Virus record (IMG/VR): IMGVR_UViG_3300013006_000023
Location: 32,001-96,000 of that record
Strand: one strand, 5' to 3'
DNA from: a virus
DNA length: 64,000 nucleotides
Shown here: piece after piece, positions 1 to 64,000 of the stretch
How the letters are laid out: each line of letters begins with the position of its first letter
How positions within the stretch are numbered: the stretch's first letter is position 1
Translations under genes and position numbers: made by a program
Notes under the pieces: model-generated
Told to the model about the DNA's origin: nothing
What the model saw: the letters and a program-made list of their open reading frames with translations, nothing else
The model's database searches: none

Positions 1-105
1 TGCCGGATCTTCATTTGGAGCAGGGGTAGTTGCATCCTGGGGGTTAGGCTCTCCAACAGCTTCAAATACTGACATGTATGCTTCAATTTTTTTACTAAAA
101 CTCAT
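1..105 (-). CDS. Partial late protein (N-terminus only; runs off left edge), probable internal head protein
   Basis: ATG at 105 (-) reads MSFSKKIEAYMSVFEAVGEPNPQDATTPAPNEDPA with no stop before the edge; TATAAATA 5 nt upstream; not in ORF track. Confidence 0.7.
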   Translation of the reverse strand, partial: MSFSKKIEAYMSVFEAVGEPNPQDATTPAPNEDPA

Positions 106-110
106 ATGTT

Positions 111-118
111 TATTTATA
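111..118 (-). promoter_or_regulatory. T4-type late promoter TATAAATA
   Basis: Exact T4 gp55 consensus, 5 nt before ATG at 105. Confidence 0.7.
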
Positions 119-685
119 TTAAACCAACATAAGCTGCTTTGTTTTAAGCTGATTAAAATACTTCTCGCTCAAGAACAACAATTCATTCTGTTTGGCAAAT
201 TTCTGTATTTTATTAAATGTATACTTCTCAAAAGTAATATTATCAACATATGTTTTTAAGTTGCTAACTATCTCAATACCACGGCCATCTCTTGTTTTTA
301 ACAGATGGGCAAGAAATTCAATATTGTAGCTGGCAATAAAAACTCTGATGGGTAATAATTTTTTAATCTTCAACACTATTGCGTTTAATACAAGTAATAG
401 TGCTTTTTCATCGTAATATTTTAAAATTTGACAGCTATCAGGGATATGTGATGACGAGAAGAACAACACTACCTTTTCGCTATACTTCTCCCTGAGCAGC
501 ACCTCACATACACCATGAAACATGTGATGAAAGAAGAGTTTTCTTGCTGTTGCATTCAGCCGATCTGACAGCAAGTTGTATTTATGCAAATCATCAATTA
601 ACTCTGTCTCAATTATATCTTTAAATAAAAAATTTAAATTAAGTACAACAAAATTATAAGGCTTAAATTCTAATAGTTTCTGCAC
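119..685 (-). CDS. Hypothetical protein, possibly a degenerate T4 RNase H / PIN-like 5' nuclease fold
   Basis: 188 aa; order of segments FVVLNLN...RKLFFHHMF...EKVVLFFS...IKKLLPIRVF resembles the T4 RNase H N-terminal half, but acidic catalytic residues are absent. Confidence 0.35.
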   Translation of the reverse strand: MQKLLEFKPYNFVVLNLNFLFKDIIETELIDDLHKYNLLSDRLNATARKLFFHHMFHGVCEVLLREKYSEKVVLFFSSSHIPDSCQILKYYDEKALLLVLNAIVLKIKKLLPIRVFIASYNIEFLAHLLKTRDGRGIEIVSNLKTYVDNITFEKYTFNKIQKFAKQNELLFLSEKYFNQLKTKQLMLV

Positions 686-689
686 TTAC

Positions 690-1121
690 TCAGTATAAAT
701 GTTTATTTTGTTCTATCAAGCTTTTTGGTGGCCGGCCAATTCTTACATTCATTATACCATTATAATATTCATCGCTTAACAATACCCCCCTGTTTATTTG
801 TTCCTTTATTTCAAAATATGCCAACTCCCACTTTGATCCACATATTTTAATTATTTCAAAAGTAAAGCTGTTCTTTCCAAGCTTTATAATGTCTTCATTC
901 AACTCAACTGAGCTGCTTGTATAAGCTCTCCAATCTGTTTCCTTTACTTCAATTCTCTTGTTCCTCTTGCCCTTGAGAGGTTTTCTCTTGTATTTCGTTT
1001 TGCACTGCTTCTTACCTATATACTTTCTGTTATTAGTATTATTTGTAATTTCATATATAAAGCCAAAAGCCTCATCACTTAATATGACATTCTCTCTTAA
1101 AATCCAATGACCTGTATCCAT
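690..1121 (-). CDS. GIY-YIG endonuclease, T4 endonuclease II (DenA)-like
   Basis: FGFIYEITN...KYIGKKQ...ETDWRAYTSSS...FTFEII...YYNG; single domain of 143 aa. Confidence 0.8.
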   Translation of the reverse strand: MDTGHWILRENVILSDEAFGFIYEITNNTNNRKYIGKKQCKTKYKRKPLKGKRNKRIEVKETDWRAYTSSSVELNEDIIKLGKNSFTFEIIKICGSKWELAYFEIKEQINRGVLLSDEYYNGIMNVRIGRPPKSLIEQNKHLY

Positions 1122-1130
1122 AAAGTTATA

Positions 1131-1367
1131 CTATAAACCTGCAAAAGATCTTCTTTTTAATTTTGTTTTTTTCTTTTTCTTGCCAAACGGCCATCTAGAA
1201 TCACCAGGTGCATATGCTAAATCGTTTTGTGAAGGGAATTGATTGCCATGGCTGCCGGCTGGGCCACCAGCACCTGTACCAAATACACCTTCAGCTCCTC
1301 CGGCGACATTCATATCTTCTAATAGTGCTCTATTAAATGCGTCTTCAAAATTTAGTATGGATTTCAT
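1131..1367 (-). CDS. Hypothetical small protein (Gly-rich middle, Lys-rich tail), possible internal head protein
   Basis: 78-aa ORF filling the gap; N-terminus FEDAFNRALLE resembles other minus-strand late proteins. Confidence 0.6.
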   Translation of the reverse strand: MKSILNFEDAFNRALLEDMNVAGGAEGVFGTGAGGPAGSHGNQFPSQNDLAYAPGDSRWPFGKKKKKTKLKRRSFAGL

Positions 1368-1385
1368 AATATAGTATACTATTAT
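1358..1385 (+). promoter_or_regulatory. Sigma70-like early promoter for uvsY
   Basis: TGGATT-N16-TATTAT, 7 nt before ATG 1393. Confidence 0.45.
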
Positions 1386-1392
1386 TTATGTA

Positions 1393-1785
1393 ATGCTACT
1401 TGAAGATTATATCAATGAACTGGAAAGCGACCTTAAAATAGATGAGCTTATTCTCAAAGACTATCAGCTCAAATTACCTGGCATCAAGCATAAGTGGACT
1501 GGAAGATGCATAAGGCACAAGCTACAATTGTTTCAGATTAAGAAAGACAGAGAAACAATTAAAAAGAATCTGGTAGATAAGCTTCAACAGGCAAGCCCAG
1601 TTAAATTGGCTCAACCTGTGGCTGAAAGAACAGTAGAGAAGCATAGTGAGATTCTTGAAATAGACAGTAAAATAAAAGAATTAGACTTAATTGTGGAATT
1701 GCTTGAAAGGTCTGAAAAAACATTCAGTTCGACTTCATATGATATTAAAAACATCATAGATATTATAAAGCTTGAAACTACATGA
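1393..1785 (+). CDS. uvsY: UvsY recombination mediator
   Basis: DLKIDE...LPGIKHKW...SYDIKNIIDIIKLE; 130 aa, directly upstream of UvsW. Confidence 0.8.
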   Translation: MLLEDYINELESDLKIDELILKDYQLKLPGIKHKWTGRCIRHKLQLFQIKKDRETIKKNLVDKLQQASPVKLAQPVAERTVEKHSEILEIDSKIKELDLIVELLERSEKTFSSTSYDIKNIIDIIKLETT

Positions 1786-3251
1786 TTAACTTTCAGTTTG
1801 ATGAAAAGAAAGATGCTGGTATTATTACTTCCACTTTCCTAGATGAAATAAGAGAGGCTTTCTCTGTAAAAAATGATGCTGCGTTTTTCATGCGCAAAAG
1901 ATACGGCAGATTCCTACCTCAACGAACATATGCAATTACCCCTACCGGTAGATTTGACCCCGGTCTATATCTTGAAATAAGAAAATTTTTAACCAAAAAA
2001 CAGTATGTAGGTGAAGTTGTAACTGATGAATTACTCTTGAATATAATTAAGCCCTCGCAAAAATGGAATAATGATCCAAAGTTTAGTCTAAATGTAATAC
2101 CTCTTTCAATACCATTAAGGGATTACCAAGAGGAAATAGTTAAAAAATCTTTAACCTTTGGCAGGGGCACAATAATTCTCGCAACTGCTGGAGGCAAGAC
2201 ATTAACAGCAGCTTCGCTTTTAACTAAACTCTTCTATACATATGGCTCATCATTCAAATGTTTGTATATTGTACCTGATCTAGGATTAGCAGAACAGACA
2301 TCTGATGATTTTAAGAATTATAATGTACCGTTTTTTACTGCCAAATGGACCGGTTCATGTCCTCTGGATGAAAAACAAATGGCCATTTCAAACGTTATAA
2401 TTGCTAATCTTGGTATTCTGCAAAGCAAAAACACTGATCTTACATGGATTAGAGATATTGATGTATTAATAGTAGACGAAGTTCATAAAATAAGAAGAGG
2501 CAACGAAGTCAATAAAGTTATAAAAAATATAAAGACGCCGGTGCGCTTTGGGTTCACCGGAACTATGCCTGAAAATTTACTTGACCAATGGAACATTATT
2601 GGAAAAATTGGACCTGTAATTTATGAGAAAAATAGCTATGAACTTAGATTGGAAAAGTATATTAGCGGGGTAAGCGTGCAGATATTCAAAATTAAATACA
2701 AAGAAGACCCATTTAAGGATCTAGTAATTTCAGCTGTTAACAGGTATAGAGAAGAGCAGAAGTTTTTAATAAGAAATGAATTTAGAAATCATTTACTGAG
2801 TAAAATTTGTTGTAAGTTAAGCAATAATGCTCTTATATTGGTTGATTTAATAGAGCACGGTCAACGACTGCATGATGAGCTCAAAATTATGTGCCCAGAC
2901 AAAAAAATATACTTTATTCGTGGCGATGTGGAGATTGAACAGAGAGAACATGTTAAAAAATTAATGGAAGAGCATATGGATGTTGTAGTGGTGGCTATAT
3001 CAAAAATATTTTCTACTGGCATTAACATTAAAAATCTTCACTACATACTTTTTGCCTGTGGCGGAAAAGCTAAAATAAAGGTTGTCCAATCCATTGGAAG
3101 AGGTCTTCGCTTGCATAAGGATAAAGATAAGCTTATAATCATGGACATTGCGGATGAACTAAAGTACAGTTTAGCCCATATGCAGAAACGAATACAATTA
3201 TATGAAAAAGAAAAAATTAATTACAGCATCAAACAAATTGATGAAATCTAA
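1782..3251 (+). CDS. uvsW: UvsW SF2 DNA helicase
   Basis: LRDYQ, ATAGGKT, DEVH, GFTGT, FSTGINI, QSIGRGLR motifs. Confidence 0.95.
   Translation: MINFQFDEKKDAGIITSTFLDEIREAFSVKNDAAFFMRKRYGRFLPQRTYAITPTGRFDPGLYLEIRKFLTKKQYVGEVVTDELLLNIIKPSQKWNNDPKFSLNVIPLSIPLRDYQEEIVKKSLTFGRGTIILATAGGKTLTAASLLTKLFYTYGSSFKCLYIVPDLGLAEQTSDDFKNYNVPFFTAKWTGSCPLDEKQMAISNVIIANLGILQSKNTDLTWIRDIDVLIVDEVHKIRRGNEVNKVIKNIKTPVRFGFTGTMPENLLDQWNIIGKIGPVIYEKNSYELRLEKYISGVSVQIFKIKYKEDPFKDLVISAVNRYREEQKFLIRNEFRNHLLSKICCKLSNNALILVDLIEHGQRLHDELKIMCPDKKIYFIRGDVEIEQREHVKKLMEEHMDVVVVAISKIFSTGINIKNLHYILFACGGKAKIKVVQSIGRGLRLHKDKDKLIIMDIADELKYSLAHMQKRIQLYEKEKINYSIKQIDEI
3111..3139 (+). promoter_or_regulatory. Sigma70-like promoter inside the uvsW 3' end, probably driving gp55
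   Basis: TTGCAT-N17-TATAAT. Confidence 0.5.
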
Positions 3252-3789
3252 GCCATCGAGCTTGGAGCAGGATCTGGTCTTAGCAAAGACTGCAACTGGT
3301 GCACCAAGCATTACACCTACAGTCACAAAGAAGGTTAAAATTAAGCCCAAGGATAAAGTACACTATGTGAATGGTAAAGAATTTGAAGAAGAGATACGAG
3401 CTTATTACAAGGGTGGTGTTGTGACACAGAAACTTGGAGAAAGTTTAACCAAGATTGCCAATGGTTTGTCGTACGCTCCAAACTTTATTAACTACTCCTA
3501 TAAAGATGATATGATTGGTGATGCCATAGTAAAAATGTTCTCCGCTCTAAAGAACCACAAGTTCAGACTAGATACCGGTTTTAGCCCATTCTCCTACTTC
3601 ACTACCATTGCATTTCATGCTTTCATTAACCGTATTAAAAAAGAGAACAAACACCACGCTGTAATTAATGAATACAAGGAGAAGGTTTATATGGATCATA
3701 TGATTAATCCGGATATTACTGGGGGCGCGCATATCTATGTGGAGCCGTCAAGTAACGACGACAATTATAACACCCAGCATGACAATTAA
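3241..3789 (+). CDS. gp55: Late-transcription sigma factor gp55 (start 3241 or 3202)
   Basis: HYVNGKEF...IANGLSYAPNFINYSYKDDMIGDA...PFSYFTTIAFHAFINRIKKE. Confidence 0.92.
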   Translation: MKSKPSSLEQDLVLAKTATGAPSITPTVTKKVKIKPKDKVHYVNGKEFEEEIRAYYKGGVVTQKLGESLTKIANGLSYAPNFINYSYKDDMIGDAIVKMFSALKNHKFRLDTGFSPFSYFTTIAFHAFINRIKKENKHHAVINEYKEKVYMDHMINPDITGGAHIYVEPSSNDDNYNTQHDN

Positions 3790-4855
3790 AAAGCAGGATA
3801 TACAAACTACAAATAATAAAGTATGCTGTATTGCAGATTTACACATTGGCGTACATCAAAATAATATCTTTTGGCATGAGACTGCGTTAACATGGGCCAA
3901 ATGGTTAAAGAGTCAGCTTGAAGAAGCTGATATTAAAGACATCTTTATTCTAGGTGATCTATATCATTACAGGGATGAAATTGCTGTTAATACTATTCAT
4001 GTTGTTAACCAAATACTAACATTATGGTCTGATTTTAATATTGTTATTTTGGTTGGCAATCATGATGCTTATTACAAAGACAGGTCTGACATAAACTCTC
4101 TGTCCATTCTAAATGGCTGGAAGAATATCCATGTCATCAGTCAACCAGCTGTACACACCCTCTACGGCAAGAGCATATGTTTTGTACCGTGGGGTACAGA
4201 TGTTAATGATATGGAGCCATGTGATATTATGTTTGGACATTTTGAAATTGAAACATTTAAGATGAATAGCCATAAAGCTTGTGATCATGGAGTAAAGTCT
4301 GCAGATCTTCTTTCTAAGGCGAATCTCATCTTCACAGGTCATTTTCATCTAAGAGACGAAAGAACCTACAAAGATAAAACAATTGTTTATGTTGGCAATC
4401 CATTTGAAATGGACTTTGGTGATGCTGGTTCAACCAAAGGTTACTACATACTTGATCTTGCTACCAGTAAATATGAATTTTTTGAAAACAAGCTCTCACC
4501 TAAGCATAAGAAAATATCTATTACAGATTTAACTGCTCATAAATCTCTCAGTGCTACAGAAATAAAAGATGCCGTTAATAACAACATCATCAAGCTTGTC
4601 ATAGATAAAAAAATATCAAGTGATAGTATTGACATACTAATACAGAAGATGTCCGCATTCAAACCTTTTAATTTCTCTGTTGATTACACACTCTACAATG
4701 ACTCTATCACAGTAAATGAAGACCAGGCTTATGACTTATCAGGTGTTGATATGGGCAAAGCTATTGAGGAATTTGTTTCCCTTCTCGACATTGATAGAAA
4801 AAAAGAAGTGTCGCAGCAGTGCCTAGAATTGTACAAGAAAGCCATTAGCACATGA
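3779..4855 (+). CDS. gp47: gp47 Mre11/SbcD-like recombination nuclease (start 3779 preferred over 3737)
   Basis: ADLHIG, LGDLYH, VGNHD, GHFE, TGHFH metallophosphoesterase motifs. Confidence 0.93.
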   Translation: MTIKKQDIQTTNNKVCCIADLHIGVHQNNIFWHETALTWAKWLKSQLEEADIKDIFILGDLYHYRDEIAVNTIHVVNQILTLWSDFNIVILVGNHDAYYKDRSDINSLSILNGWKNIHVISQPAVHTLYGKSICFVPWGTDVNDMEPCDIMFGHFEIETFKMNSHKACDHGVKSADLLSKANLIFTGHFHLRDERTYKDKTIVYVGNPFEMDFGDAGSTKGYYILDLATSKYEFFENKLSPKHKKISITDLTAHKSLSATEIKDAVNNNIIKLVIDKKISSDSIDILIQKMSAFKPFNFSVDYTLYNDSITVNEDQAYDLSGVDMGKAIEEFVSLLDIDRKKEVSQQCLELYKKAIST

Positions 4856-6663
4856 AAACTATTACATTCAATAAAATTAGTATTAAAAATTTCTTATCTG
4901 TTGGAACACAGCCTGTTGTCATTGATTTCAAAAGAGGCCTTCATATTATCACAGGGGTGAATCGTGACAAAGAGGACAGAAGAAATGGTGTGGGTAAATC
5001 AACAATTGCAGATGCTGTTTATTTTTCTGTCTTTGGTGAGACACTTCGTGATCTTAAAAAAGAGAATATCATTAATAACGTTAATAAAAAAACATGCGAA
5101 GTTGTCCTTGATGCATCAATAACAGTTGCAGACAAGAAAGAAGACATACAGATATTTCGAACTCTGGAACCTTCGAAATGCTTTGTATACGTGAACGGGG
5201 AGGATAAGACACGAGATAGTATAGCCAATACAAATGAATACATAATGAATAAGTTCAATTGTACGCCAGAAGTATTTCAGAATTGTGTCATCATGACCAT
5301 CAATAACACAATACCTTTCATGGCAAAAAAGAAGCAAGAAAAAAGAAAATTTATTGAAGACATCTTCAATCTAAGCATTTTCGGTGATATGTTGAATATA
5401 CTCAAAACCGACGTAAGCGACATCAAGAAAGCATATGATATTGAAGTCACAAGGCATGACGAATCACAGAAAACTATTCTCTCTCTTAACAAACAAAAAC
5501 AAGATTCGTCTTCTGAAAGAACCAGAAAAAAAGAAAAATACCTCAACCGTCAAGAGAACAATTCAAAAGAGATAAAGAGCATATCCAAGTCTTTGCAAAC
5601 ATTTGTAATTACAGATGTTGAACTATTAAGAAAAGAGTTAGATGAACAAGAGTTAAATGTTGAGAAAGTGGACAATAAAATTCAAGACTTACGTCATACC
5701 ATATCAGAGAAAAAAACTTTAATTAATCAAGCTTCAAAGAAAATTATCTCTATTGGCACCGATAAAAGTACTTGTCCCACATGTCTTCGTAATATTGAAG
5801 ATGTGGATAGGGATCACATTAAAAATGAAATAAAACTAATTGAAAAAGAAATAAAGCAATATGATTTAAGTATTGAGAAAATCAGTAAAGATGATATACA
5901 GCTTGTAGCTTTACAGGATAAACTTAAAAATAAAATTCAACAAATACGCGATAGCATTAACAATCATAAGCACAAGTTAAAAGAAAAAGAAAATTTCGAA
6001 CAAAGATTACAGCAATTGGAAAAGTGGCAAATTGAATTGGAGCAAGATTTAAAAGATCTTGAGAAAGATGGTGTTGCTTTTGATACACTGATATCTGATC
6101 AAACAAAGAGATTAGAAGATGTTAAAGTTGAAATTGAAAACTATAAAAATAAGCTCAACACACTTGACATAGTTAAATTTGTAGTTTCTGAAGAAGGAGT
6201 AAAGTCATACATAGTAAAGAAAATTCTGCAACTTTTCAATAGCAAGCTTTCATATTATCTCAAGAAAATGGATGCAAATTGCACGTGCACCTTTAATGAA
6301 TATTTTGAAGAAGAGATATTTGATAATAAGGGTAAGCCATGCTCATATTTTAACTTTAGCGGTGCTGAGCGTAAGAACATAGACCTAGCATGCTTGTTTA
6401 CCTTCATTGATATCAGAAGGCTGCAAGGTGATGTATCCTTTAATTTCAATATATATGATGAGCTGTTTGATTCAAGCTTAGACGAGAGAGGTGTTGAACT
6501 TGTTATAGGCATTCTCAAGGAACGTGTGGAGAAATATAAAGAATGTATTATGGTAATAAGTCATAGAAAAGAAAGTATTAAAGCGGCCACGGGCGATATT
6601 ATTTTCTTAGAGAAGACGAATGGAATCACTCGTAGAGTTGATTTCAAAGAGTACAAGTCATAA
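4852..6663 (+). CDS. gp46: gp46 Rad50/SbcC-like ATPase
   Basis: NGVGKST Walker A, CPTC zinc hook, coiled coils, FSGAE signature, YDELFDSSLD, ISH. Confidence 0.95.
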   Translation: MKTITFNKISIKNFLSVGTQPVVIDFKRGLHIITGVNRDKEDRRNGVGKSTIADAVYFSVFGETLRDLKKENIINNVNKKTCEVVLDASITVADKKEDIQIFRTLEPSKCFVYVNGEDKTRDSIANTNEYIMNKFNCTPEVFQNCVIMTINNTIPFMAKKKQEKRKFIEDIFNLSIFGDMLNILKTDVSDIKKAYDIEVTRHDESQKTILSLNKQKQDSSSERTRKKEKYLNRQENNSKEIKSISKSLQTFVITDVELLRKELDEQELNVEKVDNKIQDLRHTISEKKTLINQASKKIISIGTDKSTCPTCLRNIEDVDRDHIKNEIKLIEKEIKQYDLSIEKISKDDIQLVALQDKLKNKIQQIRDSINNHKHKLKEKENFEQRLQQLEKWQIELEQDLKDLEKDGVAFDTLISDQTKRLEDVKVEIENYKNKLNTLDIVKFVVSEEGVKSYIVKKILQLFNSKLSYYLKKMDANCTCTFNEYFEEEIFDNKGKPCSYFNFSGAERKNIDLACLFTFIDIRRLQGDVSFNFNIYDELFDSSLDERGVELVIGILKERVEKYKECIMVISHRKESIKAATGDIIFLEKTNGITRRVDFKEYKS

Positions 6664-6666
6664 ATT
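6638..6666 (+). promoter_or_regulatory. Sigma70-like early promoter
   Basis: TTGATT-N17-TAAATT, 6 nt before ATG 6673. Confidence 0.5.
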
Positions 6667-6672
6667 TCAACA

Positions 6673-7890
6673 ATGTTCACACCTGGCGCACATCCTTTTG
6701 TTTCACCTTTTCCTCAACCGTTCAGCTCCCCTTTTCCTAACCAACAAGAGCCACCAAAGGATATTCTCACAAGACCGCCTGAATTGGATTTGAATCGTTC
6801 ATTGAATTATTATGCGGATTATAGTGGTTGTGGCTTTTGGCGCATGATATGGCCAGAGCACTTATTAAATGCTCACGGAAAAATGTGCATACATGGCAGC
6901 ACTGTGATGTCGTTTGATCAGAATTACTTCAGGGGTGTAAAGTCTGTACGTATTCAGCGACAAGCAACCCCTCACCAGTTAAAATTTATTCACTTCCTCA
7001 AAGACATGAGCAAGCAGTTTGGCTTTAAGATTATCTATGAAATTGATGATTTAGTCTTTAGTGAAGATATTCCTGAATATAATAAGTTTAAGCCTGCATT
7101 CACTGACCCGAATATACGCAAATGTGCCCAAGAGATAATGGAAGCATGCGATGAGATTACAGTAACATGTGATTTCATGAAAGATTATTATCGTAGCAAA
7201 ATTAGCAATCAGAACATTACTGTGATACCAAATTACCCGCCTAAATGGTGGATGGGTAATTTTTATAATGAAAAGCGGATCTCTGAAAATTTCGATGCAT
7301 ATGAAAAAAGACCGCGCATTCTTTATGCAGGATCTGGAGCTCATTTTGATGTTGAAAATAGAGTGAATCAAAATGACGACTTTCATCATGTGTGTGAAAT
7401 GATCGTCAAAACAAGACACAAATACCAATGGGTCTTTCTGGGTGCATTCCCGCTACCCTTACAGCAATTTGTTGCAAACGGTGATTTAGAGTATCATCCA
7501 TGGGCACAACTTTATAATTATGCTGAAAAGATACACAACTTAAAAGTCAACATGATGGTTGCTCCTCTGCAAGACAACACCTTTAACAAGGCAAAAAGCG
7601 ATTTGAAGTACATTGAGGCAAGTTGCTTTGGTCTGCCAGTGGCTTGTCAGGATTTAATTACATATCAAGATGCACCGATCAAATTCAAGACTGGGGAAGA
7701 GATGATCAACTGCATTGAAGATACCTTGGCAAAGAAGGGCAAATACATGAATCAATGTGCAAAATATAGAAAAGTTGCTGAATCGAGATTCCTAGAGAAT
7801 GATGACAATATTAACAAATATGTTGAGCTCTATACATATCCCTATGGCTCCAAAGAGCGAAAATTGATTAACGCCATTAATGGCTTGTAA
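6673..7890 (+). CDS. GT-B fold (GT4-like) glycosyltransferase
   Basis: SGCGFWRMIWP, YEIDDL, DEITVT, VIPNY, ILYAGS, APLQDNTFNKAKSDLKYIEA. Confidence 0.8.
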   Translation: MFTPGAHPFVSPFPQPFSSPFPNQQEPPKDILTRPPELDLNRSLNYYADYSGCGFWRMIWPEHLLNAHGKMCIHGSTVMSFDQNYFRGVKSVRIQRQATPHQLKFIHFLKDMSKQFGFKIIYEIDDLVFSEDIPEYNKFKPAFTDPNIRKCAQEIMEACDEITVTCDFMKDYYRSKISNQNITVIPNYPPKWWMGNFYNEKRISENFDAYEKRPRILYAGSGAHFDVENRVNQNDDFHHVCEMIVKTRHKYQWVFLGAFPLPLQQFVANGDLEYHPWAQLYNYAEKIHNLKVNMMVAPLQDNTFNKAKSDLKYIEASCFGLPVACQDLITYQDAPIKFKTGEEMINCIEDTLAKKGKYMNQCAKYRKVAESRFLENDDNINKYVELYTYPYGSKERKLINAINGL

Positions 7891-7912
7891 TTGTTGAGTT
7901 TTAAAGTATAAT
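7885..7912 (+). promoter_or_regulatory. Sigma70-like early promoter for DNA polymerase
   Basis: TTGTAA-N16-TATAAT, 7 nt before ATG 7920. Confidence 0.6.
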
Positions 7913-7919
7913 TCATAGT

Positions 7920-10505
7920 ATGTACAGAGGTGTGGCCTATTTACCGCGCGATCAGCTGATGCGCTTATACACATGGGATGAAAGCGGCAACAGAATAGCG
8001 CTTGACACCACTTTTGAGCCATACATTTTTCTCGAGACAAATAATCGTCCGGATTGCACAAGTATTTTCAATACCAACCTCAAAAAGAAACGCTTCAAAA
8101 ACCAAGCAGATCGTGCGAGGTATTTAAGAGATAATAAAATAACTCGCGTATTTGAAAATCTTAATATTCAGCAACAGTTCCTAATTGATAGCTTTCACGA
8201 GAAAAATGAGCATGCAGATTTTAATAAAAACCCTCTCAAGGTGTATTTCATTGACATTGAGACATACAGTCCAGATGTGTTTCCAAAGCCTGAGGACCCT
8301 CAGCATCCCATCAATGTTATAACTATATATGATACGCTCAAGAAGAAATTTGTTACATGGGGGCTCAAACAGTATAATAAAAAAGCTGAAAACCAAACAT
8401 ACATATATTGCAAAACTGAGAAAGATCTGCTGACATATTTTTTAAATTTCTTCAAATCCGATTACCCCGATATTCTATCTGGCTGGAATAGTGAATTCTT
8501 CGACATACCCTACATTGTCAATAGAATCGCAAGAATACTTGGTGAAGATGAATCCAAGCAACTATCACCAGTTGGATACATAAGACCAATCGCCTTTACC
8601 GGTAAATTCGGTAGAGAGCAAGTGCGCTGGCACATTGAAGGCATATCATGTGTCGATTATCTTGACATTTACAAACGCTTTTGCCCTGTATTGAGAGAAT
8701 CATACAAGCTGGATTCAATTACTGAGACCGAGCTGGATGAGAAAAAAGTTGATTATGGTGATACAAATCTCGCAAGTCTTGCAGATGATAATTGGGAGTT
8801 ATTCGTTGATTATAACATCCAGGACGTCAATCTGCTTGTTAGCTTGGAGAATAAACTGCAATACCTGGAATTATTAAGAATGATAGCTTATGCAGGCTTG
8901 ACCACATTTGAAGGTGCACTAGGCTCACTCTCTGTCATTACAGGGTTATGCGCTATTAAAGCTCGTGCTCGTAATCAAAGAATACCTACCTTTAATAAAA
9001 ACAATACCAGCACTGAGCAGAACGCAGGAGCATATGTCAGTGACCCGCAGAAAGGATTTCAAGAATACATAGTTTCGTTTGATGCCAACAGTCTATATCC
9101 AAACGTGATGATCACATTGAATCTTTCACCTGAAACTAAAATAGGTTCCATAATTGATAAGAATGATAAAGAAATAACTATTAAACATGTGAATGGCCAA
9201 ACGTTTGTTTTGTCACACAGTAACTTTGTAGATTTTGTTAAAAAAGAGGAAATAGCCATCTCCAAAGCAAAAATCTTATTCACACAAAAGGAAAAGGGCA
9301 TCATACCTCTTACTGTAGATCATTATTATAAAAAGCGGGTTGAAATCAAGAGAAGGCTGAATGCTCTTAAAAAGAAAATTCATCTCATTGAAATGAATAC
9401 ACCTGAGTACAGGGAAGCAAAGCGCGAGATCGACAACCTCAACATCACACAGCACACTATAAAGATTTTAATCAATACAATATATGGTTACTTTGGTAAT
9501 AAACATAGCCCACTGGGCGACGACGAGTTAGCAGAGTCAATTACTTTAACTGGACAAGCCGTCATCAAAGAATCAAATAGACTGCTTGAGGAATACATAA
9601 AAAACAAAGCCAATCTCACTGATGAGGTCATTACTACTAGCTCCCCCATCATATACAATGATACCGACAGTTCATATATTTCAATAAAACATATTGTTGA
9701 AAAGACTGGTCTTAAGATGCTTGATAAAAAAGGCAAAATTACGCCTGAATATTATAAGCAAGTTCAAGAAATAGAAGATTATTTAAACGTTAATATTGTG
9801 AATTGGGGCAAGCAAGCTCTTGGATCCAAAGATTGTCGGTTTGTTTTCAAAAGAGAAGCCATAGCAGACAGTGGTCTTTTTCTTCAAAAAAAGCGATATG
9901 TTATTCACATTTTGGATGAAGAAGGTATACCTTGTGATAAATTCAAATACACAGGCGTTGAGGTTGTCCGGACCACAATGCCAGCCCCAATCAAGCCCTA
10001 TGTGAAGAAAATTATTGAGACCATGCTTATTTCTCGCGACCTAACACAGACAAATAAACTGTTTAATGAAACCTATGACATCTTTAAAAATCTTCCTATA
10101 GAAGATATAGCTTTTGTAATGGGTATCAAGGGATACGAAAAATATGCTGCACAATGTGAAGGATTCAAGACAGCAAAACATATGCCTATACATGTCAAAG
10201 CAGCTTATTATTACAATGTGTTACTGGATAGATTCACTACAGGTAAAAAATATGAAAAGATTTCTTCTGGTGACAAAGTTAGATACTTCTATACACGGCA
10301 ACCAAATAAATTTGGTATCTCTGTTGCAGGTTACAAATACACATATCCTAAGGAATTCTCAGACTCATTCGAAATAGACCATGAATTAATGTTTGAAAAG
10401 ATCATCTACTCAGTTATAGAGAGATTTTATGAAGCTGTCAATTGGAAGCTACAAAAACCAGGAACACAGGTTCAAACAGATTTGTTTGATCTGTTAAAAA
10501 TATAG
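7920..10505 (+). CDS. gp43: Family B DNA polymerase gp43
   Basis: Exo DIET, GWNSEFFDIPY, YNIQDV; pol SFDANSLYP, KILINTIYG, YNDTDS, KKRY. Confidence 0.97.
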   Translation: MYRGVAYLPRDQLMRLYTWDESGNRIALDTTFEPYIFLETNNRPDCTSIFNTNLKKKRFKNQADRARYLRDNKITRVFENLNIQQQFLIDSFHEKNEHADFNKNPLKVYFIDIETYSPDVFPKPEDPQHPINVITIYDTLKKKFVTWGLKQYNKKAENQTYIYCKTEKDLLTYFLNFFKSDYPDILSGWNSEFFDIPYIVNRIARILGEDESKQLSPVGYIRPIAFTGKFGREQVRWHIEGISCVDYLDIYKRFCPVLRESYKLDSITETELDEKKVDYGDTNLASLADDNWELFVDYNIQDVNLLVSLENKLQYLELLRMIAYAGLTTFEGALGSLSVITGLCAIKARARNQRIPTFNKNNTSTEQNAGAYVSDPQKGFQEYIVSFDANSLYPNVMITLNLSPETKIGSIIDKNDKEITIKHVNGQTFVLSHSNFVDFVKKEEIAISKAKILFTQKEKGIIPLTVDHYYKKRVEIKRRLNALKKKIHLIEMNTPEYREAKREIDNLNITQHTIKILINTIYGYFGNKHSPLGDDELAESITLTGQAVIKESNRLLEEYIKNKANLTDEVITTSSPIIYNDTDSSYISIKHIVEKTGLKMLDKKGKITPEYYKQVQEIEDYLNVNIVNWGKQALGSKDCRFVFKREAIADSGLFLQKKRYVIHILDEEGIPCDKFKYTGVEVVRTTMPAPIKPYVKKIIETMLISRDLTQTNKLFNETYDIFKNLPIEDIAFVMGIKGYEKYAAQCEGFKTAKHMPIHVKAAYYYNVLLDRFTTGKKYEKISSGDKVRYFYTRQPNKFGISVAGYKYTYPKEFSDSFEIDHELMFEKIIYSVIERFYEAVNWKLQKPGTQVQTDLFDLLKI

Positions 10506-10539
10506 TGGATTTTTTTTTCTTTATACATAATATAAGTAT

Positions 10540-10911
10540 ATGAGCGAAACAAAAAACTTAATCACATTTATTGACCACATTGGCAGAACAATCTTAGCTG
10601 AAGAGGTTTCTCTTGACAAGAACCATTTAACAGTTAAAAATCCTGCCATCATCCATGTACAACCAACACAGCAAGGACAGCTTAATGTTCAGACTATTCC
10701 TCTTTATTTCCGTGAATTTCTAGGACCAAATTCACAGAAAGAAGGAACTTCCTGGAAGTTTAATGTGGCAAACATTGTGCAGGGTGTTGATATTGACAAT
10801 GATCCGAGATTGGTTGAACAATATCATCGCTTATTTAGCGCCACTCCAAATATTACTATTCCTGAACCCAGAGATCCCAAGGAAAAAGTAATTAAGTTGT
10901 TTGACGAGTAA
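10540..10911 (+). CDS. Hypothetical protein (beta-rich, possibly Sm/SH3-like)
   Basis: 123-aa ORF between gp43 and uvsX; upstream TGGATT-N16-TAATAT-N6-ATG. Confidence 0.7.
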   Translation: MSETKNLITFIDHIGRTILAEEVSLDKNHLTVKNPAIIHVQPTQQGQLNVQTIPLYFREFLGPNSQKEGTSWKFNVANIVQGVDIDNDPRLVEQYHRLFSATPNITIPEPRDPKEKVIKLFDE

Positions 10912-10919
10912 TATTTTAC

Positions 10920-10947
10920 TTGTATTCAAAGGCATTCCATATATACT
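10920..10947 (+). promoter_or_regulatory. Sigma70-like early promoter for uvsX
   Basis: TTGTAT-N16-TATACT, 6 nt before ATG 10954. Confidence 0.6.
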
Positions 10948-10953
10948 AGATCT

Positions 10954-12069
10954 ATGAATAAAGATCTCAAACAAGTATTTGCTTCTCTAGATAAGCTCAA
11001 CAGTGAAGCTTCCATGTTAAATGAAAATGCACTTAGTAAAGTGGATGAATGGTTTGATACAGGTTGCTATGCTCTCAACGCCATTCTAGGTGGCAGCTGC
11101 CGTAGTGGTGGTGTACCTAAAGGTAGAATCATAGGATTCTCAGGACCTAGCCAAACTGGCAAAACATTCATTGTTAACAAGATATTGGCCAGTGCACAAA
11201 AGAAAGGGTTAACCCCTGTTATTTTTGATACTGAAATAGCCATCGATGAAAACAGTACCAAAGGCGTCGGACTGGATGCTGAAAATACAAAATATGTTCC
11301 TGTGGATACTATTGATCAATGCAGAAATCAAATTGCTGCATTCCTGGATAGCGTCATTGAAAACAATGCAAAAGGTAAGTTTATTATCAGCATTGATAGC
11401 TTGGGTAACCTTGCTTCTCAGAAAGAACTGGATGATATTGTCAAAGACAAATCGGCTACAGATATGGGTCTTCGTGCCAAATCTCTCAAGAGTTTGTTTC
11501 GCACCCTCACATTCAAAGCTGCAAAAGCTGGTGTGACCATTTTGTTTACAAACCATACGTATGAAGATCCAGGCTCCATGTACCCGACACTGGTCAAGAG
11601 TCAAGCAGGCGGCTCTGGCCCTGTTTATATGTCCAGTATTTTGGTGCAATTAGCCAAGCGCAATGAAAAAGAAGGTGAAGGAGATTCAATGGATGCAGAC
11701 GATAAAAAGATTGCTGAAGCTAACAAATACTCAGGAACAACTCTTCGAGCTCTAACTGTAAAAAATCGATTCATTCCTCCATTCCTTGAAGCAGAGATGT
11801 ATCTTTCCTTCAAGACAGGTTTAAACAAATACAGTGGTCTACTTGCCATGGCAGCTGCACGTGGCATTGTTGAGCAAGCTGGCGCCACATATTCTGTGGG
11901 CATCACATCAGGCAAGTACAAGAAGGGTGATAAGCTTGGTTATGCCAAGACTTTTGCCAAAGATCCTTTATTTTACGAAGAATTTATTATACCTGAATTA
12001 GACAAACGTCTTGTATTAGATTACCAGTATAACTCTAATGAAGCGCAAGCAGAAGAGCCCATCCAGTAA
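10954..12069 (+). CDS. uvsX: UvsX RecA-like recombinase
   Basis: DTGCYALN, GPSQTGKT, FDTE, IDSLGNL, TNHTY, KNRFIPPF. Confidence 0.95.
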   Translation: MNKDLKQVFASLDKLNSEASMLNENALSKVDEWFDTGCYALNAILGGSCRSGGVPKGRIIGFSGPSQTGKTFIVNKILASAQKKGLTPVIFDTEIAIDENSTKGVGLDAENTKYVPVDTIDQCRNQIAAFLDSVIENNAKGKFIISIDSLGNLASQKELDDIVKDKSATDMGLRAKSLKSLFRTLTFKAAKAGVTILFTNHTYEDPGSMYPTLVKSQAGGSGPVYMSSILVQLAKRNEKEGEGDSMDADDKKIAEANKYSGTTLRALTVKNRFIPPFLEAEMYLSFKTGLNKYSGLLAMAAARGIVEQAGATYSVGITSGKYKKGDKLGYAKTFAKDPLFYEEFIIPELDKRLVLDYQYNSNEAQAEEPIQ

Positions 12070-12784
12070 AGTCGTAGTGCCCGTCAGTGGTGGCATGGAT
12101 AGCAGTGTTCTGTTGCATTTTGCTGCTAGCAAGTATGACAAAGTAATTGCAGTTAATTATGACTACGGTCAAAAACACCGTGATAAGGAACTCAATTGTG
12201 CATCATTTCAAATTGAATCGGTTGACACACCGATTGATAGTCTACATTTAAAATTACCGTTTTTTAAAGATATATGTCAAGTTTCTTCACTCCTTAATAA
12301 TAAAGTTGCTGTTGCCAAGGCTAAAGATGTAATGGGTGATCCACAGACTGTAAACTATGTTCCATACAGAAACTTAATGTTACTTAGCATTTCATTGGCC
12401 ATTGCAGAAAATTATCAGGCCAGCACTGTTTTTCATGGTGCGGCTCAAGCCGATAGTGTAGCGGGGTTTTGGGATGGCAGTGAAGAATTTTTGGAGCAAA
12501 TTAATAATGTATCGGCTTTGAATCGTAGAAATAAAATTACAGTTGCAGCACCATTGATTGACAAATCAAAGCAAGAAATCATAAAGCTCGGTATGAAGCT
12601 TGGTGTCGATTTTAGTCAGACTTGGACCTGTTACGAGGGTGAAGAGCAAGCCTGTGGTGAATGTACTGCATGCTCATTGCGCATCAAGGGCTTCATGGAT
12701 GCTGGGTACATAGACCCTGTTTCATATAAAATCTCATTACCCTGGAACAAATACAACTGCAAACCTATCAGTCGCTGTAACTAA
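12038..12784 (+). CDS. queC: QueC-family PP-loop ATP pyrophosphatase (7-cyano-7-deazaguanine synthase-like, divergent)
   Basis: SGGMDS, YGQKH, YVPYRN, TWTCY...CGECTACSLR zinc site; canonical GYPDC replaced by GFWDG. Confidence 0.88.
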   Translation: MKRKQKSPSSKVVVPVSGGMDSSVLLHFAASKYDKVIAVNYDYGQKHRDKELNCASFQIESVDTPIDSLHLKLPFFKDICQVSSLLNNKVAVAKAKDVMGDPQTVNYVPYRNLMLLSISLAIAENYQASTVFHGAAQADSVAGFWDGSEEFLEQINNVSALNRRNKITVAAPLIDKSKQEIIKLGMKLGVDFSQTWTCYEGEEQACGECTACSLRIKGFMDAGYIDPVSYKISLPWNKYNCKPISRCN

Positions 12785-13676
12785 AATTACCCCTATCAAC
12801 TGGCGCCTGTCTTAATCCAAACTCTTGCTTGGCTGCTGTATATACATCATCGCCCTCTGGATATTCATCTACTGTTGGAGCTTCACCTGTACCCTCCCCT
12901 TCGCTTTGTTTGGTTTCACTTGCCGGCATGTAGCTATTCTTATATTTCAATGAATCAATGAAGTCTCTTATAAATTCTTTATCTTTGGACTTGGTTACAT
13001 CATAAGCACGTGTTGTAGCTTCAATAACCTCATTCTCAAGTTCAGGTGATTCATAAATATCTCCTTTGTCAATCTTGATTTCATCAGGCAGTTCAACAAA
13101 AATTGGCATAAATTCTCTAATAAACTTTGTTGCCATATTCTTAACATAAGTGTTGGATGTTGCAACTGCATCCAAAGGCGAACCTGCTGGATGTTCTGTG
13201 CCAGTAATCGGCTTATTAATCATTCCTGCATCAACAGCTTGTTTTACTTTTACCATTGTTGTGTTAACACCGCCTTCCACATCAACCCTTACAACATTTA
13301 ACAAATTATCGATCACCCGCGCTGTATATTTTGCATCTGTGCCACCCAACTTTAACTCTGTTTTGATTAAATTTTCTAAATCTGCGCGAAACTTCATCTT
13401 GCTACCAGGATAGAAAAGCTGATACTCTTTACCATCAATAATGTTTGAACCGGGCTTAAAGAGCTTTGATTTGATGGCAGTCAACAAGCTATTGGCAATG
13501 TCGGTCTTTGTCTTGCCTTCTCTGGCTGCAGCTTTGCCGACACCATAACCACCACCTGGTGTTTTCTCAATGTCACCGGTGTATCCCATATCACCCATGC
13601 CATAGATCGGAGCTTCAGAAAGCACTTTCTTTCTTTTCAAATATGCTTCAAATATAAGACTGCAATCACTATTCAT
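12768..13676 (-). CDS. Hypothetical late protein, probable internal head protein
   Basis: 302 aa; TAAATA 7 nt upstream; N-terminus LIFEAY...VLSEA; overlaps the queC 3' end. Confidence 0.75.
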   Translation of the reverse strand: MNSDCSLIFEAYLKRKKVLSEAPIYGMGDMGYTGDIEKTPGGGYGVGKAAAREGKTKTDIANSLLTAIKSKLFKPGSNIIDGKEYQLFYPGSKMKFRADLENLIKTELKLGGTDAKYTARVIDNLLNVVRVDVEGGVNTTMVKVKQAVDAGMINKPITGTEHPAGSPLDAVATSNTYVKNMATKFIREFMPIFVELPDEIKIDKGDIYESPELENEVIEATTRAYDVTKSKDKEFIRDFIDSLKYKNSYMPASETKQSEGEGTGEAPTVDEYPEGDDVYTAAKQEFGLRQAPVDRGNFSYSD

Positions 13677-13677
13677 C

Positions 13678-13705
13678 TTGAATTATTTAATCTTATACAT
13701 ATAAT
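13678..13705 (+). promoter_or_regulatory. Sigma70-like promoter for the amidotransferase; its spacer contains a minus-strand late TAAATA (13684-13689)
   Basis: TTGAAT-N16-TATAAT. Confidence 0.6.
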
Positions 13706-13707
13706 AA

Positions 13708-13716
13708 TAAGGAGGT
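13708..13716 (+). promoter_or_regulatory. Strong Shine-Dalgarno TAAGGAGGT
   Basis: 9-nt perfect anti-SD match, 9 nt before ATT 13726. Confidence 0.75.
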
Positions 13717-13725
13717 ATAAAATAT

Positions 13726-14406
13726 ATTTGTGGAATATTTGGAGCCAAAGAGTTTACAGAATACGTTAAACTCTATAATTTGAACAAGAACAGGGGCACC
13801 TTTTCTTATGGTGGGCTATTGATTGATAACAAGATGCATGCCATTATTAAGAGCGCTGGAAAAATGCAGCTTAGTAAGAAGCTTGATATTGAATATGGAA
13901 AGACAAGAAAACCCATAAATACTTTCAAATATTACCTTGGCCACACACAAGCACCAACATCCTCAGAGAGAAACTACACACCTAGGACGTCACATCCTTT
14001 CTCTTTCAAAGATTGGCATGTAGCTCACAACGGTGTGCTCACCAATTACAAGCAGCTTCGTGAACTACTACCCAAGAAATCCTATAATGCAGTTGATACA
14101 TCCGTTATACCGCCTCTTCTTGACCAAGCATACAAACAAACAAAAGACGAGATTACTGCTATCCGTCATGTGCTAGGCTCACTACAAGGCACATTTGGCC
14201 TATGGATTTATAATCATAAGACACACCACATATACATAGCGCGATCTGGTAGCACCATATATGCAGATTTCCTTACAAATAGTTTTTCTTCAATAAAACA
14301 AGATAATTTTCATGAACTTGAAGAGGGATTAATTTATCTCATAACACCAGAAGGTATAACATCTGTGGGTAAATTCATACCAAATTCACCTTTCTTCACT
14401 AAATGA
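13726..14406 (+). CDS. Class II (Ntn) glutamine amidotransferase with ATT start (ORF track truncates it at 13780)
   Basis: ATT TGT GGA ATA TTT GGA = (M)CGIFG; then NKNRG, LGHTQAPT, SHPF, AHNGVLTN, LQGTFG, YIARS. Confidence 0.85.
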   Translation: MCGIFGAKEFTEYVKLYNLNKNRGTFSYGGLLIDNKMHAIIKSAGKMQLSKKLDIEYGKTRKPINTFKYYLGHTQAPTSSERNYTPRTSHPFSFKDWHVAHNGVLTNYKQLRELLPKKSYNAVDTSVIPPLLDQAYKQTKDEITAIRHVLGSLQGTFGLWIYNHKTHHIYIARSGSTIYADFLTNSFSSIKQDNFHELEEGLIYLITPEGITSVGKFIPNSPFFTK

Positions 14407-15077
14407 AAACTGCTTTTTATTTCTGTACCCGAAATACGCATGCTAAATCAACACTGGCATTCAAATCTTTATTGCAAATAAATCAAAAATTAAATTTTGA
14501 TATATTTTACAAATCAAACAACAAGGATGGCTTGTCAGTTAATTATAATTCCTTTCTTAAAGAAAAATCTGCTCAATATGATAACATTGTCTTCATGCAT
14601 GATGATGTGTATGTAGACGATTTCAATATAATAGATAAACTTAAAAAAGCGCACGACAGTTTTGACATTGTTGGATTAGCAGGTGGGATAAACATGAAAA
14701 TACAGAATCCTGCACTGTGGCATCTCATGTGCGGCGGCTTTCAAAGCAACAACCTACGAGGTGCAGTTGCTCATTTTGTTTCTGAAAACATTATTAATAT
14801 GACAAGCTTTGGCATAACACCATCACGAGTTGCTGTATTGGACGGCTTGTTCTTAAGCGTCAATTGCAAGGCAATAAATACCGCAGAATTTACTTTTAAT
14901 GAAAATTACACCTTTCATCATTATGACATTTCAAGCTGTATAGATGCCAATCAAAAGAAATTAAAATTGGGTGTGTATCCCATATGGGTTATTCACAAAT
15001 CACCGGGGCTTTTAGACCCTAATAGTGCTCTGTATCTAGACAGCGAGCGCAAATTTCTCCAAGAATACCTTGATTGA
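14403..15077 (+). CDS. GT2-like (GT-A) glycosyltransferase
   Basis: VFMHDDVYV, IVGLAG, VAVLDGLFL, FHHYDISSC, VIHKSPG; ATGA-coupled to the amidotransferase. Confidence 0.8.
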   Translation: MKTAFYFCTRNTHAKSTLAFKSLLQINQKLNFDIFYKSNNKDGLSVNYNSFLKEKSAQYDNIVFMHDDVYVDDFNIIDKLKKAHDSFDIVGLAGGINMKIQNPALWHLMCGGFQSNNLRGAVAHFVSENIINMTSFGITPSRVAVLDGLFLSVNCKAINTAEFTFNENYTFHHYDISSCIDANQKKLKLGVYPIWVIHKSPGLLDPNSALYLDSERKFLQEYLD

Positions 15078-15101
15078 AAATTCGTTTATTGATATTATAA
15101 T
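15074..15101 (+). promoter_or_regulatory. Sigma70-like early promoter for helicase
   Basis: TTGAAA-N16-TATAAT, 6 nt before ATG 15108. Confidence 0.65.
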
Positions 15102-15107
15102 ACAGTT

Positions 15108-16430
15108 ATGGCTCAGTTAGATTTAGACTTTTTTGAGACTATCATAGCATACAAATGTCTTACAGATGAAATATATCTGGCTTCTGTTATTGACCATCTA
15201 AATCCTATCTTCTTTAAGAACAAAGACACCAAAGCTATTTTTGAGCTAATAAAAGGGTTTTATACCAAAAATAGTGCTTGCCCCACTATAACTGAAATAA
15301 AGGCCTACCTGACAACTGACGAGTTAAAGACGTCTTTAAAAAATGTGGTATCACTATTCACCGGCATAGACAAAAATTTTAATAACGATGAGCTAACTAC
15401 AAATACAGAGAAATTTTTGAAAGAAAAAGCCGTCTACCATACAATGATGAGTGTAGTGGATGACATATCTAAAAACGATGTTGATACATCAAAAATATTA
15501 GAAAAATTCGATAAAGCTTGTAATATTACACTCACTACTCAAATAGGTTTAGATTTATTCACCGACATTGATATGGTAATAAATGACCTCAACTCCACAG
15601 AGAAATACATTCCCTCCAAATGGAAATGGCTTGATGATAAGATCGGTGGCGGGTTTCTAGAGAATGGCAGGTCGCTCTATCTTTTTGCTGGCGAGACCAA
15701 CATCGGCAAGTCTATATTCTTAGGCAATGTAGCAGTCAACATTGCACAACAGGGCAAAACAGTTCTTCTTGTGTCTCTTGAAATGCCTGAACTCATATAT
15801 GCAAAAAGATTATGCAGCAGTGTTTCAAAAATACCGCTAGGTCAGCTCAAGGCTGAATGTGTAACACTCAAGAATCAAATTAGTGAATATTGTCTCGAAA
15901 ACCCGCAATCAAAAATTCTTATCAAAGAGTTTCCGCCAGCAACCATAACTGCACATCAACTCAAATCGTTTATTCAAAAAATAATTCAAAAAGGTATTAA
16001 CATTGATGCCATAGTACTAGATTATGTCAATCTTCTTAAACCAGCTTTTGGTGATTCAAGCTATGAGCGTATTAAGAACTGTACAGAACATCTTCGTGCT
16101 CTGTCATATCATTTTAATTGTCCAGTCATCTCTGCAACACAACTCAATAGAGAAGGGTATGAAATTACTGATCCTGGTCTCAAGACAATATCTGAAAGTA
16201 TAGGCTTAGCCATGACAGGTGATGTTATTCTGAGTATTTGGCAAGAAGATACAGATAAAGAATTAGGCGTTATCAAAATGGGCTTCATGAAAAACCGGTT
16301 CGGTCCAAACTTCGGACATTGTTCTATGAGAATTGATTACTCGACCTTAACAATTACAGAAGATGAGCATGCTAATGATACTGAGGGCAGTTCTAGTACA
16401 ATTTCTACTCTTTCCAAGCTATCGTTATAA
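15108..16430 (+). CDS. gp41: gp41 DnaB-like replicative helicase
   Basis: AGETNIGKS, SLEM, IKEFP, LDYVNLL, SATQLNR, ISESIG, MKNRFG. Confidence 0.95.
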   Translation: MAQLDLDFFETIIAYKCLTDEIYLASVIDHLNPIFFKNKDTKAIFELIKGFYTKNSACPTITEIKAYLTTDELKTSLKNVVSLFTGIDKNFNNDELTTNTEKFLKEKAVYHTMMSVVDDISKNDVDTSKILEKFDKACNITLTTQIGLDLFTDIDMVINDLNSTEKYIPSKWKWLDDKIGGGFLENGRSLYLFAGETNIGKSIFLGNVAVNIAQQGKTVLLVSLEMPELIYAKRLCSSVSKIPLGQLKAECVTLKNQISEYCLENPQSKILIKEFPPATITAHQLKSFIQKIIQKGINIDAIVLDYVNLLKPAFGDSSYERIKNCTEHLRALSYHFNCPVISATQLNREGYEITDPGLKTISESIGLAMTGDVILSIWQEDTDKELGVIKMGFMKNRFGPNFGHCSMRIDYSTLTITEDEHANDTEGSSSTISTLSKLSL

Positions 16431-16471
16431 ACTGTTGATTTGCATTAAATAGTATATAATTAACAGTAACT

Positions 16472-16759
16472 GTGAATGGACTTAACCCCACTGAAAATTT
16501 GAGCTCGTATGAGTACACACATCTCTTTCTTTCCTTTTGTAGTTTTGTTACATTATTACATACTAAGAAATTAAACATGGCTAACGTCTTTATTATGCTA
16601 TTGCAACGCGAGGATTTGAGAGATCTATTTAAAAAGTATTGCGACCTACAGAACAATTTTTCTGCAGTCACTTTTTTTCTTCAATTTGAGCCTGGACTTT
16701 ATAAAAGTAAGTATATAATGAAGTATCTAAACAGTCATACCAACAATCTACCATTATGA
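16472..16759 (+). CDS. Hypothetical protein
   Basis: 95-aa GTG-start ORF, ATGA-coupled to bS21. Confidence 0.6.
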   Translation: MNGLNPTENLSSYEYTHLFLSFCSFVTLLHTKKLNMANVFIMLLQREDLRDLFKKYCDLQNNFSAVTFFLQFEPGLYKSKYIMKYLNSHTNNLPL

Positions 16760-16965
16760 ACCAACCAAATATAAATGCAGCAGTTATCTTAGATCCAAAA
16801 AAATGCACAGAGAAAATGTATTTTGATAAAATGTACACCAAGTTCAGCAGGCAAGTAATTACAAGCGGTGTTCTGGATGACCTTAGGTTAAGAAGACGGT
16901 TCTTAACACCATCCCAAAGAAAAAAACTCAAAGTTCAGCTTGCCAACAAGAGAAGATTTGCTTGA
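16756..16965 (+). CDS. rpsU: Phage-encoded 30S ribosomal protein bS21 homologue
   Basis: 69 aa, basic; FDKMYTKFSRQVITSGVLDDLRLRRRFLTPSQRKKLK matches the bS21 pattern F.R.V..SG(I/V)L.E/D.R.R..F.KPS..R. Confidence 0.8.
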   Translation: MNQPNINAAVILDPKKCTEKMYFDKMYTKFSRQVITSGVLDDLRLRRRFLTPSQRKKLKVQLANKRRFA

Positions 16966-17603
16966 TTACAAATTTCGATAAACACATATACAATTCTTTT
17001 CTAAAAGCCTCACGCGCTTCAAAAAATCTGCCTTTCAACTATAGAAAGGACTTTAACAAGCTTGATGACGTAAAATATGTATCTCTTAAAAGATTAAGCT
17101 CTTTTTTTAAAAGGTTTCCAAACATCTCAATGGACGATTTCTTTAGTGCGCCCTACACTCTCTATAAAGATGAGAATTTTTTCCCCATTGAATACTTTAC
17201 AACATTAAAAGCTACAAAAGCCTATACGCTTTTTCAAAAAAATAAAATTAATCAGGATCCCGATTCTGATGAACAGTTGAATAGCATCAAAAACTCTTTA
17301 ATCTTTATTAAGAATTTTTGCAAAGAGAGTAACATAGACATAAAAAACTACATATGCAACAAAACCAACAATCAGCACTCATTTCTACTTCACCTGAGAG
17401 ACCACAAGATAAACTTCTATACATTATTTGGCTTTTCAAATTTTGACACTGTGCTTAAGAGCATTAATCCTGATATTGTCAAATTTACTATTAACGAAGA
17501 TCTTTACAATAAAGTCTCCTTCTTTAGAACCAAGCTGTATAATTCAAAAAAAGCCCTGAACCTTGTCACCCTGGGATTAGATAAAATTACGAAAAAGAGT
17601 TGA
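16962..17603 (+). CDS. Probable gp59-like helicase loader
   Basis: 213 aa, basic and aromatic-rich, immediately upstream of gp32 as in T4; weak sequence resemblance only. Confidence 0.5.
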   Translation: MITNFDKHIYNSFLKASRASKNLPFNYRKDFNKLDDVKYVSLKRLSSFFKRFPNISMDDFFSAPYTLYKDENFFPIEYFTTLKATKAYTLFQKNKINQDPDSDEQLNSIKNSLIFIKNFCKESNIDIKNYICNKTNNQHSFLLHLRDHKINFYTLFGFSNFDTVLKSINPDIVKFTINEDLYNKVSFFRTKLYNSKKALNLVTLGLDKITKKS

Positions 17604-17627
17604 TTTATACATTATATCTGTTATTAT
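17600..17627 (+). promoter_or_regulatory. Sigma70-like early promoter for gp32
   Basis: TTGATT-N16-TATTAT, 6 nt before ATG 17634. Confidence 0.6.
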
Positions 17628-17633
17628 TAGTTT

Positions 17634-18497
17634 ATGAGTACATTTACAACATCCATGTTTGAGAGCATCAAAGGTGCTCTTTCCAAAAATAACGAAAAAT
17701 CATCAGGTGCAAAGGATTTTATCCGCACAGAAGTAGGCAATACATACACTGTAAGATTGCTTCCCAATTTAAAGGACCCTACCAAAACATTTTTACATTA
17801 TTATTCCTATGGCTGGAATAGCTTCGCTACCGGTCAACTCATTACTGCAGTAAGTCCATCCACATGGAACCAGAGGGATCCCATTGCAGAAGAGCGATAT
17901 AAAGTTCTAAGAACAGGTACTGAGAAGGAAAAAGAGAGAGCCAAGGCCATCAACCGCACTGAACGCTGGCTTGTAAATTGTTATGTTGTTAATGATCCAG
18001 TTAATGCTGAGAATAACAACAAGGTAAAGATTCTTCGCTTTGGCCGTCAACTGCATAAAGTAATTATGGAAGCTATTGAGGGTGAAGAAGCATCAGAGCT
18101 TGGTCCAAGAATTTTTGATCTGTCTCCAAAAGGCTGCAATCTTCGCATTAAAGTGGAAAAGCAGGGTGACTATCCAACCTATGTTTCATCTAAGTTTACA
18201 ACACCCAAAGAGCTTGAAAATGTTGATGAGGATAGTTATGATAAGGTTTACAAGAGCTCTTTTGACCTAGAATCGTACGTAACTGCAAAGAGTTATGATG
18301 AGCTCAAGAGTCTCATGGATACACATTATTATGCAACAAAGGATGTCGACGATGAGGGCACAAGCACACCAGTCGTTCATACTGAGGTTAAGGCTTCTGC
18401 TCCAGTTCCCAGTGTTGCACCAACTAAGAGCGTGAAGATCTCCTCTAATAAGACTTCTGAAGATGACTCTATCAATGAGTTGCTCAAAGACCTATAA
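17634..18497 (+). CDS. gp32: gp32 single-stranded DNA-binding protein
   Basis: VRLLP, NCYVVNDPVNAENNNKVKILRFG, FDLSPKGCNLRIKV...YPTYVSSKF, KSYDELK, acidic tail DDSINELLKDL. Confidence 0.92.
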   Translation: MSTFTTSMFESIKGALSKNNEKSSGAKDFIRTEVGNTYTVRLLPNLKDPTKTFLHYYSYGWNSFATGQLITAVSPSTWNQRDPIAEERYKVLRTGTEKEKERAKAINRTERWLVNCYVVNDPVNAENNNKVKILRFGRQLHKVIMEAIEGEEASELGPRIFDLSPKGCNLRIKVEKQGDYPTYVSSKFTTPKELENVDEDSYDKVYKSSFDLESYVTAKSYDELKSLMDTHYYATKDVDDEGTSTPVVHTEVKASAPVPSVAPTKSVKISSNKTSEDDSINELLKDL

Positions 18498-18500
18498 TCA

Positions 18501-18911
18501 ATGGATACATTCCGAGAGCTAACACCTGAAGAAATAAAGTTAACAACTATTCAGTTCATGGGACAGCATCTCATGGGTGAAATGAAAGAGTTGGATAGAA
18601 ACATTATTTCCAAGAGTAATAGTCTCCAGGGATTGACATTAAGACCAGAACAGATTATAGAAAGTGTGGGTGTATCGCCGCAAATAGCTTCTCCTGTCAA
18701 TACTGTTAACCCTGGCATTAACTTGCAGCCAGCTCTTGCTCAGCAGATGCAATTGTCTATCAATAATACTGCAGCAAGCAATGGCACACCCAATGATCCA
18801 AACCAACTTGAGTTTGACTTTAATAACTGTAACTATGCAAAACTAATTTTTGATAAACTTGATTACCTTGATATCAAAATGGATCGACTAATTGAGCTAC
18901 TTAAAAAGTAA
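18501..18911 (+). CDS. Hypothetical protein with DPNQLEFDF motif
   Basis: 136-aa ORF between gp32 and gp45. Confidence 0.7.
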   Translation: MDTFRELTPEEIKLTTIQFMGQHLMGEMKELDRNIISKSNSLQGLTLRPEQIIESVGVSPQIASPVNTVNPGINLQPALAQQMQLSINNTAASNGTPNDPNQLEFDFNNCNYAKLIFDKLDYLDIKMDRLIELLKK

Positions 18912-18940
18912 TTGATTTAGCTTCACTCTTACATTATAAT
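18912..18940 (+). promoter_or_regulatory. Sigma70-like early promoter for gp45
   Basis: TTGATT-N17-TATAAT, 5 nt before ATG 18946. Confidence 0.65.
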
Positions 18941-18945
18941 ATGTT

Positions 18946-19677
18946 ATGAAGCTTTTGATAAGTGATAAAGATAAATTTGTTAATAATTTCTTATCCCCTC
19001 TTAGCCGAGTAGTTGATAGTGCAGTTATTAATATCGACAAAGGAAAAATTTCAACGCTCATTGCAACTAGTGATAATACCGTTATTGTTAGCAGTGTCTT
19101 TAATGATGAAAATATAGACATTAAGAAAACCTTAAATGTACCGGATCTAAAAAAACTTAATCGTGTCATCTCATGCATTGAGCCGTCTGCTTTTGAATTA
19201 GATGTTTCATCTAATTTTATAGGTTATACGTCTAATACAATCAGGTTTAAATACCATTTATATGATGATAATATCATCTCTTCACCAAAAGTGAACATTG
19301 ATAAAATAAATGCATTGGAGTTTGACGGTAAATTTACACTGCTACAAAATACAATTCTTAGTCTCATTAAAGGTAGTACGATTACCACTGAGTCAAATAA
19401 AATATATATTAGCGTTAAAAACAGTTCAGTTCTTGGTGAGCTCACAGATAAGACTCGCCCCAATATCGATTCCTATGGTATTGAGATCTCCAATAATTAT
19501 GAAGGTACACAGTTTGCAGTACCTATACCGTTGAATTTTGAGATATTTAGAATAATATCTTCTATGAAGTTCAAAGACATACAATTCAACCTTATAACAA
19601 AGATGGGGGTGGGTGTACTGGATTTAAATCAAGACAATACTTCGTTTAAATTCATTATATCTGCTCTAACAAACTAA
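18946..19677 (+). CDS. gp45: gp45-like sliding clamp
   Basis: 243 aa two-domain beta/alpha pattern (LNVPDLKKLNRVI, RFKYHLYD...I, final FKFIISA); replication context. Confidence 0.7.
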   Translation: MKLLISDKDKFVNNFLSPLSRVVDSAVINIDKGKISTLIATSDNTVIVSSVFNDENIDIKKTLNVPDLKKLNRVISCIEPSAFELDVSSNFIGYTSNTIRFKYHLYDDNIISSPKVNIDKINALEFDGKFTLLQNTILSLIKGSTITTESNKIYISVKNSSVLGELTDKTRPNIDSYGIEISNNYEGTQFAVPIPLNFEIFRIISSMKFKDIQFNLITKMGVGVLDLNQDNTSFKFIISALTN

Positions 19678-20051
19678 TGAGCAAAAATAAATTAAGAACA
19701 CCTAGTTATTTCATAAAACGTCTAAAAGACAATGGTTTTGTTGTTTTGAAAGTCTTCAATGTGTATGCTAAATCTGATCCTCGCCAGTGGACAATCATAG
19801 TTAATCCAACTGAAGCTTCAGTCTTTATAACTTGTTATTTTAACAAAAGTAATATAAATGAAGTGCTATTTGAGATGAATGATGGCGGCAGACGCATTCA
19901 AAAGAATTTCTATATAGCAACTGATAGCATAGAAGTAATCATCAACTTTTTATTAAAAAGCGGCGTATCCAATGGTGTCGATTACCCAGGACGCAATAGA
20001 TATCTTCGTCAAAGAATAAATAAATATGATGAGCAAAAGCAATCCTCCTGA
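19677..20051 (+). CDS. Hypothetical protein
   Basis: 124-aa ORF, TAATG-coupled to the clamp gene. Confidence 0.7.
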   Translation: MSKNKLRTPSYFIKRLKDNGFVVLKVFNVYAKSDPRQWTIIVNPTEASVFITCYFNKSNINEVLFEMNDGGRRIQKNFYIATDSIEVIINFLLKSGVSNGVDYPGRNRYLRQRINKYDEQKQSS

Positions 20052-20358
20052 TAGCAATCTAAACAATTTTAACCCCAATGAGAACAAGGAGGTTAAAGAG
20101 CTCACTCATAAAGCATTAATTAACTTTTTAAAAGAAGAGATAACTAATAAGCATGCATTAAAGAAGGATCTAGATGCTCTCAATTCTACAATATCAGAAT
20201 ATTTAAATTGTTTTATTCTATTGGGATACAATTGTGATGGTGATCCTGTGCAAACTATTTTTGCACACAATCAGCAGGAAGCTGATTCTCTTGGCACACT
20301 GGTTAATAAGTTTATGTTCAGTACACGCGAAAAAGATGATGATCGTGGAGATTTGTAA
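20029..20358 (+). CDS. Hypothetical late protein (start 20029 or 20026)
   Basis: TAAATA at 20017-20022, 6 nt before ATG 20029. Confidence 0.7.
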   Translation: MSKSNPPDSNLNNFNPNENKEVKELTHKALINFLKEEITNKHALKKDLDALNSTISEYLNCFILLGYNCDGDPVQTIFAHNQQEADSLGTLVNKFMFSTREKDDDRGDL

Positions 20359-20379
20359 AAACTAATATAAACTATATTA

Positions 20380-21264
20380 GTGAAAAACATAATAATTCTT
20401 GGCAAAGGCTTTGTCGGCAACCATATCTTCAATCATTTTAAAGAATGGTTCAACATGCATGCAGTTATAGTTGACAGGAAAGAAGTTGACTATTTCAATG
20501 AAATTGCATTGAAAAAATTTCTAAGGGAGCTTCATTGCTATCCAGAGAATGACATTGTGTTTATTAATTGTTCTGGATACACAGGCAGACCCAATGTTGA
20601 TGCATGTGAGTTGAACAAAGAAATTTGTGTGGAATACAATACTAAATTGCCCATTTTCTTGAGCAACTTCTGCCAAAAATATAAACACTATCTCATCAAT
20701 GTGTCAAGCGGGTGTATTTACAGCGGTTATGAGAAAGACTACACAGAAGATGACGTTCCGAATTTTGGAATGTATTCCAATGTTAGCAGTTTTTATTCTA
20801 AAACAAAACATCTAGCTGAACTGCTCTATACAAAGACACATTCATCAATCCTCAGAATACGTATGCCATTCTGCTCATATTCTTCTGAACGCAATATCAT
20901 TAATAAAATTATAAACTATGATAATCTCATATCTTTCAAAAACAGTTTAACCTCTCTTGATGATTTGTCAGTCTTTATTAACAAATTCATAGTTCACGAA
21001 TTTTACAAGACTAAACCTGATATATACAATGTGGTCAACCCAGGTGGAATTGATGCAAAGGAGATAGTTCAGTTACTTTCAAAAAATAACATCATTAATA
21101 AGAATTGGAAGTTTGTAGATATTGAAAATTTGCAACTCAAAGCAAATCGTTCCAATTGTGTTTTGTCTACTGAAAAAATAGCTGATCTTGGATTAGACCT
21201 GCCCCCTGTGCATGAAACACTGCTGTCTAGTATTGAGAAACTCTCCCATGAAACAGCTGTTTAG
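20380..21264 (+). CDS. NDP-4-keto-6-deoxyglucose 3,5-epimerase/4-reductase (RmlD / NRS-ER/UER1-like; NDP-L-rhamnose synthesis)
   Basis: LGKGFVG Rossmann motif, GYTGRPNVDACE, SSGCIY, FYSKTK (YxxxK), LRIRMP. Confidence 0.85.
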   Translation: MKNIIILGKGFVGNHIFNHFKEWFNMHAVIVDRKEVDYFNEIALKKFLRELHCYPENDIVFINCSGYTGRPNVDACELNKEICVEYNTKLPIFLSNFCQKYKHYLINVSSGCIYSGYEKDYTEDDVPNFGMYSNVSSFYSKTKHLAELLYTKTHSSILRIRMPFCSYSSERNIINKIINYDNLISFKNSLTSLDDLSVFINKFIVHEFYKTKPDIYNVVNPGGIDAKEIVQLLSKNNIINKNWKFVDIENLQLKANRSNCVLSTEKIADLGLDLPPVHETLLSSIEKLSHETAV

Positions 21265-21529
21265 TTTGTTCAGCAAACATCCTCGCGAGCGTCATGTATA
21301 TGCTGTTTGTGGTGGTAAATACTTGGGTGAAATGTTTGTTTTTATGGAAAAACGAGATGCAGAATACTATTTCCTATCATTACCAGACATGCAAATCAGA
21401 CAGGTGCCTATTGAAAAATTCGATACAGGATTAAAGGAAAAGATACTGGATGTTGTCAACAAGCTGCCTGTAGAGATCTATAGTATGTGTCAAAAACAGT
21501 ATAAAACAAATAAGACTATTGATAAATAA
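21248..21529 (+). CDS. Hypothetical protein
   Basis: ORF overlapping the epimerase end; ATG 21248 preferred. Confidence 0.65.
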   Translation: MKQLFSLFSKHPRERHVYAVCGGKYLGEMFVFMEKRDAEYYFLSLPDMQIRQVPIEKFDTGLKEKILDVVNKLPVEIYSMCQKQYKTNKTIDK

Positions 21530-21538
21530 TTAGGGTGG

Positions 21539-21546
21539 TATAAATA
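21539..21546 (+). promoter_or_regulatory. Late promoter TATAAATA
   Basis: Exact consensus, 5 nt before ATG 21552. Confidence 0.7.
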
Positions 21547-21551
21547 GTTCT

Positions 21552-21761
21552 ATGAATTTAATTATTGAAACAACTTTTAGGTCTGAGAAAGATAAGAATA
21601 AGGACGTGGAATCATTTACAGTTCTTTGTGATATTGATGCTATTCAAAATATTATTAATACCAAAGGCGTGGAGGCTGCAAATACTGCGCTGGATTCATA
21701 TGTTGCAAAGTTCACAGAGGATTTCAAGAGAAAGCTTTCCACTGCCTTGAGAAAGGTCTGA
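21552..21761 (+). CDS. Hypothetical late protein
   Basis: 69-aa ORF directly after a late promoter. Confidence 0.7.
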   Translation: MNLIIETTFRSEKDKNKDVESFTVLCDIDAIQNIINTKGVEAANTALDSYVAKFTEDFKRKLSTALRKV

Positions 21762-21762
21762 T

Positions 21763-21948
21763 ATGGATCTTATTGACCCTCGTCCCATCACTTCCCCCAT
21801 TAGTGGACAGCCTGTCAGACCAGTCTTAAAGACCTTTATTCGTGGTAACAAGGAAATAGTTGAAGCGCATTATATTGATCCTGCAAGTGGTGTTTTCATA
21901 CGCAAAGGCCTGGTATCAGTAAAAGATATTGAACCTCCAAAGAAATAA
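21763..21948 (+). CDS. Hypothetical small protein, zinc-ribbon-like without cysteines
   Basis: 61 aa; knuckle-like SPISG and DPASG. Confidence 0.65.
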   Translation: MDLIDPRPITSPISGQPVRPVLKTFIRGNKEIVEAHYIDPASGVFIRKGLVSVKDIEPPKK

Positions 21949-21956
21949 GTTATAAT
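21929..21956 (+). promoter_or_regulatory. Sigma70-like early promoter for primase
   Basis: TTGAAC-N16-TATAAT, 6 nt before GTG 21963. Confidence 0.65.
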
Positions 21957-21962
21957 ATTTTT

Positions 21963-23006
21963 GTGGTTATACCTCAAGAATATATTGTTCAGAAATTCTA
22001 TCAGTATGCAGGTTACCCTAAGTTCAAGAAATTTAGCAACACATACATGGCCGGGTGTCCAATATGCAGAGAAGGAAAATCATGGAACAAAAAACGTAGA
22101 TGCATTTATTTGGTAGATGATAATAAAATTTGCTGTCATAATTGTGGTTGGTATGGTGATACTGTCAAGTGGGTGCAAGAAGTCTCCGGACTTACTTTTG
22201 TGGAAATTATAAATGAATCGAAAAATTATGAGATTTTGCCTCTGGAAGCATTAGCGGACGACCAGAGAAGCGACATTCAAAAACCCATCAAAGTTGAAAG
22301 ACTGCCACTTGAATCAATTGATTTATTTGACAAGATGCAGATTAATTACTATAACAACAATAGGACAGTTAATGATGCACTGCTCTTGTTAGAGAAGAGA
22401 AGAATGATTAACGCTATCAATAGACCCAAATCTTTGTTTCTATCATTGAATGATAAAGTTCATAAGAACAGAATCATAATACCTTTCTATAACGAGGAAA
22501 ATGAGGTCATCTTCTATCAATCAAGAATCATCTATGATAAAGATCTGAGGCTGTATCCCAAATACTTGAGCAAAATAAATGGTGAAAAATCTCTGTACAA
22601 CATTAACAACATAAATGCAGATTTAGAATATATCTTTGTTTTTGAAGGCCCTATTGATGCATTTTTTGTGCGCAATGGCACAGCAATTTCAGGTATTCAA
22701 GAGAATAGCCACACCATGTTTTCTGCATTACAGGAGAATCAGCTGAATTCATTTAAATTTCACAAACGCATTTGGGTGCTGGATAGTCAATATAATGATA
22801 GGGCCAGCAGAAACAAGACTGAGAAGCTCATACAAAATGGTGAAACTGTATTCATATGGCCTGAAAATGACGGCAAAAAATACAAGGATATTAATGATCT
22901 GGTAATAGATAAAAAAATAGATTCAGTGGATCCAAGTTATTTTGTTGAAAATTCCCACAGCGGAATCAAGGCAAAATTATTATTATCTGTCATTAGCAGA
23001 AATTAA
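21963..23006 (+). CDS. gp61: gp61 DNA primase
   Basis: CPICREG...CHNCG zinc finger, RIIIPFY, PKYLS, FEGPIDA TOPRIM, KDIND. Confidence 0.93.
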   Translation: MVIPQEYIVQKFYQYAGYPKFKKFSNTYMAGCPICREGKSWNKKRRCIYLVDDNKICCHNCGWYGDTVKWVQEVSGLTFVEIINESKNYEILPLEALADDQRSDIQKPIKVERLPLESIDLFDKMQINYYNNNRTVNDALLLLEKRRMINAINRPKSLFLSLNDKVHKNRIIIPFYNEENEVIFYQSRIIYDKDLRLYPKYLSKINGEKSLYNINNINADLEYIFVFEGPIDAFFVRNGTAISGIQENSHTMFSALQENQLNSFKFHKRIWVLDSQYNDRASRNKTEKLIQNGETVFIWPENDGKKYKDINDLVIDKKIDSVDPSYFVENSHSGIKAKLLLSVISRN

Positions 23007-23390
23007 GTACCCCTTCATTGATTCACTCAATGAGCTTAATTCTGCGGCCAGCCTGGCAATCTTCTTTTTCTCACTTCTGGCCATGTCCTCAAATATTGAA
23101 TCACAAGGAGCAGCATGCAGCTGCACTTGAATAGAATCAGAATCTGTGCCATTTAAAAATTTAATAAACACATCAATTTGCTCAATCCATCCTCTTAATG
23201 ACTGCAATTGATGTTGCTTGTTTTGATCAACAACTGTCTCTCTGCCTTTAATATCATAGTCTTCAGGTGCTGTGGTTTTTAGAGTTTGCGCCATGGCATT
23301 TCTATCATTTTGTGGAGCTGCTACTGCAGTATCATCCATGTTCTCATCCGCTTCAAGCACTGTATCAAACACCTTATTAAAGAGACTCAT
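22983..23390 (-). CDS. Hypothetical late protein, probable internal head protein
   Basis: TAAATA (23396-23401, -) 5 nt upstream; MSLFNKVFDTVLEAD. Confidence 0.75.
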   Translation of the reverse strand: MSLFNKVFDTVLEADENMDDTAVAAPQNDRNAMAQTLKTTAPEDYDIKGRETVVDQNKQHQLQSLRGWIEQIDVFIKFLNGTDSDSIQVQLHAAPCDSIFEDMARSEKKKIARLAAELSSLSESMKGYLISANDR

Positions 23391-23424
23391 AATATTATTT
23401 ATTCCAAAAAGATTAAATAATTAT

Positions 23425-23787
23425 GTGAAACATACTCTTTTGTTTGATGAAGTGATGCAATATAACAAATGGGTAAGCGGCATTGCATCCAGAGATCTGT
23501 CAACTCAACGTGTCACTCTGAATGACATTTTTGACACCAACAAAAACCCGCAAATTCCAGGTGCCATCAAAGCTGGCAATGATCTGCCATACCCACTTAG
23601 AAACGTTATAAATCAGCTTGGTGATCTGTATGTAAACTCTTCTAATTCAGTGGAGCTCTTCAAGCAATCATTGAACAATCCAAATATTGAGTTCAATGAT
23701 GATGCCAAGGCTTACATCATTTCTGCAATCAAGAAACTCACAGTCATACAAAACTTAATAAAAACTGTTATCAGTGGTAACAAATAG
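23425..23787 (+). CDS. Hypothetical late protein (GTG start 23425, not 23272)
   Basis: TAAATA at 23414-23419, 5 nt before in-frame GTG; the longer track start would overlap the divergent gene. Confidence 0.65.
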   Translation: MKHTLLFDEVMQYNKWVSGIASRDLSTQRVTLNDIFDTNKNPQIPGAIKAGNDLPYPLRNVINQLGDLYVNSSNSVELFKQSLNNPNIEFNDDAKAYIISAIKKLTVIQNLIKTVISGNK

Positions 23788-23788
23788 C

Positions 23789-23817
23789 TTGCTGATATTG
23801 GAATTGTAATATATAAT
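23789..23817 (+). promoter_or_regulatory. Sigma70-like early promoter
   Basis: TTGCTG-N17-TATAAT, 7 nt before ATG 23825. Confidence 0.55.
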
Positions 23818-23824
23818 ACTATAT

Positions 23825-24250
23825 ATGCTCAAAAAGCTATTGAATCAGCTATTCACACTGTGCCTTGTGTCTTTGCTATTTGCCATTATTTTTTATCTGC
23901 TGAAGCTTAATTTTGTTGCAGGCATACTGACAGGTATCGTCTTTCAGTTTACTGGTTTTTACTTGTATTCAACCTTTTTACGAATTTACACCGGTCTTCA
24001 AATAAAAAAAATCGAAAATGAAATGCTCAAGGAGCTGTCTTTTCAAGGTTTGGAAGTGGCATGCCCTTGCTACAAGAAGGTTGTGGAATTTGTACCCATT
24101 AGACTCAATGCAAAGAATTATTACAAATGCACGCAGTGCAACAAGAAAATAAGTGTAATAATTGACGCGGAAACGGCCATTGCAACAGAAGCCATTGAAA
24201 ACCCATCAGCTGTTTTAAATAATCTAAGGATTCCAGATGCAAATTCCTAA
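23825..24250 (+). CDS. Membrane protein (two predicted N-terminal TM helices) with C-terminal zinc ribbon
   Basis: Hydrophobic aa 9-53; CPC...CTQC. Confidence 0.7.
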   Translation: MLKKLLNQLFTLCLVSLLFAIIFYLLKLNFVAGILTGIVFQFTGFYLYSTFLRIYTGLQIKKIENEMLKELSFQGLEVACPCYKKVVEFVPIRLNAKNYYKCTQCNKKISVIIDAETAIATEAIENPSAVLNNLRIPDANS

Positions 24251-24686
24251 AAGCATTGAGAAATTGACAACCAGCATACCGCCCAATAGCATTGACCGTG
24301 CAGTTGAATCTGCAAGCTTGCTTCCAGATGACATTATACTTTTTTTTAAAAAGTATCTGACCATAGCTGACTACCAAAAATTTGAATATGGCTTTGTATC
24401 TCTTAAAAAAGTATCTGATGAAAGAGTTTTCTTCTCCGGTTTAAATAATCTCTTTTATGATGCGTTGAGTGCCTCTATCAAAAATAGCGATGTGTTGGAA
24501 GAACATAAAGAACAAATTACCAGATGCTGCCGCACATTCTTTGAAGCACAAAACACGTCTTTGAATGCATTTCTTGAAGTGATAACTTTTTTTAATAAAA
24601 ATAAGAATCTTCTTGACGTAAAAGATCTTTCATATATTATTATTGGATATGCAATTAGTACCATCAAAAAACTCCATAACAGTTAA
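24237..24686 (+). CDS. Hypothetical protein
   Basis: 149-aa ORF in an overlapping operon. Confidence 0.65.
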   Translation: MQIPKSIEKLTTSIPPNSIDRAVESASLLPDDIILFFKKYLTIADYQKFEYGFVSLKKVSDERVFFSGLNNLFYDALSASIKNSDVLEEHKEQITRCCRTFFEAQNTSLNAFLEVITFFNKNKNLLDVKDLSYIIIGYAISTIKKLHNS

Positions 24687-24975
24687 GACCAATTCAAATA
24701 AAGTTCATGAACTTAAACTTCAAGAATATACCAGGTGGATATGCTTGGTTGAAGCCTTGGATTACATATCAAAAAAAGCAGGCAATTTCAAATGCAATTT
24801 GCAGGACAATGATGACTGGATCAAGCCCTTGGCTTTTCAAAAATATATTGCTGAGAGGTATGAATCCATGCTAGATGAAATTTCATTAAATGAATTCAAT
24901 ACAATGCACACTGTACCACCTAGTTTAAATGAGGAGAATGCATGCACTACATCGTTGGAACCAGCTTCACTATAA
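24649..24975 (+). CDS. Hypothetical protein
   Basis: ORF in an overlapping operon; ATG 24649 preferred. Confidence 0.65.
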   Translation: MQLVPSKNSITVKTNSNKVHELKLQEYTRWICLVEALDYISKKAGNFKCNLQDNDDWIKPLAFQKYIAERYESMLDEISLNEFNTMHTVPPSLNEENACTTSLEPASL

Positions 24976-25211
24976 TACACAACCCTTCATATCAATTGCT
25001 TGATAAAAGGTTCAAATACAATATAAAATATGTATTAACCAACATATCCAAGAAAGATAATAAATTTATCTATACATTTGCATGCATAGATGGTAAAGTG
25101 GCTGCTGAATTTAACAGCATACCAGATGCAGAAAAGTTCATTTCAAATTGCAGAAAAGAAAGAATACCTGTGTATTCTTATGATGAACCTCAACCGCCAT
25201 ATCCGCCATAA
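24942..25211 (+). CDS. Hypothetical protein
   Basis: 89 aa; GAGGAG 5 nt upstream of ATG. Confidence 0.65.
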   Translation: MHYIVGTSFTIIHNPSYQLLDKRFKYNIKYVLTNISKKDNKFIYTFACIDGKVAAEFNSIPDAEKFISNCRKERIPVYSYDEPQPPYPP

Positions 25212-25924
25212 ACATCAGAGTAATTGGTTTGGCTGTAGTCAAACACGCTCTTGGATGCTTCATTGACACTGTAGTTGTAAGGCTTGACTGCACCTGATGC
25301 ATAAGGGCTTTTTGTGTCGTCAAAAACCTGATCATTAACCACTTCACCGCCACTGAGCCCAGGCTCAAATGAATATTCAAACCTCTTGGCTTTAACCAAC
25401 CACACATAGTGTCCCATGAGAGGGTTTATTTGTGCAATATCTTGATCTAGTCGTTGTGTGATTTCATATATGTTGCCTTGTCTGCCACCAGGCCTATCAT
25501 TGCCATATTCAACAAGCTTGAACAGATCACCAGACTTGGGCTCCTGGTTATAACCAAATGCAGTGTAAAATGCGCTTATGTGAATGAATGCGGTGAGCTC
25601 ATCATCTGATACCAATCCAAACTTGCTCAACATTAATGCATTTTCTTGCAAGTTTATTGCCACAGTAATCAATCTTGGTGTAGAATATTGTTGTATTGGA
25701 TCTTCGCCATATAAATTATCTGCAGATAAAACGTTGTAATTGTGTGTATAATACTCGACCTTCTGACCGTACAGATTAATCTGTTCCCTCCAATAATTAG
25801 AAACCGTCATTCGTTCAGCTGAATTGTTATCTTTATCTGTGTATCTAAAACAGTCGTTATCCTTGAAGGCAAAAGGCTGTATGTTTATAGTGTTACTACC
25901 TGTATACTTGTCCTTAGTATTCAT
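25190..25924 (-). CDS. gp14: Neck protein gp14-like
   Basis: EQINLYGQKVEYY...DNLYGEDPIQQY...SKFGLVSDDELT...EPKSGDL...KRFEYS. Confidence 0.8.
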   Translation of the reverse strand: MNTKDKYTGSNTINIQPFAFKDNDCFRYTDKDNNSAERMTVSNYWREQINLYGQKVEYYTHNYNVLSADNLYGEDPIQQYSTPRLITVAINLQENALMLSKFGLVSDDELTAFIHISAFYTAFGYNQEPKSGDLFKLVEYGNDRPGGRQGNIYEITQRLDQDIAQINPLMGHYVWLVKAKRFEYSFEPGLSGGEVVNDQVFDDTKSPYASGAVKPYNYSVNEASKSVFDYSQTNYSDVYGGYGG

Positions 25925-26244
25925 TTCTCTATTATGGCTTTCCTAAAAATTGGGTCAAATTTCAAAACAATGCCTGTATTGCCAAGCTTCTTTGGATTTT
26001 GCGGATCAAATTCCAAGTTGTATTCATTTTGTATTTGTTGTATATCCTGAATATTAAGAATTTGTTTACCACTATCTTGATTCATCAAGGTCTGTACTTT
26101 TTGATTCTTAACTTTAGTTCTTACGTAATCAGGAACCGTTTTACCCGGGGTTTGTGGATGCGATATGGGATCAGGGATTACATCTTTCATGTGCCGATGC
26201 TCCACTCCATACTTTTCGAAAAATTTTAAAAAGGACTCAGCCAT
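25921..26244 (-). CDS. Hypothetical late protein
   Basis: TAAATA (26250-26255, -) 5 nt upstream; MAESFLKFFEKY. Confidence 0.7.
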   Translation of the reverse strand: MAESFLKFFEKYGVEHRHMKDVIPDPISHPQTPGKTVPDYVRTKVKNQKVQTLMNQDSGKQILNIQDIQQIQNEYNLEFDPQNPKKLGNTGIVLKFDPIFRKAIIEK

Positions 26245-26258
26245 GTAGATATTTAAGC

Positions 26259-26295
26259 AAAAAAAAAGGCTTAATTTACATTAAGCCCTTTTTTT
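26259..26295 (-). terminator. Intrinsic terminator, potentially bidirectional
   Basis: A9-GGCTTAAT-ttac-ATTAAGCC-c-T7, just downstream of the 26315..27232 gene. Confidence 0.8.
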
Positions 26296-26314
26296 ACTAT
26301 TTTTGAATTTTTAG

Positions 26315-26935
26315 TTATTTTAAACCAGCAAGGTATGATCCGACTTTTGATGTCTTTGAATCAACTTTGTTGCTTTTGCCTGTGAAAGCATTAGCACCTT
26401 TGACTCCAGCACCAACTAAAGCATGGCCTTTTTCACCATCATTGCCAACTTTATCAGTAACCTTGGCATCACCTGCACCACTTGAAGTTAGTGACTTTGT
26501 AACATCACCAACTTTGTTGTCTTTCTTCTGTAGTCCTTGACCAGCAGAAGCAGGAAGTTCCTTGAGCTCTGTAGCTTCCTTTGCAACACCTTCATTATCT
26601 TCATCTTCTTTATGCTCATCTTTCTTCATCTTTGCCTTTGCTTCGGCATCTTCTGAAGGAGCAAATTGTTCATCTTCACTTGCATCACCCTCTTCACCGC
26701 CCATTCCCTCTTCATCGCCAGCTTCCTCTTCAGTGTCAAGAACAGCTTTTAGTGCATCACACAATTTGTGTGCAATGTCACGAGGCAGTGTAAAACTTAC
26801 TTCACCTTCTTCACCTGAATCATTACCTGAATCAACTGAAGGCAGGCCAAGGGCTGCAGCATCAACTGCTTCAGTGTCTTGGGCCTGATCGGACATTACA
26901 TCCTCATACAATTTGTCAAAAATAGATTTGCTCAT
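26315..26935 (-). CDS. Nested in-frame short isoform (206 aa, MSKSIFDKLYE...)
   Basis: Internal TAAATA (26941-26946, -) 5 nt before in-frame ATG 26935. Confidence 0.55.
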   Translation of the reverse strand: MSKSIFDKLYEDVMSDQAQDTEAVDAAALGLPSVDSGNDSGEEGEVSFTLPRDIAHKLCDALKAVLDTEEEAGDEEGMGGEEGDASEDEQFAPSEDAEAKAKMKKDEHKEDEDNEGVAKEATELKELPASAGQGLQKKDNKVGDVTKSLTSSGAGDAKVTDKVGNDGEKGHALVGAGVKGANAFTGKSNKVDSKTSKVGSYLAGLK

Positions 26936-27232
26936 AAAATTATTTATTGTTTTAACTTCAGTTTTTTCATAATTTTGTGAGAATTTTTCTGGTTGATAGA
27001 AATTTTCTTTTTTACTTGCTACCTTTGTATCAATTAAATTGTCTCTAAACCCGTCAGCATTCTCTGGACCAGTGTTCTTAACAAAAGCATTCTTGTCAGC
27101 TTCTGCCTCCGAGGGCTCTTTCTTATCCACCATCTTGAAAGTGCCCTTGGGTGGAAACATTGACTTCTTTTCTTCTATAATCTTATTTTCATAGAAGTTA
27201 CCCATTTCTATTAGTGTTCTTGTCTGGTTCAT
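26315..27232 (-). CDS. Acidic low-complexity late protein, candidate prohead core/scaffold or internal protein
   Basis: 305 aa, E/D-rich; TAAATA (27239-27244, -) 6 nt upstream; own terminator. Confidence 0.7.
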   Translation of the reverse strand: MNQTRTLIEMGNFYENKIIEEKKSMFPPKGTFKMVDKKEPSEAEADKNAFVKNTGPENADGFRDNLIDTKVASKKENFYQPEKFSQNYEKTEVKTINNFMSKSIFDKLYEDVMSDQAQDTEAVDAAALGLPSVDSGNDSGEEGEVSFTLPRDIAHKLCDALKAVLDTEEEAGDEEGMGGEEGDASEDEQFAPSEDAEAKAKMKKDEHKEDEDNEGVAKEATELKELPASAGQGLQKKDNKVGDVTKSLTSSGAGDAKVTDKVGNDGEKGHALVGAGVKGANAFTGKSNKVDSKTSKVGSYLAGLK

Positions 27233-27252
27233 ATTAAGTATTTAATGTATCT

Positions 27253-28959
27253 ATGCCAAAAAAACCAGATTCCAAGTTTTATTTAGGTAATCAAAATCTA
27301 CCTACGTCTGAAACAGTATTTGATTATGAAGCACACCCTGAATGGGTGGAAGACATAGCCAAATCAAGAAAGAACATACTTTTCTTTGCAGAAAACTTTT
27401 TCTTCATTACCAACCTGGACGAGGGAAAGATGAAGATCAAGCTTCACAGCTATCAAAGGCGAATCTTGAGAAGTCTAAGGGATAATAGATTTGTTTGTCT
27501 GTTGGCATCAAGACAAGTAGGAAAAACAACTCTCATGACCATATATGCTTTGTGGATTGCCTGCTTTTTTGAAGATCAACGTATTTTAGTGGTCGCCAAC
27601 AAAGAGCAAACTGCAATTAACATTTTTAAGAGGATACGGTTAGCTTATGAAAAACTACCTAACTACCTCAAACCAGGCACTGTAGAATATGGGAAAACAT
27701 CCATGTCACTGGGCAATGGCAGTAGCATAGGCATTTCCACAACCAGCAGTGATGCAGGCAGAGGTGACAGTTGCAACGTTCTTATTTTGGACGAGCTAGC
27801 GTTTATTGACAATCATCTTGTGGAACAATTCTGGAGCTCAGTCTATCCAATTATCTCATCATCTAAGAAGTCCAAAATATTTGTTGCTTCAACACCAAAT
27901 GGTACAGGCAATCTCTTTCATGAATTATATACAGGAGCAATAGAACGTAAAAATGACTGGCATGCAGAAAAAGTCGATTGGTGGGAATTTCCGGGAAGAG
28001 ATGAAGCATGGAAAGAAAATACAATACGCACCTTAGGTAGCAGGGATGTATTTGATCAAGAGTTTGGAAATGTTTTCTTACAAACTGGTGAAAGTGCTCT
28101 GGACGAAAAACTTTTTGAAGAAATGAAAAGTGAATGCACTGAACCAAAATTTGTTTTTGAAGATGGAAAATATCAATTATGGGATGAACCTAACAAAGAA
28201 AAAATTTATGTCGTTGGCGTGGACATAAGTGAAGGTGTGGGTGAAGCTGCAAGTGTCATACAAATCTTGGACATTACTAACTTAAGACAGATTGAACAGG
28301 TAGCTGTGTATCACAATCGAACTATAAGCCCTTATAACTTCACAACAAAATTATTTGAAATCCTACAACATTGGGGCTCACCGCTTGCCATGATTGAAAG
28401 AAACAATTGTGGCGCACAAGTAGTTGATCAACTTAAAAATACGCACCTATATGAGAATATTGTTTCATATGGTCCCAAGATTGGTGGCACTAGTTTTAAT
28501 AAACCAGGTGTACTGGCTCATACTAATTCAAAGTATAAAGGTGTAATGAACATGAGGTATTGGATTAATGAATTAAAATCTGTAAAAATTAAAGATGTAA
28601 AAACACTAAAAGAATTAAAAGCTTTTATTCGGTATCCTAATGGTACGTGGAGTGCTAAACCTGGAATGGATAATTGGGATGATCGTGTAATGAGCTTAAT
28701 ATGGGCATTAATGATCTTAGAAAATGATTTGGTTGAAAAATTTTTTGATGTTAGTGAATTTGATTCAAATAAAAAACCACTAACAATTAAATCGCTTGAC
28801 TACGGAATAAAATATTTTATTAATCCAACTTCAATATACAGTAATGAAAAGGATGCATCCATGGGCTCCACAACACCTATTGTGTTTTCACAAGCTGATC
28901 AAGAAGAGCTTGAAGGCTTAAAAGAATTGGAGTCACAGGGGTGGTCTAGATTAAGTTAA
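27253..28959 (+). CDS. gp17: Terminase large subunit gp17
   Basis: LHSYQ, ASRQVGKT, LILDELAF, ASTPNG, FDQEF, GVDISEG, ERNN, WDDRVMSL. Confidence 0.96.
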   Translation: MPKKPDSKFYLGNQNLPTSETVFDYEAHPEWVEDIAKSRKNILFFAENFFFITNLDEGKMKIKLHSYQRRILRSLRDNRFVCLLASRQVGKTTLMTIYALWIACFFEDQRILVVANKEQTAINIFKRIRLAYEKLPNYLKPGTVEYGKTSMSLGNGSSIGISTTSSDAGRGDSCNVLILDELAFIDNHLVEQFWSSVYPIISSSKKSKIFVASTPNGTGNLFHELYTGAIERKNDWHAEKVDWWEFPGRDEAWKENTIRTLGSRDVFDQEFGNVFLQTGESALDEKLFEEMKSECTEPKFVFEDGKYQLWDEPNKEKIYVVGVDISEGVGEAASVIQILDITNLRQIEQVAVYHNRTISPYNFTTKLFEILQHWGSPLAMIERNNCGAQVVDQLKNTHLYENIVSYGPKIGGTSFNKPGVLAHTNSKYKGVMNMRYWINELKSVKIKDVKTLKELKAFIRYPNGTWSAKPGMDNWDDRVMSLIWALMILENDLVEKFFDVSEFDSNKKPLTIKSLDYGIKYFINPTSIYSNEKDASMGSTTPIVFSQADQEELEGLKELESQGWSRLS

Positions 28960-28962
28960 TAT

Positions 28963-29565
28963 ATGGCAAACCTAGTTCCATATTCACAAAGTATTTTTAA
29001 TAAAAGCAGAAAAGATAAATTTTTGCTCATATTGAACCTGCCCAAAGGATTAAAAGGCATTGATCGAAAAATTAATCGCAGTGATGCAACTATCAAAGAA
29101 GACTCTCTTCAATTTTCAGTCTATGGCAGCATTGTGCCCAACATTGAAATACCTGCAATACCCTTAAAGTATGCAGGCCAAACCTTACACACATCTTCTC
29201 TGACCAGACCGCCCTATCCACCTCTTACTATAAACTTTACCGTTGACAACAGGTTCAACAATTATTGGGTAATTTACAAGTGGCTAAACATATTGAATGA
29301 CAGTAAAACAGGCATATATGATGGTACCGATATCATGGCAAATAACAATAAATCCATTAATCTTGAATATGCATCTAACTTGTCAATCTTCTCTTTGGAT
29401 GAATATGACAAAAGAGTTATTGAGTTTGTATACACAAACGCGTTTCCAACCAGCTTAGCAGGCATTGATTACAACAATAGAGATGCAGGCGAAATAGAAA
29501 CATCAGCTACATTCAATTATTCACAATTTCATGCTACTTTGGTGGAGAGTGTAGATAGTTTGTAA
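28963..29565 (+). CDS. gp3: Tail tube terminator / tail completion protein gp3-like
   Basis: LTINFTVDNRFNNYWVIYKW...FVYTNAFPTSLAGIDY...SATFNY tube fold. Confidence 0.7.
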   Translation: MANLVPYSQSIFNKSRKDKFLLILNLPKGLKGIDRKINRSDATIKEDSLQFSVYGSIVPNIEIPAIPLKYAGQTLHTSSLTRPPYPPLTINFTVDNRFNNYWVIYKWLNILNDSKTGIYDGTDIMANNNKSINLEYASNLSIFSLDEYDKRVIEFVYTNAFPTSLAGIDYNNRDAGEIETSATFNYSQFHATLVESVDSL

Positions 29566-29594
29566 AAAACTAAAAAGTTTTATCCAAAAAACAA

Positions 29595-29600
29595 TAAATA
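29595..29600 (+). promoter_or_regulatory. Late promoter TAAATA (sheath)
   Basis: 6 nt before ATG 29607. Confidence 0.65.
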
Positions 29601-29606
29601 ATTTAT

Positions 29607-31904
29607 ATGGCACGCACAATTCAAAGTCCCGGTGTACAGATAACTGAGCAAGATTTTACAATAAGAAACGTTGGCGCACAACCCACAGTGGTATTTATTC
29701 CAGGGTTTGCAGCTAAAGGTCCTTCTTCAGAACCCATCAGTGTAACATCTGTTTCTGAGTTTGAGCAGATATACGGCCAACCCAGCAATGCTGCAGAGAG
29801 ATATTTCTACCACACAACAAAAGCTATATTACAGTCACCGGCAAGCGTAATTGTTTATAGATTACCATATGGTAATGGTGCAGGTTTTGATGTGAGTACA
29901 GAATATAGTGCTCTTGTTTATCCAGTGGTCTCATATGTGGATGGAGTATCTTCAACTGCAATTGATCGCAATGATTCAGTATATTTCTTTGGCAAGCCAA
30001 CCCATCTCAAACTCTCTCAACCTGAGTATCTTTCCATTTTAAGAGGAGATGGGTTCACATGGTCAAACAATACCAGTGGAGCAACCGCCTTCAGCAATGT
30101 TGCATCTCTCAAAGATGCGGGTCTTATACTTCTCAATAAAGCACAAACCACAATCAACACCCGTTATGAGGGAACATATGTGGGTATTATTGATAATACC
30201 AATCTCAATCCCGCCACCCCATATAATGACATAAATTCAGTTTTATCCATTAACAGCGATGCACAAGCAATAGGTGGTGGCGATTATGTAAATGTACCCT
30301 CAACTCGTTTGAACTTTGGTTTGAGCGCTGCTGCTGGCACTGGGGGCGGCAATAACTTAACAATTTCAGAAATTTTAGAAAACATACCCTCATATGACAT
30401 TTCATCAAGTAAATTTGATGATACAGTTTCAGTGGGTGTCTTCAAACTTGTACAATCATCCAGCTCACCTGATGTAATTGCTCTTGATTATATTCTCAAG
30501 GATGGCTTCACAGCTTCATTTGATTATAACCGTCAAATCGCTTCACAAAATGGTGGGCCTGCAATAAGCAATTTCCTTGAGCAAGTAGATAACAATTCTA
30601 CAAACATTATCTCAATAGTTAACCCATTCATTTCTAATAAAAACAAGCCCACATGGCTTGATTCTACCGGTTTACCAACAAAGAAAGTTCGTTTTCTCAG
30701 TCAAGGCATGTCGGAATATTTGAATGGCGAATCATCTCAGGACTACATCAACAGAATTGGCGCGCCAATTGGACAAGTTCGCGGGTTTCTAAATCTGTTA
30801 GGTGAGACCAACAATTTGGTTGCCCTGGGTGATTATGATAACCAGGATTTAACCACAAAGCTTATTGGCAATGTGCCAACCAAGCTTGATTATGCTTTTG
30901 ATAAAATCAACAATGTTGATCTTTATCCTGTCAATCTCACAACAGAAGCTGGCTTAGGCACAGTGTACCTCAACTCCTTTAACCCTGCAACTTCAGGATA
31001 CTTTGATGACACAGTCCCATATGATAGCGCAGTGCAGTCGCTAACAGCACAAACAGGACCAGCACCTTTTGCGACTTCAAGATACATGGAAGTTGCAACA
31101 TCATTTTTAAACTTTACTAATGTGCGCAAGGATCATCTGTTCATTGCTGATCCCATTACAAACATATTTGTGCAAGGTTCAAACATCAAAACCCTTGATC
31201 TTGCAACCAACTCATTCAATAACAACATCTACTGGCCATTAAAGAATCAATTTGCTGGTATTAATACAAGTTATGCATGCACATTCGCCAATTGCGCACG
31301 TGTTTCAGATGTTACAACAAATCAAGATGTGTGGGTTCCATTCTCTGGCTTTGCTGCAGCTGCAATGGCAAATACTGACTCTAACTTCCAACCATGGTTT
31401 GCACCAGCAGGATTTAAACGCGGTGTACTAACAGGTGTTGTTGATATTGCTCTCTATCCTAAGCAGAAACAACGCGACTTACTATATCGTATTAGCTTGA
31501 ACCCAGTAACCTTCTTCCCTGCAGAAGGATACGTTATATTTGGTCAAAAGACACTTCAGAAAATACCAAGTGCATTTGATAGAATTAATGTTCGTAGGTT
31601 GTTCTTGAGTCTGGAGACTGCAACTCGCGATACAGTAAAATACTTCGTATTCGAGCCTAATACACTCTTTACAAGAACACAAATATTAAATTCAATTTCA
31701 CCTATTTTTGATAACGCAAAAAATACACAAGGTGTTTACGATTATTTGATAATCTGCGACGAACGAAACAATACAACCAATGTTATTGATGACAATACAA
31801 TTGTAATTGATATCTATATTAAACCAGTACGAAGTGCAGAGTACATTCTTTGCAATTTTTACGCAACCAGAACAGGAACCAGCTTCCAAGAGATAGTTTC
31901 CTAA
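29607..31904 (+). CDS. gp18: Tail sheath protein gp18
   Basis: SPGVQITEQD, PWFAPAGFKRG, FGQKTL, AFDRINVRRLF, FVFEPN, ICDERNNT, IYIKPVRSAEYI. Confidence 0.96.
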   Translation: MARTIQSPGVQITEQDFTIRNVGAQPTVVFIPGFAAKGPSSEPISVTSVSEFEQIYGQPSNAAERYFYHTTKAILQSPASVIVYRLPYGNGAGFDVSTEYSALVYPVVSYVDGVSSTAIDRNDSVYFFGKPTHLKLSQPEYLSILRGDGFTWSNNTSGATAFSNVASLKDAGLILLNKAQTTINTRYEGTYVGIIDNTNLNPATPYNDINSVLSINSDAQAIGGGDYVNVPSTRLNFGLSAAAGTGGGNNLTISEILENIPSYDISSSKFDDTVSVGVFKLVQSSSSPDVIALDYILKDGFTASFDYNRQIASQNGGPAISNFLEQVDNNSTNIISIVNPFISNKNKPTWLDSTGLPTKKVRFLSQGMSEYLNGESSQDYINRIGAPIGQVRGFLNLLGETNNLVALGDYDNQDLTTKLIGNVPTKLDYAFDKINNVDLYPVNLTTEAGLGTVYLNSFNPATSGYFDDTVPYDSAVQSLTAQTGPAPFATSRYMEVATSFLNFTNVRKDHLFIADPITNIFVQGSNIKTLDLATNSFNNNIYWPLKNQFAGINTSYACTFANCARVSDVTTNQDVWVPFSGFAAAAMANTDSNFQPWFAPAGFKRGVLTGVVDIALYPKQKQRDLLYRISLNPVTFFPAEGYVIFGQKTLQKIPSAFDRINVRRLFLSLETATRDTVKYFVFEPNTLFTRTQILNSISPIFDNAKNTQGVYDYLIICDERNNTTNVIDDNTIVIDIYIKPVRSAEYILCNFYATRTGTSFQEIVS

Positions 31905-31910
31905 TAAATA
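31905..31910 (+). promoter_or_regulatory. Late promoter TAAATA (tube)
   Basis: 6 nt before ATG 31917. Confidence 0.65.
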
Positions 31911-31916
31911 TTTTAT

Positions 31917-32465
31917 ATGGCAGACGTAAATCAACTCATTACTGACTTCTACAGAATAGCAACATCACGCGAATTTGCACGTGATTTTAACTTCAGAGTG
32001 CTCTCAATTAACACAGGTGGAGCCAGTACAGTAACATTTGATGACAGTGATTTAGTATATGTCAAGACAGCATCATTACCCGGTCGCGAGATAACAAACA
32101 TTCCAATTCCTTACATGGGATTAAATTTTAATATCCCAGGAAATGCTGTGTATCCTGAATCTAATGCATACAGTCTTACTTTCTATGCTGATTCAAAATC
32201 ACAGATAAGACAAAAATTCGAACAATGGTCAACAGATATTTTTGATGATAGCAATTCAACTGGTAATTATTTTGCACCAAAACAGACAGCTATCATAGAT
32301 TTACTTCAGCTTGATAATCAAATGAACAAAGTGGCACAATATCAATTGGTTGGTGTTTCAGTAAGAAGCGTTGGCCCTTTAACATATAATATTGCTACTG
32401 GTACTGGCGAAACAATCGAATTCACAGCAACTGTTTCCTACCATTACTGGAGAAAACTCAGCTAA
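31917..32465 (+). CDS. gp19: Tail tube protein gp19
   Basis: VKTASLPG...IPYMG...IRQKFEQW...IEFTATVSYHYW; follows sheath. Confidence 0.88.
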   Translation: MADVNQLITDFYRIATSREFARDFNFRVLSINTGGASTVTFDDSDLVYVKTASLPGREITNIPIPYMGLNFNIPGNAVYPESNAYSLTFYADSKSQIRQKFEQWSTDIFDDSNSTGNYFAPKQTAIIDLLQLDNQMNKVAQYQLVGVSVRSVGPLTYNIATGTGETIEFTATVSYHYWRKLS

Positions 32466-32480
32466 CTTTAATTTTTTTCT

Positions 32481-32486
32481 TAAATA
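32481..32486 (+). promoter_or_regulatory. Late promoter TAAATA
   Basis: 5 nt before GTG 32492. Confidence 0.6.
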
Positions 32487-32491
32487 TTTAA

Positions 32492-33400
32492 GTGAATAAT
32501 CCATTCACTGATGCTTTAAATGGACTAGGTCAGAATTTCTCTGGCTTAGCAACAGGTCAAAACCCATTATTTGCTCCACAAGTTACCAATTTATTCGGTT
32601 TTAATATACCTGGCGTACCCATTGTTAGTGTAAGAGATTATTTCTTATTTCAAATGGAATCGTGGTTCACTTCCATTCCAAATTCCTCTCAATGGTGCGT
32701 AGTAATCGATAATTATCCACAAGGTTTAAGAACTAACTTAATACAAGGATTGGAACGCACAGATGGCAGTAAAAAAGGTTTTGACATTGATACTGCAAAA
32801 ACAATTCTTGCGAGCTACCCATTGCAAAAAGTAATTGGGTGCTTATTTGCCCACGCCATAACCATACCCACTGAGCAATTTGATGTGCTAACTACTTCTG
32901 TACAGAACAACAGAGGTTTTTTGCCTGGTGTTTTGGGTGGTGGCAGATCAACTGAAGCACCAACACTAGTCATTAACTTCAGAGAAACAAACACATCATT
33001 CATAGATTTTGTTATCAGACCATGGGTCATACTGGCATCACATTATGGTTTGGCAGCACGACCAGGTGATACCGGAGTTAGAAAGGATCTTAGAAACATG
33101 AAAGTTAATATGACATTGCTTGAATACACTCGAACTTATCATAGCATTTCCATGATCCCTAGAAAAGTGTTTCACTTCTATAATTGTGTGCCATATCAAA
33201 TATCTGAACAAGACTTAGACTACGAAAATGACAAATTAACAACATATTCCACAAGGTGGACATATTCAAATTATACAGTGGAGAACAATTTGTATCTGCC
33301 TATTGCTGACATAGTAAACAGAATTTCAAACGGCGAAATTCCAAGAATTAGCAGCTTTCAAAATGGCATTGGTAGTATTAATCCGCTAGGGTTCTTGTAA
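32492..33400 (+). CDS. Tube-fold baseplate/tail-tube initiator (gp54-like)
   Basis: AITIPTE...LVINFRETN...VIRPW...FYNCVPYQI...LDY...TRWTYSNY. Confidence 0.6.
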   Translation: MNNPFTDALNGLGQNFSGLATGQNPLFAPQVTNLFGFNIPGVPIVSVRDYFLFQMESWFTSIPNSSQWCVVIDNYPQGLRTNLIQGLERTDGSKKGFDIDTAKTILASYPLQKVIGCLFAHAITIPTEQFDVLTTSVQNNRGFLPGVLGGGRSTEAPTLVINFRETNTSFIDFVIRPWVILASHYGLAARPGDTGVRKDLRNMKVNMTLLEYTRTYHSISMIPRKVFHFYNCVPYQISEQDLDYENDKLTTYSTRWTYSNYTVENNLYLPIADIVNRISNGEIPRISSFQNGIGSINPLGFL

Positions 33401-33403
33401 ATA
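33398..33403 (+). promoter_or_regulatory. Late promoter TAAATA
   Basis: 5 nt before GTG 33409. Confidence 0.6.
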
Positions 33404-33408
33404 ATTTA

Positions 33409-34242
33409 GTGAATTTTTTATACTCTTGTTACCTACCATTTGCAAAGAAAAATACTCTAATAAAAGAGCTTTCTTTTAATTCATATAAAAATTTAGTAAA
33501 AAATATTACCAACAACAACAACAAATCAATTGATATATTACTAGAAGATATCTTAAAAACACATGTAGTTGATTTACCTTCATGCAATTTCCTAGAAAAA
33601 ATTATAATTCTACTCACAATTAGAGCAGTGTGTGTATCTGATAAGCTAGAACTCTCATTAGGTAGCAAAAACTTCAAACAAGATATTAATATTATAGATT
33701 TTATCAAAAAGATTGAAGATATTAATCTTGATAATTTTTATAACAAAAAGATATCTTTAAATGATAACATAGATGTCACATTAAAAATACCCAATCAACT
33801 CTACTATGAAGATGAATATATTAGCTTCATAGAGACTGTATTGTTAAATGGTAGTGAATATCCGGTTACAGAGGAAATCTTAAACAATTTACCAGCAAAT
33901 GTTTTTTTAGAAATAAATGAATTTAAAAGAGATCTTGAAGCTCAACTTTCTAAAGTTTGTTTGTTTAAGATTAAAAACCCTGCCGATTTGTCTGAAAATA
34001 TAGAAATATTTCTTTCTGCCAATGTGCAGAGTATTTTTGACTTTCTTAAATTTATTTTTAAGAGAGATTTACTTTCATTCTATGAAATTGAATTCTTTCT
34101 GTTTTCAAAGATGAACATGTCGTTAGAGGATTTAGACAGAATAACGCCTGCTGAAATCGATATTTATATAAACTTGTTTAAGAAAGACTTAGAAGATAGG
34201 AATAAGCAGACTAAATCTCCTGTGGATATACCTAACTCTTAA
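33409..34242 (+). CDS. Baseplate hub assembly protein: gp26-like domain fused to a gp51-like C-terminus
   Basis: LLTIRAVCVSDKLEL, VTLKIP; C-terminal YEIEFFLFSKMNMSLEDLDRITPAEIDIYINL. Confidence 0.6.
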   Translation: MNFLYSCYLPFAKKNTLIKELSFNSYKNLVKNITNNNNKSIDILLEDILKTHVVDLPSCNFLEKIIILLTIRAVCVSDKLELSLGSKNFKQDINIIDFIKKIEDINLDNFYNKKISLNDNIDVTLKIPNQLYYEDEYISFIETVLLNGSEYPVTEEILNNLPANVFLEINEFKRDLEAQLSKVCLFKIKNPADLSENIEIFLSANVQSIFDFLKFIFKRDLLSFYEIEFFLFSKMNMSLEDLDRITPAEIDIYINLFKKDLEDRNKQTKSPVDIPNS

Positions 34243-34256
34243 ACTAATTATTATAA

Positions 34257-35012
34257 ATGAGTAATACCTCAGAAATCATATCGCAATTAGATATTCTAAA
34301 CAGAGACAATTTTATACCCATTTACGTACCGTCTCTTAAAAAAGAAATACGCTTCAAAGCATTAAATTTAAAGCAGCAAAAAAATCTTTTAAAATCGTCC
34401 ATAGATGAAACACTCACAAAACTTTCTTTTATTATAAACTTTCATGGCATATTGAGCGAAAATGTTCTTGACAGCATTGATATTAATGATCTCTATACAT
34501 TTGATAGGCAAGCCATAGCAATCGCATTAAGAGCTAAATGCTTAGATGCAACATATAAATTTGAAGACCGCGATCTCAATTTAAATACTCTTATCTCTAC
34601 ATTTCCACAAGCTACTTATGATTTCGCGTTTGATAAAGATATTGTTTTCAGCAATTTTTGTGTGTCGCTTCAAGCCCCGAAATTAGGTTTTGAAAAAGAA
34701 ATGAGCCAATTTAGCCTTCATAAATTACGTACCACTGCCGATAAAGACTTTAAGAGTGTCATTGGTGAGCTATTTGTTTACGAATTAATAAAATTTGTAA
34801 AAACCATTAAAATTACTAAAGAAGATAAAACCTTTGAGTATAATACGCAAAACCAGAAAATAGATGATATTGTTCAGATTGTTGAAAAACTACCCTCACA
34901 AATTAATAATCAAATTCTGGATTTTATTAAGTCTTACAGAGATATTGAAAAATATTATGCTTTTCTGGATAATGTTGCCATAGAAGTTGACGGTGCATTC
35001 TTTACTATCTAA
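34257..35012 (+). CDS. gp26: Baseplate hub assembly protein gp26-like
   Basis: YVPSLKKEIRFKALNLKQQKNLL, DLYTFDRQAIAIALRAK, VEKLP, final GAFFTI. Confidence 0.65.
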   Translation: MSNTSEIISQLDILNRDNFIPIYVPSLKKEIRFKALNLKQQKNLLKSSIDETLTKLSFIINFHGILSENVLDSIDINDLYTFDRQAIAIALRAKCLDATYKFEDRDLNLNTLISTFPQATYDFAFDKDIVFSNFCVSLQAPKLGFEKEMSQFSLHKLRTTADKDFKSVIGELFVYELIKFVKTIKITKEDKTFEYNTQNQKIDDIVQIVEKLPSQINNQILDFIKSYRDIEKYYAFLDNVAIEVDGAFFTI

Positions 35013-35023
35013 GTATTTTTTCA

Positions 35024-35029
35024 TAAATA
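35024..35029 (+). promoter_or_regulatory. Late promoter TAAATA
   Basis: 6 nt before ATG 35036. Confidence 0.6.
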
Positions 35030-35035
35030 TTTAGT

Positions 35036-37075
35036 ATGGATGGTATTACCTTTGAACAGATGTCCTCTATTATGGGATCTGGCTTTACTTCTATAGAGCA
35101 AAGTAATAAGAGAGTATCAGATACTTTAGAAAAAATACAAATTACATTAGGTAAGAAATTTGATAAAATAGGCGAGTTTTTCACTGTGTATCAGACTGAA
35201 GAACAGAAAAAAGCCAAAAGAGATAAGGAGCCAAAAGAAGTAAGATTCACAAAAGATACTAAACAGTTAATAGGTAAATTAGATCAGTCTAAAACTAACG
35301 AAGCTATTTTAAAGGAATTTAGAGGATTACGTCAAAAAGATAAAGGGTTTATTTCTGGCATTCTAGGACCCATAGGATTACTTTTAGGTGGAGTAGCAAC
35401 TCTTGCTTTCGGGTTAACTAAATTTCCTGCATTTAAAAAGATGTTCGAAGAATTTAAACAAGGCAAAATTCTATCCAGTGTAACAAGTTTACTGCAGAAA
35501 TTTGCAGGTAAAGACAAGAGCTTAAAAGAAATGATACGATCCATACCGCTTGTAGGCAGACTCATAGATGCTTATGAAGGGTTCACTAGTATCTTCCAAG
35601 GCGATTTTACAAAAGGAATTAAGCAATTGGCTTTTGCTATTCCTGGTGCAGAATTTATTGCAGACTTTTTCGGTACATCAAAAGCCAGATTAATAGCTGG
35701 TGATCTCACCGGTGATAAGAGCAAACAGTTCAGTATTTTTGGAAAACAATTTACTTTTGAAGATATTTTTAAAAAAATTACTGAGTTCCCAGCTCCGTTT
35801 TTCAGTCAAATAGGCGATTTTTTCAATAATATATCTAAATCTTTTGTTGATCTATATTCCTTAGTTACCATGGGCGGCAGTGCCAGATATGACGACATTG
35901 TTAAAGTTCTTGATAATATTGGTAACTATTTTCCTGCTGTGCGAGGTGTTACTAATTTCATGAAAATGTTAACAGGAAAAGCTTTTGGATTCGCAGAAAA
36001 TAAAATGATTGCGTCAGGTAAAAGTATAACCCCAGGAGCACCTGAAATAAATATAGGCGACGTCTTTAATGAAATAGTAAAATCTATAAGTGAAAAAATA
36101 AACGCCGCATTAAAGACGGTATTTAATATTTTTGAAGCTATTATGAATGTTTTTAGTGATGACGAATCTAAAATATTTAAGGGTCTTGCTGTTTTAGAAA
36201 AATATGCTCCGGGTCTTGCACAAGGTCTTAGAGTTGTTAGAAGTCTTATAGATCAATTCAAGGATGCACCACAAGGTGGCAATATTTTTGATAAATTTAA
36301 GTTTTTTAATAAACTGGATTTTTCAGGAAAACAATTTAGCCCTGAAAGAGTTTATGATTTAAATGCTAAAGGTCTCCCAAATCTTACTGTTGATAAGAGA
36401 GAAAAAGACGAAAAAGAATTACAAGAAAGACAAAGCTACCTTGATGATGTTAAAAATCCAAAATTAAGAGAGGCGAAAACAGGATTAACAGCAGCGGCAC
36501 TTGCCGGTACAGCTGCAGCTGGAGCATCCTATCTGAAGTCACTTGCAACAGGAAATTTATTAAATGCAAAAGAAAGAGCTCTTACAGCAAGTTTATTAGC
36601 TGGCAGTACGGGTTATGCTGTAGGAGCAGGCACCGCTAAGCTAACCCAGCCTTCAGATAAAGAGATTGAAGCGGAACAAAAAAGACTCGATGCGTTAAAA
36701 GACCAAATGAAAATAGAGAGACAAAACGCTCTTAAAGACGCAGAAAATGAAATATTTAAAGATAGCCCATACAATCGATTAAAAACACAAGAACCTACTG
36801 CTCCTAAGCCTGCAGCATCCAAAGAAGTAAAACTACCTTTTGTAGCTAAGGATGAAGTTGAGAAAAATATCAAAACAAGTGCCATTAATTCTACAAAGGA
36901 AATTTCATTACAAGAACAGGTGGTACAATTATTGACCGTAATTGCAAATCTACCGGGTTTAGCTAAACCCGGGTTAATTAGTGTTATGAATCAATCTGCA
37001 AATGTGAATTTTGGTGGTACAAATTCTTCAAGTTTAGATACCAGATCAAGATTTGCGGGGAGCTTAAATTCATGA
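35036..37075 (+). CDS. Tape-measure / gp29-like protein
   Basis: 679 aa helical, Gly/Ala-rich hydrophobic segments, IPLVG/IPGA motifs; position after the hub chaperones. Confidence 0.65.
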   Translation: MDGITFEQMSSIMGSGFTSIEQSNKRVSDTLEKIQITLGKKFDKIGEFFTVYQTEEQKKAKRDKEPKEVRFTKDTKQLIGKLDQSKTNEAILKEFRGLRQKDKGFISGILGPIGLLLGGVATLAFGLTKFPAFKKMFEEFKQGKILSSVTSLLQKFAGKDKSLKEMIRSIPLVGRLIDAYEGFTSIFQGDFTKGIKQLAFAIPGAEFIADFFGTSKARLIAGDLTGDKSKQFSIFGKQFTFEDIFKKITEFPAPFFSQIGDFFNNISKSFVDLYSLVTMGGSARYDDIVKVLDNIGNYFPAVRGVTNFMKMLTGKAFGFAENKMIASGKSITPGAPEINIGDVFNEIVKSISEKINAALKTVFNIFEAIMNVFSDDESKIFKGLAVLEKYAPGLAQGLRVVRSLIDQFKDAPQGGNIFDKFKFFNKLDFSGKQFSPERVYDLNAKGLPNLTVDKREKDEKELQERQSYLDDVKNPKLREAKTGLTAAALAGTAAAGASYLKSLATGNLLNAKERALTASLLAGSTGYAVGAGTAKLTQPSDKEIEAEQKRLDALKDQMKIERQNALKDAENEIFKDSPYNRLKTQEPTAPKPAASKEVKLPFVAKDEVEKNIKTSAINSTKEISLQEQVVQLLTVIANLPGLAKPGLISVMNQSANVNFGGTNSSSLDTRSRFAGSLNS

Positions 37076-38376
37076 GCTTATTTTCCATATCTATTGATAG
37101 AAATGAATCGGAGTTAAACTTTGATAGTGATACTAACCCGCCACAATTGGTATCCACAAACAATACACCTATTGGTGGTGGGTTAATAGCTGCATCCTCA
37201 GACAGTCCGCAAGGCAGTGTAGTTGATGTGGTTAAAAATTTTTATTGGACTTATTCTAAATTAACTGATTCAAGACAAGAAGTACCAAGAATCATATTAA
37301 GAGAACTCAGACTCAAAACTAATGCTTTAGTAGCACAACTCAAATACACATACGGTGTTGCATCGCAAAATGTAAGAGAAGGGCTAACGAACCTTGAAAA
37401 TAATGAAACATTAAGAAATGTATTAAATTTTGCTACTAACAATAATTCTCAGAATATAAATAATAGTGTTGGACAAGTTGCTGAGTTTACAGATAAAAGC
37501 ATCAAAGCTGCCTTAGATACAATACCGGGTGCTAGAGATGAAAATACCACACTAAATGCCAGCAAAAGTAACTACTTGTTTCCATACAAAAACCTGTACA
37601 TCACCAAGCCAACCGGTTGGGTGTTTAATTTGCCTTATTTTGATAACTACAGTGGCTCAACTAATAGTAGCTTCTCTAATGATGCATCAAACCCTTTTCT
37701 AGGTCTTTTGAAGAGTGGAGGTGATCTTGTAAGAGGCATTCAAGAAGCTACCTCCGTAATCAATGCTCCAACAAAGATTTCATTTGTGGAACAGGCTAAA
37801 TTCTTCAATTACTCTTCTGAAGGAGAAGAAATAAGTTTTAACTTTCCCTTAATCAACACTGGATCCGCAACATTTAATGATGTGGTAAACAATTGGCAGT
37901 TGTTGTTTTTGTTAATGTACAACAACAAGCCTGCAAGAAAAAATAGCTCCATTGTTGAACCTCCAGTAATTTATGAAATTAGAATACCAGGTGTTAAGTT
38001 CATGCCTTATGCTTACATATCTTCCATCAGTGTTGAATTTCAGGGTTCCAGAAGAGAATTAAATTTTAACTTGGCAACTACAGGCAGCTTGAGAGTTGAT
38101 GAACCTCAAAACCCTGCATTTGTGGGCCCTGCTGCACCATCCCTTGTCACTTCTCAAAACAAATTTATACCTGTCAGAGCCATAGTTCCTGATGCTTATG
38201 TAGTCAGAATATCAGTAAAAGGTTTAATTGCCGATACAAAGAACACTATGTATAATGTTCTAGATGAATCAAGTATAGTAACAACAAGGACATTGCTACG
38301 AGATGAGACTAACCCTGCATTTAACACAGCACTTGAAGGCATACTTGATAGAGCACAATCACTTACTAATCAATAA
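37072..38376 (+). CDS. Baseplate tail-tube cap gp48-like
   Basis: EISFNFPLIN...EPPVIYEIRIPG...AYISSISVEF; followed by gp53. Confidence 0.6.
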   Translation: MSLFSISIDRNESELNFDSDTNPPQLVSTNNTPIGGGLIAASSDSPQGSVVDVVKNFYWTYSKLTDSRQEVPRIILRELRLKTNALVAQLKYTYGVASQNVREGLTNLENNETLRNVLNFATNNNSQNINNSVGQVAEFTDKSIKAALDTIPGARDENTTLNASKSNYLFPYKNLYITKPTGWVFNLPYFDNYSGSTNSSFSNDASNPFLGLLKSGGDLVRGIQEATSVINAPTKISFVEQAKFFNYSSEGEEISFNFPLINTGSATFNDVVNNWQLLFLLMYNNKPARKNSSIVEPPVIYEIRIPGVKFMPYAYISSISVEFQGSRRELNFNLATTGSLRVDEPQNPAFVGPAAPSLVTSQNKFIPVRAIVPDAYVVRISVKGLIADTKNTMYNVLDESSIVTTRTLLRDETNPAFNTALEGILDRAQSLTNQ

Positions 38377-38382
38377 CTTAAA

Positions 38383-38388
38383 TAAATA
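38383..38388 (+). promoter_or_regulatory. Late promoter TAAATA
   Basis: 5 nt before ATG 38394. Confidence 0.6.
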
Positions 38389-38393
38389 TACAT

Positions 38394-38765
38394 ATGGATG
38401 GCAAACATCAAAACAACATACCCTTTTTGCCCAGTTTAGACAGCATTAGGTATGAGAACATATTTAAACTGTATGAGCACAAAGAAAAACGTAGCTATGT
38501 TTACAACTTAATTCAGAGCATAAGCTTTCCAGATGATATAGATAAAAATGCTTTAGTGTATATAACTATTACCGATAAGATGCCTTGGACAACCGTTAGT
38601 TACAATGCTTACAAAACTATTCATTTATGGTGGTTAATATGCATGCTTAATAAAATAAGAAACCCTGTAAAATTTCCTGAAAGAGGAATGGTTGTAAAAA
38701 TAATAAAGCCTGATTATGTAAATTTGGTTTTAAGAGAAATACAGAATTCAATTAAAAGGTTATGA
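38394..38765 (+). CDS. gp53: Baseplate wedge gp53-like (LysM-like)
   Basis: PWTTVSYNAYKTIHLWWLICMLNKIRNP...GMVVKII. Confidence 0.8.
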   Translation: MDGKHQNNIPFLPSLDSIRYENIFKLYEHKEKRSYVYNLIQSISFPDDIDKNALVYITITDKMPWTTVSYNAYKTIHLWWLICMLNKIRNPVKFPERGMVVKIIKPDYVNLVLREIQNSIKRL

Positions 38766-40348
38766 GTATCTACCAACAAAATGCTGTTGATGCCAATACT
38801 GTCATAGATAGAAGTCCTTATTATTTTCAGATACAAATCATAACTGCTGATGGTAGGAGACAAGAGGTAAAGATAGGAGCAATAGAAACATTAGTTCTTC
38901 AAGATAATATAGACAACATTGGACACTCTGGTTATTTAGTTTTAAATAATTACTTGGATTCTTTAGAAAGAGTAGCCGATATTAATCAACAGAATAAATC
39001 TGCCAGTAATTTAACTGGCGATTATTTCAATGAAACAAAAAGTAGTGATCGCGGGTTCATCTTAAGAGGTGATTCAAGAGATTTTGTTTACATTGATATA
39101 ATACCCAAGCTAGAGGATTCATCTTTCAAAAAAGATTTTGATAATGCTAAACAAAGCAACGTATTCAGAATACGATTGAACATGGCCATATACAATACAG
39201 AAGAAATATTAGGTGATATGCCTGGCAAAAAATATAAAAAACTGTATTTGAGAGATCTACATACCGATATATTGGAATATAAAAATACGTATTTTAATAC
39301 AGCAAGCTTATTGGAAACTGATGACTTGATTCAAGATCTTTCTAATCAAGAAAGAAGTGTTTTCACTGGTGATGCCATAAAATCTTTCATTTCAACATTT
39401 TTTAATGATACAAATCTGCCTGTAACATTTAGTAATAATTTTGAAACTGGCAGTACAAAAATATTTTTCTCGTCTCCAGTTAATTACAAGGGCATTGATT
39501 GTTTAAACTACTTAATGAGCAGACATGTGTCATCAAAAGATAATAATTATGATAGGTGCATACTTCAATGCGATAGATATACCAGCGAATTTTCGTTAAT
39601 AAGTCTTTCAGATTATTTTAAAAACGCAGTAAAACAAAGCAGCTTCACAAATGAAAACAGTGGTGATTTGTATCTCGAAACGTTTAAGCTAGGTAATTAT
39701 TCTGACTCTTACAACACATACAACATAAAAAAAGTTTCAGAACGTGTTCCTAGTGAATCATTGTTCTTTAAATCTTTTGGCACTATTAATAATTTTTCTT
39801 ATGATCCGATGCCTGGTATTCTCACACAAAAGCACATTGCTTCACAAATAGTTCACAGCCATGACGGCGATTCTAAGACATTTAATATTGAATTTTCAAA
39901 TAATAGCATACAAAAAGTCATGGAGGCATATGAAAATAATTATGTAAAGCCGTTCAAAGGGGTGAGCAGAACCAGCCCATACAAAAACTTTGTACCCGGC
40001 AGTATAAGAACTACACAGAAAAATATTAATAACATTTTTTCAGTTTTCAGTGATAACCCCGAGCAGCGTTTGAACATGGGTAGAAACGAAGCATTATTTG
40101 ATACAATTTTTTTAAATAATATAGTATATTTTAAAGTACCAGGCTCAACACACAGACAAGCTGGGACATTTATAGGCATAGATAGGGACGGTGGCACTTC
40201 TGACAGCGATTTTGATACTAAAATACTAGGCGTATATTTTGTTATTGAAGTAAAGCATATTTTTGAAAAAAACGAATACATAAACGAGTTAAGATGTGTA
40301 AAGACATACAATTCAAGCAACGTATTCTTACAGGAGAATAGCATATAA
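38762..40348 (+). CDS. Baseplate hub gp27-like
   Basis: LVLQDNI...HSGYLVL; C-terminal FKVPGSTHRQAGTFIGI...LGVYFVIEVKHIF...YINELRCVK. Confidence 0.65.
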   Translation: MSIYQQNAVDANTVIDRSPYYFQIQIITADGRRQEVKIGAIETLVLQDNIDNIGHSGYLVLNNYLDSLERVADINQQNKSASNLTGDYFNETKSSDRGFILRGDSRDFVYIDIIPKLEDSSFKKDFDNAKQSNVFRIRLNMAIYNTEEILGDMPGKKYKKLYLRDLHTDILEYKNTYFNTASLLETDDLIQDLSNQERSVFTGDAIKSFISTFFNDTNLPVTFSNNFETGSTKIFFSSPVNYKGIDCLNYLMSRHVSSKDNNYDRCILQCDRYTSEFSLISLSDYFKNAVKQSSFTNENSGDLYLETFKLGNYSDSYNTYNIKKVSERVPSESLFFKSFGTINNFSYDPMPGILTQKHIASQIVHSHDGDSKTFNIEFSNNSIQKVMEAYENNYVKPFKGVSRTSPYKNFVPGSIRTTQKNINNIFSVFSDNPEQRLNMGRNEALFDTIFLNNIVYFKVPGSTHRQAGTFIGIDRDGGTSDSDFDTKILGVYFVIEVKHIFEKNEYINELRCVKTYNSSNVFLQENSI

Positions 40349-42066
40349 TGACACCGCTCAACAACAGATTCAACGTTAAGACCTTATTTCCTGAACTGGT
40401 AGACTGTAACATTACAAATTCAAGACAGTTCTTAGAAGAATATACCGATTTTATTAAACAAATAGGATTTAAAGCCGGTGAAAATTACATGGGCAATTCC
40501 ATAGACATAGCCATTGACTATAGAAATGCATTAAAGAGTTCCAACCCTATTCAAAATTTAATTGATTTCTTTGTGGAGTTAAACACAAAACTAAAAACTC
40601 AGCAGAATGATTTCAAAGTTTACTGGATTAAAAAATTTAATAGTTCAGTGGATGAAGTTAAAAATGTAGTGCTTGAAAAACTTACTGATAAACAGAATTT
40701 TTTTGCCCCTACAAGTGATAGTATTGGCTCATTATACAACCTTACTACTGCTAGTGATGATTCCACTTTACTTGTAAGTGATTTAAATTCTGATAAGGGA
40801 TTCTCTAGTACGCTACCTTCATCTTTGTTAAATAAAATTAGTAAAGCTGTTCTAGAGAATAGTGCGGAATTAAGTATTTTTACAAATAGAGTTTTTAGAA
40901 ATAACTTAGTTCAAGTCCAAAAGAGCACATATAATGGCAATTTATATGTGGATTCTAGCGTCGCACATGGTCAGAACCTTGTGAACGACATGGTATTTTT
41001 CAATAATTTTAAGAGAAATATAACAAATTATGTTTCAGAATTAAATACATACTTTGGTGATCGTTATGAATACATTCGATACTGCTCAAATATAAACGAT
41101 AAACCCGGTTTAAATTTAAGAAATTATGATAGTTTTAATCTACAAAAAACTCCTGATTTTTCTTATACTATCAATATTGAAGGCAGAGATCAAATTGTTG
41201 ATATATTGCAAAACAAATACAGAGAGAGCACATCAAATGCTACTATTGGAAAATCACTAGGGGTAGTCAGACTAACAAATAGCAATCAACCAGTCGACAC
41301 TCAATCCATAAACAATACCTTCTTAAATCAAACCAGCCAACAGCAATTACCAGAATTTGTTTCAAGAGATACAAAAAACAAATCTATTAAACAACAAGAA
41401 TTAACTGAAAGCACACTTGGATTGAATGATAAACTATCATTTGTTAGCTCACTTACAGACAAGCTAGGCACAGGTGGTGCATTGCAGTTATCCCAACCGT
41501 TTATTGGCGAATCTGTAGAATTTTTATCTAATACGTTCAATGAAGCAGTAGCTCCTGTTAACTCCATATTCGGCGAACTGGGCGGATTTGTACAAAATGT
41601 ATCAAACACGTCAAATATTAATGCCATAAGTTTTGCAAATCCATTGCAAGCTGTACAATCCATAGAAAGCATGGCTACAAATTTAACCAACACATTAAAT
41701 TCAATTCCATTCATAGATCTGTCTCTACCATCAATAGATTTAGGATCGTTCCCACAACTGGCTGCAATTGCTACCAATACCAATTTCAAAGATCTGGCAA
41801 GCAACCCATTAGGTGTACTAGAATTAGCTCAACAAGCAAAAGATTTGATATGCAATTTCCAATTACCTATTATAGGTGATTTGGACTTCTCAGCATTATT
41901 AACATTTGATTTCGATGGAATTGAAGATATGCTCAAGAAAATAGGTAACAAATTTGAAAAACTATGGAATGATATTGAGAAGTTCTTTACTAATCTATTT
42001 GACTTTAATAAGCTATTTAAGAACTTTTCTGGTAAGTTCCTTGAATGCGATAAAGACAAGAATTAA
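40348..42066 (+). CDS. Hypothetical structural protein with amphipathic low-complexity C-terminus
   Basis: 572 aa, TAATG-coupled to the hub gene. Confidence 0.65.
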   Translation: MTPLNNRFNVKTLFPELVDCNITNSRQFLEEYTDFIKQIGFKAGENYMGNSIDIAIDYRNALKSSNPIQNLIDFFVELNTKLKTQQNDFKVYWIKKFNSSVDEVKNVVLEKLTDKQNFFAPTSDSIGSLYNLTTASDDSTLLVSDLNSDKGFSSTLPSSLLNKISKAVLENSAELSIFTNRVFRNNLVQVQKSTYNGNLYVDSSVAHGQNLVNDMVFFNNFKRNITNYVSELNTYFGDRYEYIRYCSNINDKPGLNLRNYDSFNLQKTPDFSYTINIEGRDQIVDILQNKYRESTSNATIGKSLGVVRLTNSNQPVDTQSINNTFLNQTSQQQLPEFVSRDTKNKSIKQQELTESTLGLNDKLSFVSSLTDKLGTGGALQLSQPFIGESVEFLSNTFNEAVAPVNSIFGELGGFVQNVSNTSNINAISFANPLQAVQSIESMATNLTNTLNSIPFIDLSLPSIDLGSFPQLAAIATNTNFKDLASNPLGVLELAQQAKDLICNFQLPIIGDLDFSALLTFDFDGIEDMLKKIGNKFEKLWNDIEKFFTNLFDFNKLFKNFSGKFLECDKDKN

Positions 42067-42551
42067 TCTTGTTTTTTCTTATTTTCAAGTTCTATAATTT
42101 CAGTGTCAATTATTTTTGCACTCTTATTAGCGCTCTCTATGAGCATCTTAAAGACCTGTTCTCTTGTGGCTAATAATCTGTTATTATTATCAACTTCTCT
42201 TATTTCTTTCTTGCTCTTAATGTCCATGTCTTTAACTTGTACTAATGTTTCATTTCTCTTGTCACTTATTATAATCTTATTTAAAGTCTCTAGTGCAGTG
42301 GATGTGGCAGCTATAAGTTCCGACATGGAACCCACGTCCTTACTCTCTGGTGCCGAACTTATGTAATCCTTAACATTAATAACTATATCCATGCTCTCTG
42401 ATACTAACCTGCCAGCATTTTCAATTACAAATTTCTCTAAATTCTCTTTAGTTAAAACGTCTCTTGTCTTTTCGCTCTTTTCAGCTTCCTTTTTTACCTC
42501 TTTAAGTTGAGATAGCAAATCCCCTACCATTTCATTAAGCTCTTCACTCAT
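42063..42551 (-). CDS. gp16: Probable terminase small subunit gp16
   Basis: 162 aa helical; ISSAPESKDVGSMSELIAATSTALETL...NNNRLLATREQVFKML resembles the gp16 helical hairpin and tail; late promoter. Confidence 0.55.
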   Translation of the reverse strand: MSEELNEMVGDLLSQLKEVKKEAEKSEKTRDVLTKENLEKFVIENAGRLVSESMDIVINVKDYISSAPESKDVGSMSELIAATSTALETLNKIIISDKRNETLVQVKDMDIKSKKEIREVDNNNRLLATREQVFKMLIESANKSAKIIDTEIIELENKKKQD

Positions 42552-42556
42552 AATAG

Positions 42557-42564
42557 TATTTATA
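42557..42564 (-). promoter_or_regulatory. Late promoter TATAAATA
   Basis: Exact consensus, 5 nt before ATG 42551. Confidence 0.7.
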
Positions 42565-42568
42565 CATA

Positions 42569-42596
42569 TTGATTTCTATTGAAACGATATTACTAT
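42569..42596 (+). promoter_or_regulatory. Sigma70-like early promoter for dUTPase/gp44
   Basis: TTGATT-N16-TACTAT, 6 nt before ATG 42603. Confidence 0.55.
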
Positions 42597-42602
42597 AGTA
42601 TG

Positions 42603-43082
42603 ATGTATAGTAAAGATAACTCTAATAGCCGTGATGTGGATCCAAATATTCAGTTTTTGCCTGTGTTAAAGTTTGAAAAAACCCATGAACTGGCAAAATT
42701 ACCGGTAAAAAACCATGATAATGATACAGGTTATGATGTTTTTTCAGTTGAAGAATCAATAATACCTGCCAAAGGCAGTGCAGTAATTAAGGTCGGATTC
42801 AAGTTTGCAGCAATACCGGAAGGATACTGGATAAAGGTTGAGTCGCGTAGCGGACTTGGCTTCAAACATAGTATTATGGCTCATCCAGGCATTATTGACT
42901 GTGGATACAGAGGAGATGCTGGTGTTAAGCTGTACAATCTTTCGGATGTTGACTATAAAATTAATGTGGGTGACAGGATAGCTCAGTTTGTTGTGTACAT
43001 AAACTTCTCAATGCCCATGGAATGGGGAGAAGTTGAAGAATCTCAAAGAGGAGACAAAGGATTTGGCTCTTCCGGAAAATAG
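42603..43082 (+). CDS. dut: Trimeric dUTPase (start 42603/42600 preferred)
   Basis: All five motifs: TGYDV, SRSGLG, GIIDCGYRG, GDRIAQ, RGDKGFGSSG. Confidence 0.95.
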   Translation: MYSKDNSNSRDVDPNIQFLPVLKFEKTHELAKLPVKNHDNDTGYDVFSVEESIIPAKGSAVIKVGFKFAAIPEGYWIKVESRSGLGFKHSIMAHPGIIDCGYRGDAGVKLYNLSDVDYKINVGDRIAQFVVYINFSMPMEWGEVEESQRGDKGFGSSGK

Positions 43083-43085
43083 TAA

Positions 43086-44024
43086 ATGTTAACATTTAAT
43101 AGCTTGTGGGTGGAAAAATATAGGCCTAAAAACTTAGAAGACTTTATTTGTAATGATAAAATTAAATTGTTCATCCAAACAATACAAACCCAGAAAACCA
43201 TACCTAACTTGTTGTTTGTTGGCACCCCAGGCATTGGTAAAACATCGCTTGCTAAAATAATTGTCAATGACATCTTAAAATCGCAATATCTTTACATCAA
43301 TGCTAGCGATGAAAATGGTATTGATACTATCAGAAGCAAGGTCACCAGCTTTGCACAATCAAAAAGTCTCTATGGTGATATTAAAGTAATTATTTTAGAC
43401 GAGACTGACGGTCTATCCATAGATGCACAACGCGCTTTACGCAATACTATGGAGGAGTATTCATCTATTACACGATTCATTCTTACTGCCAACTACAAAT
43501 ACAGAATTATTAATGCCCTACAAAGCAGGTGTCAAAGTTTTGACCTCACACCTCCTGTGGAAGGTTCAGTAAAAAGATGTGTACATATTCTTAAAAATGA
43601 AAAGATCGAAATACCAGCTGATCAAAAGCAACACTTGTTGTCTTTTATTAAATCTAACTATCCAGATCTCAGAAAAACGATCAATGAACTTCAAAAATAC
43701 TCAGTTAATCAGGTATTAAGCCTTGATATATCTGATAGCGATCAAACCCTTCAGTTGTTGTTCAATGAAATTAAAAGTAAAAATGTTACTACTCTCAGAA
43801 AAGTGCTTATTGAAAACGAATCTGCCTTCAATAATGATTATGTTTCGCTTCTGAGAGGACTATTTAACTATGTGGACAAGAATGAAGATGATATCAATGT
43901 TAGGAAGCAATACCTTCTGACCATATCAGAATATTTGTACAGGAGTTCATTTGTGATTGATCAGGAGATAAATTTTTACACGTGCTTGATAGCACTCTCA
44001 GAACTCAAATCAGCTCTTAGGTAA
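43086..44024 (+). CDS. gp44: Clamp loader ATPase gp44 (RFC-like)
   Basis: LWVEKYRP, GTPGIGKT, INASDENG, ILDETD, LQSRC, YPDLRKTINELQ. Confidence 0.94.
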   Translation: MLTFNSLWVEKYRPKNLEDFICNDKIKLFIQTIQTQKTIPNLLFVGTPGIGKTSLAKIIVNDILKSQYLYINASDENGIDTIRSKVTSFAQSKSLYGDIKVIILDETDGLSIDAQRALRNTMEEYSSITRFILTANYKYRIINALQSRCQSFDLTPPVEGSVKRCVHILKNEKIEIPADQKQHLLSFIKSNYPDLRKTINELQKYSVNQVLSLDISDSDQTLQLLFNEIKSKNVTTLRKVLIENESAFNNDYVSLLRGLFNYVDKNEDDINVRKQYLLTISEYLYRSSFVIDQEINFYTCLIALSELKSALR

Positions 44025-44618
44025 ATAATTGTAAGTGTAGCTAGCTGGATCTTTATGTGATGCTACTGGTACTGAAGGTATCTTAATATTCTTGTTTAGC
44101 AATTCTCTATCACCCTTGGATAGCTTTTTATTGCCTATGTCGGAAAGCCTTGTTTGTTGCGGTGTATAGAAAGGAACTTCTTGATTTTCATCTTTAACTC
44201 GCTTGGGCTTGATATTGACTCTCTTAGCAGGATCACCTTTCTTAAAAATCTCTGGAACATCAGGTAAATTGGGGTAACTGCTTCTCACATCTAAAAGTCT
44301 GCTTGGCACAGTAACAAAATCCATGTATCTGCCTGGTGCAATTTCTGCTACAATATCAACATCTGATTCTGACCCAATGAAACTTGTGTCACCTGCTGCA
44401 CCCACTGCAGGGTATTTGTTCTTAACTGCAGAGACTCTCAAATTTAGACCGCCTGTGGCCATCTGTCTGAGTTTTTCTTGTGTATTTGTGCCAGCGTTCA
44501 TGTACCACTCGTCTTTAAACGCTTTATCTTTGAAAACAACCAAATCACCAGCTAAAAATCCTGTATTTGAATACCTCTGTAATGCTGATTCAAATAGCTT
44601 AGTGAACTTGAGATTCAT
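44010..44618 (-). CDS. Hypothetical late protein, possible head/internal protein
   Basis: TAAATA (44625-44630, -) 6 nt upstream; MNLKFTKLFESAL. Confidence 0.75.
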   Translation of the reverse strand: MNLKFTKLFESALQRYSNTGFLAGDLVVFKDKAFKDEWYMNAGTNTQEKLRQMATGGLNLRVSAVKNKYPAVGAAGDTSFIGSESDVDIVAEIAPGRYMDFVTVPSRLLDVRSSYPNLPDVPEIFKKGDPAKRVNIKPKRVKDENQEVPFYTPQQTRLSDIGNKKLSKGDRELLNKNIKIPSVPVASHKDPASYTYNYLPKS

Positions 44619-44675
44619 TAAAATTATTTATTCTTCTGCGTGCGAGAAATAGGCTTATAATCGATAAAAACCACA

Positions 44676-44681
44676 TAAATA
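44676..44681 (+). promoter_or_regulatory. Late promoter TAAATA
   Basis: 5 nt before GTG 44687. Confidence 0.6.
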
Positions 44682-44686
44682 TATGT

Positions 44687-45169
44687 GTGGCAACTATAAA
44701 AATTAATTCCATTAAAGAGGTTAAGCCAGCACATGAAGAGTATCTTTACTCGGATCTTACTTTGGACATGGAATTTGGATACACAAAAAGTAATGAACTC
44801 CTTAAACTCAATGAAGTTAAAGATTTAAAGCTGAGCTATAATTATAATGCCATTAAAAATTCTATATTCAATTTATTCAACACATCCAAAGGTCAGAAAC
44901 CGCTCAATCCCGAATTCGGTCTAAATATAGACAGGTATCTGTTCAATGGGTTGAGTGAATCAATAGGATATGTAATAGGAAATGATATATTGGACAATAT
45001 AACCAGATTTGAACCGCGAATCAATGTTATAAATGTGGATGTTGCTGTGGATGAGCCAAATTTTCAATATATTATAACCTTGGTAGTGGTAGTACCGAAT
45101 ATTAAGAAGGATAACAGGATTAAATTAGTGGGGACACTAAGTAATTCAGGATTTAACTTCACAAATTAA
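44687..45169 (+). CDS. gp25: Baseplate wedge gp25
   Basis: AIKNSIFNLFNTSKGQKPLNPEFG...LF...ITRFEPRI. Confidence 0.92.
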   Translation: MATIKINSIKEVKPAHEEYLYSDLTLDMEFGYTKSNELLKLNEVKDLKLSYNYNAIKNSIFNLFNTSKGQKPLNPEFGLNIDRYLFNGLSESIGYVIGNDILDNITRFEPRINVINVDVAVDEPNFQYIITLVVVVPNIKKDNRIKLVGTLSNSGFNFTN

Positions 45170-45170
45170 T

Positions 45171-47024
45171 ATGGCAACATTCGAACAATTTCCTTTGCTT
45201 AAAAACGAGTATGTAGCTTTTGATGCTACTAGCTTGAAGTCATTAATCACTACCAGATTAAACAGCAAGCAGATATTCACAGATCAAAATTTCGAGGGCA
45301 GCAATATTTCCTCTGTAATTGACATTGTTGCGTATGCATACAATGTTTTAATCTTTTATCTCAATCAAACTGCCTCAGAAAGTACTTTTACCACTGCAGA
45401 ATTGTACGAAAATATTAATAAAATTGTAAAACTACTAAGCTACAAACCAATAGGATCACAAACACCCATATTGCCTTTTCTAGCCACTGGTCAGCCAGCA
45501 TTGCTTGCAAATATCTATACAATTCCAAGATACAGTTATTTCACTATCAATGGCTACAATTATTCATTCAATAACGACATATCTTTCTTCAAGACTACAA
45601 ATGCTTCAGAAGTATTAACTGATTTACAAGATAATAACTTACTTTATCAAGGAACGTTCACTGAATACCCCATTTATACTGCAACTGGTGAGCCTTACGA
45701 GGTATTAACCATCTCCATAGTAGATAATGATAATAACAATGCTATTATTGATCATTTTAATGTGGATGTGTATGTGAAAGATAATGCCACTCCCAATGCT
45801 AAATGGGAAAAATGGGCACCAGTGCAGTCGTTGTTCTTGCAACGCTCCAATTCCACGTCATATGAAATTAGATTGAATGAAAACGAAAGATACGAGATAA
45901 AGTTTGGCAACAACGTCACTGGTAAAAAATTAAATGCTGGTGATCAAGTTGCCATTTATTATCTAAAGAGTGATGGCAGTAAAGGCGAAGTAGGACCTGG
46001 GCTATTAAACAATAACAAATTGTTTTTCTTCAACACGCCAAATTTTGCACAAGTAAAAATTGATACAACTCCGGAGAATCTTAACATCATAACTGCTCAA
46101 CAAGCTGCGCTTATTAATTTTACAAATATTGACGGCTCAACCACATACATAGAAAGAGAGAGTGTGAGCCGCATAAAAGAAAATTCCATCAATACATTCA
46201 GAAGTCAATATAGACTCATAACCAGTGATGATTTTATTAGCTATGTTTCTAAAAATTACAGTAATATTATTTCATCTGTGTATGCAGTCAATAATTGGGA
46301 CTATATATCTGGTCATTTAAAGTATTACTTTGATTTAGGCATAACTAATCCAAACAATACAAGTAGAGTATTCTTTAACCAAGTAAAATTTGCTGATTCA
46401 TGTAATTTTAACAACGTCTACATTTATGCTGTACCCAAATTAGAAAAGTTAACATCACTTACATCAAGATCCAATTATTTAAACGCCTCACAGAAGCAGC
46501 TATTGTTAAATGACCTGCAGCAAGTCAAACTTACAACATCAGAAGTAATAATTAATGACCCTGTGTATGTAGCTGTTGATGTAGGCACTAGCTTCAATAA
46601 TGAAACCCTTTCACCCGCCATTGCAGACACATCTTTTATTGAAATCTCAAGAGACATTACTTCAAAAAGAAATCCAGAAGCACTTAAAAAGCTTATAACT
46701 AAAATATTTACTGATTATTTTTCTACTCTTAACAATAACTTAGGTGCCACCATAAGTCTTACTAACATATCCAATCAAATAAGAGCTCTTGAAGGTGTAA
46801 CTGATGTGAAGACCAAAAGAATCCAAGGTGAAAATACTATAGAAGTAAATGGCATTAATTTATTGGTCTATAACCCCGTCTACCCATTCAAAGACATATC
46901 AATTATAGCACAAGATACAAAATTACCTTATTTTAAATATCCATACTTAAACAACGTCCTTGATTTTGGCAATAAGATAAGAATTGTTACTCCTTCTATA
47001 CAAACTATAACTAAGGAGTATTAA
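45171..47024 (+). CDS. gp6: Baseplate wedge gp6
   Basis: FDATSLK...FTDQNFEGSNISSVIDIVAY...ESTFTTA...YEIKFGNNVTGK...QYRLITSDDF. Confidence 0.9.
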   Translation: MATFEQFPLLKNEYVAFDATSLKSLITTRLNSKQIFTDQNFEGSNISSVIDIVAYAYNVLIFYLNQTASESTFTTAELYENINKIVKLLSYKPIGSQTPILPFLATGQPALLANIYTIPRYSYFTINGYNYSFNNDISFFKTTNASEVLTDLQDNNLLYQGTFTEYPIYTATGEPYEVLTISIVDNDNNNAIIDHFNVDVYVKDNATPNAKWEKWAPVQSLFLQRSNSTSYEIRLNENERYEIKFGNNVTGKKLNAGDQVAIYYLKSDGSKGEVGPGLLNNNKLFFFNTPNFAQVKIDTTPENLNIITAQQAALINFTNIDGSTTYIERESVSRIKENSINTFRSQYRLITSDDFISYVSKNYSNIISSVYAVNNWDYISGHLKYYFDLGITNPNNTSRVFFNQVKFADSCNFNNVYIYAVPKLEKLTSLTSRSNYLNASQKQLLLNDLQQVKLTTSEVIINDPVYVAVDVGTSFNNETLSPAIADTSFIEISRDITSKRNPEALKKLITKIFTDYFSTLNNNLGATISLTNISNQIRALEGVTDVKTKRIQGENTIEVNGINLLVYNPVYPFKDISIIAQDTKLPYFKYPYLNNVLDFGNKIRIVTPSIQTITKEY

Positions 47025-50000
47025 TGGCTAATACTACCCCGCAGTTCATAAATTATTCATATATATATTTTGATGTAAAGGATTATTCAAACAACAGAAC
47101 ATTATCATCCTACACACTTGAAAATACACCACTTGTCTTTATACCCAATTTAACCTCTTCTGCCTTACTTACTGCATCAGACGCCATATCAAACAAGTAC
47201 GTGCAATGGAATTTCGGTGATGGAACGTTTTCAAACGATTTAACTGCAACTCATAGATACAAATGGCCAGGGATATACAAACCTATACTGACTGTTTATA
47301 ACAGGCAAGGTGTACCATATGATTCAAGCTATCAACCCCTCATTGAAATCAAAGATTTTGTACCTGATGCACTTATTTTTAGAGACAGCGATAAATTCTT
47401 TCTGAATACTCTTGCTGGTAAGCTTACTGAACCTATTGATCTGTATAGATATAATAGTTGGCAGTCATATCCTGCATTGAGCTCTGAGGGATACACCATT
47501 AATTTGTATGCTTCAGGTGCACTTGGTGAATATCTTGATTTAGATAGATATAATAATGATAAATGGGGCCATTTAAGAAAAACTAGCAGATTTTATATTA
47601 AAAATGAATACAACGGCAATGAAGAATATACAGTTGTTGACAGTTTGTGTACTAATAGCGTGGAGATATACACAGTCGTTGATGGTGGTATCTTAACAAT
47701 ATGCAGCATGGACACACCCAACAGTGTTTTTGCAGGCACTTCTGGGCAAAAGTCAATTTACTATGCAGACGATTATGTAAAAAATTTCTCAACAAGAAAC
47801 GCTCCTATCTTCATATTCGCAAATTTTGATAGTTCCAAATTTAGTGACAGCTTTACTATTAAAAATGATGCTTATCGTAGCATAAGGTACATGCCTATTG
47901 GATATCAAAATCTTAAACCAGCCATATTTCCATTTACTAAAATAAGATTTAATCCAGCTGATAAACTATCAATTTCAACAACAGGCATAGACGGGGAAGG
48001 TACACTGTCTACAACAGTATTTGATATTCCAAAATTGAGCTGGTCGAAAACCCAAATTCCATTTGTTATAAAACTTAAAGACAATGAAAATTTTACTACC
48101 AAAACATACCAAGAGCTAGATTCGTCCACTATTCATCCAAATCTTTCCAATGTTCAATACTTTAACCTGCAGCTTGCGTTACTGGAGCAAACTGACAACG
48201 GGGTTCGCCCCATAACTGCAGTTAAATTTTATGACGACTTTGGTTCTGATATTCCTAAATCTATAGGCGGGTTTTATAAAGGGTATTTTGTGGCTGATAC
48301 CACAAGTAACAATTGCTTTCTGAGTGCATCAATGGTTATTAGAGATGTTCCAAACATGTTTCTTGATACCATATTTGGATGGATTGCGTTGCCACAATTC
48401 AACAAATTGCAAAGGTACTTCAAACAAGAAATATATAGCTATTGCACCGGTCTATTAACATTAAATTTATCTGCGGAATCCATCAAGTACGACAGCAGGA
48501 GCAATAGAAATGTCTACTCCATACAAGTAATACCTTCAGGCTCTGACTATACAAAAGATTTTCAAACTTGGTTTGCTGATGGCTCCAGAGATACACTATT
48601 TAAATTTGATGTGAATGGCAATATGTTATCTTCATTTAGCCTTTCCTCTTACCCACTATCTACTACCTCTGGAATTACTTATATAGATCTAAGATCGCCA
48701 CAAATAAGTAGTGCTGCCCCTGGAAGTTTGGCATTAGACGCAAGAAATGATCTTTGGATGACACTTTTTGATAGTGTATCAGTATTAAAATTAGATTGCA
48801 ATACAGGTGTTATTAAATCTGTAGCTTATCCTGCAAACAGTAACATTGTATATCTATTGAGCTCCGACTACAACTTGCCACAATTAAGTGGTTTTGCAGG
48901 TGAGAATTTATTCTTACCCTCCAGCGTGGATACTGACGTAGATAATAACATTTGGGTAACATACACCCATCCAGCTTCCAACTTCCTCATAAAGTACGAT
49001 ACATATGGCCAGCTATTAACTACAATTCTATTTCCAAAAGTAATAAGCCCTGTGGAGGTGGTTATTGACAGAGATAATAATGCATGGTTGACTGCTTATA
49101 ATTTAATTAGTGGATACAGGTTAGATCAAAGAGATGATTTTCTCTATAAATTCAATAACAAAGGCGAATTGCTCTCAGGCTATCCAATCAAAGGGTTTAA
49201 GAATATTGGAAATCTCACAATTGATACGCTACAGAATGCCATTGTGTTTGAAAACCAACAAACCGTTACAAAAATAAACAAGAACACTTTACAAAAAACA
49301 TATTTTAAAGCAGGTAGTGCCAATCAAACCACATACATAGGCAGCGCTGGGGGCATTGCATGTGACACAGGGGATTTTGTCTGGGTAATTAATAACTTTG
49401 ATAAGAGATTATATTTTATTGATTCATACCAAGAGCCTGCTGATGCTTATAATAATATGTCTTGGGTGACGCTTGAATACCCACCTGAAAGTGTGGAGAA
49501 TGTATTAAGCTCTTTTCAAATGAAACAATTTCAAGCTTATGGTGATTGGTTGGGTCAAAGATGGTCAAACAAATATGCTGTAAAATCATCTCTTGAAAGA
49601 GCCATTACAGGCAGCAGTAATTCTTTTAAAATATTGCCTTATACTGGTGAGTATAATGTGTATAAAGTTAATGAAGATTTTAATGCTGAAGGGTTCTATT
49701 ATTCATTAGCTTATAATGATCTGTTAAGTGAATGTAATAAATTTTTTAAATCATTCTTGGGCACAATAGTTGGTGGTGTGACTGCTCAGCCCTATGAACT
49801 TGGAAAAACAATTTACGAAAAAATTGCTAATTTTGTTAGCAATAAAAGCGACATTGATCTTGTCAATCTTGACTCTCTCTTGAGCATGTGCAATGAATTG
49901 TCTGTACAATTTGAACAATATAATTATCCATTTCCTCCTCAGATTGAAAGGCTAGTCAACTTATTATCCATTAAGCATAAAAAGCTATGGGGAGATAAAA

Positions 50001-50491
50001 ATAAATATGACTTAAACTTTGATAATAAATTAGGTTCATATCCCATCTCCAAAGCCACCAATTTAGGCGATGAATTATCTGTACTTACAAGTGTAGTTAC
50101 TGCTTATACTCCGGTAGTAGCATATGAAATATTCTCAAATACCTACACAGTTGTGAACAGAACACTCATTCCTGGTCTTAATATCAACGAGACTGCACCT
50201 CTATCAACATTTAACTACAATTGGGCATGGGGGCTGGTCTTGCCAGCAGCAGTATCTGGTGTGAAGATTAAAGATTATTATAAATTTTACAAGTATGTTG
50301 AAAAATATAATGATGGTGTGTATGATAATATCATAGATTGGAATAACCCACATACAACTTTAAGCTATTCTAACAGCAGCTTTAATGAATGGTCCAAGAT
50401 CAATGGCATAATGGAAAATGTATTAAGCTATGAACTAACAAAAGGGCTTAGATTGATATTAAGCGCTAGCGACCTGGTATATAACAATTAA
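47024..50491 (+). CDS. Large baseplate protein: PKD domain + NHL/Vgb-like beta-propeller + gp7-like C-terminus
   Basis: WNFGDG...HRYKWPGIY (PKD); repeated [LV]xxDxxNxxW[VM]T blades; C-terminal IANFV...DIDLVNLDSL; follows gp6. Confidence 0.6.
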   Translation: MANTTPQFINYSYIYFDVKDYSNNRTLSSYTLENTPLVFIPNLTSSALLTASDAISNKYVQWNFGDGTFSNDLTATHRYKWPGIYKPILTVYNRQGVPYDSSYQPLIEIKDFVPDALIFRDSDKFFLNTLAGKLTEPIDLYRYNSWQSYPALSSEGYTINLYASGALGEYLDLDRYNNDKWGHLRKTSRFYIKNEYNGNEEYTVVDSLCTNSVEIYTVVDGGILTICSMDTPNSVFAGTSGQKSIYYADDYVKNFSTRNAPIFIFANFDSSKFSDSFTIKNDAYRSIRYMPIGYQNLKPAIFPFTKIRFNPADKLSISTTGIDGEGTLSTTVFDIPKLSWSKTQIPFVIKLKDNENFTTKTYQELDSSTIHPNLSNVQYFNLQLALLEQTDNGVRPITAVKFYDDFGSDIPKSIGGFYKGYFVADTTSNNCFLSASMVIRDVPNMFLDTIFGWIALPQFNKLQRYFKQEIYSYCTGLLTLNLSAESIKYDSRSNRNVYSIQVIPSGSDYTKDFQTWFADGSRDTLFKFDVNGNMLSSFSLSSYPLSTTSGITYIDLRSPQISSAAPGSLALDARNDLWMTLFDSVSVLKLDCNTGVIKSVAYPANSNIVYLLSSDYNLPQLSGFAGENLFLPSSVDTDVDNNIWVTYTHPASNFLIKYDTYGQLLTTILFPKVISPVEVVIDRDNNAWLTAYNLISGYRLDQRDDFLYKFNNKGELLSGYPIKGFKNIGNLTIDTLQNAIVFENQQTVTKINKNTLQKTYFKAGSANQTTYIGSAGGIACDTGDFVWVINNFDKRLYFIDSYQEPADAYNNMSWVTLEYPPESVENVLSSFQMKQFQAYGDWLGQRWSNKYAVKSSLERAITGSSNSFKILPYTGEYNVYKVNEDFNAEGFYYSLAYNDLLSECNKFFKSFLGTIVGGVTAQPYELGKTIYEKIANFVSNKSDIDLVNLDSLLSMCNELSVQFEQYNYPFPPQIERLVNLLSIKHKKLWGDKNKYDLNFDNKLGSYPISKATNLGDELSVLTSVVTAYTPVVAYEIFSNTYTVVNRTLIPGLNINETAPLSTFNYNWAWGLVLPAAVSGVKIKDYYKFYKYVEKYNDGVYDNIIDWNNPHTTLSYSNSSFNEWSKINGIMENVLSYELTKGLRLILSASDLVYNN

Positions 50492-50494
50492 ATA
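50489..50494 (+). promoter_or_regulatory. Late promoter TAAATA
   Basis: 5 nt before ATG 50500. Confidence 0.6.
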
Positions 50495-50499
50495 ATTAG

Positions 50500-53400
50500 A
50501 TGCCCGATAATTTTAATTATTTTGACGAAAAAATAAAAGATGTATCGATAACGTCGACTAATCCAGTAGATAATCCTGTGGATTCAGGTGCACCCCTCAC
50601 TTTTAATGAATGGTTACAGTACAATAGCAGCTTATATACAAATGCCGAAGAATTTCTATCACGATACCAGTCTTATCTCAACAATTGGTACCAAAAAAAG
50701 AATTTATCAGTAGAAGAGCAAACCATCTCATCCAGAGATCTATACACGCAACTCATCAGTGAAATAGTTATTAACTACAGCTCTTCAGAAGAAAAGAGAT
50801 TCTTAAAGAACATTGATATTAATAATAATAGAGATTTAGCCATAGCTATCCCCTTCTTTTCAACAAAAATTAAAGAAATATGCTTATATTACAGTACTTT
50901 ACGCGATGAAGTAAATTCAGCCAACATTAAATTCAATTTGAGAGGATCAGATCTTGGATTAGAGAAATTAATTTACAATGAAGTGTCAAAAAGTCTTGAA
51001 AATGAAGACTTGGTTGACCTCATATCCACTCTTGGTTTATCATTAAGTGAGGTAAGAAACAATCTTGTGGTAGAAGTTGGTGATTTGTACGACACATACA
51101 GCAATTATCTTGATGTGAGTCCTGACAAACAGCCATCTGATTACAATTTAACGCCAGAAGACGACAGAAGTAAATATTTTTCTTTAAACCAATATGATAT
51201 TAATAGCGATGTTTTCATTAACCTAAACTCTGCAATAGTAACAGCCATCACAGGCTATCCTTTTTATCTAATAGAGTTGGGTACTAATAATTTCTCCATC
51301 ACTCCTAATGTATCACCACAAGATCTAATTTACTTGAAAGATAGTGATTTCATTAACACTATCAATACAAATAACAAAGACAATTTAAATCTAAATCTCG
51401 ATAAACTACTCACACCCAAGTTCATGGGCACAAGTTATTATTTTCTTTCAACAGGAACAACACAAACAAATTATGTCACTGGTTTACTTTTTGATGCAAA
51501 GAACAAATTTGCAAATTATTTGAACAAAAGATATCCAACAGTTGCAGCAGTGGCAAGTGACAGCTTTTTAAAAACCGGCAAAGAAATTGGTTTGTTTTTT
51601 AAACCTGATAAACTAGGGTTAACCACTTTTGTTTCCAAAGATTTTAATGCTCAAGTAAATGCAGCTGCGTTAAGTGCCAATACACTTTATGTTTTTCCAG
51701 ACCCTAGTGAATACGGCAATGTAAGCGGTCTAACAAAAGAAAATTTTAGTTCACCTTTAATCTTTAATGAAAACAACTATGATTTAAAAATTGATTTCTC
51801 CAATCAATACAGATTTGGTGAAGCTGACAGCAATCCATACTATCAAACGTTCAGAGGGTACCAAAGCAGAGAGCAAAGCCTGCAAGATGCACCTCAAGGC
51901 ATATCAAGATATGTGGACAGTCAAGAGTTCTTTGCCGGTGATCTCAAGAAAGTCTGGGCAAACAAAGATACCTTCCCCTTGTTTCCTATTACCCGATACC
52001 CTCTTGATGAAAGGATAGATGCGTTAGTCTCTATCAATAAAACTTTGGTCAACTATAAGAGCGATATATTTGGCAACGAGTATAGTGTATACAAAAATTC
52101 TCATCCAAGCAGGCTCATAGACGATTTGGTGAAGTATCTTTTGAATAGAGTTAAAGAACGCATTTATTATTGCTTGCTTGTAAATGGGCATTTTTATTAT
52201 GACAGTGTTTCCGGCTTCAATTTTAACTATGCAGTACAAGATGTTGCAAAAGGATACTCTGGCATAATCTTAAAAACCACAACCAACATTCCTCCTGGTT
52301 CAGGATACTGGCTTCAAGGTGGTACATTTGCAACATCCACCTCTGCCTACAATCAAGGGCCTCCACAGTTTTATCTCTCAGGCGCACCTACTCCATTGGC
52401 ATCATACAGGTTTTTACCAGAAAAGTTTTGCCCCAGCTACATAGAAAAAGACTTTGAATGCTTCATAGCTGATGGTGTAACATTTACTGGAAAAAATGGT
52501 GAAATATTTGATGATTATTCTTCAGACAGATCCAGCTTCAATGAAGACTCTAATGTGTATTACAATACATTGTATGATGCAGGCATGAACCCTGCAGGCC
52601 CTAGAGGCAGAGCTAATACTGTGAATCCTGGCATCTTCAACTACAACCCACCACAATCTGCGTATTCCACTCTGGATAATTATCTGTATCTGTACAGAGG
52701 CATACCCATTTGTTCCACAGTATTTCAACTGCCTTCTTATACTGAAAATAATAATTTCTTAAATTACAAATTACCCAATCGAGACACCAAAGCACTTACA
52801 GAAGCTTTTTCCATGAAAAAGAGAAGAAGCGTGTATGAGCTCAAGTATGTGGACTTAGGTGAAATATATTTCAGAAGCTCCAATTCTGATACTATTGCTC
52901 CTGCTTCAGCAGCATTGAGCAGCGTATTTATAAAATATGACACCTTCATTCAGAACGAAATATACAATAACTCTGTTGGATTGGATGTTTATTATGATGT
53001 GCTGCAGATTGACACAGTAAACTACACAATTTTTGATAAGCTTAAATTTAATTATGAAACTAATCAAATAATAGGATCCACAAGAAGCGATGTATACTTT
53101 AAGGCTGGAGACAGCAATTTGGAAAAGATATCAACTGTGTGGTTCAATGAAGTGGAGAATGCATTAATAATTTGCAAGACTGTTCTGTTTCCCGAATTAA
53201 GTGCCACAAACAGCAAGATTTTATATCCAGAAATCTATAGTATTGATCTGCGCACTCTCAACTTCACCCAATTGTATCCATTTGCCAAGAGAGACAATTT
53301 AACAATGAATGATGTGGCTAGCTTCACTCTGTCCTCATTGAATGTTAACATAGTTTCCATAGACAAACCTCTGTTAAGTTACAGCAGTGAGACTGAAACG

Positions 53401-53628
53401 TACAGCATTACGTATTTGGGCAGAGACATGTCAGGTGTGATGTATATTTTTAAAACGTATTTCAGATACATAAATGGCAAAATAGCAAACATATATTCTG
53501 GTGTTTACGATTTGAGAACCAATGCATCCAGCATTAATATAGGCGATGAGCTCACTGGTTACAGTACAGACAACATACTTGGCACAGGCAATATAAATTA
53601 TGCTGATGATGCATTAATAATGGGATAA
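50500..53628 (+). CDS. Large virion (baseplate-associated) protein of unknown function
   Basis: 1042 aa, late promoter, located between baseplate and fibre genes. Confidence 0.65.
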   Translation: MPDNFNYFDEKIKDVSITSTNPVDNPVDSGAPLTFNEWLQYNSSLYTNAEEFLSRYQSYLNNWYQKKNLSVEEQTISSRDLYTQLISEIVINYSSSEEKRFLKNIDINNNRDLAIAIPFFSTKIKEICLYYSTLRDEVNSANIKFNLRGSDLGLEKLIYNEVSKSLENEDLVDLISTLGLSLSEVRNNLVVEVGDLYDTYSNYLDVSPDKQPSDYNLTPEDDRSKYFSLNQYDINSDVFINLNSAIVTAITGYPFYLIELGTNNFSITPNVSPQDLIYLKDSDFINTINTNNKDNLNLNLDKLLTPKFMGTSYYFLSTGTTQTNYVTGLLFDAKNKFANYLNKRYPTVAAVASDSFLKTGKEIGLFFKPDKLGLTTFVSKDFNAQVNAAALSANTLYVFPDPSEYGNVSGLTKENFSSPLIFNENNYDLKIDFSNQYRFGEADSNPYYQTFRGYQSREQSLQDAPQGISRYVDSQEFFAGDLKKVWANKDTFPLFPITRYPLDERIDALVSINKTLVNYKSDIFGNEYSVYKNSHPSRLIDDLVKYLLNRVKERIYYCLLVNGHFYYDSVSGFNFNYAVQDVAKGYSGIILKTTTNIPPGSGYWLQGGTFATSTSAYNQGPPQFYLSGAPTPLASYRFLPEKFCPSYIEKDFECFIADGVTFTGKNGEIFDDYSSDRSSFNEDSNVYYNTLYDAGMNPAGPRGRANTVNPGIFNYNPPQSAYSTLDNYLYLYRGIPICSTVFQLPSYTENNNFLNYKLPNRDTKALTEAFSMKKRRSVYELKYVDLGEIYFRSSNSDTIAPASAALSSVFIKYDTFIQNEIYNNSVGLDVYYDVLQIDTVNYTIFDKLKFNYETNQIIGSTRSDVYFKAGDSNLEKISTVWFNEVENALIICKTVLFPELSATNSKILYPEIYSIDLRTLNFTQLYPFAKRDNLTMNDVASFTLSSLNVNIVSIDKPLLSYSSETETYSITYLGRDMSGVMYIFKTYFRYINGKIANIYSGVYDLRTNASSINIGDELTGYSTDNILGTGNINYADDALIMG

Positions 53629-53632
53629 CAAC

Positions 53633-56600
53633 ATGAATGTACTTCCAGAAAAAATTCGTCTCAATGTAGGCCATCCTGCAAATGTATTAGCAGATTTGAC
53701 TTACAATTATTCGCTTTGCGCGCCCATCTTAAGTTCAATCACTAATGTGCCGCTCCCAGGTTACATTGGCTATTATTTTAATGACGGTAATACTACGAGA
53801 AGATATGCTGCACTAATATATACTACTCAAGATCAATATATATATTCACCGACCAGACAATTAAGCGCAAACAGATGGAATCTAATTTATGGTTTTACAT
53901 CACCTATTAATAATGTTTACGATACCCACACACATACTGATCCTCAACCTATTAATACATCTAGCCCAATTAATAATTATGTAACATTGACTGGTTGGGG
54001 ATTCACAAGAAATATAACCACACTTTCAGGCAGGAAAATACACATAACTTACAATGATTTCAATTGGTATGATATTAATACTGTGCTGGTACAGAATATC
54101 ACAGGTAATTTTACACAATTCAACGGTGTTTACACATATGCGCCGGGTTCACTATCAGGTGTATATGTAAAAGAACTTTATTTGGATCAGTATGGTGTAC
54201 CATATTATGCAGCATTGACATATGTAAAAGATTTTTACTATGGAAATAATCTATGGGCTTTCGGTGAAGGGTATTTAGGTTCCTATAGTTATATATTTTC
54301 AGCTGCAAATGTTTTTCCAATATTGTCTTCATCTGCAATAGTGCCCACAACAGGTTACAGTTATTTTTCATTTCATGGCTTAGATGTAAATCAAAGTCGA
54401 TATGCTTCTTTTGCATATGATCGCATTCAGCCTACACCCACACCCACACCCACTCAAACACCTACACAGACACCCACCAACACACAAACTCCTTCACAGA
54501 CACCCACGCGTACACAGACACCTACACAGACACCCACCAACACACAAACTCCTTCACAGACACCTACCAATACGCAGACACCTTCCAATACCCCCACACA
54601 GACACCCACTCCCACCATCACCAATGTAGGTGTGCAATCTCTTTCATCACTGCCTACAACAGATCCTTCATCAAAAACATCTACTGTAGCTTTGTCAAGT
54701 TTTGTTATCAATCCAACTGATGATGACATATTTTCATTTCAATGCGCACATTATGGCCCCACATTGAGTGGGTGTGAAGGGTTTTCACTATTTTTCATAG
54801 ATACAACTCTACCACCACAACAAAGATATGATGGTGCACCATTGAGAGGCTTGGGGTACAGCAGTCTCATACTCAGAGACGCTGGATTCATAAAAGTTTA
54901 TTTGGGAGTGGAGAATGGTGTGTTTGGAATTGGTTTTGATTCTTCTGGCAATTTTGGCTTGAGTTCAGCTGGTGTATTAGGTTATGGCAAACCCATACCC
55001 AACAGTGTCACACTCAGATCATCAATAAACAATAAATTTGTTCCATTATACAGAACAGAAGACTTATCTAATGAATATTTAGATGAACCCTTCTCCATGT
55101 ATCAACAGCTAACTGGCAGCCCGCAATTCACAGATTACAGAATACGATTCTCAAATTTTGGTAAAACAATCTTTTTAGATTTTAAAAACAGAGAAATATT
55201 TAGAAACATCTTAAAATATGATTTTGCAACTGCTCTGCCTTCCATCATGCCATCAATAGGATTCTCTGCTCTGTCTGGTTCTAAATTGGCTGTCAGAGGA
55301 TTCAATTATAACGGCAATCTCATTCCATTAACACCCACACCCACCCCTTCTATAACACCTTCACGGACACCCACTCAAACTCCAACAACTACCAGAACAC
55401 CCACACCTACTAGAACACTTACACCTACACCTTCCATGACACCTTCCATAACACCTACACCTTCCATAACACCTTCACGGACACCCACTCAAACACCCAC
55501 ACCCACTAGAACACCCACCCCCACTGTAACACCCACACTTCCTGACAACCGAGTATTTTATGCTGATTTTGCCAACACTTTAAGCTATCCAGGCACTGGT
55601 ACCCTTGTTCAGAATTTGAAGAGTTTGTCCAATTATGCAACCTTGACTAATGGATTTTATCCCATTACCAGTTATGGAGGTGGCATACATGTTATTTCTT
55701 CAAATGGTTTTACATTTGATTACCCGGGTTTCACTTGGAATCAATTGGGATTGAACAACAACTTCACTGTTAACATGTGGCTGCAATTGAGCAGTTATCC
55801 ACAAGAATATTTCCGATCATTGTTCAGCAGTGAAAGCTACCAGTTGAGTGGGTTCAGATGCTTTCTAGGAGGCTCTGGCTCTGGTAGCTTGCAAGGTAGA
55901 CTAGTCTTTGGTAATGGTGAAAGTTTATCTTCTACAGATTCTCCAGCATTCGCTGTGCAACCGGCAACTGTGGTGCCTCTCAACACACCAGTCAATCTCA
56001 CATTCACAGTGGCTCCATGTGGTGGACCTCTTGGAGTAGTGGCCAGTGTGTACATGAATGGCATGATGGCAGCATCTGCCTCTGGCAATTTCCGATCACC
56101 ATGGAACACCACAATCAGACTATTCAGCATTGGTGGCTGGAAACCAGCAGAGTGTGATTTCTTTTTAGCAGAGTATGCCACAGGAGCACAGCCTTCATGG
56201 CAAGTTAAGGACAGATACAACCAATATGCACCTCGCTTTAGACCTGCTGTTTATAATTATATTACATTTACAGGTGAAATTATTCCAATAGTAGCACCAC
56301 AAACCCCTAACTATTTAATTGTATCAACAGATGTACAAACATTCAGCGCTACTTTCGATTCACAAATACTAGGCATATCAAATAATTTCGATACTAACAA
56401 TTTTACCAACTGTAACCTTACTTTTAATTACAGCGCCGGTCTATCGGCTAATAAACAGGTTGTATATACTACACAAAACGCTACAATTTCTAGTAATTTA
56501 GGCAATTTATATACTTTGTATTACACAAATACCGGTTCAATTATATTAGGTTTTGCTGTCAGCAATTTAAATGTCCCGCCTATAACAAGCTACCCACCCC

Positions 56601-58201
56601 CTTCTCCAACCCCCACCCAGACACCTACTCAAACACCCACCCCCACCCAGACACCTACTCAAACACCCACACCCACACCTACTCCTACAATAACACCCAC
56701 TCCTTCTACCACACCGTCTTTGGCTAATAACATATGTGTGTCAGGAGCTGGAACTGAAGAGGCAAATGGAACTTATGCATATGACCCCAACTTCAATGCC
56801 AATCCCGGAAAGAAGGTTTGGTTAAGATTTCAGCCTTTAGGACCCCCCTACAGTTACGGTGTGACTTATGACGAGGCCCAGGGTCGGTGGGTTTTAGGTG
56901 TTTACTTTGTTTTATCTTTGCAAACTACTCTTTACTCCAACTCTGCTCCCAATTCAGTAAACCCACCGCAATCTGGATGGGTTGTTGACTCTGGGACTGT
57001 GCCTGCACCCACCATCGCTCATGCAGCATGTCCTACACCCACACCTACAGTTACACCTACAGTTACACCTACAGTTACACCAACTGTCACACCAACTCTC
57101 ATACCGCCGCCCCCATCTTACCAATACTATGGCACAGGATCCAATCTCTATGGACAATTAGGATTGGGCGACACAACTCAATTTAACACATTCACTGCAT
57201 TGACTGGCAATTGGTCACAAGTTGCATGTGGTGGCAATCATACCATGGCATTGTCAGCAGGTACTAATAACCAATGGTTTGCCGCAGGGTACAATCAATA
57301 TGGTCAATTGGGATTGGGCAACAGTGGTGCAGGTACCAACAGAAACACCTTCACTGCATTGACTGGCAATTGGGCACAGATTGCATGTGGTACCTATCAC
57401 ACCATGGCATTAAGTGCTGGCACTAATGCATTGTTTGGCACAGGATTCAATGTCAGTGGTCAATTGGGATTGAGCGACACAGTGCAAAGAACCACATTCA
57501 CACAATTGACTGGCAATTGGTCACAGGTGGCATGTGGTAGCCAGCACACCATGGCATTGTCAGCAGGTACTAATAACCAATGGTTTGCCGCAGGATTAAA
57601 TAATGATGGTCAATTGGGATTGGGCAACAGTGGTGTAGGTACCAACAGAACCACATTCACACAATTGACAGGCAATTGGTCGCAAATCATATGTGCTAAT
57701 GGTGGCGAACACACCATGGCATTGTCAGCAGGTACTAATAACCAATGGTTTGCCGCAGGATTCAATGGCTCTGGTCAATTGGGATTGGGCAACAACACAC
57801 TGAGAAACACATTCACTGCATTGACTGGCAATTGGTCACAAGTTGCATGTGGTGCCTATCACACCATGGCATTGAGTGCTGGCACTAATGCATTATTTGC
57901 CACAGGATCCAATCTCTATGGACAATTAGGATTGGGCAACAGTGGTGCAGGTACCAACAGAAACACCTTCACTGCATTGACTGGCAATTGGTCACAGATT
58001 GCATGTGGTACCTATCACACCATGGCGTTGAGTGCTGGTACTACACAGTGGTTTGCCACAGGGTACAATCTATATGGTCAATTGGGATTGGGCAACAGTG
58101 GTGCAGGTACCAACAGAACCACATTCACACAATTGACTGGTAATTGGTCACAGGTGGCATGTGGTAGCCAGCACACCATGGCATTGAGTAGTACACTATA
58201 A
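53633..58201 (+). CDS. Modular tail fibre / adhesin: Pro-Thr linkers, L-type lectin, LamG/ConA-like and 7x RCC1 domains
   Basis: GCEGFSLFF...GLGYS...GIGFDSSGN (legume lectin); SYPGTGT...FTVNMW...VYMNG (LamG); GxNxxGQLGLG...CGxxHTMAL x7. Confidence 0.8.
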   Translation: MNVLPEKIRLNVGHPANVLADLTYNYSLCAPILSSITNVPLPGYIGYYFNDGNTTRRYAALIYTTQDQYIYSPTRQLSANRWNLIYGFTSPINNVYDTHTHTDPQPINTSSPINNYVTLTGWGFTRNITTLSGRKIHITYNDFNWYDINTVLVQNITGNFTQFNGVYTYAPGSLSGVYVKELYLDQYGVPYYAALTYVKDFYYGNNLWAFGEGYLGSYSYIFSAANVFPILSSSAIVPTTGYSYFSFHGLDVNQSRYASFAYDRIQPTPTPTPTQTPTQTPTNTQTPSQTPTRTQTPTQTPTNTQTPSQTPTNTQTPSNTPTQTPTPTITNVGVQSLSSLPTTDPSSKTSTVALSSFVINPTDDDIFSFQCAHYGPTLSGCEGFSLFFIDTTLPPQQRYDGAPLRGLGYSSLILRDAGFIKVYLGVENGVFGIGFDSSGNFGLSSAGVLGYGKPIPNSVTLRSSINNKFVPLYRTEDLSNEYLDEPFSMYQQLTGSPQFTDYRIRFSNFGKTIFLDFKNREIFRNILKYDFATALPSIMPSIGFSALSGSKLAVRGFNYNGNLIPLTPTPTPSITPSRTPTQTPTTTRTPTPTRTLTPTPSMTPSITPTPSITPSRTPTQTPTPTRTPTPTVTPTLPDNRVFYADFANTLSYPGTGTLVQNLKSLSNYATLTNGFYPITSYGGGIHVISSNGFTFDYPGFTWNQLGLNNNFTVNMWLQLSSYPQEYFRSLFSSESYQLSGFRCFLGGSGSGSLQGRLVFGNGESLSSTDSPAFAVQPATVVPLNTPVNLTFTVAPCGGPLGVVASVYMNGMMAASASGNFRSPWNTTIRLFSIGGWKPAECDFFLAEYATGAQPSWQVKDRYNQYAPRFRPAVYNYITFTGEIIPIVAPQTPNYLIVSTDVQTFSATFDSQILGISNNFDTNNFTNCNLTFNYSAGLSANKQVVYTTQNATISSNLGNLYTLYYTNTGSIILGFAVSNLNVPPITSYPPPSPTPTQTPTQTPTPTQTPTQTPTPTPTPTITPTPSTTPSLANNICVSGAGTEEANGTYAYDPNFNANPGKKVWLRFQPLGPPYSYGVTYDEAQGRWVLGVYFVLSLQTTLYSNSAPNSVNPPQSGWVVDSGTVPAPTIAHAACPTPTPTVTPTVTPTVTPTVTPTLIPPPPSYQYYGTGSNLYGQLGLGDTTQFNTFTALTGNWSQVACGGNHTMALSAGTNNQWFAAGYNQYGQLGLGNSGAGTNRNTFTALTGNWAQIACGTYHTMALSAGTNALFGTGFNVSGQLGLSDTVQRTTFTQLTGNWSQVACGSQHTMALSAGTNNQWFAAGLNNDGQLGLGNSGVGTNRTTFTQLTGNWSQIICANGGEHTMALSAGTNNQWFAAGFNGSGQLGLGNNTLRNTFTALTGNWSQVACGAYHTMALSAGTNALFATGSNLYGQLGLGNSGAGTNRNTFTALTGNWSQIACGTYHTMALSAGTTQWFATGYNLYGQLGLGNSGAGTNRTTFTQLTGNWSQVACGSQHTMALSSTL
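54431..54623 (+). repeat. Pro/Thr/Gln linker 1 with a near-perfect 60-bp tandem duplication
   Basis: 54461-54520 vs 54521-54580 nearly identical; encodes (TQTP[ST]QTPT[NR])n. Confidence 0.9.
55325..55543 (+). repeat. Pro/Thr linker 2
   Basis: PTPTPSITPSRTPTQTPT... tandem low-complexity repeats. Confidence 0.9.
56594..56718 (+). repeat. Pro/Thr linker 3
   Basis: PPPSPTPTQTPTQTPT...; 30-bp duplication ccccacccagacacctactcaaacacccac. Confidence 0.9.
57032..57117 (+). repeat. Pro/Thr linker 4
   Basis: 12-bp unit acacctacagtt x3 encoding TPTV. Confidence 0.9.
57128..58198 (+). repeat. Seven tandem RCC1/BLIP-II-type repeats (~147-165 bp each)
   Basis: Near-identical at DNA level (ggtcaattgggattgggc, ttgactggcaattggtcaca, caccatggcattg). 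Confidence 0.92.
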
Positions 58202-58209
58202 CTCTATTC

Positions 58210-58237
58210 TTGATTTAAGACTATTTTATATTAAAAT
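58210..58237 (+). promoter_or_regulatory. Sigma70-like early promoter for the GT60 gene
   Basis: TTGATT-N16-TAAAAT, 6 nt before GTG 58244. Confidence 0.6.
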
Positions 58238-58243
58238 ATTCTT

Positions 58244-59515
58244 GTGAAAAAACAGCTCAACGAAAAGATATTTATTTCCATTGCTTCATACAGAGACCCA
58301 CAATTGTTGCCAACCTTAAGAGATTGTATTGCCAATGCTAAGCATCCCGAAAATTTAGTTTTTGGCATAGCTTGGCAAAGAGATGACAAGGAATCGTTGG
58401 AAGAATTTGCCAAAGACAAGAGATTCAGAGTGCTGGACATACCTTACAAAGAAAGCAAAGGCACTTGTTGGGCCAGAAGCAGCATACAAGGATTGTATAA
58501 AAACGAAAAGTATCACCTACAGCTTGACAGTCATCATCGGTTTGTCAAGGACTGGGATGAAAAATGCATTGCCATGATCAAAGCTTTGCAAGACAAAGGC
58601 CATGAAAAGCCTTTGCTAACAGGTTATATATCCAGTTTTGATCCAGATAATGATCCACAAGCACGCATCAATATTCCATGGAAAATGAATTTTGATAGGT
58701 TTATTCCAGAGGGTGCAGTGTTCTTTCTGCCTGCTTCAATTGATGAATACAAATCTCTCACACTGCCAGTACCAGGTCGCTTTGTATCAGCTCATTTCAT
58801 CTTCACCCTGGGCCAGTGGATCAAAGAAGTGCCATATGATCCATTCTATTACTTCCATGGTGAAGAGATAAACCTGGCTGTGAGGTCATACACCCATGGG
58901 TATGACATATTTCATCCTCATATTGTTGTGGCTTGGCATGAGTATACACGCAAAGGCAGGACCAAGCATTGGGATGATATCACTGATTGGGGTCAAATGA
59001 ACACTTCATCTCATGCACGCAACCGCAAGTTGTTTGAAATGGATGGTGAAAAGAAGGACATCGATTTTGGCATATACGATTTTGGCAAGACAAGATCATT
59101 AGCAGATTATGAGAAGTATTCTGGTCTTTGCTTTAAAAAGCGTGCAGTGCAACGTCACACTCTTGACAATCTGTATGCACCCAACCCCAATTCCACATTA
59201 ACACCAGAAGAATATGACAAGTCTTTCTTAAGAATCTTCAAACATTGCATTGATGTTGGTTATGACAAAGTGCCAGAAAAAGATTATGATTTTTGGTGTG
59301 TGGCATTCAAAGATAAATCAGGCAAAGATGTGTACCGCAAAGATGCCGATCCAGAAGAAATTAAGAGAATGCTCAATGATCCCGACAAATATTGCAAAGT
59401 GTGGAGAGAGTTCAATGCAGAAGAAACACCACACAGTTGGATTGTGTGGCCACATAGCTTATCAAAAGGCTGGGCTGAACCCATAGTAGGCTACCTGGGC
59501 AATGCTGTAAGCTAG
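58244..59515 (+). CDS. GT60-like polypeptide alpha-GlcNAc transferase (Gnt1/OGNT family)
   Basis: IFISIASYRDPQL, SKGTCWARS, LQLDSHHRFVKDWD (DSH motif), EVPYDP..YFHGEE..LAVRSYTHGYDIF.P. Confidence 0.85.
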   Translation: MKKQLNEKIFISIASYRDPQLLPTLRDCIANAKHPENLVFGIAWQRDDKESLEEFAKDKRFRVLDIPYKESKGTCWARSSIQGLYKNEKYHLQLDSHHRFVKDWDEKCIAMIKALQDKGHEKPLLTGYISSFDPDNDPQARINIPWKMNFDRFIPEGAVFFLPASIDEYKSLTLPVPGRFVSAHFIFTLGQWIKEVPYDPFYYFHGEEINLAVRSYTHGYDIFHPHIVVAWHEYTRKGRTKHWDDITDWGQMNTSSHARNRKLFEMDGEKKDIDFGIYDFGKTRSLADYEKYSGLCFKKRAVQRHTLDNLYAPNPNSTLTPEEYDKSFLRIFKHCIDVGYDKVPEKDYDFWCVAFKDKSGKDVYRKDADPEEIKRMLNDPDKYCKVWREFNAEETPHSWIVWPHSLSKGWAEPIVGYLGNAVS

Positions 59516-59523
59516 TATAAATA
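59516..59523 (+). promoter_or_regulatory. Late promoter TATAAATA
   Basis: Exact consensus, 7 nt before ATG 59531. Confidence 0.65.
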
Positions 59524-59530
59524 AGTACTA

Positions 59531-60313
59531 ATGAACAAGTTTTGTTTTGCTACAGAAGCAACATACCCCAATTACACAAAACGCATAAAAGAAAACATTC
59601 TGGGCGATTATTTGCATCTGGAGTTGGATAAAAAAAATGTGCCTTTCATAGTATCCACCAACAGGCCTGAAGATTTTGGAGAATTCAAAGATCACCCCAC
59701 CATAAAAGTCTTTCATATTGACGATTTACGCAAAGATGCACCTGAATCTCTTGAATATGAATTGCTCCCTGAGAATCCTGCAGGCATTTATCCAAGCAGA
59801 TACCCTTTCAACACAAGAAGATTCACATTAAAAAAAGCTGTTGAATTAGGATGCAATTCTTGTTATTATTTTGAAGCTGATATCAAGGTTAACCGTGGAT
59901 TGAATTTTACAAGTGATAGTTTTTTTAATTTCTTAAATGATATATATGCACCCAACACTCTAACCACCAACACAACAATTTTTAGATACAAAAACTTAAA
60001 ACCCGATGATGTATTTAATTTTCACGGTCAATACATTGAAAAATTTGGATACAATTTTAAACCTGATCAATATGACACTGTTGACGGCACACTTCAATTT
60101 TACATGGGTGAAACATGTGACTCTCTATTAAACTTTTATAACACATGGAATGACTTGGCATTATTTGGATACAGAAATGCTGTAAACGGAGGCTATGGCT
60201 ACAAGAACAATGCACATGGCGTTCTTTCATTTGCCATACCAGCATCAAACTTTACCTTGAGGGAATATGGTCTCCCATTTTATGCTGATCACCATCCAGA
60301 TGAAAGATACTAG
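59531..60313 (+). CDS. Putative GT-A fold glycosyltransferase
   Basis: FIVSTNRPEDF, RYPFNTRRFTLKKA, YYFEADIKV (DxD-like), GVLSFAI; cluster context. Confidence 0.55.
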   Translation: MNKFCFATEATYPNYTKRIKENILGDYLHLELDKKNVPFIVSTNRPEDFGEFKDHPTIKVFHIDDLRKDAPESLEYELLPENPAGIYPSRYPFNTRRFTLKKAVELGCNSCYYFEADIKVNRGLNFTSDSFFNFLNDIYAPNTLTTNTTIFRYKNLKPDDVFNFHGQYIEKFGYNFKPDQYDTVDGTLQFYMGETCDSLLNFYNTWNDLALFGYRNAVNGGYGYKNNAHGVLSFAIPASNFTLREYGLPFYADHHPDERY

Positions 60314-60969
60314 TGAAACTTTTAAGGAAAATTGTAGATAAAATTTCATTGCATAATGATTTTACCTTAGTAAGTGTGGGTGCCAACAACGGGCTATTTG
60401 TTGAAGAATTGGTTTATTTTGACATTCTTAAAAAAGATTGGAATTGCTTGTTCATAGAACCTGTGAAAGAATCTTTTGATAAATTAATTGAAAATTATAA
60501 TGAACACTACCCTTTGAATAACTTTAAATATGAAAATAGTGCCATTTTTATTGAAGATGGTACAGGAGAGCTAATTACTCATAAGAATGATGATTCGTTT
60601 GGCATGTGCTCTTTTTTTCGTCATAAAAATACTAATTCGGTGAGCATACCTGTTAATTTAAAAACATTTAAAACAATCTTAGATAAACATGAAATAAAAC
60701 ATGTGGATTTTTTAAAGGTTGATTGCGAGGGTTTTGATTATGAAGTTATCCTGCAACTGCTGGACATGCAAATACTTCCAAAGCTTATTTTATTTGAGGA
60801 TATTATGCTTGGTGCAACTCCAAATGATGTAATTAAAGGTGTCAGAGGTAAATCTGAATGCTTGACTGTGTTGAGGGCATTAAGATACAAAATTATTACT
60901 GATGTACCTGAAGTGGAATTTGAATCATCCAATATGTTTGCAGTGAGAAATGATATAAATATTGAGTAA
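60313..60969 (+). CDS. FkbM-family methyltransferase
   Basis: VSVGANNG, FIEPV, ENSAI, VDFLKVDCEGFDYEVI, ILFE. Confidence 0.88.
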   Translation: MKLLRKIVDKISLHNDFTLVSVGANNGLFVEELVYFDILKKDWNCLFIEPVKESFDKLIENYNEHYPLNNFKYENSAIFIEDGTGELITHKNDDSFGMCSFFRHKNTNSVSIPVNLKTFKTILDKHEIKHVDFLKVDCEGFDYEVILQLLDMQILPKLILFEDIMLGATPNDVIKGVRGKSECLTVLRALRYKIITDVPEVEFESSNMFAVRNDINIE

Positions 60970-60971
60970 CC

Positions 60972-62516
60972 ATGAGCAACAAACTGGAATGTGCAGATTT
61001 ATTTTCCATATGCAATGTTAGTTTTGCAGATACAGGATTTTACGTAAATCTATGCGAATCCACAGAAAGAAAAGCTAATGTTGATGAGCAAATTAAAAAA
61101 TTTCAAATAACTGGTTTAAATAGATTTGAAGCATTAAAAGATGAATTGCGTCAAAGTTCTGCAACAAAAAGCCAAAGAGCGGTTTTTGAACAAGCAATTA
61201 AAAACGGTAATGATGTTGTCTTTGTGGCAGAAGATGATTTTCACATATTGGACACAATAACTCCTCATAATAAACCACGTATTCCCATTGAGGAACATTT
61301 ATGCATGTTAAAACAAGAGTTGGATACTCTGGATTGGGATGTGTTTTTGTTTGGTTGTTGCCCGCGATCACATTTAATACCATACACACAAAATATAAGT
61401 CTTGTGCACAAAAGCACAGGAGCATGGGCTTACTTAATAAAGAACAAAGCCATGCAATATATTTTGGATAATTTCCATTACACAAGAGATTATTTGGCCA
61501 TTGATGACATTCTACCGTTGCTCAATTTCAGAGGATTCAAAACGTTTTGCGCTTCACCCATAACAATACATCATGAAGTGGGGTTTGTGTCCACACTCAA
61601 TCCTCAAGGCCCTGTAAACTATGATAACATGATAAATGGATGCTATGCAAAATACCAGAGTTACAGTGATGATAATTATTTGACAGATTATGATTTTGCA
61701 CGCAACACAACCATAGTAATTGCTGGTCACTTTGCAGATAATTTTTTATTTTACTTGAGATACTTGCTTCACAGTCTGCCTGAAGCACTTAAGAAATGTA
61801 AATTTTTAATTTATTATGATCATGATCCTAGGGTTGATAACCCAGTACTCTCGTTAATACATTACTTCTACAACCGAAATGACTATCTAACACACAACAT
61901 TAAGTTTGTTAAATATGGATTAATTGACATATTTAAAACAGCATTGGATGATATAACCACACCATATTTTATTTTCTTAGAACATGATTGGGTTTTTCTT
62001 GATAAAAATAAAATTAACTTCAATTCACTGGTGAGTGCATTCAATAACAACAATTTTGTGCATTCAGTTTATTTTAACAAGGACGATAATAACATGCGCG
62101 GTTTTGATATATGCAAAGATGCTTGTGGTGACACAACACCATTTGAGAGAGACATCAGAGTCAGTGAGACTGATCTTGTAACAACTTGCCGCTGGTCCAA
62201 CAACCCTGCAATGCATAGAACAAGCAAATTTAAAGAATGGTATGATGTGCATTTGGCTCATGTGCATGGCAACACAGGTCATGGTCAGCATGATGTGGAA
62301 GAGAATATGATACCCATATACAGAAAAGCAATTGAAACGTCCAAATGGACAGACATCAGGGACAATTGGGGAACATTTTTATATGGTAATATTGGTGATG
62401 GTCCCTATGTTGGTCATACAGATGGCACCAGAAGATACACTACCACTGCACGATCACAGCCAGAAATTAATGGTGATGCATATATTGAAAACAATCCTTT
62501 ACCGCAGCAAGACTAA
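60972..62516 (+). CDS. Bifunctional glycosyltransferase, GT25-like + GT2-like
   Basis: FYVNL...ERK...RFEA...VAEDD...GAWAYLI (GT25); second domain YFIFLEHDWVF...WSNNP...YVGHTDG. Confidence 0.8.
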   Translation: MSNKLECADLFSICNVSFADTGFYVNLCESTERKANVDEQIKKFQITGLNRFEALKDELRQSSATKSQRAVFEQAIKNGNDVVFVAEDDFHILDTITPHNKPRIPIEEHLCMLKQELDTLDWDVFLFGCCPRSHLIPYTQNISLVHKSTGAWAYLIKNKAMQYILDNFHYTRDYLAIDDILPLLNFRGFKTFCASPITIHHEVGFVSTLNPQGPVNYDNMINGCYAKYQSYSDDNYLTDYDFARNTTIVIAGHFADNFLFYLRYLLHSLPEALKKCKFLIYYDHDPRVDNPVLSLIHYFYNRNDYLTHNIKFVKYGLIDIFKTALDDITTPYFIFLEHDWVFLDKNKINFNSLVSAFNNNNFVHSVYFNKDDNNMRGFDICKDACGDTTPFERDIRVSETDLVTTCRWSNNPAMHRTSKFKEWYDVHLAHVHGNTGHGQHDVEENMIPIYRKAIETSKWTDIRDNWGTFLYGNIGDGPYVGHTDGTRRYTTTARSQPEINGDAYIENNPLPQQD

Positions 62517-62519
62517 TAG

Positions 62520-62547
62520 TTGATATTGAAATAAAAATATATAAAAT
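62520..62547 (+). promoter_or_regulatory. Sigma70-like early promoter
   Basis: TTGATA-N16-TAAAAT, 5 nt before ATG 62553. Confidence 0.6.
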
Positions 62548-62552
62548 ATTTT

Positions 62553-64000
62553 ATGTCCTTTTGCACAGCGGATAGGCTTTTATCAAGACCCAACAAGAGC
62601 GTTGATGCCAGCATCATTTCACACGAACAGATCAAGCACCTCATTACATTTCTTGAACAAGCGGTTACAGAGAACATAGAAGGTGATGTGGTTGAATTTG
62701 GTTGTTATGTGGGCGAATCATCCAAATATCTGAGAATGATGCTTGATGAGCTCAAGAGCAATAAAGAATTGCATGTGTATGATTCTTTTGAAGGATTGCC
62801 TCAATTGAGTGAACATGAAAAAAACACTGCATGGAGACCAGGCACTCTCAAATCAACTGTTGAAATTCTGGAACAAAATTTTGAACAAAACGGTCTCAAG
62901 AAACCTGTTATCACAAAAGGGTGGTTTAAAGATGTTGCAGATGCTGACATCCCATCCAAAATATCATTTGCATTTCTTGATGGTGATTTTTATGAATCAA
63001 TATATGATTCTCTTCAAAAAATTTATGACAGAGTTAGCGATGGCGGTTTCATTGTATTTCATGATTACAAAAGACCTGACCTGCCTGGAGTAGAAAAAGC
63101 TGCATGGGATTTCTTTTATACCAAAAATGTATTTCCTAACATAACTGTTGTATGTGAGCAGCTTGGTGTGTATCGCAAGAATGCCACAGTGAAAGTCATC
63201 ACTGAAACTCCCAAATATGAAAATCCAATCACACTGGTCACAGGCATCTGGGATCTGGGCAGAGGGCAACTCACTGAAGGATGGTCTCGTAATTATTCGC
63301 ACTACCTAGATAATTTCAACAAACTACTCCAAGTTGAAAACAATTTAATTATTTTTGGTGACAAAGAACTCAGAGATATAGTTTACAAAGTTAGAAGCGA
63401 TAAAAATACACAATTCATTGAGAGACCCTTGGAATGGTTTAAGGATAACCAATATTATCCGTTGATACAGAAGCTCAGAACCGATCCAAATTGGTTCAAT
63501 CTGGCAGGCTGGCTCACGGAATCAACACAGGCAAAGCTGGACATGTACAATCCCTTGGTAATGTCCAAGATGTTCATGCTTAATGATGCTAAAATCATGG
63601 ACAAGTTTGATTCTAAGTTCTTATTCTGGCTGGATGGTGGCATAACCAACACTGTGCATCCTGGATACTTCACTCATGACAAGGTGTTCAATAACCTGGA
63701 GAAGTACATCACCAAATTTTCTTTCATCTGTTTTCCGTATGAGGCCAATAATGAGATTCATGGCTTCAAGTTTGATGAAATCAATAAACTAGCAGGCACC
63801 ACAGTGAAGAAAGTTGCAAGGGGTGGATTGTTTGGTGGACCCAAGGACAGCATTTCTGATATTAACACAATATATTACAATCTTCTCATGGGCACTCTTG
63901 ACTCAGGTCTAATGGGCACAGAAGAATCCATATTTAGCATCATAACATACAAATATGGAGACAAGGTTAACTATTTTGAGATTAATTCAGATGGTTTGTT
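62553..64000 (+). CDS. Partial: TylF/MycF-type sugar O-methyltransferase fused to an HtrL/YibB-like domain (runs off right edge; absent from ORF track)
   Basis: Manual translation: EGDVVEFGCYVG, YDSFEGLP, KGWF, FLDGDFYES, GGFIVFHDY, PGVEKA; then ITLVTGIWDLGR, YNPLVMSKMF, FWLDGG, RGGLFGG, GTEESIF. Confidence 0.85.
   Translation, partial: MSFCTADRLLSRPNKSVDASIISHEQIKHLITFLEQAVTENIEGDVVEFGCYVGESSKYLRMMLDELKSNKELHVYDSFEGLPQLSEHEKNTAWRPGTLKSTVEILEQNFEQNGLKKPVITKGWFKDVADADIPSKISFAFLDGDFYESIYDSLQKIYDRVSDGGFIVFHDYKRPDLPGVEKAAWDFFYTKNVFPNITVVCEQLGVYRKNATVKVITETPKYENPITLVTGIWDLGRGQLTEGWSRNYSHYLDNFNKLLQVENNLIIFGDKELRDIVYKVRSDKNTQFIERPLEWFKDNQYYPLIQKLRTDPNWFNLAGWLTESTQAKLDMYNPLVMSKMFMLNDAKIMDKFDSKFLFWLDGGITNTVHPGYFTHDKVFNNLEKYITKFSFICFPYEANNEIHGFKFDEINKLAGTTVKKVARGGLFGGPKDSISDINTIYYNLLMGTLDSGLMGTEESIFSIITYKYGDKVNYFEINSDGL

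What the first reader, a model, noticed from the sequence alone, without database searches (positions are those of the whole stretch)
12038..15077. Split QueC + Ntn amidotransferase + GT2 module inside the replisome: candidate new DNA modification pathway
Seen: queC overlaps uvsX, and amidotransferase-GT2 are ATGA-coupled and abut gp41. Both enzymes have altered substrate motifs: QueC GFWDG instead of GYPDC (12464), and amidotransferase GHTQAPT instead of GHxR, losing the glutamine-carboxylate-binding Arg (13939). No folE, queD, queE or dpdA is visible in 64 kb. Known: Gat-QueC fusions make archaeosine-type deazaguanines in archaea and phages, and QueC + Ntn pairs in QatABCD modify proteins. 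Inference: the trio amidates or amidinates and then glycosylates a base, or modifies a protein; I know no described pathway with this combination.
Basis: partly seen in the sequence, partly recalled or inferred. Interest (0 to 1): 0.8.

Follow-up and report, generated by a model that had tools for sequence, protein, structure and literature searches.

The report
Deazaguanine DNA genes, helper glutaminase, glycosyltransferase
An uncultured lake relative of phage T4 carries one step (QueC plus a small glutamine-splitting helper) of an already known system that replaces guanine in phage DNA with a 7-deazaguanine. The sugar-transferring enzyme next to it survives in a relative that lacks the whole system, so it is probably not part of it.

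Summary
All sequence observations hold: queC overlaps uvsX, GAT and GT are ATGA-coupled, and GFWDG and GHTQAPT sit at the stated coordinates. Two corrections apply. An antisense late gene separates queC from GAT. GAT starts at an ATT codon, which supplies the catalytic Cys.

The "missing" pathway is not missing. folE, queD, a probable queE and queF lie on the same contig outside the window. dpdA3 occurs in all five larger relatives. dpdN was found in both relatives checked for it. In a collinear relative both genes lie 3-4 kb beyond where this contig ends. This is the known DpdA3/DpdN (fdPreQ1) type of system of Flavobacterium phage immuto_2-6A.

The Ntn amidotransferase is a conserved QueC partner. 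It lies beside queC wherever this could be read among 51 cultured Vibrio and Pseudomonas phage records. It is most likely QueC's glutaminase subunit, and no paper I read names it. Its Arg-to-Gln change is lineage-specific.

The GT moves with queC and GAT in a second gene order. However, a related phage contig lacking the whole deazaguanine set, GAT included, keeps the GT under purifying selection. Bacterial assemblies also carry 42-45% identical homologues among housekeeping genes. The GT is probably independent.

The scan noted this module before in at least 13 genomes, with similar verdicts.

The parts
10954..12069 (+). uvsX (RecA-like recombinase), the upstream flank. Its last 32 nt overlap queC.
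   Evidence: Pfam RecA 6e-25; ORF coordinates.
12038..12784 (+). queC, 7-cyano-7-deazaguanine (preQ0) synthase of the sub-family with [FY]WD[GCTA] in place of YPDC.
   Evidence: PF06508 6e-55 and TIGR00364 above cut-off. SGGMDS, YGQKH, VPYRN and Cx7CxxCxxC are present, and FWDG replaces YPDC. The motif is conserved in 63 relatives.
12768..13676 (-). 302-aa antisense ORF of unknown function, probably a late gene. It interrupts the module and is not part of it.
   Evidence: No family in Pfam, PHROGs or NCBIfam. Conserved in close relatives, divergent or undetected in more distant ones. TAAATA lies 7 nt before its ATG (read).
13678..13715 (+). Sigma-70-like promoter (TTGAAT-16-TATAAT, 13678-13705) and AGGAGG (13710-13715) ahead of GAT.
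   Evidence: Consensus scan (the number of sites in the region is not above chance). Sequence.
13726..14406 (+). Stand-alone class II (Ntn) amidotransferase, 226 aa, with an ATT start and Cys at position 2. Proposed glutaminase partner of QueC.
   Evidence: GATase_6/7 above cut-off. N-terminus. AF2 pLDDT 92, and best PDB match the GlmS glutaminase domain at TM 0.71-0.74. Homologues abut queC in Vibrio phages and pf16.
14403..15077 (+). GT-A fold glycosyltransferase-like protein (PF13712), ATGA-coupled to GAT. Target unknown.
   Evidence: PF13712 4e-12. Invariant HDD and FHHYD motifs. AF2 pTM 0.83, best PDB match majastridin 2qgi with UDP at TMq 0.71.
15108..16430 (+). gp41-like replicative helicase, the downstream flank, with its own promoter-like site at 15074-15101.
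   Evidence: DnaB_C 2e-25; promoter scan.

Best explanation
The window holds the QueC step of a known kind of phage system that replaces guanine in DNA by a 7-deazaguanine. The other genes lie outside the window: FolE, QueD, probable QueE and QueF on the same contig, and DpdA3 and DpdN just beyond the contig end by inference. The expected route is GTP to CDG (FolE, QueD, QueE), CDG to preQ0 (QueC), preQ0 to preQ1 (QueF), base exchange into DNA (DpdA3) and formylation (DpdN). That route would give fdPreQ1 as in Flavobacterium phage immuto_2-6A. The stand-alone Ntn amidotransferase is inferred to be QueC's glutaminase subunit. Cys1 would split glutamine, and the ammonia would go to the CDG-adenylate made by the PP-loop enzyme QueC. 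This is the logic of asparagine synthetase B and of the fused Gat-QueC, here as two polypeptides. The glycosyltransferase is a real GT-A enzyme expressed with GAT from an early promoter, but it is most likely an independent function that happens to sit before gp41. Shown here: gene identities, synteny, presence and absence across genomes, and folds. Inferred: the glutaminase role, the final base, and GT independence.
For: Pathway genes are on the contig: queD and folE, a queE-like radical SAM protein and queF at 46% identity to immuto QueF. DpdA3 was found in 5 of 5 large relatives at E 1e-53 to 1e-61. In G002 (QueF 94% identical, collinear) DpdN and DpdA3 lie 3.1-4.4 kb past QueF, that is, past this contig's first base. 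FolE's best cultured hit is immuto_2-6A at 56%, and the gene set matches its annotated cluster (PMC10516641). For the GAT-QueC partnership: of 51 'phages' records with the nt-1 homologue, 46 list it overlapping or abutting an annotated QueC gene. Adjacency was read directly from the annotation for pf16 and 2.275.O. Three records lack usable annotation. These include phages with measured dPreQ0 or dPreQ1. All partnered QueCs share [FY]WD in place of YPD. GAT is missing together with the whole pathway in G011:C2. Cys1, Asn-Gly and Asp are conserved and the fold is that of the GlmS glutaminase. For GT independence: G011:C2 has uvsX, an antisense ORF, GT and gp41 with no queC, GAT, folE, queD, queE, queF, dpdN or dpdA3 in 118.7 kb, including the collinear intervals. 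The GT in that lineage has dN/dS about 0.05. Homologues at 42-45% identity sit among housekeeping genes in assemblies labelled Chthoniobacteraceae and Dojkabacteria.
Against: DpdA3 and DpdN were not seen on this contig itself; the record is estimated 51% complete. The QueE assignment rests on sub-threshold matches. No biochemical evidence exists for a QueC-GAT complex, and bacterial QueC is known to use free ammonia (my own knowledge). In this phage the Arg that binds the glutamine carboxylate is Gln. The GT stays glued to GAT in 152 of 155 evaluable viral loci. In a second architecture the three genes sit as a tightly coupled queC-GT-GAT operon elsewhere in a complete 195.9-kb genome, which argues for some functional tie. 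The GT-only lineage rests on two contigs.
Confidence: 0.6

Rival explanations
1. The three genes form one machine that makes a sugar-bearing 7-deazaguanine. In one version the GT glycosylates the inserted base or its free precursor. In another, GAT plus GT make a glycosylamine (PurF-like logic), which the altered QueC ligates to the CDG carboxylate, as Cap9 and QatC ligate CDG to protein amines.
For: GT is adjacent to GAT in 80 of 80 loci and 72 of 75 evaluable loci. It is ATGA-coupled. A second, permuted and tightly coupled order queC-GT-GAT lies away from uvsX and gp41 in about 12 loci, including a complete genome. The QueC substrate-side motif YPDC is altered, and PMC13329287 places this motif at the pocket opening. 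No thymidylate-synthase-family hydroxymethylase exists to supply another glycosyl acceptor in the DNA.
Against: A related phage contig keeps the GT under purifying selection without any deazaguanine gene. Close cellular homologues lie in unrelated contexts. Vibrio and pf16 phages have the same QueC variant and GAT without a GT, and they carry plain dPreQ0 or dPreQ1. QueF and DpdN in this clade need preQ0 and preQ1, not a glycosyl-amide. The uvsX-gp41 block is collinear as a whole, so adjacency there may be simple inheritance.
Confidence: 0.2
2. GAT plus QueC work like the fused Gat-QueC of phage 9g and convert preQ0 to the amidine G+ (archaeosine base), so the DNA carries dG+.
For: The two domains are the same as in Gat-QueC. 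The GAT loop GH-x-[QR]-AP-T resembles the 9g Gat loop. The G006-type phages lack QueF and DpdN, so their end product is at the preQ0 level.
Against: This contig has QueF, and its close relatives have DpdN, which point to preQ1 derivatives. Vibrio phages with the same pair contain dPreQ1 or mdPreQ1, and dG+ in nt-1 was traced to ArcS. PHROG matches to the Gat-QueC family are much weaker than those to plain QueC.
Confidence: 0.08
3. QueC is a protein-modifying enzyme like Cap9 or QatC (deazaguanylation of a protein N-terminus), with the Ntn protein or the GT as partner or target.
For: PDB sequence search finds Cap9 as the third hit. The YPDC motif is altered.
Against: QueC scores above the equivalog cut-off for preQ0 synthase. 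It keeps SGGxDS, YxQxH, VPxRN and the zinc motif, whereas QatC has lost these. It co-occurs with FolE, QueD, QueE, QueF and DpdA3. No QatA, QatB, QatD or CD-NTase partner was seen next to it.
Confidence: 0.02
4. The preQ0 or preQ1 made is for host tRNA queuosine, not for DNA.
For: No DpdA is visible on this contig.
Against: DpdA3 is present in every larger relative and is expected just off the contig end. The genes are embedded in the replication module.
Confidence: 0.03

Closest known systems
[quoted passage not shown] 2023, PMC10516641)
   Same: FolE (56% identical), QueD, QueE, QueC and QueF (46%) are on this contig. DpdA3 (44-47%) and DpdN (about 45%) are in relatives.
   Different: The immuto phage has no GAT or GT homologue. 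Its QueC is a different branch: 31% identity over half the length, YPDC kept, zinc cysteines lost. Here the genes are scattered over more than 45 kb, and queC sits in the replisome block.
Gat-QueC of Enterobacteria phage 9g and archaea (dG+ / archaeosine)
   Same: A class II amidotransferase module working with a QueC module, with Cys1 and a similar loop after the Arg/Gln position.
   Different: Here there are two genes, separated by an antisense gene. Arg is replaced by Gln. QueC has FWDG rather than YPDN. The associated transglycosylase is DpdA3, not DpdA1, and QueF and DpdN point to preQ1 derivatives.
QueC plus unnamed 'hypothetical protein' or 'nucleophile aminohydrolase' of KVP40-like Vibrio phages (nt-1 ORF392, VH7D), Vibrio phage 2.275.O and Pseudomonas phage pf16
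   Same: The same pair. The Ntn protein starts MCG[IL]F and has H-x-QAPT. QueC has YWD. The genes abut or overlap, inside deazaguanine clusters.
   Different: Those phages use the DpdA2 type and have no GT. Identity to the window's GAT is only 25-30%. The protein (YP_008125324) is not listed in the held supplements of Hutinet 2019.
Asparagine synthetase B (Ntn glutaminase plus PP-loop synthetase); mechanistic analogue, from my own knowledge
   Same: A carboxylate is adenylated by a PP-loop enzyme and amidated with ammonia from an Ntn glutaminase.
   Different: AsnB is one polypeptide and acts on aspartate. Here the enzyme would have two subunits and act on CDG. The QueC-family Asn_synthase match is marginal.
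Majastridin (PDB 2qgi / 2nxv), a GT-A protein of the Rhodobacter blasticus ATPase operon
   Same: Best structural match of the GT (TMq 0.71, UDP complex).
   Different: 14% identity. Majastridin's own function is unknown, so it gives no acceptor.

Membership tests
Canonical QueC (preQ0 synthase, PF06508 cluster 1 of PMC13329287) | SGGxDS ATP loop | tested here: met
   SGGMDS at residue 17.
Canonical QueC (preQ0 synthase, PF06508 cluster 1 of PMC13329287) | YxQxHxxE and VPxRN motifs | tested here: met
   YGQKH (Glu one residue further on than in the motif) and VPYRN.
Canonical QueC (preQ0 synthase, PF06508 cluster 1 of PMC13329287) | YPDC substrate-side motif | tested here: not met
   FWDG here and [FY][WY]DG in the relatives examined. 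The aromatic residue is kept; E. coli Y131F retains partial activity.
Canonical QueC (preQ0 synthase, PF06508 cluster 1 of PMC13329287) | C(x)8CxxCxxC zinc motif with the Tyr after the first Cys | tested here: met
   CY-x6-CGECTAC; the spacer is one residue shorter.
Canonical QueC (preQ0 synthase, PF06508 cluster 1 of PMC13329287) | Curated equivalog score and linkage with queD and queE | tested here: met
   TIGR00364 scores 157.6 against a 150.3 cut-off. queD and a queE-like gene are on the same contig.
Class II (Ntn) glutamine amidotransferase | Cys directly after the initiator | tested here: met
   ATT-TGT at 13726 and MCGIFG in homologues.
Class II (Ntn) glutamine amidotransferase | Asn-Gly oxyanion pair and the Asp that binds the alpha-amino group | tested here: met
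   Invariant HNG and VD[ST]S aligned to GlmS N98, G99 and D123.
Class II (Ntn) glutamine amidotransferase | Arg that binds the glutamine alpha-carboxylate (GlmS R73) | tested here: not met
   Gln in this phage and in all uvsX-gp41 type relatives. Arg is kept (GHLRAP) in 11 loci of the queC-GT-GAT type.
Class II (Ntn) glutamine amidotransferase | Ntn four-layer fold | tested here: met
   AF2 pLDDT 92. Foldseek matches 1xff and 1jxa (GlmS glutaminase domain) at TM 0.71-0.74, E 2e-12.
Gat-QueC fusion (G+ synthase) | Gat and QueC in one polypeptide | tested here: not met
   Separate genes 940 nt apart with an antisense ORF between them.
DpdA3/DpdN fdPreQ1 system | [quoted passage not shown] | tested here: met
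   QueE is supported only by sub-threshold family matches.
DpdA3/DpdN fdPreQ1 system | DpdA3 transglycosylase and DpdN formyltransferase encoded | tested here: inconclusive
   Absent from the 107.6-kb fragment. DpdA3 is in 5 of 5 larger relatives. DpdN is in G001 and G002. In collinear G002 both lie just beyond the point where this contig ends.
DpdA3/DpdN fdPreQ1 system | fdPreQ1 replaces dG in virion DNA | not testable with these tools
   Needs nucleoside mass spectrometry.
GT-A glycosyltransferase (PF13712 Glyco_tranf_2_5) | Family score, acidic DxD-type motif and GT-A fold | tested here: met
   46.7 bits against a cut-off of 27. Invariant HDD. TMq 0.71 to 2qgi.
GT-A glycosyltransferase (PF13712 Glyco_tranf_2_5) | Sugar donor and acceptor | not testable with these tools
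   No characterised close relative was found.
QatC / Cap9 protein deazaguanylation | QatC-type remodelled active site, or a CD-NTase or QatB partner | tested here: not met
   The canonical motifs that QatC has lost are kept here. The neighbours are uvsX, a late ORF, GAT, GT and gp41. A genome-wide search for a CD-NTase was not done.

The most novel reading that the evidence does not exclude
The glycosyltransferase is after all part of the pathway in these aquatic T4-like phages. Together with the glutaminase and the altered QueC it would yield a sugar-bearing 7-deazaguanine in DNA (or a glycosyl-amide of CDG). That would be a base not yet described.
Probability: 0.18. Interest if true: 0.8.

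Novelty: new variant of a known kind. Interest (0 to 1): 0.45.

Why it matters
Two points would matter to people who study phage DNA modification. First, a small Ntn amidotransferase is a fixed companion of QueC in at least four lineages of large phages. These include well-studied ones (KVP40, nt-1, VH7D, pf16) whose DNA modifications have been measured. Yet it is annotated as hypothetical and is absent from the pathway tables I could read. If it is a glutaminase subunit, phage preQ0 synthesis draws nitrogen from glutamine rather than free ammonia, and this is testable with two purified proteins. Second, the work sets a limit on the tempting 'glycosylated deazaguanine' idea. A natural relative without the pathway keeps the glycosyltransferase, so the idea needs direct chemical evidence before it is believed.

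Tried and rejected
(1) Pfam TGT (PF01702) found nothing on the contig or in five large relatives. This turned out to be a false negative, because the immuto DpdA3 protein as query found a homologue in all five. The nt-1 DpdA2 query also found nothing.
(2) blastn of the region against cultured phages gave no match. The GT protein against cultured phages also gave no match.
(3) I tested whether the GT is a T4-style hydroxymethyl-pyrimidine glycosyltransferase and rejected this. No thymidylate-synthase-family gene occurs in G000, G001, G002 or the complete G006.
(4) Domain fusions of GT relatives were examined for a functional hint. They showed only TPR repeats and one RluA/S4 fusion, which is not informative for this case.
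A2 was used instead and returned five loci.
(7) A literature search for DUF366 returned only DUF3669 papers. The review PMC10966956 is not held.
(8) The ESM Atlas look-up for the GT returned only its own viral PF13712 clusters.
(9) I considered protein deazaguanylation (Cap9/QatC) and a tRNA-queuosine role and rejected both; the reasons are under rival explanations.

Full report
**What is in the window.** The ORF list and family scans give the following on the plus strand:
- gp43 DNA polymerase
- a 123-aa ORF
- uvsX (10954-12069)
- queC (12038-12784)
- an Ntn amidotransferase (GAT)
- a PF13712 glycosyltransferase-like gene (GT, 14403-15077)
- the gp41 helicase (15108-16430)

A 302-aa ORF with no family match lies on the minus strand between queC and GAT (12768-13676). 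The uvsX/queC overlap is 32 nt. ATGA lies at 14403-14406. GFWDG is at nt 12464 and GHTQAPT at nt 13939.

The GAT gene model needs correction. The frame is open upstream of the TTG chosen by the ORF caller. An ATT at 13726, 10 nt after AGGAGG, is followed by Cys-Gly-Ile-Phe-Gly. Full-length homologues begin MCGIFG. Among 78 close relatives, 43 have ATT and 35 have ATG at this position, each followed by Cys.

**Where the window comes from.** It is bases 32001-96000 of a 107,651-bp IMG/VR contig, estimated 51% complete. Its gp41 is only about 28% identical to that of any cultured phage. This is therefore a deep, uncultured branch of T4-like phages. The window averages roughly 35% G+C.

**The pathway is not missing.** Searches of the whole contig found the following:
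- queD (25395-25784) and folE (27226-27765)
- a radical-SAM protein with sub-threshold QueE matches (22615-23400)

FolE's best cultured match is the same phage, at 56%. Its annotated cluster holds QueC, QueD, QueE, FolE, DpdA3, DpdN and QueF. Its DNA carries fdPreQ1 in place of dG (PMC10516641).

The Pfam TGT model found no DpdA on the contig or in five large relatives. That was a false negative. With the immuto DpdA3 protein as query, all five relatives (129-193 kb) gave a hit at E 1e-53 to 1e-61.

In relative G002, QueF is 94% identical to the one here, and the first 14 kb of my contig are collinear with it. There DpdN and DpdA3 lie 3.1 and 3.7-4.4 kb beyond QueF. In my contig QueF starts 131 bases from the end. 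The two genes are therefore expected just off the assembled fragment. DpdN was also found in G001. It was not searched for in G003-G005.

**The amidotransferase is a partner of QueC.** The family is large: 473 proteins at 90% clustering and 331 viral loci. In 80 of 80 retrieved loci the order is uvsX-queC-(variable insert)-GAT-GT-gp41 wherever the locus reaches that far.

Independent support comes from cultured phages. The protein downstream of queC in Vibrio phage nt-1 (ORF392) and the 'nucleophile aminohydrolase' of Vibrio phage 2.275.O are homologues. They start MCG[IL]F and carry H-V-QAPT.

tblastn with the nt-1 protein finds 51 phage records. In 46 of them the match is listed as overlapping or abutting an annotated QueC gene. 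Adjacency was read directly from the annotation for pf16 and 2.275.O. Three records lack usable annotation.

These phages include nt-1, VH7D, phi-Grn1, phi-ST2 and 6E35.1a. Their DNA has measured dPreQ0, dPreQ1 or mdPreQ1. The pair is therefore compatible with ordinary preQ0 production.

The nt-1 protein is not in the pathway tables held for Hutinet 2019. None of the papers I read names it.

All four QueC lineages that have the partner share [FY]WD[GCTA] where canonical QueC has YPDC. The unpartnered QueCs of the immuto phage and CP21 keep [YF]PDC, and the fused 9g Gat-QueC keeps YPDN. A 2026 study places YPDC at the opening of the substrate pocket and shows that Tyr-to-Phe is tolerated.

The AF2 model of GAT is confident (pLDDT 92). 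Its best matches are the GlmS glutaminase domain and PurF.

**The Arg-to-Gln change.** In this phage and in all relatives with the uvsX-gp41 arrangement, the residue aligned with GlmS Arg73 is Gln. In a sister group with a different gene order the same loop reads GHLRAP, with Arg. The family thus descends from an ordinary Arg-bearing glutaminase, and the change is lineage-specific. It may alter affinity. It is weak ground for proposing a different substrate.

**The glycosyltransferase: evidence for a link.** The GT follows GAT in all 80 loci of the first set. It is adjacent to GAT in 72 of 75 evaluable loci of a second, more distant set; five further loci are cut off.

In about 12 loci the order is queC-GT-GAT, tightly coupled and far from uvsX and gp41. 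One of these belongs to a complete 195,888-bp genome with terminal repeats (G006). It has FolE, QueD, QueE and DpdA3 (directly after gp43) but no QueF or DpdN. The three genes therefore occur as a unit in two places and two orders.

**The glycosyltransferase: evidence against a link.** A 118.7-kb T4-like contig binned into a bacterial MAG (G011:C2) has gp43-uvsX-(antisense ORF)-GT-gp41. Its GT is 48% identical to the window's, and no queC or GAT is present.

The contig is collinear with mine across the intervals where mine has FolE, QueD, QueE and QueF, and where relatives have DpdN and DpdA3. It lacks every one of them.

A second contig of that lineage (87% identical GT) shows the same local picture. 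Between the two, the GT has pN 0.07 against pS 0.65, giving dN/dS of about 0.05. The GT is thus maintained by selection in phages without the pathway, whereas GAT disappears with it.

In addition, 42-45% identical homologues lie among housekeeping genes (NadA, Ile-tRNA synthetase, a DEAD-box helicase) in assemblies labelled Chthoniobacteraceae and Dojkabacteria. The Vibrio and pf16 phages with the QueC-GAT pair have no GT.

The fold is GT-A. The best match is majastridin with UDP, at TMq 0.71, which gives no acceptor. No thymidylate-synthase-family hydroxymethylase exists in these genomes, so a T4-style hydroxymethyl-base glycosylation is excluded.

**Reading.**
- I put about 0.85 on queC being the preQ0 step of a DpdA3-type DNA modification system.
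- I put about 0.65 on GAT being its glutaminase subunit, with AsnB-like logic as in the fused Gat-QueC.
- I put about 0.3 on any functional tie of the GT to the pathway, of which about 0.18 is for a sugar-bearing base.

The antisense ORF is probably an unrelated late gene. TAAATA lies 7 nt before its start, in line with earlier notes on this genome.

**Relation to earlier notes of this scan.** The same module had been noted in at least 13 genomes in all. Follow-ups there named the immuto fdPreQ1 system as closest known and left the GT unexplained. I used that as a lead and tested it here. One note reported that the GT link holds in rearranged relatives. I confirmed a second architecture but also found the GT-only lineage, which points the other way.

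Noticed in passing
window 13726-13728: The amidotransferase uses an ATT start codon behind a strong AGGAGG. ATT is kept in 43 of 78 close relatives and ATG in the other 35, always followed by the catalytic Cys.
   Followed up: yes
outside the window: contig G000 13214-13789 (-); L150:9631-10230 in G006: A DUF366 (PF04017) gene tracks the deazaguanine genes. It is present in G000, G001 and G002. In G006 it sits in the same operon as queC-GT-GAT. It is missing from the collinear position in the pathway-less contig G011:C2. Among cultured phages only Microcystis phage MaAM05 has a homologue.
   Followed up: partly
outside the window: L004:9375-10331 (-) and L004:8615-9400 (-): An NAD-dependent sugar epimerase/dehydratase gene overlaps the start of the QueE-like gene by 26 nt. 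It is conserved in relatives but sits at other positions, so the link to QueE is not conserved.
   Followed up: partly
window 12768-13676 (-): A 302-aa orphan on the opposite strand is wedged between queC and GAT, with TAAATA 7 nt before its ATG (late-promoter-like). It is conserved in close relatives and replaced or absent in more distant ones. G011:C2 has a different 179-aa antisense ORF at the same spot.
   Followed up: partly
L150:9177-9638 (G006): In the queC-GT-GAT architecture the next gene is a pyrimidine-dimer DNA glycosylase (Pyr_excise) homologue. In the same genome DpdA3 lies directly after the gp43 polymerase gene.
   Followed up: no
L093:100-981 (Flavobacterium phage immuto_2-6A QueC): This annotated QueC keeps YPDC but lacks the C-terminal zinc cysteines in my alignment, although the phage fully replaces dG.
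   Followed up: no
proteins P0260, P0342, P0279, P0364: Distant relatives of the GT occur fused to TPR repeats. One is fused to an S4 plus RluA-type pseudouridine synthase module.
   Followed up: no
L091 (Campylobacter phage CP21): In this dADG-type phage group the QueC-like gene lies just before the gp43 fragments and folE just before gp41. This is a parallel case of deazaguanine genes embedded in the replisome block.
   Followed up: no

Follow-up and report, generated by a model that had tools for sequence, protein, structure and literature searches.

Class-II (Ntn) glutamine amidotransferases act through an N-terminal cysteine, which is exposed by deformylase and methionine aminopeptidase. 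Because this N-terminal cysteine is the nucleophile, the start codon of such a gene must directly precede the cysteine codon. AUU initiates translation of pcnB, as well as infC, in E. coli, and initiation factor IF3, which discriminates against AUU, also disfavours initiation on leaderless messages. IF3 discriminates against the non-canonical starts AUU, AUC and AUA, and the output of AUU was approximately 5% of that of AUG for a phage hydrolase (PMC5499595). In general, weak start codons tend toward compensation by stronger Shine-Dalgarno sequences (SDs) (Belinky, Rogozin and Koonin 2017, PMC5622118). Among phages, the GlmS-like amidotransferase phi32_83 of phiEco32 has a RefSeq coding sequence that begins with ATT TGT GGC, placing Cys1 directly after ATT, with an AGGTGGA-type SD ahead. 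We found no description in the literature of ATT/AUU starts in phage amidotransferases or of their alternation with leaderless ATG starts.

The window analysed here is a stretch of 64,000 nt from an IMG/VR virus record of 107,651 nt, which is estimated to be ~51% complete. Its source is an uncultured freshwater T4-like phage. The local gene order comprises a UvsX-like recombinase, QueC, a divergent gene of 302 aa, the amidotransferase, a glycosyltransferase-like gene, a gp41/DnaB-type helicase (~28% identical to the helicases of cultured T4-like phages), two small genes including one for the ribosomal protein bS21, and gp32. The features considered below are the following:

12038-12784, plus strand: QueC-family gene (Pfam QueC, 186 bits)
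12768-13676, minus strand: divergent gene of 302 aa without a family match, found beside the amidotransferase in most relatives
13678-13683, plus strand: -35-like hexamer TTGAAT of the putative amidotransferase promoter, overlapping the minus-strand TAAATA box
13684-13689, minus strand: TAAATA box (T4-late-promoter-like), 7 nt ahead of the ATG of the divergent 302-aa gene
13700-13705, plus strand: -10 hexamer TATAAT; with TTGAAT and a 16-nt spacer, 10/12 matches
13708-13716, plus strand: SD TAAGGAGGT, complementary over all 9 nt to the canonical 16S 3' end; its first three bases are a TAA stop
13726-13728, plus strand: predicted ATT (AUU) initiation codon
13726-14406, plus strand: class-II (Ntn, Cys1) glutamine-amidotransferase-like gene, mature protein of 225 aa, encoded from Cys 13729 to 14403, with the N-terminus CGIFG
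13780-13782, plus strand: TTG chosen by mechanical ORF calling and by database calls, giving a 208-aa product without Cys1
14403-15077, plus strand: glycosyltransferase-like gene (Glyco_tranf_2_5, 46.7 bits)
16756-16965, plus strand: phage bS21 gene (PF01165, 38.2 bits, above the cut-off), 3 kb downstream of the amidotransferase

The assignment of the protein is based on several lines of evidence. Pfam profiles GATase_6 (36.2 bits, cut-off 27) and GATase_7 (33.3 bits, cut-off 25) both matched, and a profile built from the protein and its relatives matched the glutaminase domain of E. coli GlmS (1xff) with an E-value of 1.3e-9. The motif HNGV was aligned with HNGI of GlmS, and VDxSVI with TDTEVI. 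The residues H100, N101, G102 and D123, which include the Asn-Gly of the oxyanion hole and the Asp that binds the amino group of glutamine, are invariant. A further block, GHTQAPT, contains the invariant Q74 and lies outside the HMMER alignment; it may correspond to the region of Arg73, the residue of E. coli GlmS that binds the carboxylate of glutamine. Cys1 itself is invariant across 87 loci among the matches listed, and CGIFG or CAIFG is always in frame. The QueC and amidotransferase genes, the pair expected of a 7-deazaguanine DNA-modification module of the Gat-QueC type, are both present, parted by the divergent gene, and this synteny is conserved. No PF01702 match to a transglycosylase of the DpdA/TGT type, which would insert the base into DNA, was detected in the 107-kb record, which is ~51% complete. 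The adjacency of the amidotransferase and the glycosyltransferase (GAT-GT2) is kept in all loci among the matches listed. The ATG of the glycosyltransferase gene overlaps the TGA of the amidotransferase gene (ATGA at 14403). Given this overlap and the lack of an SD of its own, translation of the glycosyltransferase is probably coupled to that of the amidotransferase.

The region preceding Cys1 leaves little choice of start codon. The in-frame TAA at 13708-13710 forms the first part of TAAGGAGGT, and a 9-nt A/U spacer then leads to ATT, followed from 13729 by TGT GGA ATA TTT GGA, which encodes C-G-I-F-G. The codons read in frame between the TAA stop and the cysteine are GGA GGT ATA AAA TAT ATT. 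As the initial annotation had stated, none of these is ATG, GTG or TTG, and ATT is therefore the sole possible start ahead of Cys1. Its placement behind the one well-placed strong SD was confirmed base for base, including the spacer. Two copies of the 8-mer AAGGAGGT lie in the window (at 13709, and at 20086 inside a gene) against 1.35 expected by chance. This copy number alone is not significant, and the signal comes from the placement and conservation of the motif. The divergent minus-strand gene starts at 13676, which leaves 49 nt of intergenic DNA, and the promoter block cTTGAAtTATTTAtt is conserved in nearly all of the 87 loci among the matches listed. The predicted RNA fold of 13711-13790 is unremarkable (z -1.4). 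Two out-of-frame codons, UUG at 13728 and GUG at 13730, lie 2 and 4 nt downstream of AUU, and they could capture many initiations and further lower the yield.

It had also been anticipated that gene callers would truncate this gene, and this is indeed the case. In the ORF list this frame opens at TTG 13780 and loses Cys1, and the database proteins of 190-214 aa that lack Cys1 include P0001 (208 aa, starting MNKNRG), P0002 (195 aa), P0003 (190 aa) and P0005 (212 aa). Our protein search returned 417 relatives, many of which are 179-216 aa long and begin well inside the domain, and others are 225-232 aa long with the N-terminus MCGIFG. One database call from an upstream TTG reads ...QEVITI-CGIFG, i.e., the translated SD followed by Ile and Cys. 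Judging from these sequences, the gene does start at ATT, this start is conserved, and databases annotate it wrongly. Much of this protein family, which is abundant in freshwater phages, is represented by truncated automatic calls that lack the catalytic cysteine. Functional and structural predictions that start from such calls would be wrong because the truncated proteins miss this residue.

An ATT in place of a canonical start could also be the product of a sequencing error or of a decaying gene, with the TTG 13780 product (the start that gene callers pick) or a propeptide initiated at ATA 13717 as the actual translation. A cleaved propeptide is known from B. subtilis PurF. Contigs from three other studies (X3, X4, X6; lake) span 13300-14500 with 4, 8 and 12 differences from the window, but none of these differences falls within 13636-13745. 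The nearest relative that we fetched, L083 (87% protein identity), presents ATAGGAGGT, nine bases and then ATT TGT GGC. ATT and its SD are thus identical in three independent assemblies and are also present in L083, which argues against an assembly error or a recent mutation, two outcomes under which the initial annotation would have fallen. The N-terminus CGIFG/CAIFG is conserved in frame in the 87 loci (among the matches listed), ATA 13717 directly abuts the SD with zero spacing, and some relatives carry stops 2-3 codons ahead of ATT. An artefact or a dead gene is contradicted by the independent assemblies and by the conserved in-frame N-terminus, and we consider this reading extremely improbable. 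One RNA run (X19) yielded a single contig of 287 nt covering 13339-13625, none of which lies over the amidotransferase.

We then compared start layouts across the family. Two scans of IMG/VR (the best 80 matches per scan of roughly 300 loci) and one metagenome scan gave 87 distinct loci, including the window. Among these matches, ATT with a GGAGG-type SD within 20 nt was found at 50 loci, ATG with no SD within 20 nt at 35 loci, ATG with an SD within 20 nt at 2 loci, and ATT with no SD within 20 nt at none. No GTG, TTG, ATA or ATC start was found among the SD-bearing alleles (50 ATT and 2 ATG among the matches listed). An ATA start would create an out-of-frame ATG with the TG that follows. The 50 ATT loci present 33 different 20-nt leaders, in all of which ATT is invariant. 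Several of them have an in-frame stop 2-3 codons upstream with only TAT, CAT or ACT in between; there is therefore no shared upstream start, and ATT is the only common candidate. The distance from the end of TATAAT to the start codon is 18-20 nt in ATT loci, with the SD in between, and 6-9 nt in ATG loci. The ATT layout thus resembles an ATG layout lengthened, downstream of the -10 box and ahead of the start codon, by ~12 nt that carry the SD. The ATG loci without an SD look leaderless. These leaderless relatives go beyond the initial annotation, as do the message start predicted at the SD and the association of the leader with an endonuclease-like gene in one group, both of which are described below.

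The leaderless layout is not peculiar to these relatives. We inspected the 40 nt upstream of 60 likely genes of the window and found that almost none of them has an SD. Early-looking genes present TTGAnn-N16-18-TATAAT ending 5-9 nt ahead of the start codon, and late-looking genes present TAAATA 5-7 nt ahead of it; the layout TAAATA-N5-7-ATG seen at the 302-aa gene also heads many late genes of the window. These arrangements suggest that the design of the phage is largely leaderless. In the 107-kb record, no gene other than that of the amidotransferase clearly combines an SD with a non-canonical start at the head of a long ORF lacking a canonical alternative. A handful of operon-internal genes in the same record have an AGGAG-type SD ahead of ATG, and the ribosome of the host is therefore presumably SD-competent. 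From the sigma-70-type promoters we infer that the host is probably not a member of the Bacteroidota. No tRNA gene, including any special initiator tRNA, was found in the 107-kb record.

Taken together, the explanation that we regard as highly probable is true AUU initiation at 13726 on a 30S subunit held by the SD, in a family that uses two interchangeable layouts. The sigma-70-type promoter (TTGAAT-16-TATAAT) would place the first base of the message at about 13710-13713, at or inside the AGGAGG core. Across the clade of the window, the A of AGGAGG lies 5-6 nt past the -10 box. With transcription starting inside the SD core, the leader would be little more than the SD and the 9-nt A/U spacer. 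A transcription start at 13712-13713 would leave an SD in the RNA that is shorter than the 9 nt present in the DNA. Pairing between the SD and the anti-SD would anchor the 30S subunit, the initiator tRNA would read the near-cognate AUU, and removal of fMet would expose the catalytic N-terminal cysteine. Ribosomes ending at ATGA may then restart on the glycosyltransferase gene. Since the glycosyltransferase is probably translated by the same ribosomes, one weak entry point would set the output of both enzymes. Other members of the family would use either a leaderless AUG, as do most genes of these phages, or an SD with AUU. That ATT never occurs without an SD would be expected because a leaderless message cannot use AUU efficiently.

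The history of the two layouts was examined on a maximum-likelihood tree of the amidotransferase proteins. The start-codon state requires 5-7 changes on this tree. An independent-pairs test of the association of ATT with the SD gave 3-4 pairs in the same direction and 0 in the opposite direction (p 0.125), a test that cannot reach significance with so few pairs. The window belongs to a monophyletic clade of 34 loci, all with ATT and an SD among the matches listed, whose branches sum to 4.26 amino-acid substitutions per site. Within this clade the start codon changed 0 times, and the fourfold sites of the adjacent Gly codons changed at least 8 times each and the third base of the Cys codon 3 times. 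The sequence of the divergent 302-aa gene tracks that of the amidotransferase, with 57-90% identity within the clade and 28-41% outside, which suggests that the layout arose once and early in the clade and was then long retained. The retention of ATT and its 50:2 excess among SD-bearing alleles form the pattern that selection for a weak start would give. The deliberate throttle proposed in the initial annotation is thus plausible, being consistent with an ATT kept over the whole of this divergence. As for its purpose, we tentatively rank highest, at somewhat less than an even chance, a weak start that holds the translation of a free-standing glutaminase-type enzyme and of its coupled partner at a low, fixed rate.

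It is also conceivable that the start codon weakened without selection: once an SD had arisen, the strength of the start would no longer have mattered, and in an A+T-rich genome ATG could have decayed to ATT. The G+C content is 32-42% and G-ending codons are avoided near the start; indeed, among the matches listed, no GGG was found at the two Gly codons in the 50 ATT loci. Since G-ending codons are rare, the lack of reversions to ATG says less in favour of a throttle than it would otherwise seem to. The offsetting of weakened starts by stronger SDs is, moreover, a general pattern (PMC5622118). Neutral or compensated drift should nevertheless produce a mixture of start codons, but the SD-bearing alleles are nearly all ATT, and several separate groups that differ in their leaders have all retained it. 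We therefore judge drift to be quite unlikely.

The initial annotation had pointed to a phage bS21 gene 3 kb away, which we located at 16756-16965, and had suggested an initiation-factor sensor as a second possibility. AUU would then answer to the level of IF3, or to ribosomes carrying phage bS21, and would time the expression of the gene. In line with this idea, AUU is the IF3-sensed codon of infC, and leaderless initiation is disfavoured by IF3 as well. In addition, bS21 is found ~3 kb downstream in 5/5 large ATT-type contigs checked, and the protein touches the SD:anti-SD helix (PMC9723584). Our bS21 protein search matched three phage-like proteins, and an identical bS21 protein is encoded on a contig of 228,968 nt. 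Against a sensor, the leaderless-ATG contig L045 has a bS21 match at the same position (24 bits, below the Pfam cut-off) and the contig L059, with SD and ATG, has a strong match at another position. The association of bS21 is therefore not specific to ATT. We did not find bS21 in L066 and L038 (ATG-type) or in L054 (ATT-type), which are fragments of 36-60% estimated completeness. No IF3 gene was found in the 107-kb record, and the sequence gives nothing to tell sensing from simple weakness. A sensor thus appears improbable, to about the same degree as drift. In a related proposal, both layouts would be disfavoured by IF3, and a ribosome-remodelling phage would in either layout keep the expression of the gene dependent on initiation factors or on bS21. 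We rate this slightly lower still, but if true, it would make the family a natural system for studying how phages reprogram the selection of start sites.

Finally, some relatives carry an additional gene at this site. A minus-strand ORF of 244 aa lies between the 302-aa gene and the amidotransferase in six loci (L071, L072, L075, L077, L056 and L057). It presents similarity to GIY-YIG, SegE-type and NUMOD1 sequences, all under the Pfam cut-offs (GIY-YIG, 21.2 against a curated 22.6 bits). This suggests another history for the layout, in which a free-standing GIY-YIG gene inserts just upstream of the start of the amidotransferase gene, an SD+ATT leader is carried along or arises as a cleavage-resistant variant of a target that has no other room to change, since it encodes the catalytic N-terminus, and the layout outlasts the gene. 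L071 and L056 share 66-90% identity over the ORF and the leader, with a peak of 90% over the leader and the start, and identity drops to 43-48% over the first 250 nt of the amidotransferase gene. The same leader (AAACAGGAGAGGAGGGTAACGCT ahead of ATT) is found in three different clades of the amidotransferase. L054 has the leader together with ~100-150 nt that align to the 5' end of the ORF of L071, the ORF itself being absent. L071 also has an ORF-less sister, L076, with SD and ATT on the native promoter, and a leaderless-ATG sister, L068. Because the leader and the ORF are conserved beyond their flanks, part of the apparent convergence reflects the horizontal movement of a cassette, and these patterns argue for a real endonuclease-related origin in the ORF-bearing group. 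A propeptide starting from an in-frame ATG 13 codons upstream was considered and rejected, this ATG being found only in L071 and L072 and not conserved.

The clade of the window presents a different picture. None of its 34 loci, the window included, has the GIY-YIG-like ORF or a remnant of it; the intergenic gap measures ~52 nt in all of them, and the native promoter is preserved. A scan with the 244-aa protein matched only those six contigs among the matches listed, the co-divergence of the 302-aa gene points to one old origin rather than to local conversion, and the domain score stays under the curated threshold. Moreover, GTG or TTG would have been cheaper changes for escaping cleavage, yet ATT alone is seen. 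With neither ORF nor remnant in this clade, the endonuclease is a lead for the origin of the layout and not an explanation of the present state of the window. As an account of the window, we consider an endonuclease legacy unlikely, yet less so than drift or a sensor.

Under our preferred explanation of AUU initiation from an SD-held subunit, the family provides dozens of natural alleles that differ in their mode of initiation: leaderless AUG, SD with AUG, and SD with AUU. These alleles sit in an otherwise SD-avoiding genome and constitute a test set in which start-codon strength, SD strength and leader length can be weighed against each other. The link between the leader and the endonuclease-like gene, together with the case of phiEco32, also raises the idea that the start codon is the sole changeable place in the DNA encoding the catalytic N-terminus.

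The locus shares features with several described systems and is identical to none of them. Like infC and pcnB of E. coli, it has an AUU start that is kept among orthologues and served by an SD, and weak, IF3-discriminated initiation is expected. Unlike infC, it has no link to IF3 autoregulation and encodes a phage enzyme whose catalytic residue is N-terminal after removal of Met; unlike both genes, it alternates within the phage family between this AUU layout and a leaderless AUG. The ATG-type relatives, like most genes of the phage, resemble leaderless phage mRNAs such as that of lambda cI, with a -10 or late box 5-9 nt ahead of the start and no SD, whereas the amidotransferase of the window has a minimal SD leader and a non-AUG start. 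The pairing of a weaker start with a stronger SD follows the pattern of Belinky et al. 2017 (PMC5622118). That pattern concerns changes from AUG to GUG or UUG within SD-led genes, whereas here the new codon is AUU and its use goes together with SD-led in place of leaderless initiation. As with the free-standing GIY-YIG (Seg) genes of T4-type phages, the 244-aa ORF occupies one intergenic site in some relatives and is missing from it in others, and it is more conserved than its flanks. Unlike in Seg systems, the GIY-YIG-like ORF is missing from the window and its whole clade, and the domain scores are below threshold. The phi32_83 gene was not among the matches listed in a tblastn search of phage records, and it differs from the gene described here in encoding a two-domain enzyme of 676 aa, in belonging to an E. 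coli podophage and in having a hairpin in its leader. With phiEco32, a Cys1 amidotransferase started at ATT is on record in a second phage lineage, unrelated to the one described here.

We compared the window gene by gene across positions 10954-16430 with four related phage contigs (L018, L036, L037 and L040). Identity was 98-99% for the UvsX-like recombinase, 83-92% for QueC, 39-72% for the divergent 302-aa gene, 57-64% for the amidotransferase and 67-79% for the helicase. Judged from sequence, a sharp mosaic boundary is located near the junction of QueC and the 302-aa gene. This block of replication genes also houses QueC, the amidotransferase and a glycosyltransferase (12038-15077); a search of the 107-kb record, itself about half complete, gave no gene of the TGT/DpdA family.

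The features flanking or within the amidotransferase are as follows:
12768-13676, minus strand: divergent 302-aa gene (counterparts at 817-1710 in locus L071 and 1410-2306 in locus L054)
L071 1720-2454, minus strand: 244-aa GIY-YIG/NUMOD1-like ORF, separating the amidotransferase from the 302-aa gene
13939-13959: GHTQAPT block of the amidotransferase, with Q74 invariant in the family alignment

Both listed counterparts of the 302-aa gene gave weak, sub-threshold matches to a Type ISP restriction-modification coupler domain, and the window copy gave no family match. A 287-nt contig from the lake metatranscriptome X19 is identical to part of this gene (13339-13625); its source could be either RNA or DNA carry-over. 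The GIY-YIG/NUMOD1-like insertion of L071 also occurs in the related loci L056, L057, L072, L075 and L077 and is better conserved between phages than its flanks; only a remnant is left in L054.

In L071 and L072, a one-base difference creates an in-frame ATG, directly preceded by TGA, 39 nt (13 codons) upstream of the Cys1 codon of the amidotransferase. The sisters L054, L056 and L075 lack this ATG, which is therefore probably not used as a start.

Across the window (1-64000), nearly all listed gene starts lack a Shine-Dalgarno sequence. Early-type genes present TTGAnn-N16-18-TATAAT, with the box ending 5-9 nt upstream of the start codon, and late-type genes present TAAATA 5-7 nt upstream of it. 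Together, these patterns suggest a leaderless or near-leaderless design throughout the phage genome.

Finally, the GHTQAPT block is the putative counterpart of the glutamine-binding HTRWAT of E. coli GlmS. In this pairing the invariant Gln would replace an Arg, and the substrate of the amidotransferase may thus be other than glutamine.

Follow-up and report, generated by a model that had tools for sequence, protein, structure and literature searches.

A stretch of viral DNA of 64,000 nucleotides (positions 32,001 to 96,000 of IMG/VR record IMGVR_UViG_3300013006_000023; hereafter the window) ends with a gene for a fibre-like protein rich in proline and threonine, followed by a cluster of glycosyltransferase (GT) and methyltransferase genes. 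The question raised by this arrangement is what these enzymes modify. The phage, which is T4-like and uncultured, most likely glycosylates its own fibre proteins, because a glycosyltransferase of family GT60 and Pro/Thr (PT) linkers co-occur across phages.

Pro/Thr-tract proteins and their genomic setting

The first ORF of the locus, P0001 (53633..58201, on the plus strand as are all features below), encodes a modular, 'beads on a string' protein of 1522 residues, which was presumed to be a fibre or adhesin from its gene position and domain types. It starts 4 nt past the stop codon of the preceding baseplate-module gene. The preliminary description had reported four mucin-like tracts in this protein, and these were confirmed at residues 265–331 (54425..54625), 564–638 (55322..55546), 982–1032 (56576..56728) and 1132–1162 (57026..57118). 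A Laminin_G_3/ConA-like lectin domain lay at residues ~704–835 (55742..56137; PF13385, E = 1.4e-6, 28.9 bits with a cut-off of 27.6, the domain being searched alone), while the C-terminus comprised an RCC1-like beta-propeller with ~6.5 repeats of 156 nt each (57119..58198; PF25390, 3.4e-55; PF00415, 3.1e-42). The region of P0001 common to relatives was restricted to residues ~359–561.

The Pro/Thr-rich fibre does adjoin the enzyme cluster, as first described, but it is not the sole candidate acceptor, since at least five PT-tract proteins surround the cluster: P0001 and four more encoded just downstream. All 41 matches to the PT pattern in the 107.6-kb contig fell within these five flanking ORFs, and no PT-tract ORF occurred in the first 85 kb. 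Together the tracts of the five proteins, which are probably located in the virion, comprised 715 residues (39% Thr, 27% Pro and 9% Ser), of which 342 were Ser or Thr. The tracts were encoded by varied codons with imperfect periods of 12–60 nt (TRF), and were therefore interpreted as reflecting selection on the peptide.

The gene order was gp25-gp6-U1155-U1042-[PT fibre-GT cluster-PT proteins]-D3-D4, and was kept in ~20 relatives. The GT genes were embedded among structural genes, which is a criterion for virion glycosylation in phages. U1155, U1042, D2–D4 and D6 could not be assigned a function from PHROGs or Pfam, and a megablast search of the region against isolate phages returned no match. 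The photosynthesis marker psbA (PF00124) was absent from the contig; hence, there was no evidence for a cyanobacterial host.

A GT60 enzyme and its accompanying cluster

P0002 (58244..59515) begins with a GTG codon after a gap of 42 bp from the fibre gene (58202–58243). It matched the GT60 profile PF11397 ('GlcNAc') with E = 4.9e-70 (237.2 bits, gathering cut-off 21), a match that was re-found in six frames, as well as phrog_24687 (3.9e-167), and is presumed to be an initiating polypeptide O-HexNAc transferase. Both its family and its distance from the fibre were as initially described. A literature search found no published link between GT60 and phages. Searches of PDB sequences, by phmmer and with a profile, gave nothing useful, and therefore structure prediction was needed. 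The AF2 model (pLDDT 88, pTM 0.87) resembled polypeptide GalNAc-transferases (ppGalNAc-Ts) in all of the best 29 VIA-align rows (Z = 19–22, rmsd ~3.5 A, 270–285 residues), with generic GT2 enzymes as the next structural class at Z ~16, and in all of the best 50 Foldseek matches listed. There was no solved GT60 chain among the structural matches listed, and so the predicted likeness is to the sister family, GT27; the kinship with mucin-initiating enzymes stated at the outset is in line with the modelled fold. A DSH motif of DxH type (D95-S96-H97) and H232 were invariant in 14 diverse homologues, at identities down to 39%, and H232 may be the third metal ligand. A further C-terminal domain of ~90 residues (~330–420) was conserved, beta-rich in the whole-protein model and outside most structural alignments. 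None of the cluster's five enzymes had a transmembrane segment, the highest 19-residue hydropathy being no more than 1.28.

The remaining enzymes differed in how firmly they could be assigned. P0004 (60313..60969) matched FkbM/Methyltransf_21 (3.1e-14), and P0006, which starts at 62553 and runs past the window end at 64000 (full length 780 residues, L003:4553-6895), matched TylF (2e-30) and HtrL_YibB (5e-14), in agreement with the FkbM gene and the TylF-HtrL fusion that had been reported. P0006 comprised a TylF-type O-methyltransferase (residues 16–201), an HtrL_YibB domain folding as GT-A (~224–491) and, besides the reported fusion, a second GT-A domain (~504–780). In a model of residues 215–780 (pLDDT 82.9), the HtrL part aligned with GT6 enzymes at Z ~13 and the C-terminal GT-A domain with B4GALNT1, POMGNT1 and GnT-I at Z ~15, while matches spanning both domains included LARGE1, LH3 and Mimivirus R699. 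P0003 (260 residues, 59531..60313) produced no Pfam match even at E up to 10; its earlier label of GT-A enzyme has the support of ESM-Atlas look-alikes in nucleotide-diphospho-sugar transferase clusters (TM 0.6–0.75). For P0005 (514 residues, 60972..62516), described as a GT25-GT2 fusion, both families were present in the Atlas look-alike cluster (GT25 97%, GT2 52%, score 0.94), but at E up to 10 Pfam returned GT25 alone (E = 0.52). Profiles of both proteins gave only chance matches in the PDB. Given the weak Pfam and PDB support, these labels are treated as leads: P0003 as a probable GT-A nucleotide-sugar transferase, and P0005 as a probable fusion of a GT25-like and a second GT domain.

Comparison with relatives showed that the conserved core of the cluster is GT60 together with the two-GT-A part of P0006 (residues 224–780). 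FkbM, TylF and the two middle GT genes were variable; P0003 was found in only a few relatives, and elsewhere the variable members included GT10-like and GT1/4-like GTs and an RMNT_CmcI methyltransferase.

Early-type promoters had been proposed for the GT60 and TylF genes. Sigma70-like boxes are indeed present, TTGATT-16-TAAAAT ending 6 nt before the GTG of GT60 (58210..58237; a consensus match only) and TTGATA-16-TAAAAT ending 5 nt before the ATG of P0006 (62520..62547), but the scan overall was at chance level, with 54 found and 51.8 expected. In addition, other cluster genes had late-type TATAAATA boxes that were missed earlier, located 7 nt before the ATG of P0003 (59516..59523) and 10 nt before that of P0005 (60954..60961). 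The same box occurred upstream of the structural gene D3, and its window-wide count was likewise at chance level. For both box types, only positions directly before start codons are suggestive.

These features bear on the possibility that the cluster remodels a surface glycan of the host (LPS core or O-antigen, capsule, or S-layer glycan) during infection, with the PT linkers as unglycosylated spacers, which was judged unlikely. The families HtrL_YibB and GT25 took their names from LPS clusters, and sigma70-like boxes before GT60 and P0006 would fit early expression against a host target. The same role has been proposed for the 'LPS genes' of large cyanomyoviruses, and the literature on these phages interprets such GT sets accordingly (PMC12801897). 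However, the cluster contained no Pfam families for a lipid-carrier-linked initiating transferase, flippase or polymerase and, as noted, no transmembrane segments, while the modelled GT60 is structurally closest to transferases that act on polypeptides. Nor does a host target explain the placement of the cluster in the fibre module, or the tight co-occurrence of GT60 with PT tracts.

Association of GT60 with Pro/Thr tracts

Relatives were defined as records sharing a U1042 orthologue and were found with an alignment, as a search with the single U1042 sequence identified only one. Among 44 T4-like relatives with known states, 22 had both GT60 and PT tracts, 22 had neither (including a 193-kb record that was 88% complete) and none was discordant. 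On the tree, each trait changed state three times and the changes coincided; with only ~3 coupled changes in this clade, a sign test cannot reach significance. In two relatives (G007 and G011) the GT60 cluster was ~30 kb from the PT fibres, and therefore the link is not mere adjacency. PT tracts were spread over many loci in G001–G003 and in the phages XacN1 and RAS14, while G004 (GT60-positive, 98% complete) had a single PT match.

The second data set was drawn from IMG/VR: 36 records, none shorter than 40 kb, were selected solely because they contain a (TP[ST]x)3TP tract. PF11397 was present in 14 of these and in 0 of 36 PT-free records (Fisher p = 2.5e-5; the statistics ignore phylogeny, and the set includes at least one near-duplicate pair, L362/L369). 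In a small control set with the reversed pattern (30 records picked, of which 13 were searchable), PF11397 occurred in one record, which itself had 6 PT matches. None of these GT60-positive records contained a U1042 orthologue, in a search run without a positive control alongside, and they were therefore assigned to other lineages. A PT ORF was located within 9 kb in 11 of 15 GT60-positive records, and often abutted the GT60/P6 pair. Conversely, five records that were 94–100% complete (G042, G051, G052, G053 and G065) had PT tracts without GT60, and therefore GT60 is not required for such tracts. Cassettes in which GT60 is paired with a P6-like gene and adjoined by a PT ORF also occur in bacteria such as Jiulongibacter sediminis.

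The preliminary description had suggested examining whether GT60 co-occurs with PT-rich virion genes across phage genomes, and the result was positive in three independent ways: among T4-like relatives, among PT-selected IMG/VR records and in bacteria. The candidate system, which was first noticed in a T4-like phage, is not specific to that group: the tie extends to many large phages from aquatic samples, to jumbo phages of Xanthomonas and Stenotrophomonas that are in culture, and to the chromosomes of bacteria. Cultured phages bearing GT60 include XacN1, Xoo-sp13, RAS14 and CM1.

Co-occurrence could also arise without any enzyme-substrate relation, either through hitch-hiking within one hypervariable fibre cassette or through a habitat shared by low-GC freshwater phages. 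In favour of this, the genes are adjacent in the window's clade and resemble an insertion between U1042 and D3, nearly all viral matches were at 31–36% GC, and independent transitions are few. Against it, cluster and fibres lie ~30 kb apart in the two relatives above, tracts are dispersed over many loci in the genomes named above, the same samples yielded both PT-free and PT-rich relatives (e.g., 3300010885), and the pairing recurs in high-GC bacterial chromosomes. Explanations of this kind were considered improbable.

Proposed pathway and comparison with known systems

The evidence is best explained by glycosylation of the phage's own virion proteins: the soluble GT60 probably starts O-glycans on Thr or Ser of their PT linkers, which the conserved two-domain GT and a variable set of GTs and methyltransferases then extend and cap. 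All enzymes would be soluble and act in the cytoplasm of the infected cell. Judging from its family membership and predicted fold, P0002 would start the glycan on a Thr or Ser residue of TP or TxTP tracts; the sugar transferred is most likely a HexNAc, donated by a UDP-sugar. The two-GT-A part of P0006 would add the next sugar or sugars, and the additional GTs (here P0003 and P0005) and sugar O-methyltransferases (here FkbM and TylF) may diversify and cap the glycan. Glycosylation of this kind might stiffen and extend the linkers and protect them from proteases, so that they hold apart the ConA-like and RCC1 binding domains of fibres.

A variant, in which the tract prolines are hydroxylated first and the resulting hydroxyproline receives GlcNAc from GT60, in the way that Gnt1 acts on Skp1, was considered very improbable. 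GT60 includes the soluble, cytoplasmic Gnt1, P0002 is likewise soluble, and Pro makes up over a quarter of the tracts; yet Thr is their commonest residue. Neither the contig nor any of five GT60-positive phage genomes, complete or nearly so, contained a prolyl-hydroxylase-type gene (PF13640), and this route was given less weight on that account, though a hydroxylase of the host or of a different family might serve instead. Glycosylation of phage DNA (hypermodified bases) or of another non-virion target was also considered very improbable: phage GTs often act on DNA, and the last GT-A domain of P0006 weakly matched a TET-associated glycosyltransferase, but this match (E = 5.5e-4) was below the cut-off and can be put down to the GT-A fold in general, so DNA was dropped as the main reading. 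Moreover, the cluster is part of the structural rather than the replication module, and a DNA target would not explain why GT60 goes with PT tracts.

Virus-encoded glycosylation of virion proteins is established in chloroviruses, mimiviruses and some mycobacteriophages, and has been held to be rare in phages. In the present case the family is a different one, GT60, which is sister to that of the mucin initiators, and comparative data link it to a putative acceptor signature that is simple and recognisable, the Pro/Thr tract. If glycosylation of virion PT linkers is correct, fibre linkers usually taken as inert spacers would be glycan carriers, with a bearing on host recognition, particle stability and antigenicity, PF11397 plus PT tracts would be a one-line rule for finding such phages, and the question of how mucin-type O-glycosylation arose could be put to the test in a culturable phage like XacN1. 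Much more tentatively, GT60, its two-GT-A partner and PT proteins might represent a widespread, undescribed, prokaryotic and cytoplasmic 'mucin-type' O-glycosylation, distributed across many bacterial phyla and several large-phage lineages, with which phages build diversifiable methylated sleeves on fibre linkers, and which could correspond to the GT60 and GT27 initiators of eukaryotes and might even have given rise to them.

Family GT60 contains the protist polypeptide alpha-GlcNAc-transferases (T. cruzi and Dictyostelium Golgi enzymes) and the Skp1 hydroxyproline GlcNAc-transferase Gnt1. P0002 is similar in its HMM membership, its GT-A fold with DxH, its Thr/Pro-rich candidate acceptors and, like Gnt1, its solubility; it differs in its prokaryotic-virus context, in having no membrane anchor, in its extra conserved C-terminal domain and in that no prolyl hydroxylase partner was found. 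The ppGalNAc-Ts of GT27 prefer Thr with nearby Pro, and among solved structures they come closest to the P0002 model, over ~280 residues; however, identity is only 12–16%, GT27 enzymes are Golgi-resident whereas P0002 is presumed cytoplasmic, and no ricin-type lectin domain, which GT27 enzymes carry at the C-terminus, was recognised in P0002, where the C-terminal ~90 residues are modelled as a beta-rich domain. With two GT-A domains per chain, P0006 resembles bifunctional enzymes of the LARGE1, LH3, K4CP and PmHS2 type, which does not imply polymerase activity.

Giant viruses (chlorovirus PBCV-1 Vp54; Mimivirus fibrils and R699) themselves glycosylate the proteins of their particles, working in the cytoplasm of the host and with glycans that are in part methylated. 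The two-domain matches of the P0006 model include R699, but the hosts of these viruses are eukaryotic, and their initiating enzymes and linkage types are different. In bacterial cellulases and in the Pmt substrates of actinobacteria, PT linkers carry O-glycans and resist proteolysis; there, Pmt-type enzymes of the membrane attach the glycans while the protein is being exported or afterwards, in contrast to the soluble GT60 here.

Among phages, mycobacteriophages reportedly use their own GTs to put O-linked glycans on exposed tails of structural proteins (Freeman et al. 2023, cited in PMC12619734 and PMC12801897), the acceptors being the C-termini of capsid and tail-tube subunits (as quoted in PMC12619734). 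In the present contig, by contrast, GT60 leads the cluster, and the candidate acceptors are PT linkers in the interior of fibre-like proteins. The cultured Xanthomonas jumbo phage XacN1 encodes a GT60 homologue (ORF334, 47.6% identical) adjoining baseplate-wedge genes, a P6-like ORF330 and a 3313-residue ORF bearing a TPTPTPTP tract. The paper on XacN1 (PMC5852040) shows at least two Schiff-stained glycoproteins in the virion (Suppl. Fig. S4), naming neither the stained proteins nor the enzyme responsible, and it recognises neither the enzyme family nor the acceptors nor a tie to PT tracts. XacN1 differs from the present phage in being a jumbo, RaK2-like phage of 50% GC, in which the GT60 cluster includes a carbamoyltransferase rather than methyltransferases.

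The gene cluster and its predicted enzymes

The phage in question is T4-like, with genes for the gp44 clamp loader (43086–44024), gp25 (44687–45169) and gp6 (45171–47024). Its gp6 was only 26–28% identical to that of cyanomyoviruses, psbA was absent from the record, and no isolate relative was recovered by megablast. The window covers positions 32001–96000 of its parent IMG/VR record, which is 107,651 bp long and was estimated by CheckV to be ~51% complete.

The preliminary description placed a Pro/Thr-rich fibre ahead of a GT60 gene and a series of glycan-modifying enzymes, and both ORF map and translations agreed with this layout. The presumed fibre (P0001, 1522 aa; 53633–58201, + strand) displayed four Pro/Thr-rich (PT) tracts in translation, ended in an RCC1 propeller and contained a ConA-like Laminin_G_3 domain, found when the domain was searched alone. 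After a gap of exactly 42 bp it was followed by P0002 (58244–59515, +), which was identified as GT60 (PF11397, 4.9e-70) and also matched phrog_24687 (3.9e-167). A domain search likewise returned FkbM-family methyltransferase for P0004 (60313–60969). P0006 (62553 onward) carried TylF and HtrL_YibB as described; the gene is cut by the window end, and its full 780 aa include one further domain. The glycosyltransferase labels for P0003 (59531–60313, +) and P0005 (60972–62516) are tentative: neither protein had a significant Pfam match, and the labels come from ESM-Atlas look-alikes and, for P0005, a GT25 match (E = 0.52). None of the five enzymes had a hydrophobic segment of membrane-span length.

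The P0002 model (pLDDT 88, pTM 0.87) was closest to polypeptide GalNAc-transferases, which occupied all of the best 50 Foldseek ranks listed and the best 29 VIA rows (Z 19–22, rmsd ~3.5 Å, 270–285 residues); generic GT-A enzymes came next, at Z ~16. D95-S96-H97 and H232 were invariant among homologues. A conserved, beta-rich C-terminal domain (aa ~330–420; 59234–59503) with the motifs FKHCID...DYDFWCVAFKD...VWPHS found no structural match in whole-model searches, and was missing from the lineage of locus L040 and from a short bacterial paralogue. Residues 215–780 of P0006 were modelled as two GT-A domains (pLDDT 82.9), the HtrL part resembling GT6 enzymes (Z ~13) and the last domain B4GALNT1, POMGNT1 and GnT-I (Z ~15); two-domain matches included LARGE1, LH3, COLGALT1, Mimivirus R699 and K4CP.

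Sigma70-like boxes lay upstream of GT60 and of P0006, while TATAAATA boxes lay 7 nt before P0003, 10 nt before P0005 and just before the downstream gene D3. Because both motifs occurred at chance level over the whole window, these boxes are only suggestive, fitting enzymes that would be available both ahead of late protein synthesis and in its course.

Conserved core and flanking Pro/Thr-rich proteins

A GT60 search of IMG/VR produced 39 loci, of which ~20 shared the order gp6, flanking genes U1155 and U1042, PT protein, GT60, variable genes, P6 (aa 224–780 of P0006), PT protein D1, D3 and D4. P6 accompanied GT60 in 35 of the 39, while P0003, P0004, P0005 and the TylF domain were sporadic; the variable stretch of relatives held GT10-like and GT1/4-like transferases, an RMNT_CmcI rhamnosyl O-methyltransferase and FkbM. 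Judged by gene content, a conserved putative initiator and a conserved partner bracket a variable set of predicted glycan-tailoring genes.

The record continues for 11.6 kb beyond the window (stretch L003), where PT tracts were present in four more ORFs (384 aa, 379 aa, 167 aa and at least 328 aa); 248 aa of the 379-aa ORF were tract. With P0001, the five tract-bearing proteins comprised 715 tract residues, 342 of them Ser/Thr. No PT-tract ORF occurred in the first 85 kb of the record, all 41 matches to the DNA pattern (TP[ST]x)2TP fell within 86434–107425 of the record, and the reversed-pattern control gave 0 matches. Candidate acceptors therefore flank the cluster on both sides.

Several other features of these loci were recorded. 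D1 (384 aa, PT-rich, the beginning of an RCC1-like repeat forming its C-terminal end) and D2 (457 aa, weakly RCC1-like) occupied one frame just past the window end (L003:6930–9461; record positions 96930–99461), parted by one TAA and one codon. The layout was the same in a 96%-identical relative (L004), and a single fused ORF of ~840 aa was seen in other relatives; either a recent split or readthrough of the stop codon could account for this. Elsewhere, low-complexity tracts beside GT60 were not of PT type: a collagen-like Gly-Thr/Ser repeat lay directly upstream in L031 (1–840), and TTTAPI and ESTT repeats lay nearby in L040 (5226–6026 and 13729–14394). These may be alternative acceptor types. 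One phage record had two tandem GT60 paralogues (G073:C1:69469–71633), and in another GT60 lay within an 820-aa open frame, possibly a fusion (G067:C1:15212–15970).

Co-occurrence of GT60 and PT tracts

The association of GT60 with PT-rich genes across phage genomes, proposed as a check in the preliminary description, was found both among relatives and in records selected for PT tracts. Alignment of U1042 orthologues (A1) provided 80 loci for a tree, in which three clades, including that of the window, had both traits wherever sequence sufficed; neither trait was present in the outer clades or in one clade of 15 rows. PF11397 was absent from all 27 whole records with zero PT-pattern matches (among them records of 193, 119, 117, 116 and 112 kb), and all 11 GT60-bearing records tested had PT matches. 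Among informative rows, 22 had both traits, 22 had neither and none was discordant in either direction. Each trait requires three changes on the tree, and these coincide; a sign test cannot reach significance, since there are only two to three independent pairs. In G007 and G011, ~30 kb separated the GT60 cluster from the PT fibres.

IMG/VR was also scanned for a four-unit PT pattern, the returned contig set being arbitrary. PF11397 occurred in 14 of 36 (39%) PT-selected records of at least 40 kb, including genomes of 311 and 321 kb, against 0 of 36 PT-free records (Fisher p = 2.5e-5, uncorrected for ancestry). Thirteen records were searched as a reversed-pattern control; GT60 was found in one, which had six PT matches, and in 0 of 9 PT-free controls. 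The P6 partner was present in 12 of 15 GT60-bearing records, and a PT ORF lay within 9 kb of GT60 in 11 of 15, often abutting the GT60/P6 pair. A U1042 orthologue was not found in the PT-selected GT60-bearing records, in a search run without a positive control. Five records, 94–100% complete, had PT tracts and no GT60; therefore, the link is strong, not obligatory.

Cultured phages, bacteria and the putative acceptors

Among isolate phages, GT60 homologues were confined to four jumbo phages (XacN1, Xoo-sp13, CM1 and RAS14); the two searched for the PT pattern, XacN1 and RAS14, gave 29 and 25 matches. In XacN1, GT60 (ORF334) is followed in its cluster by a carbamoyltransferase gene, two further ORFs and ORF330; facing this cluster are GT9, the 3313-aa ORF325, which carries a TPTPTPTP tract, and baseplate-wedge genes. 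XacN1 virions contain at least two Schiff-stained glycoproteins, which its authors suggested are made by the phage's own glycosyltransferases, naming neither family nor acceptors (PMC5852040). A literature search on GT60 and phage found nothing relevant.

Full-length GT60 relatives also occurred in more than 540 stretches of GTDB species genomes, many on Mb-scale contigs, spanning Bacteroidota, Gemmatimonadota, Acidobacteriota, Verrucomicrobiota, Proteobacteria and Actinomycetota. Among 55 bacterial loci of at least 12 kb, 21 had a P6-like gene and 33 had a PT-tract ORF within 10 kb of GT60, often adjacent, although calling ORFs from stop to stop in high-GC DNA may have raised this PT count. 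In the isolate Jiulongibacter sediminis, a chromosomal cassette (L396:4943–15145) began with genes for UDP-glucose dehydrogenase and an SDR epimerase/dehydratase. These were followed by a short GT60 paralogue, a PT protein and GT60 itself, and then by carbamoyltransferase and a 780-aa fusion of FkbM-HtrL-GT type. The PT protein of this cassette is 262 aa long, with an N-terminus resembling a twin-arginine signal (RRLALREL...). Because a NodU/CmcH-type carbamoyltransferase adjoins GT60 in both XacN1 (L043; 219791–222088) and Jiulongibacter (L396:11235–12806), glycans there are suggested to be carbamoylated rather than methylated.

A Skp1-type hydroxyproline route would be one mode of attachment. 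Since no PF13640 hydroxylase was found in the record or in five GT60-bearing genomes, and Thr is the commonest residue of PT tracts, direct O-glycosylation of Thr/Ser is favoured.

The observation behind the preliminary description was confirmed and extended. Its interpretation, that the cluster builds methylated O-glycans on the fibre, was only partly supported: the comparative data and the one published glycostain, of XacN1, point to the PT linkers of phage structural proteins as putative glycosylation targets. Virus-encoded glycosylation of particle proteins is known; what would be new here is GT60 as the putative lead enzyme family, together with a recognisable candidate acceptor signature.
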